Below, in pieces: positions 1 through 64,000 of a stretch of 64,000 bases of DNA. Source of the DNA: an uncultured Methanobrevibacter sp. (GTDB taxonomy: Archaea; Methanobacteriota; Methanobacteria; Methanobacteriales; Methanobacteriaceae); contig CADBPS010000041.1 of the NCBI GenBank assembly GCA_902796575.1, positions 5,926-69,925 of the forward strand, read 5' to 3'. Positions within the stretch are counted from its first letter, which is position 1; each line of letters begins with the position of its first letter. The position numbers were made by a program, and so were the translations under genes. The notes below the pieces were generated by a model. The model was given only the letters and a program-made list of their open reading frames with translations. It did not search any database and had not been told where the DNA came from.

Positions 1-1
1 A

Positions 2-1090
2 GTATCAGATGAAGAAATAAAAAAAGCATACGATACAATTGATGAGTCATTGGTAGTTGCATTAAGGCAGGCCGGCGAAAATATCAGGAAATTTCATGAA
101 AGACAGGTTCCTGAAGAATGGAAAATTGAAGTAATGCCCGGGATAACGGCAGGTCAAATTGTAAGACCTTTAAACTCTGTTGGATGTTATATTCCTGGAG
201 GAAGGGCAGCTTATCCTTCATCAATACTGATGACAGTTATTCCGGCCAAAATTGCAGGAGTCAAAAGAGTTGTCTGTGTAACCCCTCCCCAAAAAGAAGG
301 AGAAATCCTTGATGCAATACTTGTTGCAGCAGACATTGCAGGGGCAGATGAAATATATAAGGTTGGAGGAGCACAGGCTATTGGCGCATTGGCATACGGA
401 ACCCAGTCCATTCCAAAAGTTGACAAGATAGTTGGGCCGGGAAATATTTTTGTAACAGCCGCTAAAAAACTGGTTTATGGTGAAGTAGATATTGAATTTC
501 CTGCAGGCCCCTCAGAAGTGCTTATCTTAGCTGACAGTACATCAAATCCTGAATTTTTAGCTACAGATATTTTAGCTCAGGCCGAGCATGACCCTAATGC
601 TTCATGCTTTTTAGTGACAAATGATGAGAAATTAGCTTTTAAAACTAATGAATATGTAAAAGAGTTTAGCAAAAATGCTGCCAGGCATGAAATAATCGAA
701 GAGTCTTTATCCAAAAATGGAAAAATCATTATCACTGAAACTATCGATGAAGCTATAGACATTACAAATGAATATGCACCGGAACATTTAATTATTTCCA
801 CTGAAAATGACAGTGAAATATTAAATGAGATTAATAATGCAGGCTCGATATTTTTAGGATTGTATTCACCGGTTGCAGCCGGAGATTACGGATCCGGAAC
901 AAATCATGTCCTGCCAACAGGCGGGGGAGCTAAAATGTATTCTGGTCTTTCAACTGAAGCATTTATCAAAAAACCGACTGTTCAAAAAATCACACAGGAT
1001 GGTTTAAGGGAACTGTCAAAAACATCTGTTCCAATAGCCGAATATGAAGGATTTTTTGCCCATGCAAATTCATTTAAAATAAGAAAATAA
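2..1090 (+). CDS. hisD: Histidinol dehydrogenase (5' end outside window)
   Basis: Motifs [42 protein letters not shown]; frame is open back to the window edge. Confidence 0.96.
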
Positions 1091-1122
1091 CCTGTTTAAA
1101 CATTAATTTTAAAAAAAACTTA

Positions 1123-1149
1123 AAAAGTGATTTTATTAAAAAATCACTT
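1123..1149. terminator. Inverted repeat between convergent hisD and zinc-ribbon gene
   Basis: AAGTGATTTT...AAAATCACTT arms between two convergent stop codons. Confidence 0.5.
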
Positions 1150-1155
1150 CTATTT

Positions 1156-1899
1156 TTAAATATTGATTGATTCCGGTAAGTTATGGGAACTTCCATAATT
1201 AATTAATATATGAACACAAATATCCAGCATTTTTGAAGGAGACACATCAGGTACTCCACCAGTGTAAATACCGACATAATTAGGAACTGCACCATTACTT
1301 TCAATCCATGATGAGAACCTGCTGGACATGTCCACATAATTTGCACGGGCAATAGACTGTGAACTATCCTTACCGCTAGGGTGAGAAGCATAAGCCGGAT
1401 CTCCAACAGATATTGAACCGTCAACATTACCATTATTGATTTCAACAATGGATTTGGACAGTATATATAAACACTGAGCCTTAGATAAGGACAAGGATTG
1501 GAATTGTACCGGGAAATTACCATTAGAATCTTTAATAGCTTGAGCCAGAGCAGGTGCTTCGCTTACAGGAAAACTGTTAAGTGAAACCGGTTTTGAACTG
1601 GAAGCACTGTTAGACATGGCATCACCTGATTGAACAGCACTATCCGGAGTTTGTGATTCACCATTAAATAAATTAAGACCAAAAGCTACAAATACAACAG
1701 TTAAAATAACAATCACTGCAATTAAAACTCCAATGATAATTTTCTTGTTTTTATCATCATCAGAAGTATTGCTAACAACAGGACTGTTATTTGATGAAGA
1801 ATTACGTTTGATTTCAGATCCGCAATGCTTACAAAATTTCGAACCTTCCTTTATATCTTTACCACATTTAGGACAAAACATCAGCATACCTCTAATCAA
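1156..1899 (-). CDS. Zinc-ribbon membrane protein with C-terminal pseudomurein-binding-repeat-like region
   Basis: MFCPKCG..FCKHCG zinc ribbon, one TM helix, then 'NYVDMSSRFSSWIESNGAVPNYV' resembling pseudomurein-binding repeats. Confidence 0.7.
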   Translation of the reverse strand: MIRGMLMFCPKCGKDIKEGSKFCKHCGSEIKRNSSSNNSPVVSNTSDDDKNKKIIIGVLIAVIVILTVVFVAFGLNLFNGESQTPDSAVQSGDAMSNSASSSKPVSLNSFPVSEAPALAQAIKDSNGNFPVQFQSLSLSKAQCLYILSKSIVEINNGNVDGSISVGDPAYASHPSGKDSSQSIARANYVDMSSRFSSWIESNGAVPNYVGIYTGGVPDVSPSKMLDICVHILINYGSSHNLPESINI

Positions 1900-2938
1900 T
1901 TAGATTACCTGTATAGGCATCGATTTTTATATCCTCAACACCGTCGGATGACGGATCTTCAACTGTAACCAAATAATAGCTGCCTTTATCCTTAATGTCT
2001 TTTACAACATATCCTGCACTTGAAAGGAGATCCTTAATTTCTAATTGGGATAATTTATCCTGCTGATTATCATCAGACGGACTGTTTCCACCAGATGCCG
2101 GAGCAGCACTTGAACCGCTTGAAGAAGGAGTAGCTGAAGATGAACTGTCAGCAACTGAAGCAGAATCACCGCCTGCAGCAGAAAGTTGTGAACTGTCATC
2201 ACCACCAATATTTTCAACAAGATTGCTTACTTGGGAATTATCCATTAAAGAAGAACTTTCCTGATTACCCGCTTCGTTGGAACCCTGATTGAAAACATCA
2301 CCAAGTTGGTCGTTGGAATCAGCATAAGGGTCCTGACCGTTATCAATCTCGGAATTAATATCCTCCACATAAACATTCATTTCTGCCTCATAAACAGCCA
2401 TATTAATATCAACATTATTTGTCTGGTTTATTATTGGTATTATCAGATTAAAGTCATTATCCATAGATAAATGTGGTGGTGCAATACCAGGAAGAGGAGC
2501 TGACGGTTTAGTACTTTTTTGATGATTGGAAAATACAACACTGTTTGACATCTTACTTACTAAATCCTGATCTTTTGCTCCGATGGAAATCCCTTCAGCA
2601 CCGTTTGTAAGTAAAACATTGGTATCATCACCCTGTGTGAAAGCCACAGATTGTGGCGGTTGATTATCCAATGAAATAACTGAAGCACCATTAATACCAT
2701 TTAAATAATTAACAATAGATCCGTTGTCTTTAAATGTATGAATAGAAATACCATACTTGCTATCAACAAAACCGTTACCTGTATTTATGAACTCAGAATC
2801 TGATGGTACACTAATCTTAATGCCATCAAAATCCGCCTGTTTCATAGTACCGTTATTTAACACAGAAGCTCCAACAACTCCCGCAGTAATTATTCCGATG
2901 ATAACTATGAAAAAAATAACTTGCTTATTTAAATCCAT
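1892..2938 (-). CDS. Membrane-anchored surface protein with Ser/Asp-rich linker and C-terminal PepSY-like domain
   Basis: N-terminal hydrophobic anchor; C-terminal 'YLVTV...IKIDAYTGNLI' PepSY-like signature. Confidence 0.6.
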   Translation of the reverse strand: MDLNKQVIFFIVIIGIITAGVVGASVLNNGTMKQADFDGIKISVPSDSEFINTGNGFVDSKYGISIHTFKDNGSIVNYLNGINGASVISLDNQPPQSVAFTQGDDTNVLLTNGAEGISIGAKDQDLVSKMSNSVVFSNHQKSTKPSAPLPGIAPPHLSMDNDFNLIIPIINQTNNVDINMAVYEAEMNVYVEDINSEIDNGQDPYADSNDQLGDVFNQGSNEAGNQESSSLMDNSQVSNLVENIGGDDSSQLSAAGGDSASVADSSSSATPSSSGSSAAPASGGNSPSDDNQQDKLSQLEIKDLLSSAGYVVKDIKDKGSYYLVTVEDPSSDGVEDIKIDAYTGNLID

Positions 2939-3120
2939 GATAAAATCACCTAAAAATCATAAGTTTATATACTTATGGATTTATTTTTAATATTATATAA
3001 AATTATAACATCAATATTACAACAATGAAATAACAACTTATTATGATTAAATTTAAATTTAATAACTGATATAGTACTATTGAACAGGGTTTTCCTAGTG
3101 ATAGAAAATAGGTGCTTAAG

Positions 3121-3966
3121 ATGGTTAAATGTCCAGATTGTGGTAAGGAAAGTGATAGTAAATTTTGTCCGAACTGTGGTAAAAACCTGGAAAAAACTAA
3201 TGTTTGTCCAAATTGCAAAAGTGAACTTGAGGAAAATGCAAAGTTTTGCCAGGAATGTGGAGAAAAAATTAACGGCAAAAGCAAAGAGAAAAAAAATACT
3301 AAACCCAAAAAAGAAAAAAAATCCGAAAAGACCTGTTCACACTGCGGTGAAGAACTTGAAAAAGATGAAATCTTCTGTTCGAACTGTGGGAAAAAAATTG
3401 AAGATAAAAGCAAAGAGAAAAAAAATACTAAACCCAAAAAAGAAAAAAAATCCGAAAAGACCTGTCCTCACTGTGGAGAAGAACTTGAAAAAGATGAAAT
3501 CTTCTGTTCAAGTTGTGGGAAAAAAATAGAAGTTGATGAAAACTCATTTGGAGGAATGTTAGGCACTATTGACTATAAAAAATTGATTATATCATCAATA
3601 ATTGGATTTTTAATATCATTCATACTTTCAATACTGTTATCAGCTATTGCAGGCCTGATAGGATTTGAAGCTTACACCTATCCCCTGGCTATTATACTTG
3701 CAACAGCTATAGGAGTATGGATCGCAGCATCTTCATTCAAGGATTTGCTGAATGCAGGTCTCGTTGGAATTGTAGTAGGATTTTTCACAGGATTATTATC
3801 AAACACATCGATTGAAATATCATCCGGATTCAAATACAGTTATGAATTGTTTTCAGGATACGAAATCATTATATTTACAGTAATCGGCTTTGTTATTGCA
3901 GTTGCAACCTATAAATTCCTGGGAAAATATGTTTTAAAATACATCGATATCGGGAAATTGATTTAA
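3121..3966 (+). CDS. Multi-zinc-ribbon (DZR) protein with C-terminal multi-TM domain
   Basis: Eight CxxC pairs followed by about 4 hydrophobic helices. Confidence 0.75.
   Translation: MVKCPDCGKESDSKFCPNCGKNLEKTNVCPNCKSELEENAKFCQECGEKINGKSKEKKNTKPKKEKKSEKTCSHCGEELEKDEIFCSNCGKKIEDKSKEKKNTKPKKEKKSEKTCPHCGEELEKDEIFCSSCGKKIEVDENSFGGMLGTIDYKKLIISSIIGFLISFILSILLSAIAGLIGFEAYTYPLAIILATAIGVWIAASSFKDLLNAGLVGIVVGFFTGLLSNTSIEISSGFKYSYELFSGYEIIIFTVIGFVIAVATYKFLGKYVLKYIDIGKLI
3277..3531 (+). repeat. 129-bp (43-aa) intragenic tandem duplication
   Basis: KSKEKKNTKPKKEKKSEKTCxHCGEELEKDEIFCSxCGKKIE occurs twice, 129 bp apart, near-identical at DNA level. Confidence 0.9.
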
Positions 3967-4577
3967 ACAAACAAATTTAATTTCAAATTCACTCATTTTT
4001 TATATTTTTTGTACTTCGTCTGAATAGCATAATATTCTTATTTCCTCAATATCTTTGTTGTGATGTTCATGAAAAAAAACGTTTGAATGGTGTGATGTGG
4101 ATTCTGGTTTAAATTTGTAATTTTTACAATATTTGTTCGCATACTTTTTTCTTCTCTTTTCATTTTTCTCCCAGTATTTGACTACATTGAGTATTTTTTT
4201 GTTTTTTGTCATTTCAATGCATCAATTTATTAATATGCTTAAATTGGTAATTTTTTATTCATTTGGACCTGATTTCCACTGTTTTAATATTTTTTATTTA
4301 TTGATAGATTTATTTTTATTATTTTATTTCTTTCTTGAAAAAAGTATTTTTTTAAAATAGAATATGATTATTGTGTTTTCTGATGATTATTTTTTCATCA
4401 GAATAATAGAATCATATTAGCTCAAGTCCAATATTTTCGAATCAGTTTTTATTCTTTTGAATATATAAACTTTATTTTGATGGTTAATATACAAAAAACC
4501 ATATAAGATATTTTATGGAAAGATAAGGCATTTAAATTTTTATTGTCCAGTACCATTTCAAATGATAAAAAATCAAA

Positions 4578-4994
4578 TTATTTACTGAACGGTTCCAAAT
4601 AATCTTTTAAAAACTTTCTACATTCTTCAATAAAGCGTTCTGCCAAATTAATTTTATCAACTGCTTGTTCCTTAGTAAAGTCACCCACAAAAGCATAACT
4701 TGCATTTTCACGAATAGTTTGAGTTGCTGAAAACTCTGAAGCCAGACCAGCATCAAAACCTTCATTTCTAACATATTCTTGACCTAATAATGAAATTAGA
4801 CCTTTATGAGTCTTAGGAGTGAAACCTTTAATTAATAATAATGCACGCGACATAGAAAACATACTATAATATGCCAGACTAATGCTATTACGATAATTGC
4901 CGCTTTTACATAATGTTTTACTCGAATCCAAATCATCTAAAGCAATATTTACAAATGATTGAAATTCTTCTTTTGAGATTTCATCCGATTTCAA
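4578..4994 (-). CDS. HEPN domain protein (MNT-HEPN module)
   Basis: 'A..DL.S.K.L...G.Y..SI..AYYSM', 'PKTHKGL' and 'RENASY' (R-X4-Y) are typical of archaeal HEPN proteins; TTG start overlaps the upstream MNT stop. Confidence 0.85.
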   Translation of the reverse strand: MKSDEISKEEFQSFVNIALDDLDSSKTLCKSGNYRNSISLAYYSMFSMSRALLLIKGFTPKTHKGLISLLGQEYVRNEGFDAGLASEFSATQTIRENASYAFVGDFTKEQAVDKINLAERFIEECRKFLKDYLEPFSK

Positions 4995-5166
4995 TTCCTT
5001 CCCTCCGAATATTTCTCATAAAAGTGAAATCATTAATCCTATTGATTTTAGAAGTACTCATAATATGGGGGAAATGATTTCCTGATTGTGCAACACAACC
5101 TGAAAAGATTCATAATTAACTTTTTCTTGAATATCTTCTTGATAATCAGACACTATAAGAATGTTA
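4981..5166 (-). pseudogene. Truncated, frameshifted minimal nucleotidyltransferase (MNT) remnant
   Basis: Hand translation: NILIVSDYQEDIQEKVNYESFQVVLHNQEIISP, frameshift at a C5 run, then HIMSTSKINRINDFTFMRNIRREGIEIG*. This resembles an MNT C-terminal half; the N-terminal GS/DxD part is missing. Confidence 0.7.
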
Positions 5167-5624
5167 AATCAAATTAAATAAAAAAAATTATAAAATTGTA
5201 TTAATAATATGGGTTTGTTAAATTTCAATATTTTAAATTTTACTAAGGATATTAGGTAATTTTTTTTTGAATTTTTGAGTAATTTTAAGAAGTATGTCAA
5301 AAGAAATGCCCATACTCACAAATGCAAATGGAATTTAGAAACTGCAATTAAATATCAAATTTGTGTCAATAAGTATCATAGTCATCGGCATAATAAGAAC
5401 AGCAAGTAAAAAAAAACTAATAGCAATGAGAAATATCCACATACACAAACGAAGAACGAAATAAGAAAGAATTTAAAACACAAAGTGTCTGTTAAATCAA
5501 GCCATGTATTTTAAAATAAAAATGAAAAAAAGCTTAACTTGATAGCAATGAATATCTTTATTATACATTAACATCAAAGGTCATCATATAAGAAAAAATT
5601 TTTTCAAACCTGAGGTGAATTTAA

Positions 5625-6944
5625 TTGAAAGGTTTATTAAACGACTGGAGAAGAACTCATTATACAAAAGAAATTACACCAGAAATAGCTGGTGAAGAAA
5701 TTATAATTATGGGTTGGGTTCATTCCATTAACGATTTAGGTGGAATTATTTTTACCCATATTAGAGATGTAACAGGCAGAATACAAATAACAGCCCCATC
5801 AAAAAAATTGGATGCTGAAATTTTAGATGAAATCAGAGCCTTCAGAAAGGAATCCGTTGTCGCCATTAAAGGTACTGTACAGGAAGCTGGAAAAGCACCT
5901 AATGGTGTTGAAATAATTCCGAAAGAAATAAAATTATTAAATTTAGCTAATCAACCTTTACCAATGGATCCAACAGAAAAAGTAAGGGCAGAAATTGATA
6001 CCAGACTGGATTCAAGATTTTTAGATTTAAGAAAAGAAAATATTTCAGCCATATTTAAAATTAAAGGTCAGATGTTCCATACAATAAGAGATTTCTTTTA
6101 TGAAAAAGGATTTTATGAAATTAATACTCCAAAACTTGTGGCTTCAGCTACTGAAGGTGGAACTGAGTTATTCCCAATTACCTATTTTGAAAAGGAAGCA
6201 TTTCTTGGCCAGTCCCCTCAATTATATAAGCAGATGATGATGGGCAGTGGAATGGACAAGGTATTTGAAATCGGACAGATTTTCAGAGCTGAAGAGCATG
6301 ATACCCTCAGACACTTGAATGAAGCTATTTCAATTGATGCAGAAGCTTCATTTATGGATGATGAGGATGTTATGAAAATATTGAATGAAATGCTTATTAA
6401 TGTCATCAGTGATGTTAATGATAACTGCTCCAATGAATTGGAAATTTTAAATCATGAATTACCTGAAGCTGACGGAAAATTCCCTAATGTCACATATGAT
6501 GAAGCAGTTGATATTGTCAACTCGAAAGGTGTTGAGATGGATTGGGGTGAAGATTTATCCCGTGCGGCAGAAAAAGCATTAGGCGACACGATGGGAGGAT
6601 TTTACTTCTTAACCAAATGGCCTTCAGCAATAAAACCGTTTTATGTAATGCCGTTTGAAGATGATGATAAATATTCCCATGCATTTGATTTAATGTACAA
6701 CAATCTAGAACTCTCATCCGGTGCTACAAGGGTTCACCAGTATGATTTACTGTTAAAGCAGATTGAAGAAAGAGACCTGAATCCTGACGGATTTGGCAGT
6801 TACTTGAAAGCATTTGAATATGGTATGCCTCCGCATGCAGGATGGGGTGTTGGTGCTGACAGATTAACTATGGTACTTACCGGTGCTGAAAACATCCGTG
6901 AATGTGTACTCTTCCCAAGAGACAGGCACAGATTAACACCATAA
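5625..6944 (+). CDS. aspS: Archaeal-type aspartyl-tRNA synthetase (probably non-discriminating)
   Basis: OB-fold N-terminus, [30 protein letters not shown]. Confidence 0.95.
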
Positions 6945-6947
6945 TGA

Positions 6948-8147
6948 TTGAAAATGGAATATGATATAGCTGTAATCGGTGGTGGTCCCGCTGGAATAAC
7001 TGCATCAATTGCATGTTCAACGGATTTGGATGTAGTATTGCTGGAAAAAAACCCTTCACTGGCAAAAAAATTGTTGCTGACCGGTGGAGGAAGATGCAAT
7101 ATTACAAACAACAAACCACCTAAAAAGCTATTATCCCATTACGATTCAAAAAATTTTTTAAAAACATCATTCTATACCTTCACCAACGATGACTTACATT
7201 CATTATTTGAATTTGATTTTATAGAAGAGAATAACAACCGTATCTTTCCAGAAAGTGAAAAATCAGTCGATGTTCTAAAGGGATTAGAGAAGCATTTAAA
7301 GGATGTTGATATTTTACTTAACTATGAAGTCAAAGAAATAAAAGATAATTTTATAATAAACAATGAAATAAAAGCTGATAAAATAATAATGGCTACCGGC
7401 GGAGTTACATATCCCCAGACAGGATGCGACAAATCAAATTATTTTCTGGTAAAACACCCGCTGACCGACATTAAATATGGACTTTCACCACTAATTACAA
7501 AAGAGGATTTAAGCAGTATCGCCGGAATCACATTGCATAATGTTGCAGTAAGCTATAAAAAAAATAAAATAGATGGAGATGTTTTAATAAGTCATTCTGG
7601 TCTTACAGGACCAGGAATAATTGATTTAAGCAGCATTATATCAAAGGACTTAAAGTATAATATTTTGGATGGCACAGAAAATTTCAGCTTTAAAATCGCA
7701 ATTGATTTAACACCTGACTATTCATATGAGGAACTTAAAAGTAAGTTCAGTGAAGATTTCCAGAAGAAAGGCACTACACTTGTTAAAAATTATTTAAAAA
7801 AGTTTTTAGCGAAGGGATTTATTGAATATTTTTTAAATAAAAGCAGCATAGACCCGAATATTCAATTAAATAAAATTAATAAGAAAAGCAGAAACCGTTT
7901 AATTGAGTCGTTGAAAAGATTAACATTTGAAATCACAGCTTTCAATGAAAAATTAGCTAAAGTCACAGTTGGCGGAATCGATATTAAAAATGTGAATCCC
8001 AAAACAATGGAATCAAAAATAATACCAAATTTATATTTTGCAGGTGAAATTCTTGATTTGGACGGACCTACCGGAGGATATAATTTGAAAATTGCATTTT
8101 CAACAGGTTATTTGGCTGGTCTGTCTGCAAGTAACAAAATATTTTAA
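6948..8147 (+). CDS. HI0933/BaiN-family flavoprotein
   Basis: GGGPAG, TGGGRCNITN, VTVGG, YFAGEILDLDGPTGGYNL. Confidence 0.9.
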   Translation: MKMEYDIAVIGGGPAGITASIACSTDLDVVLLEKNPSLAKKLLLTGGGRCNITNNKPPKKLLSHYDSKNFLKTSFYTFTNDDLHSLFEFDFIEENNNRIFPESEKSVDVLKGLEKHLKDVDILLNYEVKEIKDNFIINNEIKADKIIMATGGVTYPQTGCDKSNYFLVKHPLTDIKYGLSPLITKEDLSSIAGITLHNVAVSYKKNKIDGDVLISHSGLTGPGIIDLSSIISKDLKYNILDGTENFSFKIAIDLTPDYSYEELKSKFSEDFQKKGTTLVKNYLKKFLAKGFIEYFLNKSSIDPNIQLNKINKKSRNRLIESLKRLTFEITAFNEKLAKVTVGGIDIKNVNPKTMESKIIPNLYFAGEILDLDGPTGGYNLKIAFSTGYLAGLSASNKIF

Positions 8148-8172
8148 CTGTTTTTTAACATATACATATACT

Positions 8173-8802
8173 ATGACAGACCAAATGTTTATGGGCGCAT
8201 CAACAAAACAGGGTTACGATATAGCTACTAAAAGTAGACAAATCATACGTAATCTTATTGGTGACGAAATTAAAGATTTAAAACCTGCAGAAAAAGACAT
8301 TGTTGAGCGTATTGTTCATTCTACAGCAGATCCAGAATATGCTAAACTTGTTCATATCAGTGCTGATTTTGTTGATGCTGCAATGAAATCCCTGAGAAAT
8401 AATGAAGATATACTCACCGACATTAACATGGTCAAATATGGCATAACCCGTTATGACGGAGAGGTAAAATGCTTTATTAAGGATGAAGAAGTTAAAAAAA
8501 TAGCCAAAGAGCATCAAATTACCAGAGCCGCAGCAGCTATTAGATATGCCGGCGAGAATGATTTTGAAGGAATTGTTGTCAGTGGAAATGCTCCAACTGC
8601 TGTTTTTGAAGCAATGGATTTATATAGTAAAGATGAAATAAATTTAAAAGCTATTGTTGGTGTTCCTGTGGGCTTTGTCGGAGCTGCAGATTCAAAAGAA
8701 GCTTTAAGAAAGTCCAATATACCTAATGTTATTACTGAAGGTCCTAAAGGTGGAACTCCAGTCGCAGTTGCTTGCGTAAACTCATTAATCCAACATTTGT
8801 AA
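8173..8802 (+). CDS. cbiC: Cobalt-precorrin-8 methylmutase (CbiC/CobH)
   Basis: [37 protein letters not shown]; likely start at ATG 8173. Confidence 0.92.
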
Positions 8803-8813
8803 TAGTGATAATT

Positions 8814-10085
8814 ATGACTGAAGAATTATTTAATGAATCAAAAAAATACTTCCCCGGCGGGGTTAATTCACCAGTACGTGCATTTAAACCTTATCCTTTC
8901 TTTGTTAAAAGTGCTGGAGGATGTAAAATAACTGATAGCGAGGAAAATTCATATATTGATTATTGCCTTGCTTATGGTCCTCTGATTTTAGGACACGCCA
9001 ACCCGAAGGTTGTTCGTGAGGTTTCCAATCAGTTAACAATCGGTTCGGCATATGGAACCCCAACAGAAAATGAAATTAAACTTGCAAAGGAAGTTGTTGA
9101 TAGAATTCCATGTGCAGAGATGGTTAGATTTTGTAATAGTGGAACTGAAGCTACAATGAGTGCTATTAGATTAGCCCGTGGTTTTACAGGTCGTGACAAA
9201 ATTATAAAATTCGAAGGTGCCTATCACGGTGCCCATGATTATGTTTTAGTTAAAAGCGGTTCAGGTGCATCATGTCTTCCTGATTCGGCAGGTATTCCTA
9301 CAGATACAACTAAAAATACATTATCGGTTCCTTTCAACGATGAGGAATCATTAAGTGAACTCATCGAAAAAGAAGGAGAAAACATTGCCTGTTTAATAAT
9401 GGAAGTTGTTATGGGTAATGTAGGTTGTATTGAACCCAAACCTGGATTTTTAGAATTTGTACGTAAAATAACTGAAGAAAATGAGATTGTATTAATCTTT
9501 GATGAAGTTATAACAGGTTTTAGAGCTTCAAGAGGCGGTGCTCAACAGTACTATAATGTTACACCTGATTTAACAACATTAGGTAAAATTGTTGGTGGAG
9601 GCCTTCCAATGGGTGCTTTCTGTGGTAAAAGAGAAATTATGGAACTGATTGCGCCACAAGGACCAGTTTATCAGGCAGGAACATTTAGCGGTAACCCGAT
9701 TTCTGTTCAAGCAGGATTATCCACACTATCACAGTTAAATGATGATTTATACAAAGATTTAGAGAGAAAAGGAAATTTCTTAAGAAGCAACATTGAATCA
9801 ATAATAGATGATGAGCAGTATAACATTCAGTGTGTTGGACTTGGGTCTATGTTTCAGATATACCTGAATCCCGGTGAAGTATACAATTACAGTGATGCCA
9901 AATCATCAGATACCGAAGGCTTTTTAAGATATTTCAGAGCTCTTTTGAAAGAAGGAGTATTCATCCCGCCTAGTCAATTTGAATGTAATTTTATTTCAAG
10001 TGCCCATAGCATGAGCGATCTGCAGGATACAGCTGAAGCAATAGAGGTTGCATTGGCTATGGCCTTTAAAAAAAATAAATATTAG
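8814..10085 (+). CDS. hemL: Glutamate-1-semialdehyde 2,1-aminomutase
   Basis: [50 protein letters not shown]. Confidence 0.97.
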
Positions 10086-10095
10086 GGTGTTAAAA

Positions 10096-10518
10096 ATGAC
10101 AGATTTTAAAGAAATTGCATCATACATTATAATCCTTGCAATTGTCCTTATAGCTGCTCAGCATTTAAATGTTGTAGTTTCAGGAAGTATGGAACCTGCA
10201 TTCTATAGGGGAGATATTGTACTTGTTGAAAAATCAGACTTTTTAGGGATTCATGAATTCAATCCCGAAGATGTAAAGGTCGGCGACATTGTTGTATATG
10301 ATGCTAAATGGTTTGACCAGCCGGTTATTCACAGAGTTGTTAATATAACAGAAAAAGATGGGAAAACGCTGTATGTGATAAAAGGAGATAATAATAATCG
10401 GGTAGACCCCTACTATGTAGAACCGAGCCAGATACAGGAAAGAGTTGTTTCATGGGGAGATATGCCAATTGTCATTAAATATGTAGGTTATATCTCATTA
10501 TGGTTAAGAGGATTGTGA
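10096..10518 (+). CDS. Signal peptidase I (archaeal Sec11 type)
   Basis: VVSGSMEP..RGD, VIHRV, KGDNN. Confidence 0.92.
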   Translation: MTDFKEIASYIIILAIVLIAAQHLNVVVSGSMEPAFYRGDIVLVEKSDFLGIHEFNPEDVKVGDIVVYDAKWFDQPVIHRVVNITEKDGKTLYVIKGDNNNRVDPYYVEPSQIQERVVSWGDMPIVIKYVGYISLWLRGL

Positions 10519-10528
10519 AGGTGAGTTA

Positions 10529-12229
10529 ATGTATTTTGAGATAGAAAAAGAGGCAATAACTGCAATAAATAAAGCTTTAGACAAATATGATGAAGAAATA
10601 GATAGGAATTTTCGTTTGGAATTCCCTCCAGACCCAAAATTAGGAGATTTGGCCAGTACAATAGCATTTGCACTGACAAAAAAATTAAAGACCTCCCCGA
10701 ATCTGGTTGCTGAGGATTTAGTATCAAAAATTGAAGTGCCTGAAATATTCGAAAAAGTTGAAAATTTCGGACCTTACGTTAATTTCTTTATAGACTATGC
10801 AAAATTTTCAAAAAAACTGCTGGAAAAAGTAGATGAAAATTACGGTCAACTTCCTGAAGCAGGAGAAAAAATTGTTCTCGAACACACATCAGCTAATCCA
10901 AACGGTCCATTGCACATCGGACATATTCGTAATTCAATTTTTGGTGATTCACTTGCAAGACTGCTCAAATTAAGTGGACGTGAAGTGGAAACCCAATATT
11001 ATGTAAATGACATGGGACGCCAAATAGCTATTATCGTTTATGGAATAACCGAAATGGGATTGAAAATTGATGAACAGGAAGGGGAAAAAATTGATGCCAA
11101 AATTGGAAAACTATACTATCAGGCCAATAAAAAGGTAGAAAATGATGAAAATGCAAATGCCCATGTAGGTGAGCTTATACAGAAATATGAAGAAGGCAAT
11201 GACGATCAATTAAATGCAATATTCGAAGAAGTAGTTGAAAGTTGTGTCAGTGGAATCAAGGAAACACTTCAAAGAATTAATATTAAGCATGATGATTTTG
11301 TATGGGAAGGAAACTTCGTGAGAAATGGTGATGTTGAAAAGCTTTTAAAATACTTTGAAAAAGAAGGATTTGTATCACACGATGATGTAGACTATATTGA
11401 TTTAACATTTTACAATATTGAAAAGGAATTTGTTTTAAGAAGATCAAACGGAACATCCCTGTACTCAACAAGAGACCTGGCATATCACAGATACAAAGCA
11501 ACCCTCGGTGATACAGTATTGGACATTCTGGGTTCAGATCATAAACTGTCTTCAAAACAGATGAAAGTAATATTTGAAGAAATTCTTAGGGAAAAAGCAC
11601 CTGAAGTGATATTTTATGAATTCATAACATTACCTGAAGGTTCAATGTCAACCAGAAAAGGTAAATTCATATCTGTCGATGATTTAATTGATGAAGCTAT
11701 TTTAAGAGCATCAGAAGAAATCAAAACAAGAAACCCAGAACTGACAGATGATGAAATCAAACCAATGGCTGAACAAATTGGAATAGGAGCTATCAGATTC
11801 TTCATAGCTAAATTATCCCCTGAAAAACACCTTACATTTAAATGGGATGATGCACTAAGCTTTGAAAGAGGCTGTGCTTCAATACAATATGCACATGCAA
11901 GAGCATGCAAACTTCTAAACAAATCGGGAAAAGATGTAGAATCATTGAAAGTTGATGATAGCTGGATACCAAATGAATCAGAGCAGGATTTAATAAGACT
12001 AATAGCTAAATTCCCGCAGGTTGTAGAGGATTGTGCCAACAAGAAAAGAGTTCACAATATTACCCAATACTGTCAGGATTTAGCAGGTTCATTTAATAAG
12101 TTCTATAAATCACAACAGGTAATCGGTTCCGAAACTGAAGACACTCGACTCATATTAGTTGATAAGGCTAAAATAACATTGAAAAATGCTTTAGATATTC
12201 TGGGAGTGTCAGCACCTGAAAAGATGTAG
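10529..12229 (+). CDS. argS: Arginyl-tRNA synthetase
   Basis: EHTSANPNGPLHIGHIRN, MSTRKG, QYAHAR, C-terminal PEKM. Confidence 0.97.
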   Translation: MYFEIEKEAITAINKALDKYDEEIDRNFRLEFPPDPKLGDLASTIAFALTKKLKTSPNLVAEDLVSKIEVPEIFEKVENFGPYVNFFIDYAKFSKKLLEKVDENYGQLPEAGEKIVLEHTSANPNGPLHIGHIRNSIFGDSLARLLKLSGREVETQYYVNDMGRQIAIIVYGITEMGLKIDEQEGEKIDAKIGKLYYQANKKVENDENANAHVGELIQKYEEGNDDQLNAIFEEVVESCVSGIKETLQRINIKHDDFVWEGNFVRNGDVEKLLKYFEKEGFVSHDDVDYIDLTFYNIEKEFVLRRSNGTSLYSTRDLAYHRYKATLGDTVLDILGSDHKLSSKQMKVIFEEILREKAPEVIFYEFITLPEGSMSTRKGKFISVDDLIDEAILRASEEIKTRNPELTDDEIKPMAEQIGIGAIRFFIAKLSPEKHLTFKWDDALSFERGCASIQYAHARACKLLNKSGKDVESLKVDDSWIPNESEQDLIRLIAKFPQVVEDCANKKRVHNITQYCQDLAGSFNKFYKSQQVIGSETEDTRLILVDKAKITLKNALDILGVSAPEKM

Positions 12230-12273
12230 ATGGGTTTTTAACTCATCTAAATTTTATTTTACTCAAACCATCA

Positions 12274-13644
12274 TTAAGTTTCTTTTTTGTTCACTTTCAT
12301 CAGTTTATTGATGTATAATTCTATACATGAATAACATATTAAAGATCCGATTCCACCACCCAGAAGCATTCCGGCATATATTCCAAATTCACCCATATTC
12401 AATGTAAATCCTAAAATATAAGCAAATATCAGTACTAATATGAATTCCCTGAATGCAGTTAATATAAAAGATATTGTTCCTTTTCCCATTCCCTGAAATA
12501 CATTAGCAGCACTGGCACCGAATGGAACATATAATATAAACAGACACATTAACTGTAAGAAACTGGCTATTAGGGGTTCCAGCTGTGCACTGTTTTCCGA
12601 ATAGGAAAATATAAATGCAATCTGATTTGCAAAGAGATTCAATATTATACAAACAATTATCGATGCAATCAAAGCAACTTTAACAGCATACCTGGCAGTA
12701 ATTCTCAGATTTTCATATTTTCCAGCTCCAAAAGCAACTCCCGCTACTGAAATAGCTGCAGTTCCAACACCAATCGCCGGAAGCATTCCAATATTTAAAA
12801 CTCTCCATCCTGCAGTATAAACTGCAACAGCAACAGGTCCTGAAACAATAGTTAACATATAATTAACAAAAATTGTTAAAACGGATAATACAAGTTGTTC
12901 CAGGCTTGCAGGAATTCCGACAACAAGAATATCTTTATATATCTTTAAGTCATTATGGAAATCCTTGAAGTCATATGAAAGATATGTGTCCTTTTTGATA
13001 AAAATCCAGTAAAACATCAATAGCAAACTTATAAACGGACCTAATGCAGTTGCCCAAGCTGCTCCCTTGATTCCCATCCCAAAAGTATAGATAAAAATCG
13101 GGTCTAAAATCATGTTGATAATAGCTGCCACAGCAATTGGGAGTGTTGCTCTTTTTATATCTCCTTCTGCTCTGAATGCACCTCCTACAATTGGAGGCAT
13201 TAGTATGGCAAATGTCCAGATGAAAATTATTGTACCGTAATCCATTGCATAATCAATAACGCTGACAGCACCCATTATTTTAAGTAACGGTTCCATGGAT
13301 ATCAGAAAAATAATCATAATAATAATGGAAACTATTAAACTCAGTATCAAATTGTGAATTGCTGCATTATTGGCCGAATGCCTGTCTTCAGCACCTATAT
13401 ATCTGGAGATTAAAGAATTTCCGCCTGCTCCAATCCCATTTCCGAATCCTACTAAAATCAAAAATAAGGGAGTTATATATCCCAATGCAGCCAAGGGTTC
13501 TGCACCTAATCCCGCTACCCATATACTGTCAATTATATTGTTAGCAAAAATTAAAAACATACTAGCAATTATAGGTAATGATAATTTGTTAATAGCTTTT
13601 TTGGGGTCACCTGTAATCATTTCTATATTAGAATTTTTGTCCAC
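12274..13644 (-). CDS. MATE family efflux transporter
   Basis: About 12 TM helices; 'NMILDPIFI..GIKGAAWAT' MATE signature. Confidence 0.92.
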   Translation of the reverse strand: MDKNSNIEMITGDPKKAINKLSLPIIASMFLIFANNIIDSIWVAGLGAEPLAALGYITPLFLILVGFGNGIGAGGNSLISRYIGAEDRHSANNAAIHNLILSLIVSIIIMIIFLISMEPLLKIMGAVSVIDYAMDYGTIIFIWTFAILMPPIVGGAFRAEGDIKRATLPIAVAAIINMILDPIFIYTFGMGIKGAAWATALGPFISLLLMFYWIFIKKDTYLSYDFKDFHNDLKIYKDILVVGIPASLEQLVLSVLTIFVNYMLTIVSGPVAVAVYTAGWRVLNIGMLPAIGVGTAAISVAGVAFGAGKYENLRITARYAVKVALIASIIVCIILNLFANQIAFIFSYSENSAQLEPLIASFLQLMCLFILYVPFGASAANVFQGMGKGTISFILTAFREFILVLIFAYILGFTLNMGEFGIYAGMLLGGGIGSLICYSCIELYINKLMKVNKKET

Positions 13645-13740
13645 TAAATCACCTTGTCAATTATTGAGAATCATACTTGTGTATGTAAGTGAGTATTTAA
13701 ATATTTTTAAAAATATAGTTAAATCAAGGAGAATTAAATT

Positions 13741-15051
13741 ATGAAAGTATTAGTTGTTGGAACAGGCGCTCGTGAACATGCCATTGCAGATTGTTTAAAA
13801 GATGATTGTGAATTATACTGTTACATGAGTAAAGTAAATCCGGGAATGAGTAAGATATCCGAATTTAAACAGGGTGATGAGGGTGAAGTCGAAAAAGTGG
13901 CTGAATATGCAAAGGAGAATAATATTGATATTGCATTTATCGGACCTGAAGCACCTCTTGAAAAGGGAATTGTTGACGAGCTTGAAAAAAATGGAATAAA
14001 ATGTGTTGGACCAAGTAAAAGTGCAGCAAGGATAGAAACAGATAAATCATTCATGAGAAAATTATTTGAAGATTACGATATTGAAGGATCTTTAATATAC
14101 AAAGTTTTCAACAATTATGAAGATTTAAGTGCATTTCTAGATGATTTCGAAGAGGATGTTGTTGTAAAACCTGTAGGATTGACCGGTGGAAAAGGAGTTA
14201 AAATTGTTGGTGATCATTTAAAAGACAATGATGAAGCAAAAGAATACTCAAAAGAAGTAATTGATAATGCTATGGGCGGATTTGCACAGGTTATAATTGA
14301 AGAAAGAGTGATTGGTGAAGAATTTACTATTCAGGCATTTAGTGATGGAAAACACTTGGCTCCAATGCCTGCGGCTCAGGATCATCCCCATGCATTTGAA
14401 GGAGATACTGGAGCTATAACTGGTGGAATGGGTTCTTATTCAGATTCAAATGGATTATTACCATTTTTAAAACAGGAAGACTATGATAAAGCTGTTGAAA
14501 TAATGGAAAATACAATTGAAGCTATTGCAAAAGAAGCTGAACCATATAAAGGAATTTTGTATGGGCAATTTATGCTGACAGCTGACGGTCCACGTTTAAT
14601 CGAATATAATGCAAGATTTGGAGATCCGGAAGCAATGAATGTATTGCCTCTGCTTGAAACACCGCTGATTGAAATATGTAAATCTATTGTAGATGAAACT
14701 TTAGATGATGTGGAATTCAAAAAACAGTCTAGTGTATGTAAATATATTGTACCTGACGGATATCCTGAAACAGAACATGCAGGCGAAATAATTGAAGTGG
14801 ATGAAAAATCTATTGAAGAAATTGGAGCTAAAGTATTTTATGCTGCAGTAAGTTTGGAAGATGATGGAATACATTTATCCGGTTCAAGGGCTTTAGGTGT
14901 AGTAGCAAATGCGGAAACAATAAACGAAGCAGAAAAAATAGCTGAAAAAGCTTGCGAATATATAAAAGGAAATGTTTATCACAGAAGAGATGTAGGTACT
15001 GAAGAACTAGTACAAAAACGTGTTGAACATATGGAAGAAATTCTACAATAG
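13741..15051 (+). CDS. purD: Phosphoribosylamine-glycine ligase
   Basis: [32 protein letters not shown]. Confidence 0.97.
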
Positions 15052-15322
15052 AATTTTTTCATATAAAATTTACAGCTAAAAGAAATCTTAATTCAGAAAT
15101 TATTTAAATGAAGAATAAATACAGTTTAAATATATTTCTGAATTCATACCATCATTTATAAAAAATATAAAAGATTATCACCAATAATGTTAATTATGAT
15201 AAATTGATCTACAATAGATTTTTTTGAAAAAAATATATGTCTCATGAGTACTATGATTAGTTCACACCAGCATATATCTGGTGAAAAAATCATAAAATAT
15301 AATACAAAAAATCTACAATATA

Positions 15323-16444
15323 ATGATTATGAGTACACTGGAAAAGATGAAAATATTAACTGATTCAGCACAGTATGATTTATGCGATTATGTAAATCAT
15401 AATAGAAGCTCACAGGTTAATTTACCGGGAATTTATCATGCAACCGGACATAACGGATGTAAAATTCCATTATTCAAAACATTATTAACAAACAAATGTA
15501 AAAATGACTGTAAATACTGTATCAATCAGTCAAAAAGAAATTTTACAAGACTTGAACTGTCACCGCAGGAATTGGCTCACTCTTTTTTAAATTATTATAA
15601 CCGAGGATTGGTTAATGGATTATTTTTAAGTTCAGGAATTGATAAAGATGAAGACCTGACAATGGAAAAAACGATAGAAACCATCAGAATTTTGAGAAAA
15701 GACTATGGATATGATGATTATATTCACTTAAAAATTGTTCCGGGCGCTTCAAAGGATTCTATCAAAAGAGCTATGGCACTAGCTAATAGAGTAAGTATTA
15801 ATATTGAATCTGCAACAGCATCAGGATTAAGCGAATTATCATCAACAAAAGACTATAACAAAGATATACTGAAACGACTGTACTGGATTGACAAGATACA
15901 TGGAAAAAGTACAACCTACCCGAATTCATCACATACAACACAGGTTATTGTTGGTGCAAACAATGAAAGTGATAGGGAAATTCTACATAGAATGGAAAAA
16001 ATATACAATAAAACAAAATTAAGAGGTGCATATTACTCAGCATTTTCTCCTGTAGAAGATACAGAATTTGAAAATAAGGAAGAATGCAGTACTGACAGAA
16101 CAGCAAAATTATACAGTGCAAATAGTCTACTTAATGATTATCATTTTAAGCTTAAAGAAATAGTATTTGACGAAAATAACCAATTATCGCTGGAAACTGA
16201 TCCAAAAATATTAGCTGCTGAGAACATGGATATATTTCCTGTAGAAATTAATACTGCACCCTTTGTTGAACTGATACGTGTACCTGGAATTGGCATGAAA
16301 TCTGCAAGACAAATAATATCTATTAGAAAAAAAATTCCATTTGAAAATAAAAATCAGCTGAGAAAATTAGGTGTGGTTGTAGATAGGGCAGACAAATATA
16401 TTAAAATAAATGGAAATTATCAAAGTCTATTGGAGAATTTTTAG
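15323..16444 (+). CDS. Radical SAM protein with C-terminal helix-hairpin-helix (putative DNA modification/repair family)
   Basis: CKNDCKYC cluster motif, GLFLSSG, YIHLKIVPG, and HhH 'EINTAP..ELIRVPGIG.KSA..I'. Confidence 0.85.
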   Translation: MIMSTLEKMKILTDSAQYDLCDYVNHNRSSQVNLPGIYHATGHNGCKIPLFKTLLTNKCKNDCKYCINQSKRNFTRLELSPQELAHSFLNYYNRGLVNGLFLSSGIDKDEDLTMEKTIETIRILRKDYGYDDYIHLKIVPGASKDSIKRAMALANRVSINIESATASGLSELSSTKDYNKDILKRLYWIDKIHGKSTTYPNSSHTTQVIVGANNESDREILHRMEKIYNKTKLRGAYYSAFSPVEDTEFENKEECSTDRTAKLYSANSLLNDYHFKLKEIVFDENNQLSLETDPKILAAENMDIFPVEINTAPFVELIRVPGIGMKSARQIISIRKKIPFENKNQLRKLGVVVDRADKYIKINGNYQSLLENF

Positions 16445-16450
16445 TGGTGA

Positions 16451-16975
16451 TTAAATTCCTTCAAATAATTCCCATATATGAGGATACTTCTTAGAAACAG
16501 CCTCATCGATTAAAATAGAAGCTTCTCTACTAATACTAAATTCTGGTTCTGTTTTTCTTAAATATCTAAAAACAGCAGCAGATCTAGATGACCATAAAGT
16601 AATTCTCGGATTTTTGTCTACAATATCTAAGACTTCGGCGACATTTTCTTTTTTCTTGACTTCTTGTGTAGTTTGTAAAGTATCTTGAGGGTCTTCACTA
16701 GCAGATACCTTTTCGGATGCCTTATCTTGTGTATTTTCCTCTCCAATTCCATCAGTTGTCGTATCGTTCTTTCCAATGTCTTCACCTTCTGTATTCGTAT
16801 CAGATTTCTCTTCGCTGACAGTAGTAATATCATCTACAATAGATTCTATTTCATTTTCAGATTCATTTTTCTCATTCAAAATATCCTCTAAAGATTGGGA
16901 ACCATTACTGTCAAAATTTTCATCATAAATATTGGGAATTAATGAATCTAATCCCTTACCAAGACCACCGGCCAT
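16451..16975 (-). CDS. ParA partner protein: ParB-type N-terminal peptide, acidic linker, predicted RHH C-terminus
   Basis: N-terminal GLGKGLDSLI matches the ParB/Spo0J LG(R/K)GLxxLI motif; directly abuts parA; C-terminal RITLW-helix-helix pattern. Confidence 0.65.
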   Translation of the reverse strand: MAGGLGKGLDSLIPNIYDENFDSNGSQSLEDILNEKNESENEIESIVDDITTVSEEKSDTNTEGEDIGKNDTTTDGIGEENTQDKASEKVSASEDPQDTLQTTQEVKKKENVAEVLDIVDKNPRITLWSSRSAAVFRYLRKTEPEFSISREASILIDEAVSKKYPHIWELFEGI

Positions 16976-17794
16976 TTAATCACTCCTCCGATTCTTTTTT
17001 TCATTAATATTAGAATCTTCATTTAAACTATCCCTATCTAAAATTTCCTTAGCCAATTTCAAATAAGCTTTCGTTCCTGTACTGTCTGGATCATATATTA
17101 AACATGGCTTTCCAAAACTAGGAGCTTCAGCTAATCTAATATTTCTTGGAATTATAGTTTTAAAAAGCAAACCGTTACTGTCAAAATAATTTTTAAGTTC
17201 TTTATGAACATCCTTGCTTAATCTCGTTCTTCTGTCATATAATGTAAGTAAAATTCCTTTAATTGGAGTTGGACTTTTAAGTCTTCTTTCAACAAGTTCT
17301 ATTGTGCTTATTAAATCTGCAACTCCTTCAAGTGCATAATATTCAGCCTGAATCGGTATTAATACACTATTGGATGCGATAAGAGCATTGACAGTTATAA
17401 CCCCTAATGATGGAGGTAAATCAATAAAAATGTAATCAAATAATGGAACAACACCCTTAAGGGTTTCTTTTAAAATGTTATGATAATTTTCCTGTTTACT
17501 TAATTCTACACCTGCTCCACTTAATGACATATTACTTGGAACAATAAACAGATTTTTTATGAATGTCGGTTTGGTAACTTTCTTAATATCAATATCCCCA
17601 ACAATTGCATCATAAATTGTATTTTCTAATCTATTCTTATCAATTCCAAAACTTGTTGTTGCATTAGCCTGAGGATCCATATCTACAACCAAAACAGTTT
17701 TACCCATTACAGCCAGTGAAGTTGCAGTATTTACAACAGTTGTTGTTTTTCCACAACCACCTTTCTGGTTCATTACAGCTATGACTTCACTCAT
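16976..17794 (-). CDS. parA: ParA/Soj family ATPase
   Basis: Deviant Walker A NQKGGCGKTTT, DMDPQANAT, DLPPSLG, PIQAEYYALEG, IPRNIRLAEAPSFGKP. Confidence 0.93.
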   Translation of the reverse strand: MSEVIAVMNQKGGCGKTTTVVNTATSLAVMGKTVLVVDMDPQANATTSFGIDKNRLENTIYDAIVGDIDIKKVTKPTFIKNLFIVPSNMSLSGAGVELSKQENYHNILKETLKGVVPLFDYIFIDLPPSLGVITVNALIASNSVLIPIQAEYYALEGVADLISTIELVERRLKSPTPIKGILLTLYDRRTRLSKDVHKELKNYFDSNGLLFKTIIPRNIRLAEAPSFGKPCLIYDPDSTGTKAYLKLAKEILDRDSLNEDSNINEKKNRRSD

Positions 17795-17892
17795 TTAATT
17801 ATTCTCCTTATCATCAGTTCAAAGGGTTTGAATCCTATCGTGACTTGAGCTTTGGTATAACTTATAAATTATACCTTATACCTCAAATGAAA

Positions 17893-18358
17893 TAAGTTAT
17901 AAGTTAAACATTATTAGAAATAACATCTAATTTATCAATTAAACATTCTAAGTTAAAAGAAATAACTTCTAACAAATAAGTTAAACATTATCAACTTCTA
18001 ATTTATCAGTTAAACATTCTAAGTTAAAAGAAATAACTTCTAACAAATAAGTTAAACATTATCAACTTCTAATTTATCAGTTAAACGTTTTAAGTTAAAA
18101 GGAATAACTTTTAATAAATAAGTTATACCTTTTATCTTAAAAGTGATAAATTTTAAGTTATTTGGGACAAGTTAAAACGAATAACTTTTAACATATAAGT
18201 TATTATTGATAAGTTAAAAGGTCTAAGTTCTAACTCTTAAGTTATATTTTATAACTTCTACCTTATAAAGTATTTGTTTTCACAAATAAGTTAGTAGTTA
18301 TAAGTAATAAGTTATAATAAAAAAGAGATAATTATAAGTTATAAGTGATAAGTTATAA
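17893..18358. repeat. Array of TAAGTTA heptads, including a 71-bp unit repeated three times, upstream of parA
   Basis: 16 exact TAAGTTA copies counted, spaced mostly at multiples of 7; 71-bp units start at 17927, 17998 and 18069. Confidence 0.9.
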
Positions 18359-18397
18359 CAAAAAAATAAATAAAAAAAATAAGAAAAAAATTAATAA

Positions 18398-19699
18398 TTA
18401 TTTTGCATTTTGCATTGTACCTTCAAAATAAGAAGCATATCCTTTTAAATCAAGCATTCCATGACCTGAGAAATTAAATACAATGGTTTTTTCTTCACCA
18501 GTTTGTTTACACTTCAAAGCCTCATCAATAGCAACTTTAATAGCATGAGTAGTCTCTGGTGCAGGAACAATTCCTTCATTACGAGCAAATGTAATACCTG
18601 CATTAAAAACATCCCTCTGATGAACAGAAGTAGGAGTAATGAAACCTTCTTTCCTTAAAAGAGAAACAATAGGCGACATTCCATGGTATCTTAATCCTCC
18701 AGCATGAACAGAAGGAGCAACAAAGTCGTGACCTAAGGTAAACATTTTAAGCATTGGAGTAAATCCATTAATATCACCAAAATCATATTCATAGGAACCT
18801 TCAGTTAATGTAGGACATGCACTTGGTTCAACAGCAATAAATTCTGTCTCTGAATTACCTGCAATCTTATCTTTAAGAAGTGGGAAAAATGATCCGGCTA
18901 AATTACTTCCGCCTCCGGCACAGGCAATCATGACATCAGGAGTTTCTTCAGCTTTTTCGAGCTGTAACTTTAATTCCTGACCAATAACAGTTTGATGTAG
19001 CATTACATGATTTAAAACACTGCCCAGAGAATATTTTACACCATCATTCTGTAATGCTTCTTCCATTGCTTCAGAAATAGCTACCCCTAATGAACCTGGG
19101 TGATCAGGATTATCTGATAATATTTTACGGCCGATTTCTGTATTTTGACTAGGAGAAGCAAAAACCTGACCGTCATAAATATTCATTATGTTTTTTCTGT
19201 CCGGTTTTTGATTGAATGAAACTTTAACCATATAAACAGTACAATCTAAATCCAGCATGTTACACGCAAGAGAAAGTGCAGTTCCCCATTGTCCTGCCCC
19301 AGTTTCAGTAGTTAATCTTTCAATTCCTTCTTTTTTTGCATAATATGCTTGAGGAATAGCTGAATTCAATTTATGAGAGCCTGTAGGTGAAGTGTCCTCC
19401 CTTTTATAATAGATTTTAGCAGGAGTATTTAAAAATTTTTCAAGCCTGGTAGCCCTAAATAGAGGAGACGGCCTTCCAATCTGCATGTAAAGTTCTCGAA
19501 CATCATCCGGAATAGAAATATATCTATCGGCTGCAAATTCCTGTTCTAAAGCAGCTTTTGTAAATGCTTTTTCCAAATCCCCTATCTGATTTTTTCCTTC
19601 ACTGTTCTTTGGTTCTGGAAGTGGATTAGGTAAATCCGCAAGGATATTATACCATTTTTTCGGCACTTCATCAGAATCTAACGTAATCTTATAATTCAT
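18398..19699 (-). CDS. trpB2: Stand-alone tryptophan synthase beta-like subunit TrpB2
   Basis: [39 protein letters not shown]. Confidence 0.93.
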
Positions 19700-19738
19700 G
19701 GTATAATATATTCATGAATGAACTATTTAAAACTTTGT

Positions 19739-19754
19739 TGTACAATAATGTACA
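19739..19754. promoter_or_regulatory. Paired TRP boxes (TrpY operator) upstream of trpB2
   Basis: TGTACA-ATAA-TGTACA just upstream of the minus-strand TTTAAATA TATA box; TGTACA is the Methanothermobacter TrpY box consensus. Confidence 0.75.
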
Positions 19755-19792
19755 TTAATATATTAATAAAATAAAATCTAATATGAATAATC

Positions 19793-20830
19793 ATGAGAAT
19801 ATTAGCAATAGATGTAGGAACAGGAACACAGGATATCATGATATATGATAGTCAAAGTGAACTGGAAAATTCAATTAAATTGGTGTTGCCTTCACCCCAT
19901 ATTTTTATCTCTCAGCAGATAAAAGAATGTGAAAATGATATTTATTTTACCGGAGAAATAATGGGCGGAGGTAAAATTAAACAAAGCCTGCAGCAGCATA
20001 TGGAAAAAGGATATGAAGTTGTAATGGAAGAAATCCCTGCTAAAACAATAAGGGACAAAATATCCCAGGTGGAAAAAATAGGCATTAAAATAGCTGATGA
20101 AAATAAAAGCTACACTGATTATACAAAAATAACCTTGGGAGACATTAATATTAAAAAACTATCCAATTTTCTACTGGAATATGATTTAGAATTTGATTTT
20201 GATGAAATAGCTATTGCAGTGCAGGATCACGGTTACAATGAAAGCATGGGAGACAGAGATTTTAGATTTGAAAAGATAAGAGAAAAATTGAAAGAACCAA
20301 TTAAGCCGGAAGAATTTTCATTTAAAGACAATGTTCCCCAATACTATACAAGAATGAAAGCTGTGGAAAGAAGTCTTAAAAAAGAAGGAATAGAGCAGGA
20401 TCCATTATTGATGGATACAAAATTTGCTTCAATAGCTGGAATGTGTTATGATAAAATTTCAAAAGAATTAAATAGCTTTATTGTAATTGATATTGGAAAC
20501 GGTCATACAACGGCAGCATCAATAGAGGAAGGAAAAATACAGGGAATTTTTGAACATCACACCTCATCATTAACAGCAGATAAACTGGAAAATTATATTA
20601 AACGATTAGCTGACGGAAGCCTAACAAACGATGAAATTTATAATGATTATGGCCATGGCGCTCATGTCTTAAATCCTATATCAGAAATTGAAAAAGTAAT
20701 AGTCAGCGGTCCAAAACGGGAATTAATAGAAAAAACGAACTTTGACTGGCATCATGCATGTCCCGGAGGGGATGTAATGATGACCGGAACTGTAGGACTG
20801 ATAAAAACATTCGAGGAAAAAAATGTATAA
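19793..20830 (+). CDS. DUF1786-family actin-like/ASKHA fold protein
   Basis: ILAIDVGTGTQD, AVQDHG, DIGNGHT, FEHHT, GDVMMTG. Confidence 0.8.
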   Translation: MRILAIDVGTGTQDIMIYDSQSELENSIKLVLPSPHIFISQQIKECENDIYFTGEIMGGGKIKQSLQQHMEKGYEVVMEEIPAKTIRDKISQVEKIGIKIADENKSYTDYTKITLGDINIKKLSNFLLEYDLEFDFDEIAIAVQDHGYNESMGDRDFRFEKIREKLKEPIKPEEFSFKDNVPQYYTRMKAVERSLKKEGIEQDPLLMDTKFASIAGMCYDKISKELNSFIVIDIGNGHTTAASIEEGKIQGIFEHHTSSLTADKLENYIKRLADGSLTNDEIYNDYGHGAHVLNPISEIEKVIVSGPKRELIEKTNFDWHHACPGGDVMMTGTVGLIKTFEEKNV

Positions 20831-21485
20831 TATGGATTCTCATATTCACAGCAGATATTCACCGGACTCCAAATCAAAATTGGAAGATATTATCAGAAGG
20901 GCAAAAGAGAGAAACATTGATATCATTGCAATAAGCGACCACAATACTGTTGAAGGCTCAAAATTAGCCCGTGAATTAACAAAAAACGATGATGAAATAC
21001 TAGTTATTCCTTCAATAGAAATTTCTTCCATTAACGGACATATTTTAGGATTTGGATGTGAAGAAAACATTAAACGTGATTTGCCTGCAGATGAAACAAT
21101 CGATTTAATCCATTCACAGGGAGGACTGGCAATTATTCCCCATCCCTACTGTTTTTATAGGCATGGATTATTATGCAAAGAAGATTACAAAAATTTAAAA
21201 ATAGACGCCATAGAAACGAAAAATGCACGGTTTATAGCTGGATACTGCAATAGCAAAGCTAAAAAACTATCTGAAAATGAAAAATTACCCGGACTGGGAG
21301 CAAGCGATGCACACTACTACAAGTTCGTTGGAGACTGCTACTCAAAAATAGACTGTGAAAAAGATATCGATAGTGTTTTTAATGCGATTAAAAAGGATAA
21401 AATTGAAGTGCTTGGAAAAGGAACTTCAAACATAAAACTGTCAACATATCTTTTCAATTATAAGATTTTGAAAAATACTGACTAA
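20823..21485 (+). CDS. PHP-domain metal-dependent phosphoesterase
   Basis: DSHIHSRYS, ISDHN, PHP, GASDAH. Confidence 0.9.
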   Translation: MYNMDSHIHSRYSPDSKSKLEDIIRRAKERNIDIIAISDHNTVEGSKLARELTKNDDEILVIPSIEISSINGHILGFGCEENIKRDLPADETIDLIHSQGGLAIIPHPYCFYRHGLLCKEDYKNLKIDAIETKNARFIAGYCNSKAKKLSENEKLPGLGASDAHYYKFVGDCYSKIDCEKDIDSVFNAIKKDKIEVLGKGTSNIKLSTYLFNYKILKNTD

Positions 21486-21492
21486 AGAGCAG

Positions 21493-21768
21493 TTAAAATC
21501 CCTTTTCAAGTTTGATTTGAATAATGGAAACATTAGTTTTCTCATTATTATAATTTTCAACCTCTTCAGTTGAGATTTGAATATCTACAACATCAGCATC
21601 TTGAACAAAACTGTTTCTGACAATTTCAGCAGTGTCAACAGCACGACTAATAGCTTTGCCTCTGGCTTTAAGAGTCACACTATCAAATTCATTGAATTGA
21701 GTGACAACAGCAAGAACATAATTCATAACTGGTTTGTTACCTATAAAAATAACATTTTCTTCTTCCAT
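21493..21768 (-). CDS. albA: DNA/RNA-binding protein Alba
   Basis: [31 protein letters not shown]. Confidence 0.95.
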
Positions 21769-21940
21769 GTTTACACCTATACATTCATTGGAATATTAAT
21801 TTATATAAAATTTTACATTTATTGCCATTAGAATAATTATTACAAAAAATAAGAAAAATCTAAATAAAAATAAGAAAAATAAGCATTAAATTAGATACAA
21901 ATCCAAGTATAATAGCTAATAATAAGGAAATATTTAATTT

Positions 21941-23491
21941 TTAAGATTTTTGAAACAATAATAATTTGTTGATGGAATCCAAAATAGCTAGAATACTGGC
22001 CATTACAATGTCATCATTGATAGCATGACCTGTGGATCTGTTGCCATTGCTGTCGGATGATATAACGAAAACATCTGCCAGTGCATCAGTACCTCCATTG
22101 ATAGCATCAATACTGTATTCTTCAAGTTCAATTTCAATTGTATCCTGGATTAACAGGCGAATTGCATTTAAAGCAGCATCAACAGAACCGACACCGCTGT
22201 TGGAGGTTTTTTTAACAACACCATCAATTTCAAGTTCAACATTAGCTGTCGGTACAATATCATCATCGTAAAATAAATTTAAACCTATTAGTTTGATACG
22301 GGTTTCACGTGCCGAATTTAATTCTGTCCATGCAATAGCTTTTAAATCATCATCAGTAACACATTTACCCCTATCGCCTAAAGCTTTGATTTGACCGAAT
22401 ACCTTATCAAATTGGTTTTGATTCAAATCAATGTGAAATTCTGTAAGTTTAGATTTTAAAGCATTAGCACCCGTGTGTTTACCTAAATAGATTTTTCTTG
22501 AATGTCCAACAAATTCAGGAGAAATAGGTTCATAGGTTGATGAATTGTTTAAAATACCATGAACATGAATTCCTGATTCATGGGAAAAAGCATTATCCCC
22601 AACAATCGGCTTATTGACAGGCATTTTAACACCGGTTAATCTTCCAATAAGATCAGATAAGCTGTACAGCTGGGAAGTATTTATATTCAAATCAATTCCA
22701 TATGCAGCATATAATGCAACAACAACTTCTTCAAGTGATGCATTGCCTGTGCGTTCACCCATACCATTTATTGTAACATGAGCCTGATTAGCACCGCATT
22801 CTATAGCAGTTAATGTGTTGGCAGTGGCAAGACCAAAATCATTATGAAAATGAACGCTGATTGGAGTTTTAAAATGACTTTTAATATCTGTTATTAATTC
22901 CCTTGTGAAAAGAGGTGTTAAAACACCTACAGTATCGGGAACATTTAGAAAATCGGCACCTGCAACAACAACATTTTCATAAACATCATATAGAAAATCC
23001 TTTTCAGTTCTGGTAGCATCTTCAGCTGAAAATTCAACGGCTAAACCATGATCTTTAGCATAATCTATAGATTCCATGGCTTTGTAAATAACAGACTCCT
23101 TTGACATTTTAAGCTTGTAGTCTCTATGGAGTGAAGAAGTACCGATAAACATGTGAATATACTCTAAATCAGCATCAAGAACCGCATCGATATCCTTTTT
23201 ATTACAGCGGCCTAAACCGATAACAGTTGAATTTAAACCCAAACTTTTTATTTTTTTAGCAGATTCCGACTCGCCGGGAGACGAAGCTGGAAATCCAACT
23301 TCTATTTTGTCTACCCCTAAATTATCAAGTTTTGAGGCAATCTGAATCTTCTCATCAACAGTTAATGCAACACCCGGCGTCTGCTCACCATCTCTGAGAG
23401 TCGTGTCAAAAAGGTAAATCTCATCGGCAAGATTTAGCTTTTCATTTTTAAAAAATTCATTTTTTACACTATACATTAAGTAAATCCCCAT
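21941..23491 (-). CDS. leuA: 2-isopropylmalate synthase (LeuA; paralog CimA not fully excluded)
   Basis: DTTLRDGEQTPG, HFHNDFGLA, GERTGNA, HESGIH and a C-terminal regulatory domain; Alba adjacency matches the Methanobacteriales leuA context as I recall it. Confidence 0.8.
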   Translation of the reverse strand: MGIYLMYSVKNEFFKNEKLNLADEIYLFDTTLRDGEQTPGVALTVDEKIQIASKLDNLGVDKIEVGFPASSPGESESAKKIKSLGLNSTVIGLGRCNKKDIDAVLDADLEYIHMFIGTSSLHRDYKLKMSKESVIYKAMESIDYAKDHGLAVEFSAEDATRTEKDFLYDVYENVVVAGADFLNVPDTVGVLTPLFTRELITDIKSHFKTPISVHFHNDFGLATANTLTAIECGANQAHVTINGMGERTGNASLEEVVVALYAAYGIDLNINTSQLYSLSDLIGRLTGVKMPVNKPIVGDNAFSHESGIHVHGILNNSSTYEPISPEFVGHSRKIYLGKHTGANALKSKLTEFHIDLNQNQFDKVFGQIKALGDRGKCVTDDDLKAIAWTELNSARETRIKLIGLNLFYDDDIVPTANVELEIDGVVKKTSNSGVGSVDAALNAIRLLIQDTIEIELEEYSIDAINGGTDALADVFVISSDSNGNRSTGHAINDDIVMASILAILDSINKLLLFQKS

Positions 23492-23592
23492 TCATAGGTA
23501 TAGTTAATAGTTATTGATAATAATTTAAATAAATATGCAAAAATCAGTGAAAATTTTAATGAAAAAAATCAAACAAATGTCTCATTGCAGAG

Positions 23593-23819
23593 AAAAAAAA
23601 TCCCCACACCCAAGTTATAGTGTAGAGGGACTATATAAACAGTAATAACTTCACTATCACTGTTTAAAAATAAAAAATCAAAATTAATGCCTTTATTGTA
23701 GAGAAAAACCCTACACTATCGCAGTAGACATTAAAAACTAATAGACTTGCATCTTTATGGAGGTTTACTTTAAAAGTAACTCTCTCATACAACTCTTATC
23801 ATTAAATGCTATATATAAA
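23593..23819 (-). promoter_or_regulatory. Candidate leucine attenuator leader (TATA box, uORF MRELLLK, alternative helices, U8 tract)
   Basis: TTTATATA at 23819-23812; uORF 23788-23765; 23719-23709 and 23611-23601 are both complementary to 23630-23617; U8 at 23600-23593. Confidence 0.55.
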
Positions 23820-24336
23820 TTTAACTATTTAAAAGTAGGTAACTAAACATTACCTCTCTCCTGGAAAAAGACCTCACGAAAACTCGGTTTTCAAAGCCTA
23901 TCATTGAGTTATTCATATTTAATTACCTATTAAATAGAGGTGAAACTTTGAGCGATTATCTATTGATGTAGCCTTTTTGAAAAATTGTAGCCATAAAAAC
24001 ATAATATATAAATGTTTTGTCAATGATTAACCGGATTAACAGAAATCAGGCCGCTGTGGCAGATACAACTTCAGACAATGTGTAATCAATCGGCGGTATT
24101 TAACAGTTTATGATTCTTCATAGATACTATCAGACTTATATATCATCTAGCCAATCAAATTAAATTGCTATGAAATAATTAAACATTGTAAAGAAATTTG
24201 TTAGAGATATTATTATTTTTTAAATTAGATATGCAAAAATAGTGAATTTTTAGAATAATTAATTCTATCATCTCAAAATGGAAAAAAAACTTAGTCAAAT
24301 AAAAAAAAAATTAATAAAAATTAGTCAAAAGACTAA

Positions 24337-25584
24337 TTATTTTTTAATTTTACGAACAACAACAAAAGCAACAACTACAACAACAATCAAAATAGCTAAT
24401 GCATAGTATAAAAATACTGAAAATGGAGATTCATATTTATCTATATTCAATGAGTATAAATATCCATCGTTGCCCGAAATAAATAAGGAATTACCATTTA
24501 TTACAGGTGAAGATGTTATAGGAGAATTAAATAAAATGGCTCCAGGATTATAATCAAATTCCTTTAAACCTGAATATTTATTCAAAACATATGCATTACC
24601 GTCATTTGAAGTGAAAACAACAAGATTTTCCTTCAGTGCAGGAGTTGACTGTACAGGCTTGGATGTATGGTAGCTCCATTTATTGGTTCCGTCCCTGATA
24701 TCCAGACAGGTTAAATTACCTTCATCAGAACCTATATAAACGTTATTATTGTATTCATCAATTGTCGGCGAACCTCTGACTTTGTCATTCAAGTCAACTT
24801 TCCATGACAGTGACCCATTTGATTCATTGATTGCATAAATGCTGCCGTCATCAGATCCGATAAATACCTTATCATCACCGTATGCTGGAGAAGAGTATAT
24901 TGAATCACCGGTTGTGTACTCCCATTCAACTTCTTCTGAATTAATATCCACAGCATAAATTTTTGAATTGGATGAAGCGATATATAAAGTATCATTAACT
25001 ACAATAGGAGAAGACTGCAGTTTACCGTCCAAATCAACATCAACTTCAACTTCACCTGTGTCATTGTTAAATCCGTATAAATGACCGTCATCACATCCAA
25101 CATAGACAATACCATCATTTAAAAACGGAGTTGAAGAAATTGGACTTGAAGATGAATATTCCCATAACACCTTATGATTATTAATATCAATTGCCTTAAA
25201 AGAATCAGCACTACCTATATATAGTGTATCATTATGAACAATTGGGGAAGAATTAGTATCGGATTTTAAATCCAGCCCCCAGTTTTCACTACCATCTTCC
25301 ATGTCTATTGATTTTAATTGACCGTTACTTGAAGCTAAGTATAGGTATTCATCGGAGACTGCAGGTGATGAAAAAATTGGCGAACCAAAATTAAATGTCC
25401 ATAAATTTGTTACAAAATCCGACTGTTCATCAACGTAAGCCATATGAGTATAATTGCGACCAAAGGAATCCCAATTATTTCCAGCAATAGGACTTATACA
25501 AAACAAAACTACAATAAATATCAAAATAAATTTTTTATACATAAAAAACCACCTATATATCCCTATTGAATCTTTTAACACCAA
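24337..25584 (-). CDS. PQQ-like beta-propeller repeat protein, secreted or membrane-anchored
   Basis: Repeated 'SSP.V..G.VYxGS.DG.LYA...G...W' blades; N-terminal signal and C-terminal TM; real start may be about 25542. Confidence 0.88.
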   Translation of the reverse strand: MVLKDSIGIYRWFFMYKKFILIFIVVLFCISPIAGNNWDSFGRNYTHMAYVDEQSDFVTNLWTFNFGSPIFSSPAVSDEYLYLASSNGQLKSIDMEDGSENWGLDLKSDTNSSPIVHNDTLYIGSADSFKAIDINNHKVLWEYSSSSPISSTPFLNDGIVYVGCDDGHLYGFNNDTGEVEVDVDLDGKLQSSPIVVNDTLYIASSNSKIYAVDINSEEVEWEYTTGDSIYSSPAYGDDKVFIGSDDGSIYAINESNGSLSWKVDLNDKVRGSPTIDEYNNNVYIGSDEGNLTCLDIRDGTNKWSYHTSKPVQSTPALKENLVVFTSNDGNAYVLNKYSGLKEFDYNPGAILFNSPITSSPVINGNSLFISGNDGYLYSLNIDKYESPFSVFLYYALAILIVVVVVAFVVVRKIKK

Positions 25585-26719
25585 TTATAAAGAATAATAA
25601 AGTATAACCTACTAAAATAACTAAGTCCAACCACACATCACCCAATGTTTGACCTTTAAGCATTACAGCCCTCATAGCATCATTCAAATAAGTTAATGGG
25701 AAGAGATAAGCTATTTTCTGAAAAATCCATGGCATTGTTTCAATCGGATAGAATACACCTGAAACAAACATCATCGGCAGTGAAAAAGGCAATACAATTT
25801 GAGCATAGTCTTCCTGTGTCTGGGTTCTTGCAGATAACATAATACCAAAACCGACAAAACATAAAGCTCCAAAGACCAGAACAATAAACGTCTGCAGCAG
25901 CCCCCCCTTAATACTAACATTGAATAATAAAATAGCCATTATAATCAGTATTAAAGCTCTAACAAGTTCTATTAATAATTTTGAAGCTATTTTTCCACCA
26001 ATTACAGTTGAAACTGATGTCGGAGTCATGAATAATCTTGCAAGTTCACCGGTTTCACGTTCTCCTGCAATAGTAGCGCCCATACCCATCATACAGCTCA
26101 TCATAACAGTCATTCCTAAAACAGCAGGAACTAAAAAATCGATATATTTGATATTTCCGTAAATTCTATTGATATGCAACGAAATATCATCTTTAAAATT
26201 ACTTAACTGATGAGATAAAGAAGGAGCAGCAGTGGAATTCTCACTAACAGCAGTAACAGAACCCGCTGCAACCATATTAGACAATTTAGAAAAAATAGCT
26301 TGAGTAGCAGAATCCAAAATCTGAGAAGCCATCTGGTCTGACGAATCCAGATATAGCGTAACGGCCTTCTGACTCGATGAATTCGTATCATCATAATCTT
26401 TCGGCATGATAATAGCTGCCTTGACTTCACCCGAGTCAACCATATTTTCAGCCTTATTCTGATCATCTATCACATCAACAACACGATAAGTGTCAGTTGT
26501 CTTAATTGTATCCAAAGTTAAATCAGTTAAATCACCATGTGACTGACTTACAACCACAATCGGCAAATCTGTCATTTCTCCACCCATTCCATAACCGAAT
26601 AATAAAATCATTATTATTGGAAAAACCAGAATGGAAACCAAACGTGAAGGGTGCCTTTTAAGAGAAATTAATTCCTTTTTAATCATCCACCAAAATTTCT
26701 TAAGCTCTATCATTTTCAT
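25553..26719 (-). CDS. ABC-2 type transporter permease
   Basis: ERETGELARLFMTP, SGVFYPIETMP, PLTY; multi-TM. Confidence 0.9.
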   Translation of the reverse strand: MKMIELKKFWWMIKKELISLKRHPSRLVSILVFPIIMILLFGYGMGGEMTDLPIVVVSQSHGDLTDLTLDTIKTTDTYRVVDVIDDQNKAENMVDSGEVKAAIIMPKDYDDTNSSSQKAVTLYLDSSDQMASQILDSATQAIFSKLSNMVAAGSVTAVSENSTAAPSLSHQLSNFKDDISLHINRIYGNIKYIDFLVPAVLGMTVMMSCMMGMGATIAGERETGELARLFMTPTSVSTVIGGKIASKLLIELVRALILIIMAILLFNVSIKGGLLQTFIVLVFGALCFVGFGIMLSARTQTQEDYAQIVLPFSLPMMFVSGVFYPIETMPWIFQKIAYLFPLTYLNDAMRAVMLKGQTLGDVWLDLVILVGYTLLFFIIGVKRFNRDI

Positions 26720-27743
26720 TCACCTCTGATGTTGATTTAATAAAAACATCTTCCAATGATGGTTCTTCAGTTGAAATTGATTTAATAACACCACCACAAG
26801 ATAAAACAGTACTTAAAACATTAGAAACGGCATTATCATCAAAATAATCAATTCTTAAATTAATACGACCATTTCGAGCTATTTCAATGCTTTTAACAAA
26901 TTCATTATTCTTCAAAGAATTTATTATATTTTCATTATTATCTTCAAGTAAAAAAGACAACTTTCTCAGCGATAAACTTTCAGTATCTTCCATGGTGGAA
27001 GTCTTAACCTCACTCTCAGCAGAAATCTGGTGAAGAGTCTCGGTTATTTCCTCTTTATTAGAATCCAAAAGAGAATCTTTAAGACCTTGAGGAGTATCAT
27101 AAGCCACTAAATTGCCAGTATTGATGATTCCAACATTGTCACACAACATATCAACCTCATGCATATCATGGGAACATAAAATAATCGTACGACCGTCATC
27201 ATTCAGTTCGCGAATCAAATCCCATAATACTCTCTTGGTAGTTGGATCAAGGCCAATGGTAGGCTCATCCAAAAATAAAATTTTAGGCTTGTGAACCAGA
27301 CTGGCAACAAGAGAAGCCTTCTGCTTTTGACCACCAGACAATTGGGAAATTCGTTTGTCTCTAGCATATTTAATATCAACAAGTTCCATTAAATCCTCTA
27401 TTCGAGAATCACGTTCATTAGGATTGATTCCATAATAATCTGCACAAAGCTGAGAATTCTCCATAACAGTTAAATCCTTATACAAACTAACCTGCTGAGG
27501 TACCATGCCCAGAAGCCGTCTGACTTCATCAGGATTATCCCTAACATTATAACCACCAACAATAGCTTCACCGGATGTAGGCTGTATCAGACAAGTAAGC
27601 ATCTTGATAGTAGTTGTTTTACCTGCTCCATTCGGTCCAAGCATTCCAAAAATAGTTTTATCAGGAATTTCAAGATTAAGGGAATTAACTGCAGTGAAAG
27701 TATTATAAACCTTAGTGAGATTATGAGTCTCAATTGCATTCAT
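26700..27743 (-). CDS. ABC transporter ATP-binding protein
   Basis: GPNGAGKTT, LSGGQ, LDEPT, C-terminal EPSLEDVF. Confidence 0.93.
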   Translation of the reverse strand: MNAIETHNLTKVYNTFTAVNSLNLEIPDKTIFGMLGPNGAGKTTTIKMLTCLIQPTSGEAIVGGYNVRDNPDEVRRLLGMVPQQVSLYKDLTVMENSQLCADYYGINPNERDSRIEDLMELVDIKYARDKRISQLSGGQKQKASLVASLVHKPKILFLDEPTIGLDPTTKRVLWDLIRELNDDGRTIILCSHDMHEVDMLCDNVGIINTGNLVAYDTPQGLKDSLLDSNKEEITETLHQISAESEVKTSTMEDTESLSLRKLSFLLEDNNENIINSLKNNEFVKSIEIARNGRINLRIDYFDDNAVSNVLSTVLSCGGVIKSISTEEPSLEDVFIKSTSEVNENDRA

Positions 27744-28143
27744 CTAAATTCACCTGTTTAATTTTTCTACCGGTCATATCTTCAATGAAATCTAACCATT
27801 TCGAATTTTGTAAAACTCCATTCATACCACTCTTGATGTGGGAAAGTACAAATTCACCATCATCTGTTATTGAATAGTATTTGACCCTTTTATTGTTAAC
27901 AATCTGCCATTCGCCAATGATAAGACCTTCCTGTTCCATCCTCCTCAAAATAGGATAGACCTTAGATGATGTTGATTTAAATTCACAAATATCAGAATCA
28001 AAAAACTCATCTAATTCCTTCATAATTCCATATCCATGAATTGATTGCTTAGATATAATCCACAATATGAGATTATGAGTAATGCCGTTAGAAAAATACT
28101 TAAAAATTTTTTTATAAATTTCATCCGATTCTTTCATAAGCAA
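27730..28143 (-). CDS. PadR family transcriptional regulator
   Basis: HGYGIMKEL, VYPILRRME.EGLI, KYYSITDDG. Confidence 0.9.
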   Translation of the reverse strand: MLMKESDEIYKKIFKYFSNGITHNLILWIISKQSIHGYGIMKELDEFFDSDICEFKSTSSKVYPILRRMEQEGLIIGEWQIVNNKRVKYYSITDDGEFVLSHIKSGMNGVLQNSKWLDFIEDMTGRKIKQVNLDECN

Positions 28144-28160
28144 TCACATATATAAAATTC

Positions 28161-28172
28161 TGACATATGTCA
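28161..28172. promoter_or_regulatory. Perfect palindrome TGACATATGTCA, candidate PadR operator
   Basis: 12-bp palindrome in the 63-bp divergent intergenic region upstream of padR. Confidence 0.45.
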
Positions 28173-28206
28173 ACATTTATAATATACGACAAAGCAATAT
28201 ATAAAT

Positions 28207-28932
28207 ATGAAAGTCGGATTCACTACACTGTCAATGTTTATGGACGATAATACTGAAATAATAAAAAAAGCTCACGAACATAACTTTGATATGATAGAAA
28301 TACTGGGAGAATCACCGTTTTTTAAAAAAGAAAACACATTAGCATTTAAAGACTGCGGATTAGAAGTATTAATGCATGCCCCAACTGTAGATATTAACAT
28401 AGCAAGCCTGAATGAAGGAATAAAAAATGAAAGTGTAAAACAAATGAAGGAATGCATTGATTATGGTGAAAAAATCAATGCAAATGCAATAACACTGCAT
28501 GCAGGTAAAATCGGCAGAAATGATCCATTATTAAGAAAGCACGCTTTAGAACTGGCTTGCCAAAGCATATCCGAGCTTGTAGATTATGCAGAAAATGTGA
28601 TAATATCCGTTGAAAACATGCCTGTAAGACAGTCATTTCTTGCCAATACACTTGAAGAACTTGAAATGATAAAAAATGAATGCGAATGTGGAATCACAAT
28701 AGACATAGGCCATGGAAATACCACAGAAAACACTGAAGAATTATTAAACCTGAAAAACATTACTTACTGTCACTTGAATGATAATGACGGAAAAAAAGAC
28801 CAGCACCTCAGTTTAGGTGAAGGAACAGTTGATTTAAACTTGCTTAATAAAATTGAAAAGGGAATTATAGAATTGAATAACTTTGAAAATGTTTTAAAAA
28901 GCAGAGAAATAATTGAAAAAATGATCAAATGA
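28207..28932 (+). CDS. Xylose isomerase-like / AP endonuclease 2 TIM-barrel protein
   Basis: HAP..DINIAS, VENMP, DIGHG, HLNDN..DQHL.LGEG. Confidence 0.85.
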   Translation: MKVGFTTLSMFMDDNTEIIKKAHEHNFDMIEILGESPFFKKENTLAFKDCGLEVLMHAPTVDINIASLNEGIKNESVKQMKECIDYGEKINANAITLHAGKIGRNDPLLRKHALELACQSISELVDYAENVIISVENMPVRQSFLANTLEELEMIKNECECGITIDIGHGNTTENTEELLNLKNITYCHLNDNDGKKDQHLSLGEGTVDLNLLNKIEKGIIELNNFENVLKSREIIEKMIK

Positions 28933-28994
28933 TTGAAACTGCTTTCAGGTAAATTCCCTACTTAATCAGATGAGGTACATAACTCTTGATTTAA

Positions 28995-29795
28995 TTAAAA
29001 ATCAATGTTACACACCTGGGAAATTTCTTCAATTGTAAAATCCGTTTTATTCATTAGTTTCGGCGAGACTTCTTCAACCTGTTCTATTGTTAACACACTG
29101 ACATCTGCCTGTTTAAAAGCAAGTATGTCATTAAGACCATCCCCAACCATCATAACCTTGTATCCATTATTTTGCAGATTTTTAACGATTTTACATTTTC
29201 CACTGGTTGAAACACTTCCATGAGCATTATCTTTTTTAACGTTTAACATGTCAGCCAGTTTATTAATAGCTCCTTTTCTGTCTCCTGACGCTAAAACAAT
29301 TTCATATCCACAGGATTTTAATTTTTCGATGGTATCAGCCACACCGTCAAACAGCTTGCCTGCAGATGTTATTGTATAGGATATGATTCCAACATCCATA
29401 TCCATTATAACAGCAGATCCGTTACATAATTCCATATGTGGAACTTTTTCTTTTAAGATAGGAAATCCGTCGGTTATATCTGATATGACAGCTGACTTTT
29501 CATTTAACAATATTTCCTTAACATCATTTTTTGTAGTTTTAAAATTAGTGAAGCTAATATCAAAATCTATGTTATATTCCCTAATTACATCAGAAATTAA
29601 GGTATTGGGATTTAAAGTCAAAAGTTTATTTGTATCATATTGAAGTACAACCAATGCAAGTGAATCCCTTTGATCAATTAAATCCAGAGAATTGATATCA
29701 GTGAATAATTTACCTGAAATAACATCTTTAATAACCCTGTATCTTTCAATCAGTGTTCCTGAACTGTCAAAAACTATAGCTTTTTTCATATTCAT
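28995..29795 (-). CDS. HAD-family hydrolase (soluble P-type ATPase-like)
   Basis: FDSSGTL, ASGD, MVGDGLND. Confidence 0.85.
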   Translation of the reverse strand: MNMKKAIVFDSSGTLIERYRVIKDVISGKLFTDINSLDLIDQRDSLALVVLQYDTNKLLTLNPNTLISDVIREYNIDFDISFTNFKTTKNDVKEILLNEKSAVISDITDGFPILKEKVPHMELCNGSAVIMDMDVGIISYTITSAGKLFDGVADTIEKLKSCGYEIVLASGDRKGAINKLADMLNVKKDNAHGSVSTSGKCKIVKNLQNNGYKVMMVGDGLNDILAFKQADVSVLTIEQVEEVSPKLMNKTDFTIEEISQVCNIDF

Positions 29796-29798
29796 ATT

Positions 29799-29896
29799 TA
29801 AGTTGTTAATTAAATTTATAAGTTATACTTATAAGTTATAAGTTATAAGATAGTGGAGTCATAAGTTAAAATAAATCACATCAGGGAAATAAGTTA
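29799..29896. repeat. Second TAAGTTA heptad cluster
   Basis: Exact copies at 29819, 29832, 29839, 29862 and 29890, plus near-matches. Confidence 0.7.
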
Positions 29897-29982
29897 TAAT
29901 GATTTTACAGGTTCTAAAAAAAACAATTTATATAAGTATTGAAAAATAGAATATTCTTATTATATTTATTTTAGGTGTTTTA

Positions 29983-31356
29983 ATGAAAGTTATCGAAAAA
30001 GTAAATTCCATAAAGAATGGAGAATTAACAGCTAAAGAGAATGTTGAGAAATTCCTCAAAGTTATTAAAGAAAAAAATGACTCCATTAATGCTTTTATTG
30101 AATTAAATGAAGAAAATGCATTAAAACAGGCTGAAGCTATAGATGCAAAAATAGCTAATGGAGAAGAAGTTGGAAAACTGGCAGGTTTAGTATTTGGTAT
30201 AAAAGCAAATATTAATGTGGAAGATATAATTATTTCAGCAGCCTCAAAAACTCTAGAAAATTATTATGGAAGTTATAATGCAACAGTGGTAGATAAAGTA
30301 CTGGCAGAAGATGGAATAATAATAGGTATTACAAATATGGATGAATTTGCAGCAGGCAGTTCAACCGAAACATCATATTATGGTCCAACACAGAATCCGA
30401 AAGCATTAGGAAGAATTCCAGGAGGTTCATCCGGTGGAAGTGCAGCAGCGGTTGCAGGTGAAATGTGTGATATTGCCCTCGGTTCAGATACAGGAGGTTC
30501 TATCAGAAATCCTGCTTCACATTGTGGTGTTATTGGATTTAAACCAACATACGGTGCAGTTTCAAGACAGGGATTGCTTGACCTGTCAATGAGTTTAGAC
30601 CAAATCGGTCCGTTTTCAGAAGATATGAGTGGTATTGCACTTGCATTAAATACTATCGTTGACTATGATGAAACTGAATGTACAACATTGGACTGGGACA
30701 AACCTGATTTCACAGCAAATCTTGAAGAAAAATCCCTTGAAGGTATGAAAATAGCTGTATGTAAAGATTTTATTGATGCAACAGATGATGAAATAAATAA
30801 AACTGTTAATAAAGCTATTAATAAATTGGTTGATGCCGGTGCTGAGCTTGTTGAAGTATCCTTTAATCATATCGACTTATGTTTACCTACATACTACCTA
30901 ATCAATTACGTTGAATTTTTCTCAGCAACAAGAAAATATGACGGAAGGGATTACGGTTACAGAATAGAAGATGTCTGCGGTGAAGAAGTTTTAAGAAGAA
31001 TTAAAATCGGTTCACATATTGCGCAGGCAGAGTTCAGTGGTAAGTACTATCAAAAAGCACTTCAGGCAAGGTCACTTATTCGCAGTGAAATTGACAAAAT
31101 GCTTGAAAATGTCGATTTGATTGTAGGACCTACTGTTCCTAAACTTCCGCACGAAATAGGTGAAAAACTGGATCCGATGGAAATGTATGCATATGATGTA
31201 TTAACCGTTATCGCAAATCTTGCAGGTATTCCGGCAGGAAGCATTCCGGCAGGTAAAGTTAATGATATTCCAGTTGGACTTCAGATACAGGCAAAACCTT
31301 TAGATGATGATAAAATCATAAAAGCTATGAGCGTATTTGAAAATATTAGTGAATAA
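29983..31356 (+). CDS. gatA: Asp-tRNA(Asn)/Glu-tRNA(Gln) amidotransferase subunit A
   Basis: Amidase signature GGSSGGSAAAVA, GSDTGGSIR, EVLRRI, YYQKA. Confidence 0.95.
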   Translation: MKVIEKVNSIKNGELTAKENVEKFLKVIKEKNDSINAFIELNEENALKQAEAIDAKIANGEEVGKLAGLVFGIKANINVEDIIISAASKTLENYYGSYNATVVDKVLAEDGIIIGITNMDEFAAGSSTETSYYGPTQNPKALGRIPGGSSGGSAAAVAGEMCDIALGSDTGGSIRNPASHCGVIGFKPTYGAVSRQGLLDLSMSLDQIGPFSEDMSGIALALNTIVDYDETECTTLDWDKPDFTANLEEKSLEGMKIAVCKDFIDATDDEINKTVNKAINKLVDAGAELVEVSFNHIDLCLPTYYLINYVEFFSATRKYDGRDYGYRIEDVCGEEVLRRIKIGSHIAQAEFSGKYYQKALQARSLIRSEIDKMLENVDLIVGPTVPKLPHEIGEKLDPMEMYAYDVLTVIANLAGIPAGSIPAGKVNDIPVGLQIQAKPLDDDKIIKAMSVFENISE

Positions 31357-31561
31357 AAAACTAGACAGTAGTATATGAATTTCTACAATAGAAAATCATA
31401 TATTATTTTTATATTTAAGAATTGTCAAAGAAACCATCTTCATTTATACATGGTAAGGATTAGAATCTTCAATAGATTTTACGGTGATAGCAAAATTCTA
31501 TGAATAAAAAATTTTACACTTGAAATACATGTCTAAAACAAAAATGGAAATGAGGTAAACT

Positions 31562-33052
31562 ATGACTAAAATTGGACTTGCCTATGTAAAAGGTTCTGTT
31601 CCAGGATTTGAACACTTTGGAAATTTACCAACAGATATCGTTAAAGAAAACGGATTGGTTAATGGTAATAAAGCATCAGAAGAATTGGATGCACTTATAA
31701 TTCCGGGCGGAACTTTAATCGAATCAAATGACATTAACATGGGTTTAAACACAGAAATAAAAAAGATGGCAAAGGATAATAAGCCGATAATTGGAATATG
31801 TGCAGGTTTTCAGCTGCTGTCAAATCAGATAGATATTGGTCGTAAATCTGAAGTTCCAATAATAAAAAAAGGTTTGGAACTGATAGATGTTGAATTTTCA
31901 CCATTAATAACCAGCGATAAAGTAAAGGCAAAAGTAATAGACAATTCATTCATAACAAAAAATCAAAATGAAGACATAACTGGTTTTCATACCCATACTT
32001 ACGGAAAAGTAACAGGGGATGCAAAGAAATTATTCTACTCGAAAGTCCAGAGAATGAATTATAAAAATACCAATGAAGAAAATGAATACAATATATTATC
32101 CGGAGCATGCAATGATGATGGAAATGTAATCGGAACAATGATTCATAATATACTTGATGAAAATCCTGTAATAAAACAGAATTTAATAGATCGAATAGAT
32201 GCAAAAGATATTGATGAAATATACAATAGAAACAGAGAAGTTAAAAAGTATATTAGAAGCGAGGTCGGAATAAATACTAATATGAAAATACCTCAAATCA
32301 AGGGGAACGACAAACCTAAATTCCTGATGATAGGAAGTAACGGCTCGGATTCAGGAAAAACATTCATATTAACCGGATTAGCTGGAGCACTAACAAAAAG
32401 AGGATATAAAGTAGGACTTTTAAAAGTAGGTCCTGATGTCCGTGATATAATTCCCGGATTATACTTGACAAAAGGACTGATGGAAGAATATGCTTCAGTA
32501 AAGATCGGACACCTGGGATGGAATGATATTGAATCTACAATAGATAAACTGAATGCATCAGACTATGATATTGTTTTGATTGAAGGAGTGATGAGTGTAT
32601 TTACAGGACTTTTAAACGAAAAAGTACCTTTTTCAGCAGCTGAAATTGCAGCATCATCAAATATTCCAATGCTTTTGTTATCAGGAGTAAATAAAGGAGG
32701 AATAGAATCCGCAGCTATTGATTTGGTTGCACATGCAAATATGCTGGAAAAATTCAATATTGATGTAAAGGGAATTCTACTGAATAAAGTATACAATAAA
32801 AATATATTCGACAATATAATTCCATATGTCAAAAACAATACCAATGTAGAGAAAGTGCTGAAAGTAGAAAAATTAAATCTGAAAAAAAGAGGTTTTACAC
32901 CTGAAATTGAAATAAGATATGATTTATTCACAAAAGAAGCACTTAATCTGGTTGAAAAATCATTGAATATTGATGATATAATAGATATGACAGAAGAAGT
33001 AAAATTCAATCGTATGTTAAACTTTGATGAAATAAAAGAAAAGGTGATATAA
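31562..33052 (+). CDS. CobQ/CobB-related protein with N-terminal glutamine amidotransferase and C-terminal P-loop domain
   Basis: IIPGG..GICAGFQ (GATase) precedes GSDSGKT..KVGPD..IEGVM (CbiA-like). Confidence 0.75.
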   Translation: MTKIGLAYVKGSVPGFEHFGNLPTDIVKENGLVNGNKASEELDALIIPGGTLIESNDINMGLNTEIKKMAKDNKPIIGICAGFQLLSNQIDIGRKSEVPIIKKGLELIDVEFSPLITSDKVKAKVIDNSFITKNQNEDITGFHTHTYGKVTGDAKKLFYSKVQRMNYKNTNEENEYNILSGACNDDGNVIGTMIHNILDENPVIKQNLIDRIDAKDIDEIYNRNREVKKYIRSEVGINTNMKIPQIKGNDKPKFLMIGSNGSDSGKTFILTGLAGALTKRGYKVGLLKVGPDVRDIIPGLYLTKGLMEEYASVKIGHLGWNDIESTIDKLNASDYDIVLIEGVMSVFTGLLNEKVPFSAAEIAASSNIPMLLLSGVNKGGIESAAIDLVAHANMLEKFNIDVKGILLNKVYNKNIFDNIIPYVKNNTNVEKVLKVEKLNLKKRGFTPEIEIRYDLFTKEALNLVEKSLNIDDIIDMTEEVKFNRMLNFDEIKEKVI

Positions 33053-33477
33053 TGGCACTTAATTTAAGCCCGGAACAAGGAGTTAAACTTACAAAAAAAG
33101 ATCGTGGAGTAGTTGCCCGTAAAATAAAACATGGATGGAAAGCAAACTGTCTGATTCCTGATTACGTATTTGACGAAAATGGAGATATTCAAATTAATTC
33201 AGATAAAAACAGACGGGTAGTTAAAATTGTCAAAATATTGGATGACGGAATCCATATTGAAAATGCTTTAAAAAGTAAAACCCTTAGAATTACATGGGAT
33301 AAAATCTCCGGAGTAGAACCAACCAAAGAAGTACGTGACGGGTTAAAAATAGGAATGCATGACGGTAAATATGTTGCATTCAGCGTTTACAACTCATACA
33401 AAATACAGCAGATAACAGAATACATTTTCAACTATATACAGAACAAAAGAATGGACAATACAAATATGTATAATTAA
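33052..33477 (+). CDS. Hypothetical protein (possible PH-like fold)
   Basis: Start overlaps the upstream stop; beta-rich 'DDGIHI..ITWDKI' pattern. Confidence 0.55.
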   Translation: MALNLSPEQGVKLTKKDRGVVARKIKHGWKANCLIPDYVFDENGDIQINSDKNRRVVKIVKILDDGIHIENALKSKTLRITWDKISGVEPTKEVRDGLKIGMHDGKYVAFSVYNSYKIQQITEYIFNYIQNKRMDNTNMYN

Positions 33478-33550
33478 TCTACAATAGATTTTTTTAACAG
33501 ATACTTGTAGACAAAAAAGGTTCATCTTATGGTCAAGTAGAAAAAAATAT

Positions 33551-34237
33551 TTAGAATTCATCTAAATATTTTTTAATAATATCATTTCCTCTAAGTAAAA
33601 CAAGGTCATGCTTTCGGGCATATTCCTCAGCATCATCAAATGAAGTTGCCTGACCTGTTTCGCCGTCCATCATCTCACAAACAACACAGACAGGAGTGAC
33701 ACCAGCCATTTCACACATGGCAAGTCCGATTTCTGTATGACCCCTTCTGTTTTTGACAGTATCAACAGCACCTCTTAAAAGACAAACGTGACCAGGTGAC
33801 CTGAAAGTTTTACCAAATTCATCAAATCTTTCATCTCTGAATAATTTAGCCATTTCACTTATAGTCATTGCCCTGTCATGGTCTGTTACACCAGTGAATG
33901 AGTTTCTATGATTAACCCAAATTGAAAATGAGGATCTTTCATCATATGGGATATCATTAGGTGCAAGTTCAGCTAAGTCAGGAAATTTTTCACATGCAGC
34001 TTCCATAATTTCTGTCATAAAAGGCAAATTAATCTTATCACAGAATTTGGAACTGATACAATTACAAATTAATCCTCCAGCATCATTTCTCATAGTAGCT
34101 ATTGACTGAGGAGTTACAAATTCGGAAGCGATAATCATATCAATTTCCCCTTCCCTGTCATCATTGTCGTAGACCAAAATAAACTTACCTTGCCTTAAAG
34201 CTTCAAAACCTTTTTCCAAATCTGATTTTTGATTCAT
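33551..34237 (-). CDS. ribB: 3,4-dihydroxy-2-butanone 4-phosphate synthase
   Basis: DDREGEID, GGLIC, TGVTDHDRA, FRSPGHV, RRGHTE, VCEM. Confidence 0.95.
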   Translation of the reverse strand: MNQKSDLEKGFEALRQGKFILVYDNDDREGEIDMIIASEFVTPQSIATMRNDAGGLICNCISSKFCDKINLPFMTEIMEAACEKFPDLAELAPNDIPYDERSSFSIWVNHRNSFTGVTDHDRAMTISEMAKLFRDERFDEFGKTFRSPGHVCLLRGAVDTVKNRRGHTEIGLAMCEMAGVTPVCVVCEMMDGETGQATSFDDAEEYARKHDLVLLRGNDIIKKYLDEF

Positions 34238-34287
34238 AGTAATATCTCCTTATATACTAGAACCAGGGCATAAAAAAATAATCTAAT

Positions 34288-34410
34288 TATTCTCTTCCAT
34301 CCGGACTGTCACCGTCGGTTTTGGAATCTCACCAAATCAACACCATTGTGCTCGTGGACTTATATTAAAATCACCACCGGTGGAGAATTTCACTCCGCCC
34401 TGAGAACATA
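34288..34410 (-). ncRNA. FMN riboswitch (RFN element) upstream of ribB
   Basis: Minus strand reads UUCUCAGGGCGGAGUGAAAUUCUCCACCGGUGGU...AGUCCACGAGC...GAUUUGGUGAGAUUCCAAAACCGACGGUGACAGUCCGGAUGGAAGAGAA, containing all RFN consensus blocks. Confidence 0.95.
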
Positions 34411-34466
34411 TAACTAGAATTTATTGACTTATATAAATATACTTTATGGTGGGAAAAAAAAATAAT

Positions 34467-34841
34467 CTAAAATTCTACCAAAACAGTATCACCGTCATTG
34501 AGATTTAAATAATCTCTTAGTTTCATTTCAGCTATAAATTCTAAATAATTATCAGAATGCTGTGATTTAGCAGGAAATACAATAGCACCATTTATTTCAT
34601 CATTTAAAATAGCATGTATATATTTAACAGCTCCAAAATCATTATCTGGTTTAATGATGTCAGTGCAGTCTTCTTTAATCCTGTTGATCCTGTCTAAATA
34701 ATCATCCTCGATTACAATATTCAAAGTTCCGGGGTATGGCATAAAACCGCATCTTTTCAAAAAATTATCCTTGTAAAAATCCTGAGATAAAAAGAATGAA
34801 GCTTTACCTAAACCGGATGTCACTTTTCCACTAAGTTTCAT
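34467..34841 (-). CDS. ribK: CTP-dependent riboflavin kinase (archaeal)
   Basis: GKVTSGLGKA.FF, PYPGTLN, LEFIA..KLR..LNL.DGD. Confidence 0.92.
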   Translation of the reverse strand: MKLSGKVTSGLGKASFFLSQDFYKDNFLKRCGFMPYPGTLNIVIEDDYLDRINRIKEDCTDIIKPDNDFGAVKYIHAILNDEINGAIVFPAKSQHSDNYLEFIAEMKLRDYLNLNDGDTVLVEF

Positions 34842-34935
34842 TTATCAACCTCTCAATAATTGTATATAATTTAACATATTTATATTAACCATCAAACTAA
34901 AAATAATAATGATTGAATTACAAAGGGTATTAAAA

Positions 34936-36579
34936 ATGGAAGTTAAGGAAATTTCAACTGATGTATTAATTGTAGGGTCAGGTGGAGCAGGTTCAAGAGC
35001 AGCCATTGAAGTTGACAATAATGGATTAAAAGCAACAATAGTATCAAAAGGCTTGTCCTTTAGATCAGGTTGTACCGGAATGGCTGAAGGAGGATATAAT
35101 GCTGTTTTTAAAGCAGTAGATGAAGAAGATTCGATAGAAACACATATTAACGATACTTTAAAAGGAGGCAGTTATCTTAATGACAAAGAATTGGTTGAAA
35201 TTCTGGTAAACGAATCACCAAAAAGATTAATAGACTTGGAAAACTACGGAGCACTATTTGATCGCCAGGAAAATGGTGAAATTGCACAAAGAGCTTTTGG
35301 TGGTCAGACTTATAGAAGAACTTGTTTTCAGGGAGACCGTACGGGGGCTGAGCTTTTAAATGCTCTTAAAGAAGAAATTATAAAAAGAGATATTGAATGT
35401 ATTGAAGAAGTGATGATAACCTCATTAATACAGGATGGCCTTCAAGTAATCGGTGCAACAGGATTTGATTTGAAGGATTCAAGTTTAATTTATTTTAAGG
35501 CAAAAGCCGTCATATTAGCCAGTGGCGGAGCCGGTCAGTTATACCCTGTAACATCAAATACTTTCCAAAAAAATGGTGACGGATTTGCAATAGCTTATAG
35601 GGCAGGTGCAAATCTTGTTGACATGGAACAGGTTCAATTCCACCCGACAGGAATGGTAAAACCTGAATCCAAAAAAGGGGTTCTTGTAACAGAAGCAGTC
35701 AGAGGAGAAGGTGGAATTCTGCTGAATAAAGATGGTGAACGCTTCATGAAAAAATATTCACCTGAAAAAATGGAATTGTCAACACGTGATGTTGTAGCCA
35801 GATCAATTTATCAGGAAATTCTTGAAGGAAGAGGGAGTGAAAACGGTGGAGTTTATCTTGATATATCACACATTGATGATGATATTATCAATGAAAAACT
35901 GGAAACAATGGTTTTGCAGTTCGAAAATGTTGGTGTTGACATTAAAAATGAGGCAATAGAAGTTGCTCCAACAGCACATCACTTTATGGGTGGAATTAAA
36001 ATAAATTCTGATGCATCAACCTCACTTCCAAATTTATTTGCATGCGGTGAAGTATGTGGTGGAGTCCATGGAGCAAACCGTTTAGGTGGAAACGCTTTGG
36101 CCGATACACAGGTATATGGAAAAATTGCAGGTGAAACAGCATCAAAAATAGCTAAAAATACTGAACACAAAACAAACAATGAAATGTTTAATAAGGAAAA
36201 AGAAAGAATCGAAAATCTAATTAAGCCGGGAACAATAAAAGCTTTGGAATTTAAGGAAAATATTAAACAGTTAATGTGGGAAAAAGTAGCTATTATTCGT
36301 GAAGAAAAAGTGCTGAATGAAGCTTTAAAAGAACTTTATGAAATGCAGAAAGACCTGGATAAATTGGATGTTGATTATAAAAAACAATACAATAGTGAAT
36401 TATTAACAGCTCTTGAAGTAATTAATATGGTTGAAATCTGTATTTTAATTGTTAAATCAGCAATACTTCGTCGTGAAAGTAGAGGAGCCCATTATAGAAG
36501 CGATTTTCCTGAAAGCACTGATTCATGGAAACGCAGCATTATATTAAATAAAAATAAAATAAAATTTGAAGATAGATAA
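34936..36579 (+). CDS. tfrA: Thiol:fumarate reductase flavoprotein subunit A
   Basis: GSGGAG, MAEGGYNA, QFHPTG, TEAVRGEGG, HGANRLGGN, ESRGAH; methanogen context. Confidence 0.88.
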   Translation: MEVKEISTDVLIVGSGGAGSRAAIEVDNNGLKATIVSKGLSFRSGCTGMAEGGYNAVFKAVDEEDSIETHINDTLKGGSYLNDKELVEILVNESPKRLIDLENYGALFDRQENGEIAQRAFGGQTYRRTCFQGDRTGAELLNALKEEIIKRDIECIEEVMITSLIQDGLQVIGATGFDLKDSSLIYFKAKAVILASGGAGQLYPVTSNTFQKNGDGFAIAYRAGANLVDMEQVQFHPTGMVKPESKKGVLVTEAVRGEGGILLNKDGERFMKKYSPEKMELSTRDVVARSIYQEILEGRGSENGGVYLDISHIDDDIINEKLETMVLQFENVGVDIKNEAIEVAPTAHHFMGGIKINSDASTSLPNLFACGEVCGGVHGANRLGGNALADTQVYGKIAGETASKIAKNTEHKTNNEMFNKEKERIENLIKPGTIKALEFKENIKQLMWEKVAIIREEKVLNEALKELYEMQKDLDKLDVDYKKQYNSELLTALEVINMVEICILIVKSAILRRESRGAHYRSDFPESTDSWKRSIILNKNKIKFEDR

Positions 36580-36604
36580 TTTTCAAAAATTAAATGAAAG
36601 AAGA

Positions 36605-37912
36605 TTAAAGAGCATTTTTAAGCTCTTTTATAGCTTCTCTTGCTTTTTCATAAATTTCTTCTTCATCCAATGTGATTAATTTTCTATTTTCCATTAATAT
36701 TTGACCATTACATATTGTTGTATCCACATTGGAACCGTTGGCAGAATATATAATATTTGAACTTAAGTTTGAACTGTCAGGAACCATATTTGCATTGTTA
36801 GTATCAATTAAAATTAAATCGGCTTTTTTACCGACTTCGATAGTTCCAATTTCATCATCCAAAGCTAATGCCTGTGCACCATTAATAGTTCCCATTTTTA
36901 ATGCTTCATCTGAAGTAACTGCCTTAGGATCGAGAGTTGAAACCTTTTGAAGCAGACTTGCTGTTTTCAGTTCCTCAATCAAGTCGAGGTTATTGTTTGA
37001 TGATGCTCCGTCAGTTCCTATCGCAACACATATATCATTTTCCAGTAATTTTGAAACCGGTGCAATTCCTGAAGCTAATTTCATGTTACTGCATGGATTA
37101 TGGGATATCTTAACATTATTCTTTTTGATAATTTCTATTTCATTATCATTCAACCATACACTGTGAGCACATACAACATCCGGTCCTAAAAATCCTATTG
37201 AATCCAAATATTCAAATGGTCTTAGTCCTTTTTGTGATGTAACATCTTCTATTTCCTTTTGAGTTTCACTTACATGAATATGAATTCCGATATTGCACTC
37301 ATCAGCAAGTTTTCTAACTTCTTTTAATAATTCTTCAGATGCAGTATATGGAGAATGAGGTCCGAAAAATACATTAATTCTTCCGTCAGCAGCATTATTA
37401 CAGTTCTGAAGTAATTTTAGATTTTCTTCAATTTCAGATTTTCTTCTTTCTTCGTCACCAAAATCAATCATTCCGTATGAAAGTACTGCTCTTAGTCCTG
37501 ATTCATCAACAGCCCTTGCAACATCTTCCATGTAAAAATACATGTCTGAAAATGTTGTTGTTCCGGATTTTATTAATTCAATGGCACCAAGCAGAGCACC
37601 AATATAACAATAATCTCCATTCAAATTTGCTTCGACAGGCCATATATTATCATTCAGCCATTCATCCAAACTTAAATCATCAGCCAATCCTCTGAATAAT
37701 GTCATTGATAAATGGGTGTGAGTGTTTACAAGACCTGGTAACAGAATTTTTCCTGCTGCATCAATTATTTTATCGGCATTTTCATGAATTATTTCTTCAG
37801 ATATTTCTGCAATTTTATCATTTTTTATTAAAATATCCCGTTTTTCATCAGTAAAATCATTATCAGGATTTAAAATTAAAGCATTTTTAATCAAAATAAG
37901 ATTATCTGGCAT
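36605..37912 (-). CDS. Amidohydrolase, 5'-deoxyadenosine/MTA/SAH deaminase type
   Basis: NTHTH, HVSET, SNMKLASG, GTDGASSNN. Confidence 0.85.
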   Translation of the reverse strand: MPDNLILIKNALILNPDNDFTDEKRDILIKNDKIAEISEEIIHENADKIIDAAGKILLPGLVNTHTHLSMTLFRGLADDLSLDEWLNDNIWPVEANLNGDYCYIGALLGAIELIKSGTTTFSDMYFYMEDVARAVDESGLRAVLSYGMIDFGDEERRKSEIEENLKLLQNCNNAADGRINVFFGPHSPYTASEELLKEVRKLADECNIGIHIHVSETQKEIEDVTSQKGLRPFEYLDSIGFLGPDVVCAHSVWLNDNEIEIIKKNNVKISHNPCSNMKLASGIAPVSKLLENDICVAIGTDGASSNNNLDLIEELKTASLLQKVSTLDPKAVTSDEALKMGTINGAQALALDDEIGTIEVGKKADLILIDTNNANMVPDSSNLSSNIIYSANGSNVDTTICNGQILMENRKLITLDEEEIYEKAREAIKELKNAL

Positions 37913-37947
37913 TATAACACCTTTAAAAAAAAGTAATTAAACTTAAT

Positions 37948-38160
37948 TTATAAGTTTAATTCATCAACAGCTAACTTAATATCTTCAGCTTTGACAGTTT
38001 TACGTTTAGCTAACTTAGCAGCATCATTTGCTTTAATAGATATTTTACGTGCAATTTCTTCTAATGAATTAGCTAATTCAACTTTAGCATCTTCACTTAT
38101 TCTTTCTACACCAGAATCTTTCATAATTCTAGCAATAGGAGCTTTTGGGATTTCGGACAT
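37948..38160 (-). CDS. Archaeal histone paralog (HMf family variant)
   Basis: EIPKAPIARIMK..G.ERISEDA, RKTVKAEDIKLA. Confidence 0.92.
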   Translation of the reverse strand: MSEIPKAPIARIMKDSGVERISEDAKVELANSLEEIARKISIKANDAAKLAKRKTVKAEDIKLAVDELNL

Positions 38161-38418
38161 ATTATCACCTCATCAAATTGAATAAAAAATAACTTATGAT
38201 AAAATCATTCTGAACGTTAATTTAACAGTTTCAATGCTGTTCAGGTAATCGTATACAATTATCAGTTAAATCAAGTGCAAAACAATTAAAATATAAAATA
38301 AATCATAAGTTATCTAATCATATGTTAATTATTCTTATTTAAAGATTGGTATTTTTAATGATATGTTAAAAGTAAATTATTAATTGAAGTAATACCAAAA
38401 AATAGAATTGGTGTCGAA

Positions 38419-39279
38419 ATGAAATTGAAAATTGCAATCCCGTCAAAAGGAAGAATAAGTAATCCTTCAATTGAAATCCTAAAAAAAGCAGGGTTAGGTC
38501 TTAGAGATAATAATAACAGACAGCTGATTTCAAAAACATATAACGATAACATTGATATTATGTTTGCAAGAGCTTCAGACATACCGGAATTTGTATCTGA
38601 TGGAATTGTTGATATGGGAATTACAGGTATTGACCTGATTAAAGAAAGTAACAGTGATGTTGTAGAATTACTGGATTTAAATTTTGGAAAAACCAAACTC
38701 GTTTTAGCTTCACCTGAAGAATCAGAAATAAATTCTATAGAAGATTTAACGTCTGAAATGATAATAGCTACTGAATTTCCAAATTTAACAAAAAACTATT
38801 TGAAAGAACATAATTTAGAACCAAAAATTGTTAAATTAAGTGGATCAACAGAGATTGCACCTTTTATTGGTGTTTCTGATTTGATTGCTGATTTAACAAG
38901 TACTGGAACTACCCTGAAAATGAACCACTTAAAAATAATTGAAACAATATTGGAAAGCAGTATTGTATTAATCACCAATGAAGAATCTAATAAAAATAAA
39001 AAAACTTTAATTGAAGCTGTTAGCAGAAGCATTAAGGGAGTAATTGATGCTTTTGGAAAAAAACTTATAATGATGAATGTTAAAGTCGAAGATTTAGAAG
39101 AGGTAGAAAAACTGATGCCTTCAATGGATGGACCAACAATATCAGAAGTATTGTCAAATGAAAAAACTGTTGCAATTCAGGCAGTGGTTGATGAAAATCA
39201 GGTTTTTGAACTTGTAAATGATTTGAGAAATGCAGGAGCTAAAGACATTCTTGTAGTTCCAATTGAAAGAATAATTTAA
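38419..39279 (+). CDS. hisG: ATP phosphoribosyltransferase (long form)
   Basis: IAIPSKGR, RASDIP, GSTEIAP, STGTTL, C-terminal regulatory domain. Confidence 0.96.
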   Translation: MKLKIAIPSKGRISNPSIEILKKAGLGLRDNNNRQLISKTYNDNIDIMFARASDIPEFVSDGIVDMGITGIDLIKESNSDVVELLDLNFGKTKLVLASPEESEINSIEDLTSEMIIATEFPNLTKNYLKEHNLEPKIVKLSGSTEIAPFIGVSDLIADLTSTGTTLKMNHLKIIETILESSIVLITNEESNKNKKTLIEAVSRSIKGVIDAFGKKLIMMNVKVEDLEEVEKLMPSMDGPTISEVLSNEKTVAIQAVVDENQVFELVNDLRNAGAKDILVVPIERII

Positions 39280-39287
39280 AAAGCTAA

Positions 39288-40232
39288 ATGGCACAGGTGA
39301 TTAAAATTTTCAAGTTAAAAAATATAATCTCAATAAAAGACTTTGAAAGAGAAGATATTGATTATATTCTGGACGAAGCTTCAAAATTAGAGAATATTGC
39401 TCTATCTAAGGAAATTTCAGAAGAATTAAAAGGAAAAATATTAGGAATGATGTTTTTTGAACCATCTACAAGAACAAGATTATCATTTGAAACAGCAATG
39501 AAGCGTTTAAGCGGTAAATGCATTGGTTTTGAGGACAGTGTCTCTTCAAGTGTATCAAAAGGTGAAAGTATTGCTGATACGGCGAAAATGTTTGAAGGAT
39601 ATAGTGATGCATTAGTGATAAGACATGAATTGGAAGGTGTATCAAAATTTATATCAGATATAGTTAATGTTCCTGTTATTAATGCCGGTGATGGAGCTGG
39701 TCAGCATCCAACTCAAACATTACTTGATTTATACACTATAAAAAAAGAATTAAAATCTATTGATAATATTAAAATTGCATTAATAGGAGATTTAAAATTT
39801 GGACGTACAGTACATTCCCTGGCAAATGCCCTGACATTATATGACAATATTGAACTTTATCTGGTTTCACCTCCTGAATTAAAGATGCCACAGGAAATAC
39901 TTCATGATCTGGATAAAAAAGAAATGTCATATACTGAAGTTTCAAATATTAATGAAATAATCGATAAGGTTGATGTATTATATGTTACCCGAATTCAAAA
40001 AGAACGCTTTGGAGATATTAATGATTATTTAAAAATAAAAGGAGCATATGTTATTAATAAAAAAATGCTGGAAGGTAGGAAATTGATAGTAATGCACCCA
40101 CTGCCTAGAATTGATGAAATAGATACCGATGTCGATGACACAAAATACAACAAATATTTCACTCAGGCAGCCAATGCAGTACCTGTCAGAATGGCTATCT
40201 TAAAAACATTAATTAACAATAATCCTAAATAG
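39288..40232 (+). CDS. pyrB: Aspartate carbamoyltransferase catalytic subunit
   Basis: [27 protein letters not shown]. Confidence 0.97.
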
Positions 40233-41394
40233 ACTGCAGGAGTGTTGATTCCAATAAATCTTCATCACATTGCAGTTTGATTATATTGGTTCTTCCTTTT
40301 CCGCGTCCGCGTGAAATTGTGTTTGTTGAAATTATTCCAAGCAGTTCCAAATCATTAATGAAATCAAAAATACGCCTGTATGTGACAGCATCTTTTTTGG
40401 ATACATCTGTGTATGCTTCATAAAGTTTACCGGAAGTTATTTCTTCTTTTTTATTTGTTAAATTTAAAATAGCTTCAAGAAGCCTTAACTGTTGAATCGG
40501 CAGAGATTTAATAACATCAACAAATTTATTGTGTTCTATTCTGTCTTTTGCCAATCTTACATGTTCACTTTTTAAAGTTTCTGAACCTTGCTCTTCGGCA
40601 ATATCTCCTGATGTTCGCAGTAAATCAAGTGCAAATCTGGCATCTCCTTCTTCTTTAGCAGCCATTGCAGAACATAATGGTATTACATCACTTTCAACTA
40701 CACCTTCATTAAAAGCCAGTTTTGCCCTTTCATTTAAAATATCAGTTAACTGGTTTGCACCATAGGGTGGAAATACTATTTCCTTATCATTCAGGCTGCT
40801 TGTAACTCTGGATTTAATCAATGCTTTAAAATCCAGGAAATTACTGATTGATAAGACAGATACATTATCAGTTCTTGTTAAAGTATATAAAATTCCATCT
40901 CCATCTTTATTAAGCAATATATCAATCTCATCTAAAATTACGATTAAAATCAATTTTTTTCCATGGATGTTAGTTCTGAAAATGTCTCTGAATGTATTTA
41001 TAACTTCAGCTTTGGTCCAGCCTCTATATGGAACATCACGGCCTAATTTCTGACATAAATGAGCAATAACCTGATATTCTGTTGAATAATCTGTGCATCT
41101 GACATATTCTATTTTGATAAAAACATTCTGATCAGCTGAATATTCAAGAAGCTGTGATCTGGCAAATTTTGCAGAAGCAGTCTTTCCTGTACCAGTTTTT
41201 CCATAAATAGTTATGTTTGAAGGAGTAACATCGTTCAATGCATCAACCCAATATCTAGCTATTTGAGTAACCTGATCTTCTCTATGTAATAGTCTTTTTG
41301 GCAAAAATAAATGTTTTAAAGAATTTTTATCCTTAAATATAAAATTATTTTTTTGTACTGTTTCAAAAATATTAATTTCCCCGTCCTTAGTCAT
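40225..41394 (-). CDS. cdc6: Orc1/Cdc6 replication initiator
   Basis: [26 protein letters not shown], winged helix SRGRGKGRT. Confidence 0.96.
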
Positions 41395-41419
41395 ACTGCC
41401 ACCATCTGCTACAAGTAGT

Positions 41420-41890
41420 ATTTCAAGTGTTAATATATTATTTGTAATTTTAAATAAAGTTTTTCATTAAAAGTAAAATAATTAAAAAAAGTTTATAATA
41501 AAAAATAAGAAATTAAAATCATTATTTAAGATTAATTAAAAAATAAAATAAAATTATTAGGAATATAAACATAAAACAATATTAATATTAAAAATTAATG
41601 ATTTTAGATTAAATTAAAAAAGAAATGCAAAAAGAGAGAGAGGTGTATTTCAAGTGTATTGAAAAATTTCAAGGGAAAGTAAAATCAAGACAACAATTTC
41701 AAGTGTAACTTTAAAAAAAATTCTGATTAAAAAGTGTTAAAACAAAAATAAAGAAATTAGAATCATTTAAAATGAATTTTAAAGATGAAAAAAATAGATG
41801 GTTTTCAAGTGTATTTTACAGTTGAAATATACCTCTTCGTTCAGAATATATCTCCGTAAGTGTTACACTTGAAATGGACCTCTGTCTCTC
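41420..41890. other. Chromosomal replication origin (oriC): ORB/mini-ORB cluster with AT-rich unwinding region
   Basis: TTACA(C/G)TTGAAAT-type boxes at 41420, 41647, 41696 and 41802 (reverse) and 41816 and 41863 (forward); extended inverted ORBs; directly upstream of cdc6. Confidence 0.9.
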
Positions 41891-42379
41891 TTAGATGAAC
41901 ATTGAATTTTCATTGGATGGAGTTGGAGTAGGGCTTGGAACACCAAATGTTTTCTCAATTAACCATACACATTGTAATTTTGATTTAAATACTTTTTTAA
42001 GAGATAAAAATAGATTATTTTTACTAATACCATCACTGAAAATTTGATCAGTAATTACAAATTGTTGTAATAAATTATTTTCATTGTTAATTGCTAACTG
42101 ACAGTCAACTAAAAATTTATTGATTTCCATATTAACATCTAAAATAAATTCATGTCTTTTGCTGAGGTCTGCTTTACTCATTAATTCCAAATGCTGAGGG
42201 GAAACCTGTGTTGCACATGCAATGATAATAAAGTCTTTGCCGATTGGTTTAACAATATCCATTATATTATCCTTTGGAAACTCAACAATAAAATGAAAAT
42301 CAGCGTCGTTATCAGGTTTTATTTCTCTAAATATTCCTTCATCAACAATCCAGTTTTTAACATCTTCTTCACGTATCAT
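41891..42379 (-). CDS. Conserved archaeal hypothetical protein (DUF2299-like)
   Basis: 'VKNWIVDEG..ADFHF..P' pattern; adjacent to the origin. Confidence 0.65.
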   Translation of the reverse strand: MIREEDVKNWIVDEGIFREIKPDNDADFHFIVEFPKDNIMDIVKPIGKDFIIIACATQVSPQHLELMSKADLSKRHEFILDVNMEINKFLVDCQLAINNENNLLQQFVITDQIFSDGISKNNLFLSLKKVFKSKLQCVWLIEKTFGVPSPTPTPSNENSMFI

Positions 42380-42445
42380 ATTATCACATTTACAATTTTA
42401 TTATAACAATAAATATTTATTTTTTAAATTTAAATAATATTTATT

Positions 42446-43420
42446 ATGTTAGAAGTTTATTTATTTACATTATTAATACTTATTATCAGTTTAATAATTG
42501 ATTTATTATATGGTGAACTTCCAACAAGAATACATCCTGTTGTGATAATTGGACGTTTTATTGATTTTTTTAAAAAGATTTTCATTAAAATGAATAACAG
42601 ATGGTCAGGTCTTTTTGTAACATTGTCTGTAATAGTCGTATGCTCTTTAATACTGATAATTTTACTTAAAATTGCATCATTAAATGATTATGTAAATATA
42701 ATATTTTCATCGATAGTACTGTCCTCTACATTTTCTGTTAAGATGCTTCTTTCAACAGCTAATGATATTAAAAATGATTTGAATGAAGATATTGAAAAGG
42801 CAAAACAGTCTGTTTCATATTTGGTCAGCCGGAACACTGATGAACTTGATGAGAAATTTATCATATCAGCTGCAATTGAAAGCATGACAGAAAATATCAC
42901 TGATTCTTATATAGCTCCAATATTTTATTTCATGATTATATCAATTTTACTTATTATTTTTAGATCAAATAATTATTTTATAATAATTTTGATTCCATTT
43001 ATATATAGAATTTCAAATACACTTGATGCAATGCTGGGATACAAAACAGATGAGCTGATAAACATAGGTTTTGTTCCGGCAAAACTTGATGATATTTTAA
43101 ATTTTATACCCTCAAGAATTTCAAGTGTATTTGTTATACTCTCAGCTTTTATATTGAGATATGATGGAAAAAATGCTTATGAAATCACTAAACGTGATGC
43201 AAGAAAATGTCCAAGTCCAAATTCGGGTTATACAATGGCACCAACAGCAGGAGCTTTAAACATACAATTAATAAAAAAAGACACATATATTTTAGGTGAT
43301 AATACAGTTGAAATTAATGTTAATCATATTTCAGATGCAATAAAATTAGCATCACTTTCAATGGCATTATTTACGATATTTATAATTTCATTAATATCAA
43401 TATTCAATATGATGATATGA
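42446..43420 (+). CDS. cbiB: Adenosylcobinamide-phosphate synthase CbiB (CobD family)
   Basis: HPVVIIG, LVSRNT, ENITDS, NTLDAMLGY, SPNSG. Confidence 0.92.
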   Translation: MLEVYLFTLLILIISLIIDLLYGELPTRIHPVVIIGRFIDFFKKIFIKMNNRWSGLFVTLSVIVVCSLILIILLKIASLNDYVNIIFSSIVLSSTFSVKMLLSTANDIKNDLNEDIEKAKQSVSYLVSRNTDELDEKFIISAAIESMTENITDSYIAPIFYFMIISILLIIFRSNNYFIIILIPFIYRISNTLDAMLGYKTDELINIGFVPAKLDDILNFIPSRISSVFVILSAFILRYDGKNAYEITKRDARKCPSPNSGYTMAPTAGALNIQLIKKDTYILGDNTVEINVNHISDAIKLASLSMALFTIFIISLISIFNMMI

Positions 43421-43550
43421 AATTAGCATAAAATATATTTAATATCTCACAAATACTCTCTTTCAATCTTTTTTGAACAAAATAATAATTTTAATATAAT
43501 AAAACATATAAAAGTATTAAATAATTGAGAACTTAATTAATGTGATTATT

Positions 43551-44366
43551 ATGGCCAAAAAATTAATATTTTTTTTAATCCTCTCATTAACTCTTATTTT
43601 AATGATAAGTGGTGTTAGTGCAGGTTTTTTTGATTTTTTACAATCATCTGAAAATACAGACAATGATTTAACGGTTGGTTTTAACAGTGCATTTCCACCA
43701 TTTGGATATGAAGATGCTGATGGGAATTATACTGGTTTTGACATTGAATTAGCTGAAGAAGTTTGCAGGAGAAATAATTGGACTTTAAAAACACAGCCAA
43801 TTATAGATTGGAATACAAAACAGATGGAATTGGAAAGCGGTGAAATTGACTGTATATGGAGCGAATTCACCATTAACGGAAGGGAAGATGACTATACTTG
43901 GTCTGAACCTTATTTCAATAATTCTAAAAAAATCATTGTCAGATCAGATTCGGATATCAAAAACATTGATGATTTGAAAGATAAAGTTTTAGAAGTTCAG
44001 CAAGGAAGTTCTGTTTTAAAAACTATCAATAATAATACAACTTTAAACAATACTTTTAAAGAAATAAAGGAAGTTGACGGCTATGACACTGCACTAATGG
44101 ATCTGCAGTCAGGAGTTTGTGATGTGGTAATTGCAGATAGTGGACTGGCATATTATCTAGAGGTTGAAAAATATCATGATACTAAAATATTGGATGAAAA
44201 TCTTTCCTATGAAAATTACGGTATCGGATTTAAAAAAGGAGATACTGAGTTAAGAGACAAGGTTCAAGAAACTTTGGACGAAATGTATAAGGACGGAACT
44301 GTCGATAAAATAGCTCAAAATTACAAGGAATACAAAATCCCTGAAGGTGTAATACATCCAAATTAA
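43551..44366 (+). CDS. Polar amino acid ABC transporter substrate-binding protein
   Basis: FPPFGY, GFDIELA, EPYF, ENYGIGFKKG; signal peptide ending VSA. Confidence 0.9.
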   Translation: MAKKLIFFLILSLTLILMISGVSAGFFDFLQSSENTDNDLTVGFNSAFPPFGYEDADGNYTGFDIELAEEVCRRNNWTLKTQPIIDWNTKQMELESGEIDCIWSEFTINGREDDYTWSEPYFNNSKKIIVRSDSDIKNIDDLKDKVLEVQQGSSVLKTINNNTTLNNTFKEIKEVDGYDTALMDLQSGVCDVVIADSGLAYYLEVEKYHDTKILDENLSYENYGIGFKKGDTELRDKVQETLDEMYKDGTVDKIAQNYKEYKIPEGVIHPN

Positions 44367-44497
44367 ATTATTGAAAAATGCTAAGGATATGATGAAGTTT
44401 TAACATTTGATACCCTATGAATTGCATCCGTAATTGTCAAAATAATAAATAGTTTGGTTAGAAAGTTTATGAAGATAAGTAATAAAATTGTGATGTT

Positions 44498-45514
44498 ATG
44501 AAAATAGCTATTTTATCAGTCTCATCAAAAGGATATGATTTATCCTTCAAAATAAAGGAGTTGTTGGATAAAGATTCAACAGTTATCAGATGTAATATTT
44601 ACCATAAAAATGTGAAGGATAATTTTAAACTGTTATTTTATGAATATGATGCAATTATTGCAATAATGGCATCAGGAATTTTAATTCGAAGCATTTCAGA
44701 TTTAATACAGTCAAAAGCAACAGATCCTGCAATACTAAATATTGATGACAATGGAAATTTTGTAATAAGTACACTGTCAGGCCATCTGGGAGGAGCCAAT
44801 AAATTAACAAATAAAATTGCTGAAATGATAGATGCAACACCGGTTATTACAACATCAACTGATATAAATAAAAAATTGGGAATAGATGTTTTAGCTAATG
44901 ATTTATATCTAACAATAGATAATAAAAAGGAAATATTATTCTTCAATAAATCTATTTTAAACAATGATATAATTTCAATCACAATAAACAGTGACTGCAG
45001 CTATGATTATCTTCTGGAATACCTGGAAAATAATACACTTGAAATGCAACACTCGATTCATTATTCGGATAATGTGAATAAAAATGAAATGGAATTTGAA
45101 TGCAACAATCACAAAATCATTTTAAAACCTAGAAAAATAGTTTTTGGAATTGGGTGCAGGCGTAACAAAACCAAAAATGAAATTTTAAATGGAGTTAATC
45201 AGGTTCTGGATGATTTGAATATGAGTTTATCAAGAATTGACTATTTTGCATCAGCAGAGGTTAAAAAAGATGAAAAAGGTATATTGGAATTATCTGAAGA
45301 GCTTAATATTCCTATAAAATTTGTTAGTATTGATAAATTAAAACTATTTAAATCTGATGATGTTGCAGAATCAAAATTTGTAAAATCAAAATTCGGAATT
45401 AATGGTGTATGTGAACCATCTGCACTGATAATTGCAGGTTATGATTCAAAGTTAATATATAAAAAAACAGCTTTTGAAGGTGTTACAGTTTCAGTAGCCT
45501 TATCATATAAATAA
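44498..45514 (+). CDS. cbiG: Cobalt-precorrin-5A hydrolase
   Basis: MASGILIR, DPA, LSGHLGGAN, GIGCRR, GVCEPSA. Confidence 0.93.
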   Translation: MKIAILSVSSKGYDLSFKIKELLDKDSTVIRCNIYHKNVKDNFKLLFYEYDAIIAIMASGILIRSISDLIQSKATDPAILNIDDNGNFVISTLSGHLGGANKLTNKIAEMIDATPVITTSTDINKKLGIDVLANDLYLTIDNKKEILFFNKSILNNDIISITINSDCSYDYLLEYLENNTLEMQHSIHYSDNVNKNEMEFECNNHKIILKPRKIVFGIGCRRNKTKNEILNGVNQVLDDLNMSLSRIDYFASAEVKKDEKGILELSEELNIPIKFVSIDKLKLFKSDDVAESKFVKSKFGINGVCEPSALIIAGYDSKLIYKKTAFEGVTVSVALSYK

Positions 45515-45531
45515 AAGATAAAGTAAATAAA

Positions 45532-45780
45532 TTAGATAGCTTCTAATTTAGATAAAACTTCCCAAATTAAAGTTCTTGCATGAACAGGGATATTAGGATC
45601 ATTGCTTATTTCATCCAATTTACCCAGTACAGTACTTATCCTTACAGATTGATCTTCATCTTCATCTTTTAGTAATTCACTAGATTCACTAGCAGCTTCC
45701 CTTATATTACGAGGAACGCTATTTTCATTAGTAATAAATTCTAATATGTCACATACCTCTTCAATATTTTGATTAGTCAT
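45532..45780 (-). CDS. UPF0147 family protein
   Basis: VPRNIR, LDEISNDPNIP.HART.IW. Confidence 0.88.
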   Translation of the reverse strand: MTNQNIEEVCDILEFITNENSVPRNIREAASESSELLKDEDEDQSVRISTVLGKLDEISNDPNIPVHARTLIWEVLSKLEAI

Positions 45781-45924
45781 GATAATTCCTCCCTAAATAA
45801 TTGTTCTAAAAAGAGTTTAAAATAATATAATCTATTATGTTAAATCTAATATTTAATACTATTGTAACAACAAGAAAAATTTAATAGAAAAATATATATT
45901 GATTAAATTAATAACCTATATATC

Positions 45925-46095
45925 ATGTCAGATATAAGCAAAACTACAATAAATTTACCGAATGATTTGAAAAAAAATCTTAAGAAAATGGCTATCGATG
46001 AGGATACTTCCTTATCCGGATTAATTTTAAAAATGATTAATGAAGGATACGAAGCTAGAACTAAGAAAGAAAATGATTCAGTTGAAGATATTTAA
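45925..46095 (+). CDS. Small ribbon-helix-helix (CopG-like) protein, 56 aa, not in the ORF track
   Basis: MSDISKTTINLPNDLKKNLKKMAIDEDTSLSGLILKMINEGYEARTKKENDSVEDI*: beta-helix-helix with 'TTINLP..LK..A....S.S.LI'. Confidence 0.8.
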   Translation: MSDISKTTINLPNDLKKNLKKMAIDEDTSLSGLILKMINEGYEARTKKENDSVEDI

Positions 46096-46664
46096 ATATC
46101 TTTCACTGAATTCAACATTAATGAAATGAATTGGGTCTTGGCAGTTTCTTCTACAAAATTAGCAAGTGATTCAGCTTCTTTTATATTTTTTCCAACACAA
46201 ATAACACCATGTTCTTTTAAAATCAGCACATCTTCATTTCCAATACCTTTACTGGCATTAACAGCAAGTTGTTTTGATCCTGGTTTTTCATATTCAATTG
46301 ATGATAAATATTTCTGATTGACTTTTCCGAAACCTTCTAATCTTTTGATTTTTTTTGATGAAAATGAAAACCCTGTTGCATAAGGCGAATGAGTATGAAC
46401 AATCGCATTAACATCAGGTCTTTTTTTGTAAATTTCTATATGCATTCCAACTTCAGATGAAGGTTTGTTTTTTGACAATGGATTTCCATCAAAATCCACA
46501 AGAACAATATCCTCTGATTTTAAATCATTCAATGATTTTAATGTTGGAGTTATAGCAATGTATTCACCAACTCTAATACTTACATTGCCGGCTTTTCCAG
46601 AAACAAGTTGTCTGTCGTATATATTTTTGCAGGTTTCTATTAGACTAGAAATACTACTTTCCAT
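46092..46664 (-). CDS. Class II aldolase/adducin family protein (FucA-like)
   Basis: GNVS, PSSE..MH..IY..RPDVNAIVHTHS, HGV. Confidence 0.88.
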   Translation of the reverse strand: MESSISSLIETCKNIYDRQLVSGKAGNVSIRVGEYIAITPTLKSLNDLKSEDIVLVDFDGNPLSKNKPSSEVGMHIEIYKKRPDVNAIVHTHSPYATGFSFSSKKIKRLEGFGKVNQKYLSSIEYEKPGSKQLAVNASKGIGNEDVLILKEHGVICVGKNIKEAESLANFVEETAKTQFISLMLNSVKDI

Positions 46665-46674
46665 TATTAATCAC

Positions 46675-48270
46675 CTAATCTTTAAATCTAAATAATTTGT
46701 ATTTTCCCTTATGAATTATTGGAACCTGAGCAGGAGTAGGTTCTATATTTTTAATTTTTTGATAATCAGTTTGAGTCTGGAATGTACCAGAATTAATCAT
46801 GTGAATTCCATTGTACTTTTTATATGAATTAATATGAATATGGCCTGTATGGAAAATATCAGGAATCTTTTCAATAACCAGATAATCCTCAAGTTCGGAT
46901 GCCAACGGGGTTCTTTCACCATAAATTGGAGCTAAATGTCTCTTTTTCAAAAGTTCCTCCATCATATATTCATTTTTTTCATATGATAAACCTTTAATAG
47001 CCATTGGAAGTTCGTTAAAACTTTCACCATGATAAATTAAAACGTTGATTCCGTCAAGAGAAACAACAGCAGGATTACTGACAAATTCTACATTATCCAA
47101 CATATATAATGATTTAGCATATTCTTCAGGAATTGCAGGCTGCGGTTCTGCCAGTCTTGAAGCATCGTGGTTTCCGGGAGCTATGATAATTTTAATATCT
47201 TTTCTTATTTTACCTAAAAATCTGGCAGCTTCATCATACTGCAGCCGAATGTCTTTGATAGATAGTTCTTTGTCCTGATTTGGATATACACCAATACCAT
47301 CTACAATATCACCTGCAATAATGAGATATTTAATATCTTCTGCAACTTTTCTTTGCTTTTCATTACCGAAATCACAGTTAATCCAGCTGATGAAATTTTC
47401 AAATTCCTCTTCAAGGAATGTCAGACTTCCGATATGAACATCAGATAAAAATACAACACCAAAATCCATTTCCTTTTGAGCAACTTTTGTAACTCCAGGA
47501 TAAATCAACTGATTAGCTATTGCCAAATCATCATTTTTAGTTGCAATTACTCCAACAACTTCATCTTTAACAAGTTTTTCAGCATCTGCAAATAATTCTT
47601 CATTTTTGTTCGAAAATAAAATAGAAATTGATCCTGTTTCGTCTTCAAATTCAACCAGTTTATGTCCGTTTTTTGTTGACCTGATTTCTTTAACCATTAA
47701 TATCATACTTAAATTGGATTGGCCATTTTCAATATCAGCTACTTTTGTTGTTGCCTTCAGTTCGGGTCTATGTTTTAGAATTTTGGATAACTTTTCATAT
47801 CTGGACTGGAAATAAGCTATTAAATCTCCAATTTCTCCGCTAGTATATGATTTGTTGGAGCTGTCCTGTATTACTTCAAAATCATACTCTACATTTATCT
47901 TTTCCGAGTTCCTTTTAAACTCTATTTTAGAGTCAATAACCTTTTCAGTATTATCAGGGTCTTTTTTTTCTTTTTTATTTTCTGTTGAAGTTTCTTTTGA
48001 TGATTCGCTTTTGTTTTCGATAGGTTTTTTATTATCATCATCCTTTTTTGGCTTACTCGTTCCCATTAGTTCATCCACTACTTCTGATTTAACAGATATT
48101 AAATCCTGTGGTTTGTATTTATTACTTTTAAGTTTAACTATTAAGGATGAGGCCAAATTTAAAGGATTTTCAGATGCCATTATTTTATTATAAGCATCCG
48201 GTGATAAATTAATACCTTTTTTTGCGAATTTAAGTAAAATCTTATTTGACATATCAGTTAAATTTTTCAT
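46675..48270 (-). CDS. DNA polymerase D small subunit DP1 (proofreading exonuclease)
   Basis: OB fold, SDVHIGS, AGDIVDGIGVYP, PGNHDA..AEPQ, HTGHIH, NSGTFQ. Confidence 0.95.
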   Translation of the reverse strand: MKNLTDMSNKILLKFAKKGINLSPDAYNKIMASENPLNLASSLIVKLKSNKYKPQDLISVKSEVVDELMGTSKPKKDDDNKKPIENKSESSKETSTENKKEKKDPDNTEKVIDSKIEFKRNSEKINVEYDFEVIQDSSNKSYTSGEIGDLIAYFQSRYEKLSKILKHRPELKATTKVADIENGQSNLSMILMVKEIRSTKNGHKLVEFEDETGSISILFSNKNEELFADAEKLVKDEVVGVIATKNDDLAIANQLIYPGVTKVAQKEMDFGVVFLSDVHIGSLTFLEEEFENFISWINCDFGNEKQRKVAEDIKYLIIAGDIVDGIGVYPNQDKELSIKDIRLQYDEAARFLGKIRKDIKIIIAPGNHDASRLAEPQPAIPEEYAKSLYMLDNVEFVSNPAVVSLDGINVLIYHGESFNELPMAIKGLSYEKNEYMMEELLKKRHLAPIYGERTPLASELEDYLVIEKIPDIFHTGHIHINSYKKYNGIHMINSGTFQTQTDYQKIKNIEPTPAQVPIIHKGKYKLFRFKD

Positions 48271-48413
48271 TTTTTATATTAATAAACTTTGAGAATTTTT
48301 AAAATCAAAAGTGACTTTGGAATATAATTTCTGAATGAGTAGTTATATTTATTATATATTAAAAATATAACTGTAATATTATAGTGTTGTTTTAAATAAC
48401 AAGAAGTGATAAA

Positions 48414-48908
48414 ATGGGAAAAATACTTAGAATATTGCTAGTTGTTGTACTGTTTGTTATATTTTTTGAAGTAGGAATTTTTAGTTCATATACTATAGTC
48501 ACTAGTGAAGTTCCTGATATTGGTGGACTGGTTGATATGCAGGTAGACAAGGTTTCATCAATTTTCAATCCTCAAAATGTTAACGAAATGTTAGTTAAAG
48601 ACCCTGTAAAAGTTAATATTTCTAACACAAAAGATGTGGCACTTAAAATGGGGAATTTGTCGAAAGTCGACGGAGTTAATGTGGACTCTATGAATACAAC
48701 CACTTATGACGATTTGGACAAAAAAAATATAAATGTTACTATTGAGGCATTAGGTTATGATTCTCCACAGTCAACATCCGGCCAAATTGTAATCAGTCAG
48801 GATCCTTCATATAAGGTAATTGTCAGCGGAGAAGCATCATATAAAAGTGGTGAATTAACTGTTAATACAGATTCTCTTAAAGTTGATTCTATTTTAAAGT
48901 TATATTAG
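48414..48908 (+). CDS. Conserved membrane-anchored hypothetical protein
   Basis: N-terminal TM 'LFVIFFEVGIFSSYTIV'. Confidence 0.65.
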   Translation: MGKILRILLVVVLFVIFFEVGIFSSYTIVTSEVPDIGGLVDMQVDKVSSIFNPQNVNEMLVKDPVKVNISNTKDVALKMGNLSKVDGVNVDSMNTTTYDDLDKKNINVTIEALGYDSPQSTSGQIVISQDPSYKVIVSGEASYKSGELTVNTDSLKVDSILKLY

Positions 48909-48917
48909 GTAATAATT

Positions 48918-49991
48918 ATGATTAATGTGATTGGTATAGGTCAAAACAGAGATAACATGACTTTAGGTGCCATCAAAGCAATTGATGAGTCGGATGTTAT
49001 CATTGGTTACAAAAAGTATATTAACCAGATTAGTGATCTTATTGAAGGAAAAGAAGTTTTAAAGAAGGGTATGGGTGATGAAATAGCAAGAGCTGAATTA
49101 GCTATTGAAAAAAGCAAAAATGGTCAAACAGTTTCGTTAATCAGTTCTGGAGATCCTGGAGTATTCGGAATGGCTAATGTATTATATCAAATCATCTCAA
49201 AATATGATGATGTTGATGTCAAGGTTTATCCGGGTGTTTCAGCTTTAAATTACACTTCATCTAAATTAGGTGCTCCTTTAAATGATTTTGCTGCAATAAG
49301 TCTAAGCAATATTTTAACCCCATTATCTGAAATTGAAAAGAAATTAAAGTACGCTCTTGAGTCCAACTTAATAGTAGCTATATATAATCCTATAAGCAAA
49401 ACCCGTAAAGAACCGTTTAGAAGATTTAAACAATGTGTTCTTGATGTTAAAGGTGAAGATGCATTAATAGGAATTGTTGATAGTACTTATGATCCTGCTA
49501 AAGAAACTATTGTTAAAATTAAGGATTTAACTGAAGATTTAGTCAATATGTCCTGCACACTGATTGTCGGTAATGATTTGACATACGAGCAGGAAAATAA
49601 ATTAGTAACTCCTAGAGGCTATGTTATAAGGCATCCAATTCATGAACTTTCAAGAAATCATTATGAAAAATTCTTAAACGGCGATGTTGCCCACGGTCCA
49701 AACAGGGAATGTGAATATTACCCCTGCCATTGGGATGGCCAGTACTGTGACTTCTGTTACTGTCCATTCTATCCATGCGGAGATTCATCAACCGGTGGAG
49801 AGTGGATTAAAGGGAAAAATGTCTGGAACTGCAAAGATTGCAATTGGCTTCATAAAAAGGAAGCTGTTGAATGCATTAGAGAGCCTTTAGAAGATATTTT
49901 AACTGAAGTAGATGATTTGAAATCTAAGAAAAAAACATTATTGAAACTTAGAAGAGCGTGTTTATTACATAATAACCCAAGAGATTTGTAG
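48918..49991 (+). CDS. cbiH: Precorrin-3B C17-methyltransferase fused to a cysteine-rich small domain
   Basis: SSGDPGVFGMA, GAPL.DF..ISLS, YNP, TPRGY; C-terminal CEYYPCH..CDFCYCPFYPC..WNCKDC. Confidence 0.88.
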   Translation: MINVIGIGQNRDNMTLGAIKAIDESDVIIGYKKYINQISDLIEGKEVLKKGMGDEIARAELAIEKSKNGQTVSLISSGDPGVFGMANVLYQIISKYDDVDVKVYPGVSALNYTSSKLGAPLNDFAAISLSNILTPLSEIEKKLKYALESNLIVAIYNPISKTRKEPFRRFKQCVLDVKGEDALIGIVDSTYDPAKETIVKIKDLTEDLVNMSCTLIVGNDLTYEQENKLVTPRGYVIRHPIHELSRNHYEKFLNGDVAHGPNRECEYYPCHWDGQYCDFCYCPFYPCGDSSTGGEWIKGKNVWNCKDCNWLHKKEAVECIREPLEDILTEVDDLKSKKKTLLKLRRACLLHNNPRDL

Positions 49992-50001
49992 GTAGATATG
50001 A

Positions 50002-50598
50002 ATGTCAATCAAAAATCTTTTAATAGAAATGAAGAATATGTCTGAACTGATGGTGGATTTAGCCTATTCTGCAGTTCTTTTTAATAGTGTTGATGCTGCT
50101 GAAGAAGTTTTGACATTGGAAAATAGGGTCAATGCAATGAATTATGAAATTAAAAAGGAATCACTGGTTGCAGCCCGTTCGTATGAAGATGCTGAAAAAT
50201 TAACTGCACTGCTTGAGATAGCTGAAGCTGCTGAAAGTATGGCAAATGCAGCTAAAGATTTAGCTGATTTAGTAATAAAAGGTTTTAAACCTCATCCTGT
50301 ATTTAAAATTGTAATGGAAGAATCTGACAAAATGATTGCCAGAATTGTTATAATGGAAGAATCAGATTTAGCCAATAAAACTTTAGGAGATTTACTTTTA
50401 GTTAATCGTACAGGAATGCGAGTAATATCTATAAGAAGAGGAGAATCATGGATATATGGTCCTGATAAGAATACAATGATACTCCCAAATGACATATTAA
50501 TTTTAAAAGGAACAGATGAAGGTGCAGAGCTTTTAAGAAAACTTGCTTCTGCAACATGTTCACTTGAAGATATTCCAGATGAGTTAGAAGATGAATGA
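50002..50598 (+). CDS. PhoU-like plus TrkA-C (RCK-C) domain protein
   Basis: [15 protein letters not shown]; [13 protein letters not shown]. Confidence 0.82.
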
Positions 50599-50625
50599 AG
50601 AGTGTGATTAAAATGATTAAAGGTA

Positions 50626-51888
50626 GTGATAATTGTGAAAACAAACAGGAAGAAGACCCGAATTTCACTATCTTCATTTCAGAAATTCTACTCGGAACAT
50701 GATTATGTTTTAAAAGAAAGTTTTATCGCACTGATAATCTGTGCAATTGGGGATTTATTTGCCGGAATAATTCTGGGAAATATGACATTTTTCCTGAAAG
50801 CATTCCCTGGACTGCTGGTGATAATACCTGGAACAATAGGAATGAGAGGAAATATTTTTGGATCTTTTGCTTCGAGACTCTCAACCAATCTGCACATAGG
50901 TATGATTTCGCCGAAATTTGAATTATCAAAGGAATTAAACGATAACATACTTTCATCAATTGTATTAACGCTGATATTATCAATATTTCTTGCATTCATT
51001 GCAAAGTTATTCTGTATTATTTTTAATTTCACTTCGATTTCACTGTCTGATTTTATTCTTATAGGTGTTATAGCGGCTGTTATTTCATGTCTTGTAATGC
51101 TTCCGATAACGATGATTATTTCATTCAAAAGTTTTGACTATGGATGGGATCCGGATAATATAACAACACCTCTTATTGCAGCTATTGGGGATTTATTTAC
51201 ATTACCTGCTATTATAATTTCAACCATGGTATTAACATTGATAAATTCAAATATTTTGATTAAAAATGCTTTATGCTTAATTATTGTTGCAGTCATATTA
51301 ATTTTGTTTGTATATGTTATCAAACGATCTGATGAGTCTAAAAAAATTATAACACAGTCAACGCCTGTATTGCTTGCATGTTCCGTTTTAGGGGTTTCTG
51401 CCGGTGGAATTTTCAACAGTTCAATTGAAACACTGCTGACTAATCAGACTTTGCTTACTCTATTACCACTATTTTCAGGAGAAAGCGGAAGTTTAATAAG
51501 TATTTTAAGTGCAAGATTATCTTCAGGTCTTCACTACGGTATTATTGAACCTTTAAAGAAACCGGGTGAAAATACCATTCAAAATTTTTTAATATGCTAT
51601 CTGTTGGCTGTTATAATGTTTCCAATTATCGGATTTATAGCTGAAAATTCAACATATCTAATGGGAGGCACTGGTGTAGGTTTTGTCAGAATAATACTGA
51701 TTTCAACTGTATCGGGATTCATACTATTGTCAATAATGATTTTTGTTGTATATTATATTTCAATAACCTCTTATTCTAGAGATATTGATCCGGATAATAT
51801 TGTTATTCCTATTTCAACAAGTGTTACTGATGCTATTTCAAGCCTAATACTTATTTCAGTTTCACTGTTCTTTTTAAGTATTTTTTAG
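50626..51888 (+). CDS. MgtE-like divalent cation transporter (duplicated membrane domain)
   Basis: GMRGNIFGS..SRLST, DPDNIT.P....GD, second DPDNIVIP. Confidence 0.85.
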   Translation: MIIVKTNRKKTRISLSSFQKFYSEHDYVLKESFIALIICAIGDLFAGIILGNMTFFLKAFPGLLVIIPGTIGMRGNIFGSFASRLSTNLHIGMISPKFELSKELNDNILSSIVLTLILSIFLAFIAKLFCIIFNFTSISLSDFILIGVIAAVISCLVMLPITMIISFKSFDYGWDPDNITTPLIAAIGDLFTLPAIIISTMVLTLINSNILIKNALCLIIVAVILILFVYVIKRSDESKKIITQSTPVLLACSVLGVSAGGIFNSSIETLLTNQTLLTLLPLFSGESGSLISILSARLSSGLHYGIIEPLKKPGENTIQNFLICYLLAVIMFPIIGFIAENSTYLMGGTGVGFVRIILISTVSGFILLSIMIFVVYYISITSYSRDIDPDNIVIPISTSVTDAISSLILISVSLFFLSIF

Positions 51889-51905
51889 GTGATGGTTTAA
51901 GATTT

Positions 51906-52787
51906 CTAGTTCCATACTCTGATGATAAACTGGCAGGTTTGAGTTGTAAAGTAGTTGTAGTCCAAGTTATTTTTATCAAAATCTTTCGGAACGGAAACTA
52001 AAACAGCTTTAGCATTTTTTTTATTTAAATGAATGAAAACTATTGAACTTGAATCATTCATATCAAATGTTGATTTTAAATCACCGTTTAAATGGATTTT
52101 AGTATTTGTAACCATTTTCGTATCATCTGACTTAAAATGGGTTGTATCCAGTGAGTACTCCACATTGTTTTTTTCGCTTTCATCAAACAGCAAATAGTAA
52201 TCTGATGATTTTAAATTTCCTTCAAAGATTTTAAGATAATTACAACTGTAATCATTAATATCATGGTTTTGATTACATTTACCGGGATTTAAAAAATCAC
52301 AGACAACATATTTTTTAAAGAAATCACATTTCACAATCCTGTTTACACTGTAAATACTGGAGGGTGATGTTTTGTCCGAACCGATTTTTACACTTGAAAT
52401 GGATGTCTCATATGGAATCAATTCAATTGATGATTCAAATTTATTATCAAAAATACCCTTTTTAACAAGATTATTATAGTCTCTACCTGCCTCCAACAAC
52501 TTAAAATAAGATACACTATTAGGAATAACATTGTTTTCACTGTTAACAATAGCTAATCCCATACGTTTTGCCTTAAAATCTTCCCAATTATTTGGAATTC
52601 CGGGATTATTGATTAAGCTGTCAGCTACTTCATTTAACATTTTTTCAACATTATCACTCTCCACATTATTTGAAAGTTTTTCCAGAGAATTCTGTGTTGC
52701 AAATGCAATGATGCCCAATATTGCAATGATAATTATTAAGGCCACCATTATTTCAAGTGTAAAATTTCCCCTATTGTCCATCATCAT
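51906..52787 (-). CDS. Class III signal peptide (type IV pilin-like) protein
   Basis: MDNRG|NFTLE followed by a hydrophobic helix (G at -1, E at +5). Confidence 0.7.
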   Translation of the reverse strand: MMMDNRGNFTLEIMVALIIIIAILGIIAFATQNSLEKLSNNVESDNVEKMLNEVADSLINNPGIPNNWEDFKAKRMGLAIVNSENNVIPNSVSYFKLLEAGRDYNNLVKKGIFDNKFESSIELIPYETSISSVKIGSDKTSPSSIYSVNRIVKCDFFKKYVVCDFLNPGKCNQNHDINDYSCNYLKIFEGNLKSSDYYLLFDESEKNNVEYSLDTTHFKSDDTKMVTNTKIHLNGDLKSTFDMNDSSSIVFIHLNKKNAKAVLVSVPKDFDKNNLDYNYFTTQTCQFIIRVWN

Positions 52788-53721
52788 AATCCAACCCGTA
52801 TTTTTTAGCATGTGAAGAATCTAAAATCAAGCTATTGATATCCAGTTTATTCAGTTTTTCACCTTCATAGTGGTCATGAAAGACAACATGATCAGAACAG
52901 GAAACAGATCCGTTTGTAAGTGGTGTGTGAGGCTGAATAAAAACTTCCATCCCGTAGTGGGGACATACTGCATCTCCATCCAATCTGCAAAGGTAGCAGC
53001 TGCCGTCGGCGCTTTCATGAAAGTATCCGTTTTTCAAACAGTCTTTCATTGTATCTCCATCTCCATGATGAATGTATGGATCATAAGGACATTTTTTTAT
53101 AATCATCGGTGCAGTAGCTAGAATATACGATTCATAGGAATTTACATTGTTAACAAGCAGATACTGGGATAGAGATTGAAAATAATGAATTGTTGTATCA
53201 TCATAGTCAATATTGCTGTATGCGCTGAGCATGGCAAATGGAAGCGGATCTTTAAGTCCTTCAATTGATGAATTTCTCTGTAAAATTCCATCATACTGAT
53301 TGTTGTCTTTATCGGCTCTGATATGAACTTTGAATAAAACTTTCCATGGACTGTCAGTACTTTCAACAGAAACCACTTCAGAACGAATTTCAACTCCGTA
53401 TTTCTCTTTATATTCCTTGTTTACATCTTTCAGCTTATTATTTAAGATTTTTTTTATATCTTTTCTGCTGTCATGGATTATATGTCCATGATATAATTTT
53501 TCCGTTTCTTCAGCTATTGAATTTCTTCCGATTTCTTCTAAATTTTTGTTATAATCGTTTATAATATATTTAAAATTGTCATTTTCAATGGATTCAATGT
53601 TATCATTTTCAACATTGTTGATTGCATTTATAACGAAAATAAATATTAGAAGTAGGGAAACTATTAGTATAGCTGTTGTTCCAGTTATTATATTTCCTTT
53701 GTTATCTAATTTTGAATACAT
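52771..53721 (-). CDS. Pilin-like leader protein with C-terminal Cys/His-rich domain
   Basis: DNKG|NII plus hydrophobic helix; CPYDPY.HHG..CL..GYFH.S.DG.CY.CRL....CPHYG. Confidence 0.6.
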   Translation of the reverse strand: MYSKLDNKGNIITGTTAILIVSLLLIFIFVINAINNVENDNIESIENDNFKYIINDYNKNLEEIGRNSIAEETEKLYHGHIIHDSRKDIKKILNNKLKDVNKEYKEKYGVEIRSEVVSVESTDSPWKVLFKVHIRADKDNNQYDGILQRNSSIEGLKDPLPFAMLSAYSNIDYDDTTIHYFQSLSQYLLVNNVNSYESYILATAPMIIKKCPYDPYIHHGDGDTMKDCLKNGYFHESADGSCYLCRLDGDAVCPHYGMEVFIQPHTPLTNGSVSCSDHVVFHDHYEGEKLNKLDINSLILDSSHAKKYGLDYDDGQ

Positions 53722-53921
53722 AATTTAGGATAATATAATTCATTTCAAATATTAGTTGCTGAAGTGCGACTTTATGATTTTTCACATCCCTTTATATATG
53801 ATTTTTAAGATTCTTTGAATGCTTTTGGATTTTGACTGATACCTTAAAGATTTTGAATATCTATTTATATTATGTTTTTCAATAAATTACTAATAGATAA
53901 TTAATATTCTGGAGGAATTCC

Positions 53922-54320
53922 ATGTCAGATACTGTTAGAATGTGGCGTCATATACAACAAAGATATAATCTTTTAGGTTCAAAGTGCAGTGTATGTGGGG
54001 ATGTTTTTTTCCCATCTCGTGTTGTTTGTCCTAACTGCAGAAGAAAAGGAAATTTAGAACCTTTCCAATTCTCCGGTAAAGGTAAGATTCATACTTTTTC
54101 AATTATCAGATCACCTCCTGATGATTTTAAAAAGATGGCTCCTTATGCAGTTGCTGTTATTGAATTAGAAGAAGGAGCCAAATTGACATCACAACTTGTT
54201 GACTGTGATGTTGATGATATTGAAATTGGAGATCCTGTTGAAATGGTTTTCAGAAGAATTTCTGAAGACGGTTCTGATGGGGTAATTTCATATGGATTCA
54301 AGTTCAAGTTATTGAAATAA
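53922..54320 (+). CDS. DUF35 Zn-ribbon/OB-fold protein
   Basis: CSVCG.VFFP.R.VCPNC, GKIHTFS, VEMVFRR, YGFKF. Confidence 0.9.
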   Translation: MSDTVRMWRHIQQRYNLLGSKCSVCGDVFFPSRVVCPNCRRKGNLEPFQFSGKGKIHTFSIIRSPPDDFKKMAPYAVAVIELEEGAKLTSQLVDCDVDDIEIGDPVEMVFRRISEDGSDGVISYGFKFKLLK

Positions 54321-54404
54321 TTCCCACAACTTATTACTTTTTTTTATTTCACCATTTTTTCTTAATAACTACTTTTAAATAATACTATTTTTAAAATTAT
54401 TATT

Positions 54405-55298
54405 ATGATAGATAATAATGGAGTTTTACTTATTAGTCATGGTAGTACTTTACCTTATGGTGAAGTAACTTTTAATGAAATTAAAGATAAATTTATTGAT
54501 AGAACGGGATTTGCAACTGAAGTTGGATATATGAAAGTTTCACAGCCATCGATTGCCGGTGCGGTTGAAAATTTAAAGGATAAAGTTGATAATCTCAATA
54601 AAATTACTGCAATTCCTGTATTTTTAGCACCAGGAATTCATACAAATATTGATATTCCTATACTTTTAGGATTGAATCCTTTAGAAACTGATCCCAGATG
54701 TCCTGATGGTAATTATCCGGAAAAACATTATCTTTCCATAGCTGATGATGTTGATTTTGACGGTGAAATTGAATTATTACCGGCTATCGGATCGGATGAC
54801 AGGCTGCTTGAATTTATAAACAAAAGAATTGATGAATCTTTATCTGATTCCGAACTGGATGAAAATGCAAAAACTGGTGTTTTACTTGTGAGTCATGGTT
54901 CCAGGTTAAAATATAATAAAATCTTCATTTCAGAGTTATTTGATAAATTTGCTAAAACTACAGATTATCCTTGTAATTTTGGATTTATGGAACTTGTTGA
55001 ACCTAATATACCAACAGCCATAAAATCACTACTTGATGAAGACGAAATTGAACGGTTAATTGTTGTTCCTGTTTTTATTGCCCCTGGTGTTCATACAACA
55101 AACGATATTCCAGTAATTTTAGGTTTAAAGGAACATACTCACTCTCACAGTCATTCTCATTCACATGAGCACGGTCACCACCATCATCACGATTTGGAAG
55201 TGGTTGATTTTGATGGTGAAATTCTTTATCCGGAACCAATCAAGGCTGATGATATTCTTATTGATATTTTAGTTGAAAAATTAAATAACAGCTTATAA
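54405..55298 (+). CDS. Tandem two-domain CbiX/CfbA-type class II chelatase
   Basis: Two 'LL.SHGS...PVF.APG.HT..DIP' domains; His-rich loop only in domain 2. Confidence 0.85.
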   Translation: MIDNNGVLLISHGSTLPYGEVTFNEIKDKFIDRTGFATEVGYMKVSQPSIAGAVENLKDKVDNLNKITAIPVFLAPGIHTNIDIPILLGLNPLETDPRCPDGNYPEKHYLSIADDVDFDGEIELLPAIGSDDRLLEFINKRIDESLSDSELDENAKTGVLLVSHGSRLKYNKIFISELFDKFAKTTDYPCNFGFMELVEPNIPTAIKSLLDEDEIERLIVVPVFIAPGVHTTNDIPVILGLKEHTHSHSHSHSHEHGHHHHHDLEVVDFDGEILYPEPIKADDILIDILVEKLNNSL

Positions 55299-55360
55299 AA
55301 TAAACTTTAAATATTTCCAATTATAAATTAGTTAATTGCGATAATTCGTAGGATGTTATT

Positions 55361-55822
55361 ATGAATGATGAAAAAACTGGAATATTACTTTTAAGTCACG
55401 GATCAAGATTAAAAGAAGGTGAAGATGTTATTAAAGCATATAAGGAAATGTATGAAGAGGAATATCCTGATTCTATTGTTGAATATGGATTCATGGAAAT
55501 TAGAAAACCAGGAATTCCTGAATCTATAAATAAACTGGCCAAAAATAATGATTTGGATAAAATTATTGTTGTACCAGTATTTATTGCACATGGTCTTCAT
55601 ACCAAAAGGGATATTCCAAAGCTTTTAGGAATTGAAAGTGATTTTGAAGAGGATTCACATCATCATCACCATCATCACGAACACGGTCATCATCACCACC
55701 ACCATCATGACCATGATGAGGAAGAAATTGAATTTAATGGTGAAATAGTTCTGACAGACCCTTTAGGCATTGATACAAGGGTGTATGAAATTATTAAAGA
55801 TAGAATTTCCCAATATAAATAA
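55361..55822 (+). CDS. cfbA: Sirohydrochlorin nickel/cobalt chelatase (CfbA/CbiXS)
   Basis: SHGSR, GFME, PVFIAHGLHTKRDIP, poly-His insert. Confidence 0.85.
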   Translation: MNDEKTGILLLSHGSRLKEGEDVIKAYKEMYEEEYPDSIVEYGFMEIRKPGIPESINKLAKNNDLDKIIVVPVFIAHGLHTKRDIPKLLGIESDFEEDSHHHHHHHEHGHHHHHHHDHDEEEIEFNGEIVLTDPLGIDTRVYEIIKDRISQYK

Positions 55823-55890
55823 TATATCAAAAGTTTTATATATTCCATTATCGTATAATTTATATTACATTAATTTATTTAGTGGTTTAT

Positions 55891-57414
55891 ATGAAATTTA
55901 AGAATATTTTTTTAATAACTTTTTTATTACTAGCTGTATTTTCAATATCTGCTGTTAGTGCTGAAGAAATCGATGATTCAGCTGCAGATGTTCTTGAAGA
56001 TATAAATGTAGATGATAATGTTTTAATTGAAAGTTCACTGGACAGCAATATAATCGCCGATGACGATTCTGGCTCTAATGATACCAAATCTTCAATAGAA
56101 TCCAGTGACCTGACTAAATACTATAAAAATGAATCCCAGTATATTGCGACTTTTTATGATGCGAACGGAACTCCTTTAAATGGTACTGTTGTTACATTAA
56201 AAATTAACAATGGGGAATATCACAGGACAACCAATGAATCAGGTACGGTTAAATTTAATGTAAATTTACCTTCAGGCAATTATACCATGGATGCAACCAA
56301 TCCGGTTACAGGTGAATCTGTTGTCAATAACATTGAGGTTTTATCAACAATTTCATCTGAAAACTTTGAAAAAATGTATGGAAACAGTTCACAGTATTGC
56401 GTTACCCTTCTTGATGGTCAGGGTAATCCTTTAAGTGATACACTTGTAAAATTCAATATTAACGGGAAGTTTTATGGACGTAAAACCAATGAAAACGGTA
56501 CTGCATATTTACCTATTAATTTACCTAGCGGTACCTACAAAGTAACTGTAAATAATACTAAAAATGATGAGCTTGCTTCATATGATATTGATGTAAAACA
56601 GACAATCTCCGGTGAGGACATTACCAAGTATTACAAAAACGGTACTCAGTATTATGCAACTTTCTTTGACACTCAAGGTAACCCGTTAGCTGATACAGTT
56701 GTCAGTTTCAATATAAACGGTAAGATGTATAATCGTAGAACTAATGAAAACGGTACTGTAAAATTTGACATTAACCTTCCTGAAGGTGAATATATTTTAA
56801 CTGCTACCAATCCTAATACTGCAGAAAAACATTCCAATGTTGTTAATGTTTTAAATCAAATTCAAGCCGACAGTGACATGAGAATGGAGTTTAATTCAGG
56901 ATCAAAATATACCGTAACTGTCCATGAGAAAAATGGCGACATAGCCGCAAATAAAAAAGTAACATTCAACATTAACGGAAACATATATTCCCGTACGACC
57001 AGTGAAGAGGGAACTGCTTCCTTGCCTATTAATCTACCGCCGGGAAATTATACTATTACATCATACTATGATGATTCTGAGAAATCTACTAATATAAAAA
57101 TAAGGGTAAGTCCTCAGGTTGAAATCCTAACAACTACAGTTAAAAGTGGAGACTACCTTAAATTCAGATTAACTGAACAATCAACAGGAAATCCAATTGT
57201 AGGAACTCAAATAAACGATAATCCTATTGAATATGATCACTATGGTGTAGTTTATTATAATGAATCAGGTTATGGAGCTCCTCCTGACTCAAATGGTGTT
57301 GTCAGTATTTTGTTAAATGTTCCGGCTGACAGTTACCTGTTCTATATGGGTATAAACGATGACGGATATTATTCCGAAATATACACAATGAATACTATTG
57401 TAGTAACAAATTAA
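55891..57414 (+). CDS. Adhesin-like protein with Ig-like repeats
   Basis: Signal 'ISAVSA'; four repeats of about 85 aa, 'KYYKN..QY..TF.D..G.PL....V.F.ING..Y.R.TNE.GT....INLP.G.Y'. Confidence 0.88.
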   Translation: MKFKNIFLITFLLLAVFSISAVSAEEIDDSAADVLEDINVDDNVLIESSLDSNIIADDDSGSNDTKSSIESSDLTKYYKNESQYIATFYDANGTPLNGTVVTLKINNGEYHRTTNESGTVKFNVNLPSGNYTMDATNPVTGESVVNNIEVLSTISSENFEKMYGNSSQYCVTLLDGQGNPLSDTLVKFNINGKFYGRKTNENGTAYLPINLPSGTYKVTVNNTKNDELASYDIDVKQTISGEDITKYYKNGTQYYATFFDTQGNPLADTVVSFNINGKMYNRRTNENGTVKFDINLPEGEYILTATNPNTAEKHSNVVNVLNQIQADSDMRMEFNSGSKYTVTVHEKNGDIAANKKVTFNINGNIYSRTTSEEGTASLPINLPPGNYTITSYYDDSEKSTNIKIRVSPQVEILTTTVKSGDYLKFRLTEQSTGNPIVGTQINDNPIEYDHYGVVYYNESGYGAPPDSNGVVSILLNVPADSYLFYMGINDDGYYSEIYTMNTIVVTN

Positions 57415-57482
57415 TGTGATTTCACATTAATTTTTATTTTTTTTATTAAAACTTATTAGTTTTAAACTCTATACTATTAACT

Positions 57483-58397
57483 ATGACCTTAAAAATCTCT
57501 GATATAGGAGAAAAGGAATTAATCAAATATATCTTATCTGCTTCACCGGAAATTGTTCCTGATGATTCAGCTATTGTTAATTTTGATAATAACAATTTGA
57601 TATCTACCTGCGATATGCTAATTGAATCGAAGCATTTTCCTGAAAATATGTCTTATTACCAAATGGGATTTAAATCTGTAACTGTCAATGTCAGTGATTT
57701 AGCTGCAATGGGTGCTGATGCCCTTGCTTTTTTGTTGTCAATAGCTCTTCCAAGGGAATTGAAACTTAGTGATTTTAAAGAAATCATAAGTGGAGTCACA
57801 GATGCATGCAAATATTACAATATTCCATTGGTTGGCGGAGACACAAATGAAGCATCTGAAATAATCATATCCGGAACAGCTTTGGGATTGTGCGATAATC
57901 CCTTAATGAAAGACACCTATAAAAAGGGAGATTTAATATGTCTGACCGGAGACATAGGACTTGCAGCTCTGGGATTCCATTTAAATGGTGATAATATTTA
58001 TACAGATAAGGCATTAAATCCGAAGGCTAGATTGAAGGAAGGAATAATTCTTAAAAATAAGGGTATTACATCAGCTACTGATATTACTGACGGTCTTGCA
58101 AGTGAACTATATGAAATTAAAAAGGAAAATTTCGGGTTTCTGATTTATGAAGACAAGCTGGGAATATCTGATGAGTACAAAAAAATATCCGAAAACCTAA
58201 ATCTTAATTATCTGGATTTAATATTACATGTCGGTGAAGATTTTGAGCTGCTTTTTACAATGGATAAGGATACAGACTTGGATATCTCTTATAAAATAAT
58301 AGGCGAAGTTAACGGTACAGGTAAAGTGGAATTAAAATTGTCAGATGGAAAAATAACAGAAATTCAAAATAAGGGATACAATCACTATATTAGTTAA
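57483..58397 (+). CDS. thiL: Thiamine-monophosphate kinase
   Basis: IGEKELI, DDSA, NVSDLAAMGA, GGDT, DITDGL, GEDFELLFT. Confidence 0.93.
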   Translation: MTLKISDIGEKELIKYILSASPEIVPDDSAIVNFDNNNLISTCDMLIESKHFPENMSYYQMGFKSVTVNVSDLAAMGADALAFLLSIALPRELKLSDFKEIISGVTDACKYYNIPLVGGDTNEASEIIISGTALGLCDNPLMKDTYKKGDLICLTGDIGLAALGFHLNGDNIYTDKALNPKARLKEGIILKNKGITSATDITDGLASELYEIKKENFGFLIYEDKLGISDEYKKISENLNLNYLDLILHVGEDFELLFTMDKDTDLDISYKIIGEVNGTGKVELKLSDGKITEIQNKGYNHYIS

Positions 58398-58413
58398 AAA
58401 GGGTTATGATATT

Positions 58414-59286
58414 ATGTTAGTAAGTAAGAATCTATATAGAAAAAGTTCAAAGACACAAAAAATTCGCTGTGAAATATGTTCAAATTACTGTAGAATTGCT
58501 GAAAACAGTGTCGGCATCTGCAGACAGCATAAAAACATCAACGGTGAACTTTTTGATTTAAGTTATGGTATAGTATCCTCCATTAGTCCCGATCCGATTG
58601 AAAAAAAACCTTTAAATCATTTTTTACCGGGCACTTTCACATATTCAATTGGCGGTTTTGGCTGCAACATGACCTGTTTATACTGCCAGAACTATATAAT
58701 CTCACATGAATACGAAAAATTTCGTGAGGGTATTAAAATACAACCAGAAACCATTGTGGAAAATGCACTTAAATATAATTGTAAGTCGATTTCTTGGACC
58801 TATAATGAACCTACAATACACTTACCGTTCAACATGAAAACTTCTTTAATTGCAAAGTCAAAAAATCTGAAAGTCATATATGTAAGCAACGGCTATATGT
58901 CCAGTGAGTCACTAGGTGAAATTCTGAATTTTGTTGATGCATTTAATATAGACCTGAAATCAATGTCTCCGAAATTCTACAAAAAGCTTTGTGGAGCAGA
59001 TTTGGATGTTGTTTTGGATAATTTAAAAAGAATATATGATTCAAAAAAACATCTTGAAATAACAAATCTTATAATTAACGGTTATAATGATTCTGTCGAA
59101 GAAATTGAATTATTATGTGATTTTGTTGCTGATGAATTATCAGCTGATGTTCCTCTTCATTTTTCAAGGGCATTTCCATACTATAAAATGAGAAACATTA
59201 CTCCAACTGATGAGGAAATATTGTTTGAAGCACAAAAAATAGCTTATAAAAAAGGAATTAAAAATGTTTATTTGGGAAATATTTAA
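58414..59286 (+). CDS. AmmeMemoRadiSam-type radical SAM enzyme (PFL-activase-like)
   Basis: DPIEKKPL.HF.PG, GCNMTCLYCQN, WTYNEP, LHFSR.FP. Confidence 0.85.
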   Translation: MLVSKNLYRKSSKTQKIRCEICSNYCRIAENSVGICRQHKNINGELFDLSYGIVSSISPDPIEKKPLNHFLPGTFTYSIGGFGCNMTCLYCQNYIISHEYEKFREGIKIQPETIVENALKYNCKSISWTYNEPTIHLPFNMKTSLIAKSKNLKVIYVSNGYMSSESLGEILNFVDAFNIDLKSMSPKFYKKLCGADLDVVLDNLKRIYDSKKHLEITNLIINGYNDSVEEIELLCDFVADELSADVPLHFSRAFPYYKMRNITPTDEEILFEAQKIAYKKGIKNVYLGNI

Positions 59287-59287
59287 T

Positions 59288-60544
59288 TCATTCCCCAAAA
59301 CTGACTCGTTCAAATTTTTCAAGTGATTTTAAAGATTTCGTTGCATCAACACCAATTTTTGTTGTAGTTCCATCACTTTCGGCAACAGGATCCAGAGAAG
59401 AACCTCGGACATTAGGAACAATCATAATATCCCTGTCACCTTTAACACGTGTAGCTATTGCATATTCAACATCTTCTGCATCAAATATATTAACATCGCT
59501 ATCTACCACGGTACAATGCTTTAGGGAAGGATGAGCAGATAATGCAGCCATTATTGCATTTTTACCGTCGCCTTCAGTCTGTTTGTTGATTGATACAACA
59601 GCATGCAGCCAGCAGCATCCTCCTTCAGTTAAAACAACATTTTCAACTGTAGGAACTGCATTTTTAACGGATTTGTATATTCTCGGTTCCTGAGGAAGAC
59701 CCTGAAGCAGTTTATGTTCAAATCCTGCAGGGATAATTGCATGATAGCATGGATTATCCTTTTTAATATGCATTTTTTCCAGATTAATCACGGGCTGGTC
59801 ACGGATAATATCATAAGTATCAGTTAAATCAACAAAAGGACCTTCAGGTACAGTTTCTGTTACTGAAATCTTACCTTCCAAAATAATATCCGCCTCTGGA
59901 ACTTCAAGTTCACCGCATTTAATTAAAGTTAACTCGCCGTTTTTAAATGCATTGGCAACGTCCATTTCATTGTAGTCTATTGGTATTGAAGTTGTACTTG
60001 CAAGTAAAATTGCAGGATCTATTCCAATAGCTATTGCAATATTCAGGTCTTCATTTTGTTTTTTAGCTTTTTGAAAATAAGTATAAAGGTTTCTTGGCAC
60101 GATTCTGATTACAAGGCGCTTACTGTCCAGCACCATCATTCTGTGAATTGAGGCATTCTGAATACCTGTCTCAGGGTCACGGGCAAAAACAACACCTGCA
60201 GTTATATATTTGCCTCCGTCACGTTTGTAATGAGTTAAAATAGGCAACTTATCTAAATCAATTTCCAGATTATCGTACTTGGAAAAATCCATAAATTTAT
60301 CAACTTTAACAGGATTATCTGAAGCTTCAATTATTTTTTCAGTTATCTCAGAGACTTTACAGTTAATTGATTCAGCTATTTTTTCACGGGTATTGCATAT
60401 TCCCGAAACAACAGGAATATCAAAATTTTTCGGATTTTTAATAACAACAGTATCCTTAGGATAATCTCTTAAAGTTCGAGATATCTCAAATTCTGATGAT
60501 AACTCTTCATCTATTTCTATTATATTTTTATCATTAATATTCAT
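59288..60544 (-). CDS. UbiD family decarboxylase (possibly the anhydromevalonate phosphate decarboxylase of the archaeal mevalonate pathway)
   Basis: NASIHR, EGPFVD.T, GGCCWLH, GSSLDP, KIGVDAT. Confidence 0.85.
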
Positions 60545-60555
60545 TCGAATCCCCT

Positions 60556-61572
60556 TTATAAATTAATTTTCTTATCTTTCAGCTTATTTACAACTTCAGT
60601 AATATTAGGATCTTTAATTGAAAGTATTTCACCTACAAGAACAGCAGCGTTACGTCCGTTATTTGTTCCGACAGTTGCAACAGGAACTCCGGGTGGCATA
60701 TTGACTGTTGTTAATATATGCTGGTATCCAACTTCATTTATACATGGAACGCCAATAACCGGTCTGTCTGTAAGACCTACAAGAGCTCCGGTGACCTGTG
60801 ATGAGTTTGAACTGATTCCAATGAAAATTTTAGCATTTTCCATTGAGTTAATATAGTCCTTAAACTTTTTATTTGATCTTATAGGACAGACAACTTTCAT
60901 ATCATAGCTGATTTTAAGTCTGTCTAAAATAACACTTACTTTTTTAGCAGTTATTAAATCAGAATGTCTTCCGGCAACTATTGCAACATCAACATCATCA
61001 TCAGATTCATCCTTGATGGAATAGGCTTCATCTTCGATTTTTATATTGTCTATAGTTAAAAAGTCCTTTACAAGATATTTCTTATCTTCAAATTCCTGAA
61101 CAATCTTGTTACTCTCAATAACTTTTCTTCGATATTCTTTTCTTAATTCAATAACTTTCTGACGAATTTCTTTATCGTGAACTCCTAAAAATTGAGCAGC
61201 CAATATTGCACCATTATCCCCCCTGTCGATTCCGACAGTTGCAATAGGGGAAGGGTAAGGCATCTGAACACAGGAGTCAAGTGCATCCATCCCGCTTGTT
61301 TTAACATCAACGGGAACACCAATAACGGGTCTTGGAGTGTAGGCAGCTATTGCACCAGGCAAATGGGCCGCAAGACCTGCAATTCCAATAAAAACTTCAA
61401 TACCTGCATCAGTACCTTGTTTAACAATTTCACGCAATAAATTTAATGTTCTGTGGGCTGAAGCTATTTTTAAACTGTAGGGAATTTCCAATTTCTCTAA
61501 AACGTCCATACTTTTTTCAGCAATAGCAATATCAGAACTACTTCCAAGAATTATCATTACTTTTGGAACCAT
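60556..61572 (-). CDS. purE: PurE with tandem duplicated domain
   Basis: Domain 1 [26 protein letters not shown]; degenerate second copy with [11 protein letters not shown]. Confidence 0.9.
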
Positions 61573-61860
61573 TATAAAATACCCTCTTTGAAAATTTACT
61601 TGATAATAAGGTATGATTTTATTATATTTAATATTATTTTATTGATGAGTCCAAATTTTTCAGTTAAGTGATAGATTTTATCATCCTAACAGTTTCAAGT
61701 TCCCTCAATCTAGCTTACCATATTTGTCTAAATGTTCCATTTCATGATTCAACAGTACTGTCGCATTTGATTAAAATGCTAACATTGCACATATAACGCA
61801 CATCAACATCATCAATTTGGGAAATGGACTTGATATTCAAAAAAGAATAAAAAAATAGTT

Positions 61861-61900
61861 TGACTAATGAAAGTGAATCTTTAAGATTCACTATTAGTCA
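61861..61900. repeat. Strong isolated inverted repeat
   Basis: TGACTAAT-GAA-AGTGAATCT-TTA-AGATTCACT-ATTAGTCA. Confidence 0.7.
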
Positions 61901-62281
61901 TTTCAATATCTATAATATGCTCATACATACTAGGTAGACAGATATTGAACTAAACATATTAAATTAAATTTAGAATTTATATCCGTAATCAGATTCCAAA
62001 TTCTATCATATAATAATGAAATAATTAATATATAATCTTTATGGATTTTTAATTTATAAATTGTAGAAAGTGTAAATTATAAATAAACAAACCCAAATAT
62101 GATTGATTTAAGTCATCAAAAAACAATCATTATAATATGGTTGATTTCTACAATTTAAAGGTGAAATTCTTATCGCATCTTATCAATTAATGTATGATCC
62201 AGATGAGATAGAATGCACAGAACCACGAAATGAAGCAGTATATGAGCATCTGCATCTTCAAATTAGTTTAATTAATCTGAA

Positions 62282-62722
62282 CTAATTTATTTTTTTTCCG
62301 TAAAACATTACTCTTCTAGCTGAGAAATTCCAGAACAGAACAATTATTGAAGCCAGTATCTTTGACAGGAGGTAATTGACAGACCATAAATCCGTGAAAA
62401 TATAGAGAAGGATTTCAGTGAATATCAGACCTACAAAGCTTATAGCTAAAAACAGGTTAAATTCAATAGCCCTGTTTTCAATTTGGCTTTGATTAAAAAC
62501 CCATGAAGTGGAAAGGTAATAATTCACAATAACTGATATGAAAAATGCAATAGCCGCTGATATTAAATAATTAACGTTTAGAAAATTAACCAGACTGAAA
62601 TATATGAAAAAATCAACGAGAAATGCAGTTCCTCCAACAAAAATAAATCTGAAAAATTGTAAAAATATGTTATCAGTTTTTTTAACAAACAGTTTATTAA
62701 TTAAATCATTCATAGCCATCAC
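62282..62722 (-). CDS. GtrA family protein
   Basis: QFFRFIFVGG, NYYLS..WVF, SKILA...V..WNF. Confidence 0.9.
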   Translation of the reverse strand: MMAMNDLINKLFVKKTDNIFLQFFRFIFVGGTAFLVDFFIYFSLVNFLNVNYLISAAIAFFISVIVNYYLSTSWVFNQSQIENRAIEFNLFLAISFVGLIFTEILLYIFTDLWSVNYLLSKILASIIVLFWNFSARRVMFYGKKIN

Positions 62723-64000
62723 TTAATAAATCATTCCCGCTGCAAATATTAGCATTCCCGATAAAAAGCATAATATGCATGTAATAATTATGCTGTCTGA
62801 ATCTTTGATTTTAAAATTCTTATAGTTTATTATTAACGGAATAAGTATAAATATTGGTAGGAAGTATCTTGGCACAACACCTGCATCCACAAGATTTTTA
62901 GAACCGACAGGCGCCCAGGTTAAAAACTGAACGAAATAAGTTCCAAAAATAATAATAAGAACTGTTAAAGCATTTATTATGCGGGTATTCTTTTCAATTT
63001 TATCTTTAATTGGATAGAACAGACTGAATATCACGAAAAATATTGAATAAACAAAACTGAAAAGTTTGAAATTATCATAATTTGTGTAAAGCTTTGACAA
63101 TGCATCAATCTGAACTGGAATCTGATTTCCAATATGCAGAAATGTAACTATTGACTGGGGACTGGAGAGAATATAATGCAGCTGTTCTGTTGAATTTACA
63201 TGTTTTTCTCTAAACAGGTTTGCTCTCCATGAATGGCTTATACAGTCCACTGCATAGAACTTGGTCCAAACCAGAAGGATTCCCGCAACAATGATTATTG
63301 ATAGAATTCCAAAATACCTATCATTCGGATTTTTAAAATTGCTTTTCGGAACAATCAGAATCAGTAATGCCAATGCACCTAAGGTTACTTTTGAAAGTGA
63401 CAGTATTATGACCAGTATTGTATATATTCCTATTTCCTTTTTAGTTAAGCTTTTATCCTTTGCACTGTACATTTTTAAAAGATAGGCCAGCACTATAAAT
63501 GAAAATCCGAAAATAAATCCGTCACTGCTGAATGATGCCGCCTGTATTATGGCCAGAGGAAATGTTGCAACAACCGCTATCGGTATCTTTAAGATTGGAG
63601 TTTCACGAATAGCTATATATGCAAATACAGCATACATCACCAGATTAAAGAATCTTCCAAGCCATAACATACTTATCTGGTTTAAATTCAATAATTTGGC
63701 AATGTCAATACCTATAGCCTGTGCAAGATAAGCATAAAACGGGTTCTGCTCAAAGGCAGAATTGACAACACGGGGCGTTTTATTTATGGGCTGATTATTC
63801 CAGTCAGTAGTTTTAAAAAATGTTTTATCCATAGGCATATGTGCCAATGATTCAATGCTCATAAATCCGGTTCTGCTTCCGTTAGTAATGTATTGGGGGA
63901 AGAAATCTCCATGAGATGTAATTTCAGATCTCATGAAATGCTCTCCCTCATCCGATACACTGTTGAGAGGGGATAAAAAAACACACAGCAGTCCAAAAAG
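62723..64000 (-). CDS. DUF2142-like multi-TM protein (GT-C-like), 5' end outside window
   Basis: Frame is open to the window edge and includes 'SDEGEHF'; GRFFNL, S.S.D, PRYFLP. Confidence 0.7.
   Translation of the reverse strand, partial: LFGLLCVFLSPLNSVSDEGEHFMRSEITSHGDFFPQYITNGSRTGFMSIESLAHMPMDKTFFKTTDWNNQPINKTPRVVNSAFEQNPFYAYLAQAIGIDIAKLLNLNQISMLWLGRFFNLVMYAVFAYIAIRETPILKIPIAVVATFPLAIIQAASFSSDGFIFGFSFIVLAYLLKMYSAKDKSLTKKEIGIYTILVIILSLSKVTLGALALLILIVPKSNFKNPNDRYFGILSIIIVAGILLVWTKFYAVDCISHSWRANLFREKHVNSTEQLHYILSSPQSIVTFLHIGNQIPVQIDALSKLYTNYDNFKLFSFVYSIFFVIFSLFYPIKDKIEKNTRIINALTVLIIIFGTYFVQFLTWAPVGSKNLVDAGVVPRYFLPIFILIPLIINYKNFKIKDSDSIIITCILCFLSGMLIFAAGMIY

Follow-up and report, generated by a model that had tools for sequence, protein, structure and literature searches.

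A candidate chromosome-partition operon in Methanobacteriales: a Soj-type ATPase, a SegB-family partner with a ParB-type peptide, and heptad clusters near the replication origin

The segAB locus and its products

The DNA examined here (the window) is a 64,000-nt part of contig C41 in the 1.97-Mb assembly of an uncultured Methanobrevibacter (G000). Two genes adjoin on its reverse strand: one for a Soj-type Walker ATPase of 272 amino acids (parA/segA, 16976-17794; Pfam AAA_31, E 9.6e-61) and, behind it, one for a predicted DNA-binding adaptor of the SegB family, 174 amino acids long (segB, 16451-16975), whose product begins MAGGLGKGLDSLIP. An earlier note, made from the sequence alone, had stated that the two abut, and the measured gap is 0 nt. 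On the other side of parA, an array of TTATAA-S heptads (17850-18362), a candidate centromere and operator, fills the gap to a TrpB-like gene. The cdc6/orc1 gene (40225-41394, reverse strand; TIGR02928, 388 bits, over the cut-off) has on its 5′ side an AT-rich gap (41395-41893) in which a box search found six ORB-like boxes (41421, 41648, 41697, 41803, 41818, and 41865), and which is likely oriC; the ORB-like 13-mer also clusters 5′ of cdc6 in genomes G049, G040, and G074. The array is about 23.5 kb from cdc6 and the boxes, close to the 24 kb from oriC given earlier.

The ATPase had been described as Soj-like with basic DNA-binding motifs, and DRRTRLS and PRNIRL are indeed present, as is KGGCGKT. 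Its closest PDB matches are bacterial ParA/Soj proteins (8RAY, E 3e-71; H. pylori Soj, 8e-63), whereas Sulfolobus SegA (7DUT) is matched at E 4e-16 only, so that by this comparison it is not of the divergent SegA type of about 220 amino acids. Identity is 46–49% to bacterial ParA, as against 30–33% over partial length to Sulfolobaceae-type SegA. Residues K11, G12, K16, D40, R189, and R220 align with K11, G12, K16, D40, R189, and R218 of Priestia Soj, the R189 assignment being based on a 14-row alignment together with the Priestia comparison; we take these positions to have the roles of their counterparts in B. subtilis Soj. A term search of the available text of one review (PMC9178275) returned neither R189 nor R218.

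The C-terminus of the partner (residues 105-174; 16454-16663, reverse strand) had been proposed to form a domain of the ribbon-helix-helix type (RHH), with structure prediction as the suggested check. By sequence it matches SegB 7DUV (E 7.6e-7 in a PDB search; a family profile of 80 sequences gave E 1.4e-20). The prediction, once run, gave an AF2 model of pLDDT 89.8 with an RHH fold like that of SegB: compared with 7DUV by VIA it has Z 8.6 and rmsd 2.1 over 68 residues, the next match being omega with a middling Z of 4.9, and Foldseek aligns it to 7DV2 with TM 0.76 (E 2.3e-3). An AF2 model of the full-length protein was uninformative (pLDDT 54), and no family was found for the partner in Pfam or NCBIfam. 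Its linker, earlier put at about 100 acidic residues, is 94 amino acids long with 28 D/E against 7 K/R.

In S. solfataricus SegB, DNA is contacted by K52, W56, K75, S77, R78, and K81, with P72 involved in stacking (PMC8682754). By alignment K52 (R124 here), W56 (W128), S77 (S149), R78 (R150), and P72 (P144) are kept, while K75 (S147), K81 (S153), Y68 (R140), and G54 (T126) are changed. The published SegB signature, K/R-D/N-P-K/R-I-G/T-V/L-WS-Y/P-P/E (PMC12139799), is matched by KNPRITLWS at its first nine positions, the final two being S-R rather than Y/P-P/E; Methanobacteriales proteins are counted as SegB members in that paper. As had been claimed, ParB's CTPase and HTH domains are lacking: GxxR is absent, searches of Pfam, NCBIfam, and PDB gave no ParB match, and the C-terminal domain is predicted to be RHH. 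A degenerate ParB was considered as the identity of the partner and rejected on the SegB match, the absence of GxxR, and the RHH fold. By sequence and modeled fold, the protein is a true SegB homolog; the earlier “SegB-like” DNA-binding mode had the relationship right and the family membership too loosely drawn.

The ParB-type peptide reported at the partner's N-terminus, LGKGLDSLI (residues 5-13; 16937-16963, reverse strand), is predicted to bind ParA and is well conserved: LG-x-GL-x-x-L is found in all 67 parA-linked SegB loci, with K or R at the first variable position in 56, Met in 10, and Leu in one. Seven of eight bacterial ParB N-termini fetched have a similar motif, for example LGKGLDALI. 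H. pylori ParB contacts ParA through L7 and R9 of its N-terminal peptide, with F52 of HpParA as the cation-pi partner of R9 (PMC11229316); F52 aligns to I51 of the ATPase here. Complex prediction, in which SegB residues 1-34 were combined with ATP, Mg, and a dimer of ParA, scored 0.35 against 0.00 for the best control (run agreement at least 77%, partner pLDDT at least 54), a mark attained by 116 of 157 solved pairs and 2 of 215 mismatched ones, both of the latter at 0.60 or below and so in the same low range. This weakly favors peptide-ParA contact, and the score may reflect memory, as like complexes are solved. The literature searched contained no paper that brings the LGRGL motif together with ParA and ParB.

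Heptad repeats at the promoter and around the origin

The array contains 26 exact AA(G/C)TT cores, as against a mean of 2.6 and a maximum of 10 in 1000 shuffles. Spacings between near-exact cores are 7 nt in 17 of 48 cases and 14 nt in 14 (31/48 together), the strand-symmetrized consensus is TTATAA-S-TTATAA, and a 71-bp unit is repeated 2.9 times inside the array. Nowhere else in the assembly is AASTT as dense (12 per 200 bp here, 8 in the next-densest stretch, 0.7 on average). An artifact of AT-richness was rejected on the core counts and this density. A second cluster (29807-29900), in the interval between a HAD-family gene and gatA and half-way to oriC, was found by pattern search; it had been overlooked in the earlier note. 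Together the two hold 9 of the 28 13-mers (up to one mismatch) in G000 and five of its seven three-unit 20-mers (up to two mismatches; control 0).

At least five near-matches occur in the 600 nt upstream of parA at 45 of 46 loci with enough flanking sequence. The promoter array is about 300–500 bp long in the genus of the window, while families f2 and f3 have one of about 60 bp; in G051 it is absent. The word TACTTTATAA, found in 29 of the 46 upstream regions (18263-18272 on the reverse strand in the window), is 45–58 nt 5′ of the start codon in the short arrays and is likely the TATA box of the operon; autoregulation of segAB is plausible because this conserved word lies within the array. A sigma-70 promoter scan, a model unsuited to archaea, gave fewer sites than shuffles. 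The Sulfolobus form of the site, TCTAGA-S-TCTAGA, has no occurrence in G000 at up to one mismatch.

For a wider survey, 25 single-contig complete genomes (G122 and G144 left out) were searched for the three-unit 20-mer at up to two mismatches, because the 13-mer at up to one mismatch is not specific in AT-rich genomes (31 against 33 for the control in G051). This gave 234 sites; the reversed control gave 24, and five unrelated archaea gave none. The 234 sites group into 102 clusters, one to seven per genome, most of them no more than 110 kb from segB and cdc6. With cdc6 as a proxy for the origin, 69 clusters are more than 2.5 kb from segB, 49 of these within 110 kb of it and 44 within 110 kb of cdc6, where 7.4 would be expected if uniform; this enrichment is descriptive and carries no formal test, because the 110-kb window was picked after inspection and the genomes are kin. 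Among multi-site clusters, 39 of 44 are near segB. The segB-cdc6 distance itself is at most 70 kb in 21 of the 25 genomes (309 kb in G040, 202 kb in G051).

Exceptions to the clustering are G040, G051, G073, G080, and G126. Several genomes fit poorly: G080 has two weak sites, G110 two against six in its control, and G126 a promoter cluster only; G070 and G092 have only far single sites beyond the promoter array, and in G073 two clusters are about 700 kb off. In the 20 stretches inspected, clusters are found in short intergenic gaps, on stop codons, and just 3′ of segB, beside unrelated housekeeping genes. These settings favor a role of position over one in regulation, and the heptad clusters are likely centromere sites to which SegB is predicted to bind. 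The proposal that the upstream array is the centromere thus holds in part: the array is conserved, as one of several origin-proximal clusters, and the segAB promoter of G051 has none.

G051 presents a different arrangement. All 18 of its perfect 13-mers make up six perfect 27-bp tetrads between 1.074 and 1.136 Mb, 30–94 kb from segAB, with no heptad tetrad at the segAB promoter. Five of its seven perfect ORB 13-mers have a perfect tetrad 21–29 bp away. Across 25 kb, three of the five are oriented one way and two the opposite way, and these ORB-like boxes share a purine-rich flank with the oriC boxes of the window. Upstream of the cdc6 of G051 there is just a short gap, and this contains no ORB-like box. 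The GC, AT, and coding skews (about 96% of the genome) switch near 0.55 and 1.22 Mb, without marking the ORB cassettes as an origin.

Distribution, loss, and ancestry

In a draw of genomes from the phylum, segB was found in 284 of 301 (215 of the 223 of high quality) and in 30 of 30 genera, so that it counts as near-core in the class and not as scarce. A plasmid or island origin of the locus was rejected on this distribution; segAB sits among housekeeping genes 24 kb from cdc6, and relatives carry it on complete chromosomes. The segB gene is directly downstream of a ParA-family gene in 67 of 68 distinct loci, the remaining one being cut by a contig end; this count omits G093, where segB is broken, and both G093 and G187 are without parA. 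Comparison of relatives, suggested earlier as a further check, found gene pair, array, and oriC proximity all conserved.

Genus g26 provides natural losses. No parA ortholog was found in any of its four genomes. G187 retains an intact RHH segB without the peptide, and a mini-array; in G093 the peptide-less segB is frameshifted, again with a mini-array, and accompanied by a transposase-like gene. G170 and G228 have neither segB nor the array, the genes on either side being directly adjacent, and their genome-wide 20-mer sites are at background (none and two; controls three and none). In this genus, then, the peptide tracks parA, the arrays track segB, and the segAB system is dispensable.

Six other drafts, G095 among them, keep arrays with no segAB found. 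Their pattern points to assembly gaps, because contigs break at the array (in G010 and G009 it runs to the contig end) and the neighboring radical-SAM gene is missing in five and cut at a contig end in the sixth. G095 (98% complete, 20 contigs) has 25 sites; neither segB nor parA was found in it and the usual neighbor gene is missing, so that here too absence is likely an assembly gap.

Paralogous cassettes may bear on how the repeats are recognized. Those whose beta-strand is changed to RLAFW have TAAAAA-S as the upstream heptad in four of four cases, those with RISFW have TTATAA-like words in two or three of four, and Archaeoglobi loci have TTATCA or TTATAA units. From few independent points, this suggests a code relating strand to hexamer in SegB.

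Beyond the class, a Soj-like ParA with a peptide-bearing SegB was found in 3 of 81 Archaeoglobi genomes, and distant SegB representatives commonly carry the peptide. A SegB-like domain occurs in 47 of 251 genomes of the phylum to which G053 belongs; of 30 loci read, the four from family f29 combine a divergent SegA with an MSELD start resembling that of Sulfolobus, and the 26 from four other families lack an adjacent parA. Named genomes, scanned with a distant SegB as query, gave one locus only, taxon-labeled sampling being thin. A ParA tree of 41 rows (10 near-redundant loci left out) places the Sulfolobaceae-type SegAs on a separate branch (length 4.2, support 100/100) and likewise sets the f29 SegA apart on a long branch; as it is unrooted and open along its backbone, it gives no direction of transfer. 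Transfer from Sulfolobaceae to methanogens has been proposed (PMC12139799), for which segB would have to arrive by itself behind a Soj-type gene and then acquire a ParB peptide; the opposite order seems simpler.

Parts of this were already in print. PMC12139799 lists 22 euryarchaeal SegBs beside ParA-like genes, naming Methanobacteriales and describing their N-termini as of unknown function; PMC5120986 notes segAB in Euryarchaea and lists centromere position and SegAB variation as unanswered; and a Sulfolobus-motif search found none near segAB in Thermococcus (PMC12284271). The earlier statement that no system of this kind had been characterized in Methanobacteriales agrees with the literature searched, which contained no experimental study of their segAB, and overlooks these published members. 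No paper was found on the TTATAA-S site, its clustering, or a methanogen SegB peptide, in searches that covered the subscription literature thinly; nor did the literature searched describe the pairing of a Soj-type ATPase with a ParB-peptide SegB, the 6-S-6 parallel, the co-loss in g26, or the joining of ORB boxes to arrays in G051.

Proposed function and comparison with known systems

Given the homology and matching fold, the conserved peptide, arrays, and location, and the joint losses observed above, segAB is probably the chromosome-partition operon of these methanogens, acting on heptad clusters at the origin through a peptide-stimulated ParA. Such a system likely works like bacterial ParABS minus the CTP clamp. 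SegB dimers would polymerize on the TTATAA-S clusters around the origin, each heptad taking one dimer and P144 (P72 in S. solfataricus) mediating cooperative stacking. The ParB-type N-terminal peptide would contact nucleoid-bound ParA and stimulate its ATPase, giving a DNA relay in which several fixed clusters take the place of ParB spreading, and newly replicated origin regions would be pulled apart by ParA and SegB. Overlap of the array with the promoter could lead to autorepression.

The arrays might instead be operators and nothing more, SegB repressing its own operon and a few neighbors, with any centromere elsewhere. The array does overlap a conserved TATA-like word, several distal clusters are just 5′ of start codons, other RHH proteins such as omega are repressors (according to PDB titles), and the mini-array before segB survives loss of parA. 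An operator role by itself is nonetheless unlikely: clusters also lie immediately 3′ of segB in about 10 genomes and on stop codons in co-directional strings, their neighbors look functionally unrelated (ilvE/uppP, ferredoxin/hisB, hisG, gatA; names mostly recognized from sequence), all are in one origin-side region, and none of the six perfect tetrads of G051 is at the segAB promoter. SegB and SegA of Sulfolobus compact and link DNA (PMC12284271, PMC12139799), and SegB could conceivably be a chromosome organizer that bridges or compacts the origin domain, ParA only modulating it and origins not being actively transported; the 5–30 kb spacing of clusters, the peptide-less SegB kept in G187, and the stand-alone SegB-like proteins in four families of another phylum would all suit it. 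This is quite unlikely given that the ATPase retains every Soj catalytic and DNA-binding residue and that the peptide, present at every parA-linked locus, disappears only together with parA.

The main role here could also be to regulate or aid replication initiation, with SegB clusters bringing ParA or ORB boxes to Cdc6, much as DnaA is regulated by Soj in Bacillus. The close ORB-tetrad pairs of G051, with a cdc6 lacking an upstream box, and a cluster abutting the end of cdc6 in G095 point that way; but ORBs and arrays are kilobases apart in G049, G040, G074, and G017, the G051 skews do not single out the cassettes, and the cassettes may be a duplicated repeat, all of which makes this improbable. 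It is harder still to credit that another protein binds the heptads and that their link to segB is positional only. The six drafts with arrays and no segB found would fit, yet their contig ends and missing or cut radical-SAM gene bear on those cases, and the clean segB deletions in G170 and G228 also lose the arrays.

A tentative and rather doubtful proposal is that the G051 cassettes form a dispersed origin assembled by SegB bridging, and that SegAB with a Soj-type ATPase and ParB peptide is ancestral, the Sulfolobales form derived. The five ORB-plus-tetrad cassettes would then face inward like normal oriC boxes, cdc6 having none of its own. If so, centromere and replicator in G051 would be one structure, and SegB clusters would mark the methanobacterial origin domain much as parS does.

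From the analysis come a concrete candidate SegB site, a map of its occurrences, and a peptide that may do the activating, for an entire class of methanogens from gut and biogas settings; one of these is reported to be diploid and to segregate promptly. The candidate site addresses the question, left open in PMC12284271 and PMC5120986, of the SegB site in Euryarchaeota. The shared ParA-binding motif would tie archaeal SegB to bacterial ParB, the analysis calls transfer from Sulfolobaceae to methanogens into question, and a segAB cassette is a possible stabilizer for methanogen shuttle vectors.

By domain content, as judged from sequence matches and models, the locus belongs to the SegB family and is neither a Sulfolobales SegA system nor a ParB one. 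With SegAB/segS of Saccharolobus solfataricus and Sulfolobus acidocaldarius (7DUV, 7DV2, 7DUT; PMC8682754, PMC12284271, PMC12139799) it shares an RHH domain that is homologous, a segB placed right behind the gene of the ATPase, and a predicted layout of N-terminal tail, variable linker, and C-terminal DNA-binding domain. Further traits of the Sulfolobus system are a SegA dimer of the non-sandwich kind that binds DNA independently of ATP, stimulation of the ATPase by the SegB N-terminus, and anucleate cells on deletion. The sites are also alike, being 13-bp 6-S-6 sequences in 7-nt phase at the promoter and elsewhere: the Sulfolobus ChIP motif is TCTAGA-S-TCTAGA (PMC12284271) and segS of S. acidocaldarius consists of three 7-nt repeats (PMC12139799). 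The ATPase, however, is Soj-like here, the N-terminus reads LG(K/R)GLxxL rather than MSELDF, and the hexamer is TTATAA rather than TCTAGA; the sites form tandem clusters, mostly in intergenic DNA close to a single origin, while S. solfataricus ChIP peaks are scattered and 84% intragenic, and the promoter array has grown to about 500 bp in the genus of the window.

Bacterial ParABS (Soj/Spo0J; H. pylori, PMC11229316) likewise has a Soj-type ParA with the signature lysine and DNA-binding arginines, an N-terminal LG(R/K)GL peptide, and several sites close to the origin. It differs in its CTPase GxxR domain and HTH, in place of which an RHH domain is predicted here, so that no CTP clamp would be possible, and in its 16-bp parS palindromes in place of heptad arrays. 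Type Ib systems (pSM19035 delta-omega-parS, TP228 ParF-ParG) have an RHH adaptor with a flexible ParA-stimulating tail, as predicted here, and mixed-orientation tandem heptads over the promoter (heptad binding by omega is given in the title of 2BNW); segAB, by contrast, is a chromosomal core locus, without sequence similarity to omega (8% identity) and with an extra N-terminal helix as in SegB. The Dip system (PMC13228585, as far as its available text goes) was considered and set aside as unrelated. HpaAB of Haloferax volcanii pHV3, compared by description only, also pairs a bacterial-type archaeal ParA with a non-ParB adaptor that has an N-terminal ParA-interacting region; it serves a secondary chromosome, and the available text of its report (PMC13722703) draws no link to SegB or Methanobacteriales.

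Heptad clusters in the window and in other genomes

The main heptad array upstream of segAB contains an internal tandem repeat at 17922-18125, a 71-bp unit present in 2.9 copies with a 94% match, and each copy moves the 7-nt phase by one base. Given these properties, the array has recently expanded through duplication. A second heptad cluster lies at 29807-29900, between a HAD-family gene and gatA and midway between segAB and oriC; genome G017 has a cluster at the equivalent position, 11.8 kb from cdc6. Two other repeats in the window are within genes: one of 129 bp, in 2.1 copies (3256-3532), in a gene bearing Cys-x2-Cys zinc-ribbon-like motifs, and one rich in His (55658-55719), which closes a 153-aa gene whose product, judged by its sequence, resembles a CbiX/CfbA chelatase.

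Genome G051 carries five near-identical cassettes (G051:C1:1073572-1098068; L081-L084), inward-facing across 25 kb, each consisting of an ORB-like box (an origin-type 13-mer) and, 21-29 bp from it, a perfect 27-bp heptad tetrad. A search upstream of cdc6 in this genome found no ORB-like box. The cdc6 match is interrupted by a single TGA stop in each of two other genomes (G039:C3:320625-321773 and G048:C1:1260655-1261803).

Gene neighborhood and loss of segAB

Convergent with segB, and separated from it by 6 nt, is a gene with radical-SAM and helix-hairpin-helix regions (15323-16444), TIGR03916-like at a score below the cut-off. It is also found behind segB in distant genera (G080, G073, G126).

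Genus g26 represents a natural loss by steps (L097, L211, L225, L226), parA and the N-terminal peptide going first, segB and the array afterwards. In genome G095, 25 strong heptad sites fall in at least eight clusters (G095:C5:3497-90372; L214-L218), the first lying where cdc6 ends, although segAB was not found in this assembly of 20 contigs.

Additional cassettes and SegB-like proteins

Several family f1 genomes have second and third parA-segB cassettes distant from the origin (L072-L077, L079, L080), possibly on integrated elements. One type differs, with the N-terminus SRSPLQER, the strand RLAFW, and the heptad TAAAAA-S.

In the phylum of G053, short SegB-like RHH proteins stand alone (L173-L202), with neither the peptide nor a neighboring parA; they occur in all 38 sampled genomes of four families. 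A separate group of proteins of 155-215 aa (P0184, P0192, P0194, P0212, P0214, P0216, and others) appears to have two SegB-like RHH repeats per chain.
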